Below, piece by piece: positions 1 to 17,512 of a stretch of 17,512 nucleotides of DNA. The translations under genes were made by a program, and so were the position numbers. Source of the DNA: Eledone cirrhosa (taxonomy: Eukaryota); assembly GCA_964016885.1 (NCBI GenBank), contig CAXHJY010001424.1, positions 1 to 17,512 of the forward strand. The letters run 5' to 3'. Numbering within the stretch: the stretch's first letter is position 1; the number at the start of each line of letters is the position of its first letter. A model generated the notes under the pieces. It was not told the origin of the DNA. It saw only the letters and a program-made list of their open reading frames with translations, and ran no database searches.

Positions 1-561
1 ATAGAAAATTAGAAAACTAAAAAAATATTACGAAAGAATATTACATAATAAAAATATTATATATTAAACATACTACGTATTAAAAAATATTACGTATTAA
101 AAATTTACATATTAAAGATATTAAAAATAAAATAAAAAATAAAAAATATTATAAAATACTACAATAATAAAAATAAAAATAAAAATAAAAATAAACCACA
201 AAGATCAACCCTTCAAAGTTAATTGACAATATATTGCCAAGTTCATTACAAGACAAAGCCAAAAATTATCTATCAAATCACATCTAGCAAAGATCATTTC
301 AAAAAGATTATGATGTCCAATTAGGTCTACATATGTTCTTATATTTAATATAGAAGTTTATCTAGTGTAAGGTTTATTCAAAAAATTTGGAGCATCAGCT
401 TTTAGGGTAGCTTAATTTTTCATGAGGAATGTTTAGATAAAAATAAAATAAAATAAAAATAAATAAACAATAAAAAAAGAGTAAAAAGAAGGAATCAAAG
501 ATTTAGGAATCAAAAATTTATCGGCTAGTTTCCCATATAAATATAAATCAAACTAAATATA

Positions 562-1227
562 CTACATTTTAAATTTAAATTTATATTTAAACGTTGAGTT
601 TAATCTATGTTTGCAACAACTGAATAAATTTGTCCGTAGGTTAAGGGAATTTTTAGATTTTAGTATAAAGAATATCTCCTCTGCGCAGAGGTCACATGTC
701 TCAGAGGATGAATTAAAAGGAATCCCTCTTGAGACTATATTCCAAGCCGTCGAATATCTAACGTTATCTAGCTTAAGTTGCCAGAGTACGCCTGATAGTG
801 CCGTTGAAGATTTTTTACTTGGATCTGTGAAAGAATTCTTGTGGTTATTATAGCGAAGTTTAAATTCCGTCGATGTGGAACCGACGTAGTTAAAAGAATT
901 AGAGTCAGTATTAACATTACAATTGTATACTATATTTTTAACTAAGCAGTTGTTATTTAACGGACATTTAGATCTATCTCTACAGTTACATTTGTTAACT
1001 TGTATATTATTTATGCTATTATCAGTAGGTTTTAAGTTCCTATTATTTATTCTATTAATATTTTGTGCTAAATTTTTGGTGGATGAGTAGGTTAATTTAA
1101 TTGTATGCCTATTGAAAATTGAGTGATACCTATGTGTTCTAGGGAAGCGATTATCAAGAGCTTTGAAAAATAATTTAGCGATGTAGGTTTTAATGTTTAG
1201 TGAGAAAGGGGGGGGGGGGCAAACCAA
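562..1227 (-). CDS. Inverted copy of the PLE GIY-YIG endonuclease region
   Basis: Same protein as 3092..3754 apart from LNLRTN versus LNLQTN. Confidence 0.85.
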   Translation of the reverse strand: MVCPPPPFSLNIKTYIAKLFFKALDNRFPRTHRYHSIFNRHTIKLTYSSTKNLAQNINRINNRNLKPTDNSINNIQVNKCNCRDRSKCPLNNNCLVKNIVYNCNVNTDSNSFNYVGSTSTEFKLRYNNHKNSFTDPSKKSSTALSGVLWQLKLDNVRYSTAWNIVSRGIPFNSSSETCDLCAEEIFFILKSKNSLNLRTNLFSCCKHRLNSTFKYKFKFKM

Positions 1228-2062
1228 ATTATGTTCCTAGTTCTATTTCTTTTTTGTCCTTTGGAATTATTGTAATGCTTTCTATTATAGTTGTTAATGT
1301 TGTTGCCGTAATTAAAAAAGTTGTTACTTTGTTTAGTTTGTCTATCATTATCTATGTACACAATATTATCAGCATATCCTGCCCTAGCTAGTGCTTCATT
1401 ATAGTATTGGGCCTTTTCGTCGAAAATCTTTCTATTCGACGAGATCCTAGAGATACGTTTTTGAACTGAGTTTACTATAGTGTTTTTGACAGATCTGGGG
1501 TGGTTAGAGTTAAAGTTGACATAGTTTAAGTTTTCATTCAACTTGTGAAAAGGATAGTGGAGACATGTGTTGAGATTTAATGTTATATCTAGGAAATTGA
1601 CTATTCTATGGTTGTTCTCAATTTCTATTTTAAGGTTAAAGTAATTAAAAAATTTTGTAATTTGTTTACATTTTCTATTTAGTTCAGGGTTATTATTATT
1701 AATAAGTAAAAGCATGTCATCCCTATATAAACCTCCGGTAGTACCAGGTATTTTCCTATGTAGCGAATTGATTAAAAATAAGCCCACAAGGTCAGTTACC
1801 TGAGCTGAGTCGGAAGATCCCATAGTTATGTCAAAATTGCTATCTCTATCTGCTCTGGTCCATAATTTGTCATTAAATTCTATCAAAGTTTTCCTAGCCG
1901 ATAATATAATATGCATTTCTTTGCTAGTTAGGTCAGTATGTTTGAATGCGTAATTTAGTGCCTTATTTAGTAGACTAGGGGTAATAGAAGAATAATAGTT
2001 AGCTATATCAAGTTGAATAAACCTATTATTATTGTTATATTTAATTTGCCTAAACCACTCAA
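1197..2062 (-). CDS. Inverted partial copy of the PLE RT (EWFRQIK... to ...IIWFAPP)
   Basis: Translation is identical to the + strand RT from EWFRQIKY onward. The ORF-track N-terminus (2063-2282) is antisense of the loop and not real. Frameshift at the G12 run 1208-1219. Confidence 0.85.
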
Positions 2063-3126
2063 GGAAACCGAAGATCCATATGAAAGACCACAAGAGGAAT
2101 TTTGAAAATGACCTGCCAGTTAGATTGATCGCACCTTCAAAATCGGACCTGGGCAAATTAAGCAAAAACATTCTTGACAGGGTGATACAGCAAATTAAGA
2201 ACTTGGATTGTGTATCTAACCTGAGCTTGTGGAAGGGAACTGGAGAGGTTGTTGAGTGGTTTAGGCAAATTAAATATAACAATAATAATAGGTTTATTCA
2301 ACTTGATATAGCTAACTATTATTCTTCTATTACCCCTAGTCTACTAAATAAGGCACTAAATTACGCATTCAAACATACTGACCTAACTAGCAAAGAAATG
2401 CATATTATATTATCGGCTAGGAAAACTTTGATAGAATTTAATGACAAATTATGGACCAGAGCAGATAGAGATAGCAATTTTGACATAACTATGGGATCTT
2501 CCGACTCAGCTCAGGTAACTGACCTTGTGGGCTTATTTTTAATCAATTCGCTACATAGGAAAATACCTGGTACTACCGGAGGTTTATATAGGGATGACAT
2601 GCTTTTACTTATTAATAATAATAACCCTGAACTAAATAGAAAATGTAAACAAATTACAAAATTTTTTAATTACTTTAACCTTAAAATAGAAATTGAGAAC
2701 AACCATAGAATAGTCAATTTCCTAGATATAACATTAAATCTCAACACATGTCTCCACTATCCTTTTCACAAGTTGAATGAAAACTTAAACTATGTCAACT
2801 TTAACTCTAACCACCCCAGATCTGTCAAAAACACTATAGTAAACTCAGTTCAAAAACGTATCTCTAGGATCTCGTCGAATAGAAAGATTTTCGACGAAAA
2901 GGCCCAATACTATAATGAAGCACTAGCTAGGGCAGGATATGCTGATAATATTGTGTACATAGATAATGATAGACAAACTAAACAAAGTAACAACTTTTTT
3001 AATTACGGCAACAACATTAACAACTATAATAGAAAGCATTACAATAATTCCAAAGGACAAAAAAGAAATAGAACTAGGAACATAATTTGGTTTGCCCCCC
3101 CCCCCCCCTTTCTCACTAAACATTAA
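2032..3126 (+). CDS. PLE reverse transcriptase domain, N-terminally truncated (genuine RT sequence from about 2063; frameshift at C14 run 3095-3108)
   Basis: 364-aa ORF with QLDIANYYSSI, FDITMGSSDSAQV, GLYRDDML, VNFLDITLNL, YVNFNSNHP and IIWFAPP. The first ~10 codons come from the inverted arm. Confidence 0.9.
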   Translation: MLYLICLNHSRKPKIHMKDHKRNFENDLPVRLIAPSKSDLGKLSKNILDRVIQQIKNLDCVSNLSLWKGTGEVVEWFRQIKYNNNNRFIQLDIANYYSSITPSLLNKALNYAFKHTDLTSKEMHIILSARKTLIEFNDKLWTRADRDSNFDITMGSSDSAQVTDLVGLFLINSLHRKIPGTTGGLYRDDMLLLINNNNPELNRKCKQITKFFNYFNLKIEIENNHRIVNFLDITLNLNTCLHYPFHKLNENLNYVNFNSNHPRSVKNTIVNSVQKRISRISSNRKIFDEKAQYYNEALARAGYADNIVYIDNDRQTKQSNNFFNYGNNINNYNRKHYNNSKGQKRNRTRNIIWFAPPPPFLTKH

Positions 3127-3754
3127 AACCTACATCGCTAAATTATTTTTCAAAGCTCTTGATAATCGCTTCCCTAGAACACATAGGTATCACTCAATTT
3201 TCAATAGGCATACAATTAAATTAACCTACTCATCCACCAAAAATTTAGCACAAAATATTAATAGAATAAATAATAGGAACTTAAAACCTACTGATAATAG
3301 CATAAATAATATACAAGTTAACAAATGTAACTGTAGAGATAGATCTAAATGTCCGTTAAATAACAACTGCTTAGTTAAAAATATAGTATACAATTGTAAT
3401 GTTAATACTGACTCTAATTCTTTTAACTACGTCGGTTCCACATCGACGGAATTTAAACTTCGCTATAATAACCACAAGAATTCTTTCACAGATCCAAGTA
3501 AAAAATCTTCAACGGCACTATCAGGCGTACTCTGGCAACTTAAGCTAGATAACGTTAGATATTCGACGGCTTGGAATATAGTCTCAAGAGGGATTCCTTT
3601 TAATTCATCCTCTGAGACATGTGACCTCTGCGCAGAGGAAATATTCTTTATACTAAAATCTAAAAATTCCCTTAACCTACAGACAAATTTATTCAGTTGT
3701 TGCAAACATAGATTAAACTCAACGTTTAAATATAAATTTAAATTTAAAATGTAG
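3092..3754 (+). CDS. PLE linker + GIY-YIG endonuclease, continuing the RT ORF after the poly-C frameshift
   Basis: Contains KLTYSST.N, CNCRDRSKCPLNNNCL, IVYNCNV...YVGST..FKLRY..H..SF, TALS..LW.LK, CDLC.EE and LN....CCKH; stop TAG at 3752-3754. Confidence 0.88.
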   Translation: MPPPPPFSLNIKTYIAKLFFKALDNRFPRTHRYHSIFNRHTIKLTYSSTKNLAQNINRINNRNLKPTDNSINNIQVNKCNCRDRSKCPLNNNCLVKNIVYNCNVNTDSNSFNYVGSTSTEFKLRYNNHKNSFTDPSKKSSTALSGVLWQLKLDNVRYSTAWNIVSRGIPFNSSSETCDLCAEEIFFILKSKNSLNLQTNLFSCCKHRLNSTFKYKFKFKM

Positions 3755-4749
3755 TATATTTAGTTTGATTTATATTTATATGGGAAACTAGCCGATAAAT
3801 TTTTGATTCCTAAATCTTTGATTCCTTCTTTTTACTCTTTTTTTATTGTTTATTTATTTTTATTTTATTTTATTTTTATCTAAACATTCCTCATGAAAAT
3901 TTTAGCTACCCTAAAAGCCGATGCTCCAAATTTTTTGAATAAACCTTACACTAGATAAACTTCTATATTAAATATAAGAACATATGTAGACCTAATTGGA
4001 CATCATAATCTTTTTGAAATGATCTTTGCTAGATGTGATTTGATAGATAATTTTTGGCTTTGTCTTGTAATGAACTTGGCAATATATTGTCAATTAACTT
4101 TGAAGGGTTGATCTTTGTGGTTTATTTTTATTTTTATTATTGTAGTATTTTATAATATTTTTTATTTTTTATTTTATTTTTAATATCTTTAATATGTAAA
4201 TTTTTAATACGTAATATTTTTTAATACGTAGTATGTTTAATATATAATATTTTTATTATGTAATATTCTTTCGTAATATTTTTTTAGTTTTCTATTTTCC
4301 TATTTTTCTATTTTTTTAGTTTTCTAGTCTATATTTTTACTTATTATTATTATTGTTATCTTTTTATTTTTAGTTTTGTTTATGATATATATTTTTATTA
4401 GTATATTGAAATCTGCTCTCTATTTCTGCTTGATAGATAATCTTGTAGAGTAATGACAGGAATAATAATACACATATTTGTATGCTCAAATTTTTATACC
4501 ACATTGAGAATGTTTTCCGTGAACTTAGAGTTTGCAGAGCGAATCAGTTGGATTCGCATGGATGTTTGTAGCTGTCACATAAACATATGAATTTTTTTAA
4601 AACTAAACATAAGATAATTAATTTTCACACATTATGGATACTTGTCTCATTCAAGAATACTGATATTTACAATATAGTGTAAGTTTTATAAATACTAATA
4701 CATTAAAACATAGGGTTTTTACGCCTCGAATATATCTGGCTATTTTTAA

Positions 4750-5095
4750 ATTTTTTTTTCTCTCGCTATTTTTTTCCTCTCTATATATTTTTTTCTCTCT
4801 ATATATATCTCCCTTACATTAATACTTGAGCTAAATAAATAAATAAACGTATCATTGATACATTTACTCAAAATGACCTCCCACTACCTAATTTTCTATA
4901 TATATATGTATCTATCTCTATTTCCTCTCTCTCTATATATATATATCTCTTTCTGTTTCTTTACATGAAGTTCTTCGCTTTATCTATCTTTCCATCTCTC
5001 TATTTTGTTCCATGCATTTCCTCTTTCTCTTCTTTTTCTTCCTTTTCTTCGTTTTCTATCTTTCTTTCTGTTTTCTCTCTTTCTTTCTCTCTGTG
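4750..5095 (+). repeat. Pyrimidine-rich (CT/T-rich) low-complexity tract in the PLE 3' region
   Basis: Runs such as ttctctctct and ttcttttc with very few purines. Confidence 0.6.
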
Positions 5096-5183
5096 TAAAA
5101 TTTTTTCACTGCCAGCGTAAACCTCTTCAAATGAAGTAGGTGTTATAACGGTATGTCGAATCTATTTATCTATAAAACTGTTT

Positions 5184-5260
5184 ATATTGTATTTTGTCTG
5201 ATGAAGGCATAGCATATTGTTAATATGATATCCCCGAAATATATATAATGAAATAAATAT
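5184..5260 (+). ncRNA. Type I hammerhead ribozyme at the PLE 3' end (pLTR), partly degenerate stem II
   Basis: Stem I atatt(g)tattttgt / atgaaata-aatat; CTGATGA 5198-5204; stem II hairpin around catatt-gtt-aatatg with mismatches; GAAA 5236-5239; palindromic stem III ATATATAT; predicted cleavage after A5247 (AUA). Confidence 0.75.
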
Positions 5261-5386
5261 GGTTTTATAAATATAGTTTTCCATTTATTTAATATTGTAA
5301 ATATACTCCAAATATTTGTCGAGTGCTTTTATATCAGTTATAAATATTTACTAGTTGTAACCCAACAATTTTAAATATAACTTTCC

Positions 5387-6643
<1,257 letters not shown>

Positions 6644-6856
6644 TCTATATATCTATATAAAACTGAGGTTGTCTGTCTGTCTATCGATTTTTGGCACACA
6701 TCTCCTCTTAGAATCTCTCGCGGAATTGCACCGAAATTGCTATACTTGTACATTGAGCCCTAGCGAAGACATCGGAAAAAAAATATTTCAAATTGACCCG
6801 CCCTATCTGACGAAATCGAATATAATGTATCGATTTTTGAGCGAAAGTGATCAGTT

Positions 6857-7048
6857 ATTTCCCTTTGTTCTGTTTACATTCAGCGTAGCGTCTTACGTTC
6901 TCTTTACATTTTCTGCGTGCAAAAATTAAAAAAATGATTTCCCTTTGTTCTGTTTACATTCAGCGTAGCGTCTTACGTTCTGTTTACATTTTCTGCGTGC
7001 AAAAATTAAAAAAATTACGCTGGCAAAAATTAAAAAAATTACGCTGGC
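6857..7048 (+). repeat. 80-bp tandem duplication (6857-7015) followed by a 24-bp tandem duplication inside the Helitron-like element
   Basis: atttccctttgttctgtttacattcagcg... starts at 6857 and 6937; gcaaaaattaaaaaaattacgctg occurs twice. Confidence 0.85.
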
Positions 7049-7301
7049 TTTCTCAGCGTTTAAAATGACATTAACACAATACACGAACAGCTGTCGAGCC
7101 AGCAAAATTTTGACCTGCAAAATTCATCAGTTCGAACACTAAACTTCCGTTTTGCTTCATTTCCATTTAAAAGCCTTTTAAAACAATATTTTTACTTGAA
7201 AACAAGTCTATTTAAAGACTACGTAAAACAGGCAAATATTTCGTAAAAAAAAGCAAAAATTATATAAGTTTATTTAAAATATATGTATCTGTAAATTTCG
7301 T

Positions 7302-7409
7302 TAGGCGTGCAGACAGACCGTCGTGCAGACAGACAGTCGTGCAGAGAGGTGATATAGGCGTGCAGACAGACAGTCGTGCAGAGAGGTGATATAGGCGTGC
7401 AGACAGACA
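7302..7409 (+). repeat. Minisatellite built from cgtgcagacagaca / cgtgcagagaggtgatatagg units
   Basis: Several cgtgcaga-containing units are visible in tandem. Confidence 0.85.
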
Positions 7410-7714
7410 TAACTGATAATTTGGTTACGCTAATGTTTTTCTCTGCGTTGCAGTGTTTACATTTTCGATCTTTGTTAATAAATAACCAGTGCAGTTTTTA
7501 TCCCCAGCATCCACTTTTGTTATAACATTCGGGTTATCGTTATGTTTTCTTAACTTCATAAGGCATATTGTTGGTTGAGGGAATATTAATCAAAAACACC
7601 ACATGCAAGTCTGCACAGTAGACACTACAGTTTTTAAGCCAAAAAAGAAACTTAACATTGTAACTTTAACACAACTACTGAGCGACCCCGAGCAACGCCG
7701 GGCTTTACTGCTAG

Positions 7715-10253
<2,539 letters not shown>

Positions 10254-10753
10254 TGAGTTGAGATGGAGGGTCTGTGGTTTTTCTCACATCTGGTTGGTCT
10301 CTGAATGTTACTTGCTTTATATGGAAAAAGTGGCTCGAAATGCCAGGTTTTTCGAGAAGTAATTTGATTGGTTTGTCAATAATTATAATAAATTTCGCGC
10401 CAGTTCGCGTTACAATAGTTCTTCAAATAAGAGGGGGGGGGGGGGGGGGCGGGTTGTCACAGGTTGTTTTTTCATATATGAGTGTTTGAATTTCTTTTTA
10501 CTTGAAAAAAGGAGGCTCACGAAGGCTTTTTTTTGGTTGGTTATAAATATGGCTGTCACGTGAACAAATTTTCATTAAATTTTTGTGCCCTTATTTGGAA
10601 ATCCATTCTGTAGCCTTTTTAGAGAATTTTTTGATAATTGAAAGATAATGGTCAAGAGAAAGGGATGGGAGAATTGTTCTGGTTCAGTGAATATGGTTAG
10701 TTCGCTGGGGTGTCAGAATTCAGATTTTCTATTGAATAAAGAAAGTAAAGATA

Positions 10754-10812
10754 TGTGTGTTTATTTGTGTGCTTGTGTGTGTGCTTGTGTGTGTGCTTGT
10801 GTGCTTGTGTGC

Positions 10813-10870
<58 letters not shown>
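10754..10870. repeat. (GT)n / (GCTTGTGT) microsatellite in the left arm only
   Basis: Directly visible; the right arm has only a short (CA) tract at 10937-10950. Confidence 0.9.
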
Positions 10871-10873
<3 letters not shown>

Positions 10874-11106
10874 AATTTCTTTACTTTACAAAAAGGTTTC
10901 TTGAGCCACCCTTTTTTTAAAATAAAGAAATTCAATCACACATACACACAAATAAACACACATATATTTACTTTCTTTATTCAATAGAAAATCTGAATTC
11001 TGACACCCCAGCGAACTAACCATATTCACTGAACCAGAACAATTCTCCCATCCCTTTCACTTGACCATTATTCCCTTTCACTTGACCATTATCTTTCACT
11101 TATCAA

Positions 11107-11295
11107 TATGGCGGTGGATTGGCAGTATCGGTAGAGGGTCGGACGCCATGCTTTGATGCATAGAGTTACGGCCTTTGCTATTCTGAGTTCAAATCCCGCC
11201 GAGGTTAACTTTGCCTTTCATCCTTACGGGGTCGATAAAATAAAGTACCAGTAATGTACTGGGTAATTTCTGGCCTTGTGCCAATAGTAGAAACA
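11107..11295 (+). mobile_element. tRNA-derived SINE with 19-bp target-site duplication
   Basis: A box tggcagtatcgg (11120-11131), B box gttcaaatcc (11187-11196) and a central gcctttcatccttacggggtcgataaaataaagtacc segment resembling the conserved Sauria/Meta-type SINE domain (from memory). TSD attatctttcacttatcaa at 11088-11106 and 11296-11314. Absent from the other arm. Confidence 0.88.
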
Positions 11296-11691
11296 ATTAT
11301 CTTTCACTTATCAAAACATTCTCTAAAAAGGCTACAGAATGGATTTCCAAATAAGGTCACAAAAATTTAATGAAAATTTGTTCACGTGACAGCCATAATT
11401 TCATTTATAACCAACCAAAAAAAAGCCTTCGTGAGCCTCCTTTTTTCAAGTAAAAAGAAATTCAAACACTCATATATGAAAAAACAACCTGTGACAACCC
11501 CCCTCCCCACCCTCTTATTTGAAGAACTATTGTAACGCGAACTGGCGCGAAATTTATTATAATTATTGACAAACCAATCAAATTACTTCTCGAAAAACCT
11601 GGCATTTCGAGCCACTTTTTCCATATAAAGCAAGTAACATTCAGAGACCAACCAGATGTGAGAAAAACCACAGACCCTCCATCTCAACTCA

Positions 11692-11729
11692 CCTTTTGAA
11701 AAGCAGAAGAACTGCGAAACCGGTAAAGG
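11692..11729 (+). ncRNA. Minimal type I hammerhead ribozyme with U3-A8 core variant
   Basis: cctt-TTGAAAA-gcag(aagaa)ctgc-GAAA-ccgg-TA-aagg: 4-bp stem I, 4-bp stem II, palindromic ACCGGT stem III, predicted cleavage after A11725 (GUA). Confidence 0.65.
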
Positions 11730-11801
11730 ATCCAAATAAATATATATATTTAAAAAAAAAATAAGACTCCAGTTGCATTTTCGATTTCATCTCTTTTTCT
11801 T

Positions 11802-12350
11802 TATACATATATATATATACATATATACACATATATATATACACATACACATATATATATACACATATATATATACATATATATATATATACATATATAT
11901 ACACATACATATATATATATATATACACATATATATATATACACACATATATATATATATACACACATATATATATATACACACACATATATATATATAC
12001 ACACACATATATATATACACACACATATATATATACACACACATATATATATACACATATATATATATATATACACATATATATATATATATACACACAT
12101 ATATATATACACACATATATATATATACACACATATATATATATACACACATATATATATATACACACATATATATATATACACACATATATATATATAC
12201 ACACATATATATATATATATACAGATATATATATATATATACAGATATATATATATATACAGATATATATATATATACAGATATATATATATATACAGAT
12301 ATATATATATATACAGATATATATATATATACAGATATATATATATATAC
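11802..12350. repeat. (TA)n microsatellite with CACA and CAGA variants
   Basis: Directly visible. Confidence 0.95.
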
Positions 12351-12645
12351 AAGTATGCATGTATACGTACATACATATATGTATACAGACGTACAGTAGC
12401 ATGCACACATATATATATATATACATATATACATACATATGCATACAGGTACACATACATATATGCACGTATCAGTTTAGCGGCGCTAACGTCGAACAAA
12501 GCGACGTTAGCGCCGCTAAACTGATACGTGCATATATGTATGTGTACCTGTATGCATATGTATGTATATATGTATATATATATATATGTGTGCATGCTAC
12601 TGTACGTCTGTATACATATATGTATGTACGTATACATGCATACTT
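12351..12645. repeat. Perfect hairpin: 144-bp arms 12351-12494 and 12502-12645, 7-nt loop aacaaag
   Basis: ...gcggcgctaacgtcg-aacaaag-cgacgttagcgccgc...; the outer ends aagtatgcat / atgcatactt are complementary. Confidence 0.95.
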
Positions 12646-12805
12646 ACATTTAAGTAAGTGCCATACTAAGAGTGAGAAATGAAATTTCGTTTTCATTTTG
12701 TTTCAATTTATCGTTTTCGGTATGCCTGACCGATTTAACTCACTCAATATGCAAATTAGGCTGCTCAGCCGTTAATTTTCATAAGGAAAGTATATACTTT
12801 CGAAC

Positions 12806-12892
12806 GTTCAACTATCTGGCAGATGGGTAAACGGTGCTGATGATAGCTAACAAGCTTGAAACTAGTACATCGTTCCTGTGTCAGTGTTGAAC
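12806..12892 (+). ncRNA. Minimal type I hammerhead ribozyme, copy 1
   Basis: aacggtg-CTGATGA(12837)-t agct aaca agct t-GAAA(12858)-ctag-TA-catcgtt. Palindromic ACTAGT stem III; stem I extends via ctggca/tgtcag and gttcaac/gttgaac; predicted cleavage after A12867 (GUA). Confidence 0.88.
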
Positions 12893-13271
12893 AAAAAGGT
12901 GACGTGGTTGCCTTAACACCGTATGGCATAAATTCAGGCTGTTCAGTTTGTTTACAAACGAACAAAGCGACGTTAGCGCCGCTAAACTGATACGTGCATA
13001 TATGTATGTGTACCTGTATGCATATGTATGTATATATGTATATATATATATATGTGTGCATGCTACTGTACGTCTGTATACATATATGTATGTACGTATA
13101 CATGCATACTTACATTTAAGTAAGTGCCATACTAAGAGTGAGAAATGAAATTTCGTTTTCATTTTGTTTCAATTTATCGTTTTCGGTATGCCTGACCGAT
13201 TTAACTCACTCAATATGCAAATTAGGCTGCTCAGCCGTTAATTTTCATAAGGAAAGTATATACTTTCGAAC

Positions 13272-13358
13272 GTTCAACTATCTGGCAGATGGGTAAACGG
13301 TGCTGATGATAGCTAACAAGCTTGAAACTAGTACATCGTTCCTGTGTCAGTGTTGAAC
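13272..13358 (+). ncRNA. Minimal type I hammerhead ribozyme, copy 2
   Basis: Identical to copy 1 and 466 nt downstream: CTGATGA at 13303, GAAA at 13324, predicted cleavage after A13333. Confidence 0.88.
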
Positions 13359-13645
13359 AAAAAGGTGACGTGGTTGCCTTAACACCGTATGGCATAAATT
13401 CAGGCTGTTCAGTTTGTTTACAAACGAACAAAGCGACGTTAGCGCCGCTAAACTGATACGTGCATATATGTATGTGTACCTGTATGCATATGTATGTATA
13501 TATGTATATATATATATATATGTGTGCATGCTACTGTACGTCTGTATACATATATGTATGTACGTATACATGCATACTTACATTTAAGTAAGTGCCATAC
13601 TAAGAGTGAGAAATGAAATTTTGTTTTCATTTTGTTTCAATTTAT

Positions 13646-14017
13646 ATATATACAGATATATATATATATATATACAGATATATATATATATATACAAATA
13701 TATATATATATACAGATATATATATATATATACAAATATATATATATATACAGATATATATATATATACAGATATATATATATATACAGATATATATATA
13801 CAGATATATATATATATACAGATATATATATATATATACAGATATATATATATATACAGATATATATATATATACACATATATATATATATATATATATA
13901 TACGGATATATATATATATATACAGATATATATATATATATACAGATATATATATATAGTTATATATATATATATATAGTTATATATATATATATACACA
14001 TATATATATATATATAC

Positions 14018-14052
<35 letters not shown>

Positions 14053-14065
14053 TATATATATATAC

Positions 14066-14116
<51 letters not shown>

Positions 14117-14162
14117 TATATATATATATATATATACAGATATATATATATATATACAGATA
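13646..14162. repeat. (TA)n/(TATACAGA) microsatellite
   Basis: Directly visible. Confidence 0.95.
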
Positions 14163-14485
14163 TGTAGGAGGTGAGTTTTATTGTAGTACAATAAAGCAAT
14201 GCAGATATCGGATAAGAAGCACTCTACAGTTTGTGGGACTGGAGTATGGATAATATAAGATCAAAAGATGGTTAAAGGAGTTCCATATATTTTATTATGC
14301 GCATTTCAAAAACAAATATGTTGATTTAAAACTGCACTATCAACAAGTGTTTTTTAGCCTTCATATCATGTTCTCCTGTTTTATCTGATGAAAACGCAAA
14401 TATTATTGTTTGATGATGTTTGTTTTTGAAATGCGCATAATAAAATATATGGAACTCCTTTAACCATCTTTTGATCTTATATTAT
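14163..14485 (+). mobile_element. Short fold-back HHR-bearing insertion (pLTR-like fragment); 67-bp inverted arms 14250-14316 and 14419-14485
   Basis: ataatataagatcaaaagatgg...aaaaacaaa is the reverse complement of tttgttttt...ccatcttttgatcttatattat. An HHR overlaps the loop and right arm. Confidence 0.7.
14370..14455 (+). ncRNA. Type I hammerhead ribozyme with long stem II
   Basis: tgttttat-CTGATGA(14385)-aaacgcaaatattatt gttt gatgatgtttgttttt-GAAA(14428)-tgcgca-TA-ataaaata. Palindromic ATGCGCAT stem III, stem I extension gttct/ggaac, predicted cleavage after A14439 (AUA). Confidence 0.83.

Positions 14486-17512
<3,027 letters not shown>

Follow-up and report, generated by a model that had tools for sequence, protein, structure and literature searches.

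How does a non-coding unit of 466 bp, with a hammerhead ribozyme in each full copy, come to stand in tandem between two TA microsatellites, and from what kind of RNA was it copied? Both questions are raised by positions 12351-13645 of the window, i.e., the whole 17,512-nt stretch analysed, which is an entire 17.5-kb contig of a 3.0-Gb genome. This array had been read, from its letters alone, as a candidate retrozyme whose mobilisation relies on a Penelope-like element (PLE) acting in trans, and that proposal fits what we found: the family is dispersed in high copy, is non-coding, carries a constrained hammerhead, and has insertions of PLE-type anatomy. On this evidence the array very probably belongs to an animal non-LTR retrozyme, a non-autonomous PLE that is likely mobilised into (TA)n in trans by the RT-endonuclease of a PLE.

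Layout of the array

TRF found a tandem with a period of 466, 2.5 copies, and 99% matches at 12493-13645, its units at 12493-12958 and 12959-13424 being identical, and the frames over the unit are only low-complexity or ~100-aa, stop-to-stop frames. The ~2.5 near-identical, non-coding 466-bp units of the sequence-only reading are thus borne out, as is its inverted 144-bp 5' end, since 12351-12494 is an exact reverse complement of 12502-12645 (Table 1). Both of the CUGAUGA/GUA cores that it described were also located; the CTGATGA...GAAACTAGTA cores begin at 12837 and 13303, the GTA triplets end at 12867 and 13333, and ACTAGT, the palindromic ACUAGU stem III, is present in both copies. Unit positions are numbered from the base directly 3' of the predicted cleavage site (12868 = position 1). 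The description of the unit as bounded by hammerheads needs amending, as the hammerheads bound the predicted RNA monomer but are internal to the element. A whole-window Rfam scan gave only microsatellite-driven, miRNA-type matches among the 150 of 380 that were listed.

Table 1. Features of the two-armed array and its flanking tracts (window positions).
Feature	Positions	Strand	Details
TA-type microsatellite, left target tract	11802-12350	.	
Inverted arm	12351-12494	-	Unit ~244 back to 101; outer "no-tail" end against TA-type tract
Direct arm	12493-13645	+	Unit 92-466, 1-466, 1-310; head joins inverted arm; outer "tail" end against (TA)n
Type I hammerhead 1	12806-12892	+	Extended stem I; palindromic ACTAGT stem III; CTGATGA core 12837; U-U at 10.1/11.1 = 12844/12857; predicted cleavage after 12867
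Predicted 466-nt monomer RNA, between both putative cleavage sites	12868-13333	+	Placed from the core positions; modelled as a circular fold
Type I hammerhead 2	13272-13358	+	Identical to hammerhead 1; predicted cleavage after 13333
~60-nt tail (unit 251-310)	13586-13645	+	Between the two fixed ends; contains a hairpin
TA-type microsatellite, right target tract	13646-14163	.	

Elsewhere in the window, a non-coding element with an inverted-repeat layout lies between TA tracts at 10214-11801 (repeats at 10636-10779 vs. 10937-11083; 10214-10330 mirrored near 11620-11740). Ends like those of this element also occur at two other loci (L024 and L307), and it is possibly another TA-targeting mobile family. 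A unique stretch with short tandem repeats of 80, 24, and 37 bp lies at 6660-7710; it includes, at 6807, a weak CTGACGA...GAAA motif.

A type I hammerhead with a variant core

The 87-nt hammerhead region folded on the + strand into stem II and the long, interrupted stem I that had been read from the letters (z -3.6; 0/200 shuffles as good), and the expected fold was absent from the - strand (z -0.9; 40/200 shuffles as good). Among Rfam models, Hammerhead_HH9 matched this region at 18.5 bits (E 0.046), which is below the gathering value of 52 and lends weak support, and Hammerhead_1 was unmatched. To this can be added an alignment of 17 hammerhead types, picked by hand from 29 types that recur within or between arrays (among 191 in total), in which 96.9% of cells on the hammerhead structure were paired, compared to 33-49% in slid controls. 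Nine of 21 pairs changed on both sides; because most of these double changes separate just two lineages, they represent few events. The stems also covary with those of the sister family (see below), and the recurrent types have A, C, or U at N17, in a search whose pattern admitted any base there. The alignments and folds thus support a type I hammerhead under structural constraint.

The canonical type I features C3-A9, G12-A14, A15.1-U16.1, the NUH triplet, and helices I-III are present, with a helix I of 6-7 bp and an extended stem, a helix II of 4 bp, and a helix III of 2 bp with a palindromic loop. Canonical metazoan type I hammerheads are described as having a helix I of 6 bp, a helix II of 4 bp, a helix III of 1-2 bp, and a palindromic loop, and as being active as dimers; the min-HHRs of PLEs are described as having no or a minimal helix III, a short helix I, a long helix II, and an extra base before G10.1-C11.1 (PMC4209133). 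By this definition and by its helix lengths, the architecture is canonical type I and not "minimal", as the earlier reading had it. A monomeric stem III would require a 2-nt loop that is forbidden by the energy model, and ACUAGU pairs with itself; therefore, a dimer is expected for the predicted activity.

The G10.1-C11.1 pair, termed "highly conserved" in PMC4209133, is absent from the 466-bp family. The first pair of stem II is instead U-U, as had been pointed out for both copies and as we saw in each. Relaxed cores with U at 10.1 numbered 28,166 genome-wide, those with any other base there 277 (control, 11), and the sister family has G-C at the positions in question. Judging from these counts, the U-U is a fixed trait of the family and not decay of these two copies, and it may make cleavage weak. 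In vitro, 8 of 9 Xenopus retrozyme dimers are reported to have shown no cleavage (10.64898/2026.07.22.740005).

PLEs and hammerheads abound in this genome, with many further hammerhead-like families near TA tracts (L209-L226 and L307). One separate hammerhead family (L210) also has U-U at 10.1/11.1, together with a TGATCA stem III.

An abundant, dispersed family

Counted genome-wide by sequence patterns, the exact 41-nt core had 10,032 matches on both strands and its reversed control had 0; the core is therefore not a product of chance. With the 28,166 relaxed cores, these matches establish that copies of the unit are dispersed across the genome, where they occur at many loci as anything from monomers to multimers. 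One tail-end pattern alone retrieved 1,745 tail-(TA)n junctions, and older subfamilies have periods of ~420-430. We take the window's array to be one young insertion of a high-copy, dispersed, non-coding hammerhead family.

The layout is shared by a sister family (L192, L277-L305), which is 67% identical to the unit over 251 nt. This family is of low copy number (L192:4150-5640; L277-L305), retains an intact G10.1-C11.1 pair and the same two-end anatomy, and has GUA, GUC, or GUU as its cleavage triplet; at L278-L286 it lies within a larger, 2,817-bp repeat. The window itself holds a ~60-bp, two-armed insertion of this sister family between TA tracts (5584-5645), in which a short, inverted no-tail end is joined to a short tail end.

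Two fixed 3' ends and random heads

We parsed 89 loci, consisting of the window, 48 clusters from exact-core matches, and 40 from relaxed-core matches, largely in genome order on C1, and left 68 other landmark matches that were false or unclassified out of the end count. Outer ends against (TA)n were either of the no-tail kind at unit ~244-250 (61 ends) or of the tail kind at ~305-310 (58 ends). Hence, there are two fixed 3' sites ~60 nt apart, and the permuted ends anticipated for these arrays were not observed; only the 5' heads vary, being random and, in the 18 pairs whose walk closed, scattered over unit 38-450. In 34 loci with head-to-head arms, 36 of 36 rows paired one tail end with one no-tail end, where pairing was by nearest neighbour and the rows include one double count and one duplicated segment. 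Either arm may be the longer (18 of 24 pairs walked closed; 6 were excluded), the longest arms comprise ~15 units, and arms pass repeatedly through the hammerhead site. We consider fold-back copying of the tailed arm unlikely, as the untailed arm was longer in 5/18 pairs and arm starts mostly differ.

The mixed pairing with a single tail is the "tail" signature of PLEs, for which in vitro work offers an explanation: a PLE enzyme was described as nicking and extending both strands and as starting RT at two internal sites that delimit the tail (PMC11167929). The anatomy as a whole, i.e., 5' truncation, a head-to-head inverted copy, and a one-ended tail, is thus of the PLE type, as had been supposed. 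Any target-site duplication would be masked by the TA tracts on both sides. The autonomous PLE family B, described below, has the same two-end type, its ends being ~95 nt apart.

Tandem arrays in a palindromic arrangement and a microsatellite context would also be expected of a satellite or MITE-like repeat spread by DNA recombination, or of a unit moved by a TA-targeting LINE, with the hammerhead arising by chance, and two head-to-head joins with LINE-like 3' ends could be counted in favour of such an origin. However, the fixed 3' ends with random 5' truncation, the strict tail/no-tail pairing, and the strand-specific fold with its covariation all argue against it, and we consider it highly improbable. 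In the PLE-based mechanism that we propose instead, the enzyme would nick both strands of the TA tract, and each 3'-OH would prime cDNA at one of the two internal starts (unit ~250 or ~310), drawing on a single RNA or on separate RNAs of one source. Each cDNA would extend for a random length across repeated units, and the two cDNA heads would then be joined; such a template would need to present its units end to end.

Candidate helper elements

The genome contains many near-identical PLE copies with open frames, among which we distinguished family A (738-745 aa frames; 4,011-bp tandem), also present at 1-5387 of the window, family B (821 aa frame; 3,707 bp), and family C (713 aa frame). Families A and B carry hammerheads, insert in (TA)n, and have the Hydra-clade set of motifs: RW[R]/DK[T/S], a CxCx5C linker, CxxC, CxH, and a C-terminal endonuclease. 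Of these, family C has the cysteine motifs only. Both the motifs and insertion into (TA)n are given for the Hydra clade in PMC8557442, and A and B were assigned to it from motifs alone; a Neptune identity was considered and set aside, as the motifs fit Hydra better. Pfam gave no match for the window's two PLE frames and the PDB none for family B. From these sequence features, the helper is likely a Hydra-clade PLE.

In the window, the family A copies at 1-5387 are 5'-truncated and head-to-head (arms 1-2062 and 2252-4303, 99% identical), encode an RT, the CxCx5C linker, and an endonuclease, carry a frameshift in a C run near 3096-3109, have a hammerhead-like core of their own at 5198, and end at TA. 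At 14164-14480 lies a two-armed stump of family B, in which the tailed end is inverted and meets a direct, untailed end that has a hammerhead-like core at 14385 with a palindromic ATGCGCAT stem III.

Type I hammerheads occur in pLTRs and many arrays have PLE ORFs nearby, as would be the case if an autonomous PLE had the unit as its pLTR and had left the arrays behind as truncated remnants. However, in the 89 loci the sequence past the no-tail end was always the next unit and never an ORF, the hammerheads and ends of families A and B and the 3' end of family C differ from those of the 466-bp unit, and fusions of the unit to an ORF lack a constant junction (unit 214, 229, 105, and 284). Terminal homology to the unit was absent from families A, B, and C, and there is no parent PLE among these three. 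The view that the unit is not the pLTR of an autonomous PLE holds for all three, and a pLTR origin seems to us very unlikely.

Two of the fusions join unit and family B in the same sense with no TA spacer. At L034, unit 214 is joined to the RT (98% to an intact copy), and at L031, the junction is between the endonuclease and unit 229 (92%). Of the two ends of each composite, one is tailed and the other is not. Both loci suggest template switching; deletion between neighbours is also possible. Not all PLE fusions can be taken as co-integration, because a control of 153 arm heads, of which 85 abutted the opposite arm, 23 TA, 3 a PLE ORF, and 42 other DNA (about a third of these 42 being mis-calls), showed that heads also abut LINE-like 3' ends and other elements. 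The head-to-head fusions (L191, L262, and L062) are therefore ambiguous, and since the fusions do not single out an enzyme, the assignment to a PLE rests on the end signature.

At two loci (L041:2700-3131 and L066:2400-2872), untailed retrozyme arms stand head-to-head with LINE-like 3' ends that are 5'-truncated and have (GAT)n tails, and the same LINE-like 3' end also closes a family-A-like arm at L191. We take this neighbouring element to be RTE/LINE-like; such joins could come from co-integration across families or else from crowding within TA tracts.

Circle or linear multimer as template

Units within an array differed by 1.0 substitution on average (181 pairs, 136 of them from one array), compared to 11.4 substitutions between arrays (561 pairs); therefore, new haplotypes regrow into multimers. 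In 29/29 testable pairs (of 34), the two arms of an insertion resembled each other more closely than they did the median other arm, and in 12 of these 29 more closely than any other arm. Private haplotypes fill whole arrays (L066 and L035), and the haplotype C287T+C303T+T361A was found only in two homogeneous arrays, with no mixed source array seen. An impression that array starts pile up at the cleavage site, gained from L045, L060, and L070, was not upheld, as truncations there (6/30 inspected of 213 matches; ~43) were in no excess over those at a control site (9-11/20 inspected of 90 matches; ~40-50). Taken together, the within-array likeness, the likeness of the arms, and the lack of a 5' pile-up rule out that a cleaved, linear monomer usually served as template, and indicate that units were presented end to end from one source.

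The lack of a 5' excess is as expected if the RT crosses a sealed junction, and a ligated circle from dimeric hammerhead cleavage is the main template that we favour, to which we would give about an even chance; it would also explain how private haplotypes come to fill whole arrays. A pure monomer circle would not suffice as the sole template, however, because the three-unit order [C446T][8-nt deletion][plain] recurs in a nineteen-unit, two-armed array (L065 and L222; C1:69,578,000-69,586,800), where one arm has it twice and the opposite arm has it once. In some events uncleaved or multimeric RNA may also have been used, a supposition that we hold with somewhat less than even confidence. The non-integer tandem of the window had been regarded as the trace of copying around a circle, but it does not require one: in vitro, internal starts and the use of uncleaved RNA are both recorded for a PLE RT (PMC11167929), and the three-unit order points the same way.

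The same PLE passenger might instead always be copied from linear, uncleaved read-through RNA of existing arrays, with no circle, the arrays regrowing by template jumps or by later unequal crossing-over and the hammerhead being weak or acting at a different step. The repeated three-unit order and the alternating unit types of another array (L069) favour this, as do the U-U core variant and the in vitro finding that hammerhead cleavage is dispensable for PLE insertion, unprocessed RNA being the dominant substrate (PMC11167929); the lack of a 5' pile-up is equally compatible with it. On the other hand, private haplotypes in all units of an array, with arms of up to ~15 units, need regrowth from one unit, and the stems and the NUH rule have been kept across families. 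We regard an exclusively linear template as a real possibility that falls short of an even chance.

A more specific form of the favoured circular template is doubtful but worth stating. Both cDNAs could start 60 nt apart, one per site, and roll round the same putative circular RNA, driven by a dimeric enzyme of a Hydra-clade PLE, by what is termed twin priming. If true, this would give each insertion a single tail and a pair of multi-unit arms that share a haplotype, and it would be driven by a hammerhead able to function with U-U where G10.1-C11.1 is usual. The family would then document, in the genome itself, a natural link between retrozyme circles and the enzymology of PLEs.

Comparison with known systems

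Animal non-LTR retrozymes have been defined and their circles found in coral and axolotl (Cervera and de la Pena 2020, PMC7229834), and they have been argued to be non-autonomous PLE derivatives (Li et al. 2026, 10.64898/2026.07.22.740005); in the latter source, 24 of 57 Xenopus retrozyme families match a TE, and 21 of 22 TEs are PLEs. Copying of circles for more than a unit has also been proposed already (PMC4209133). The element class is thus known, and our family is a further non-LTR retrozyme. Like those of PMC7229834, it is a non-coding tandem with a type I hammerhead per unit, occurs as dimers to multimers, has a GC content under 50%, shows no LTR, PBS, or PPT, and co-occurs with PLEs, and its short, palindromic helix III resembles the axolotl motifs that need dimers. 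Its units of 466-540 nt (older ones ~420-430) exceed the 150-450 given in PMC7229834 but fall inside the 51-972 range of 10.64898/2026.07.22.740005. It differs in the U-U at 10.1/11.1 and in that no homologous pLTR was found among families A, B, and C, and whereas retrozyme circles were observed in coral and axolotl (PMC7229834), those of the present family are predicted. Fixed two-site ends and two-armed insertions are absent from the available sections of the published retrozyme descriptions (PMC7229834; 10.64898/2026.07.22.740005).

These traits are instead familiar from PLE insertions, with their partial tandems, 5' truncation, head-to-head inverted copy, and one-ended tail (Arkhipova et al. 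2013, PMC3846280; Craig et al. 2021, PMC8557442), their AT-rich targets, and their two internal start sites (Frangieh et al. 2024, PMC11167929). Unlike PLE insertions as there described, the family has no ORF, its tail is ~60 nt rather than 30-40, and both arms can be multi-unit. In addition, its ends were one of each in 36/36 rows, whereas the start sites used in vitro are reported without a strand difference (PMC11167929). Families A and B, by comparison, are autonomous, with frames of 738 and 821 aa in units of ~4.0 and 3.7 kb, and share no terminal homology with it. Chlamys elements such as MRC1 are likewise non-coding PLE passengers with multicopy, head-to-tail insertions, but they are algal and generally resemble the 3' end of an autonomous element, and theirs is an N-terminal EN+ clade reported to lack canonical hammerheads in the sections of PMC8557442 that treat it. 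In the papers searched, mainly open-access main texts, we found no published description of this family, of strict one-tail pairing in retrozymes, or of twin priming for PLEs.

In the literature available to us, the route by which non-LTR retrozymes return to genomes, and the enzyme responsible, are still hypothetical. Here, a young and very abundant family (about 28,000 cores) lies beside intact candidate helpers, and rules can be counted from its thousands of insertions: there are two fixed start sites, a two-armed insertion uses one of each, and the hammerhead site is crossed freely. The in vitro assay published for PLEs makes these rules, and the choice between circular and linear templates, directly testable, and the fixed U-U variant probes how far a hammerhead core can drift.
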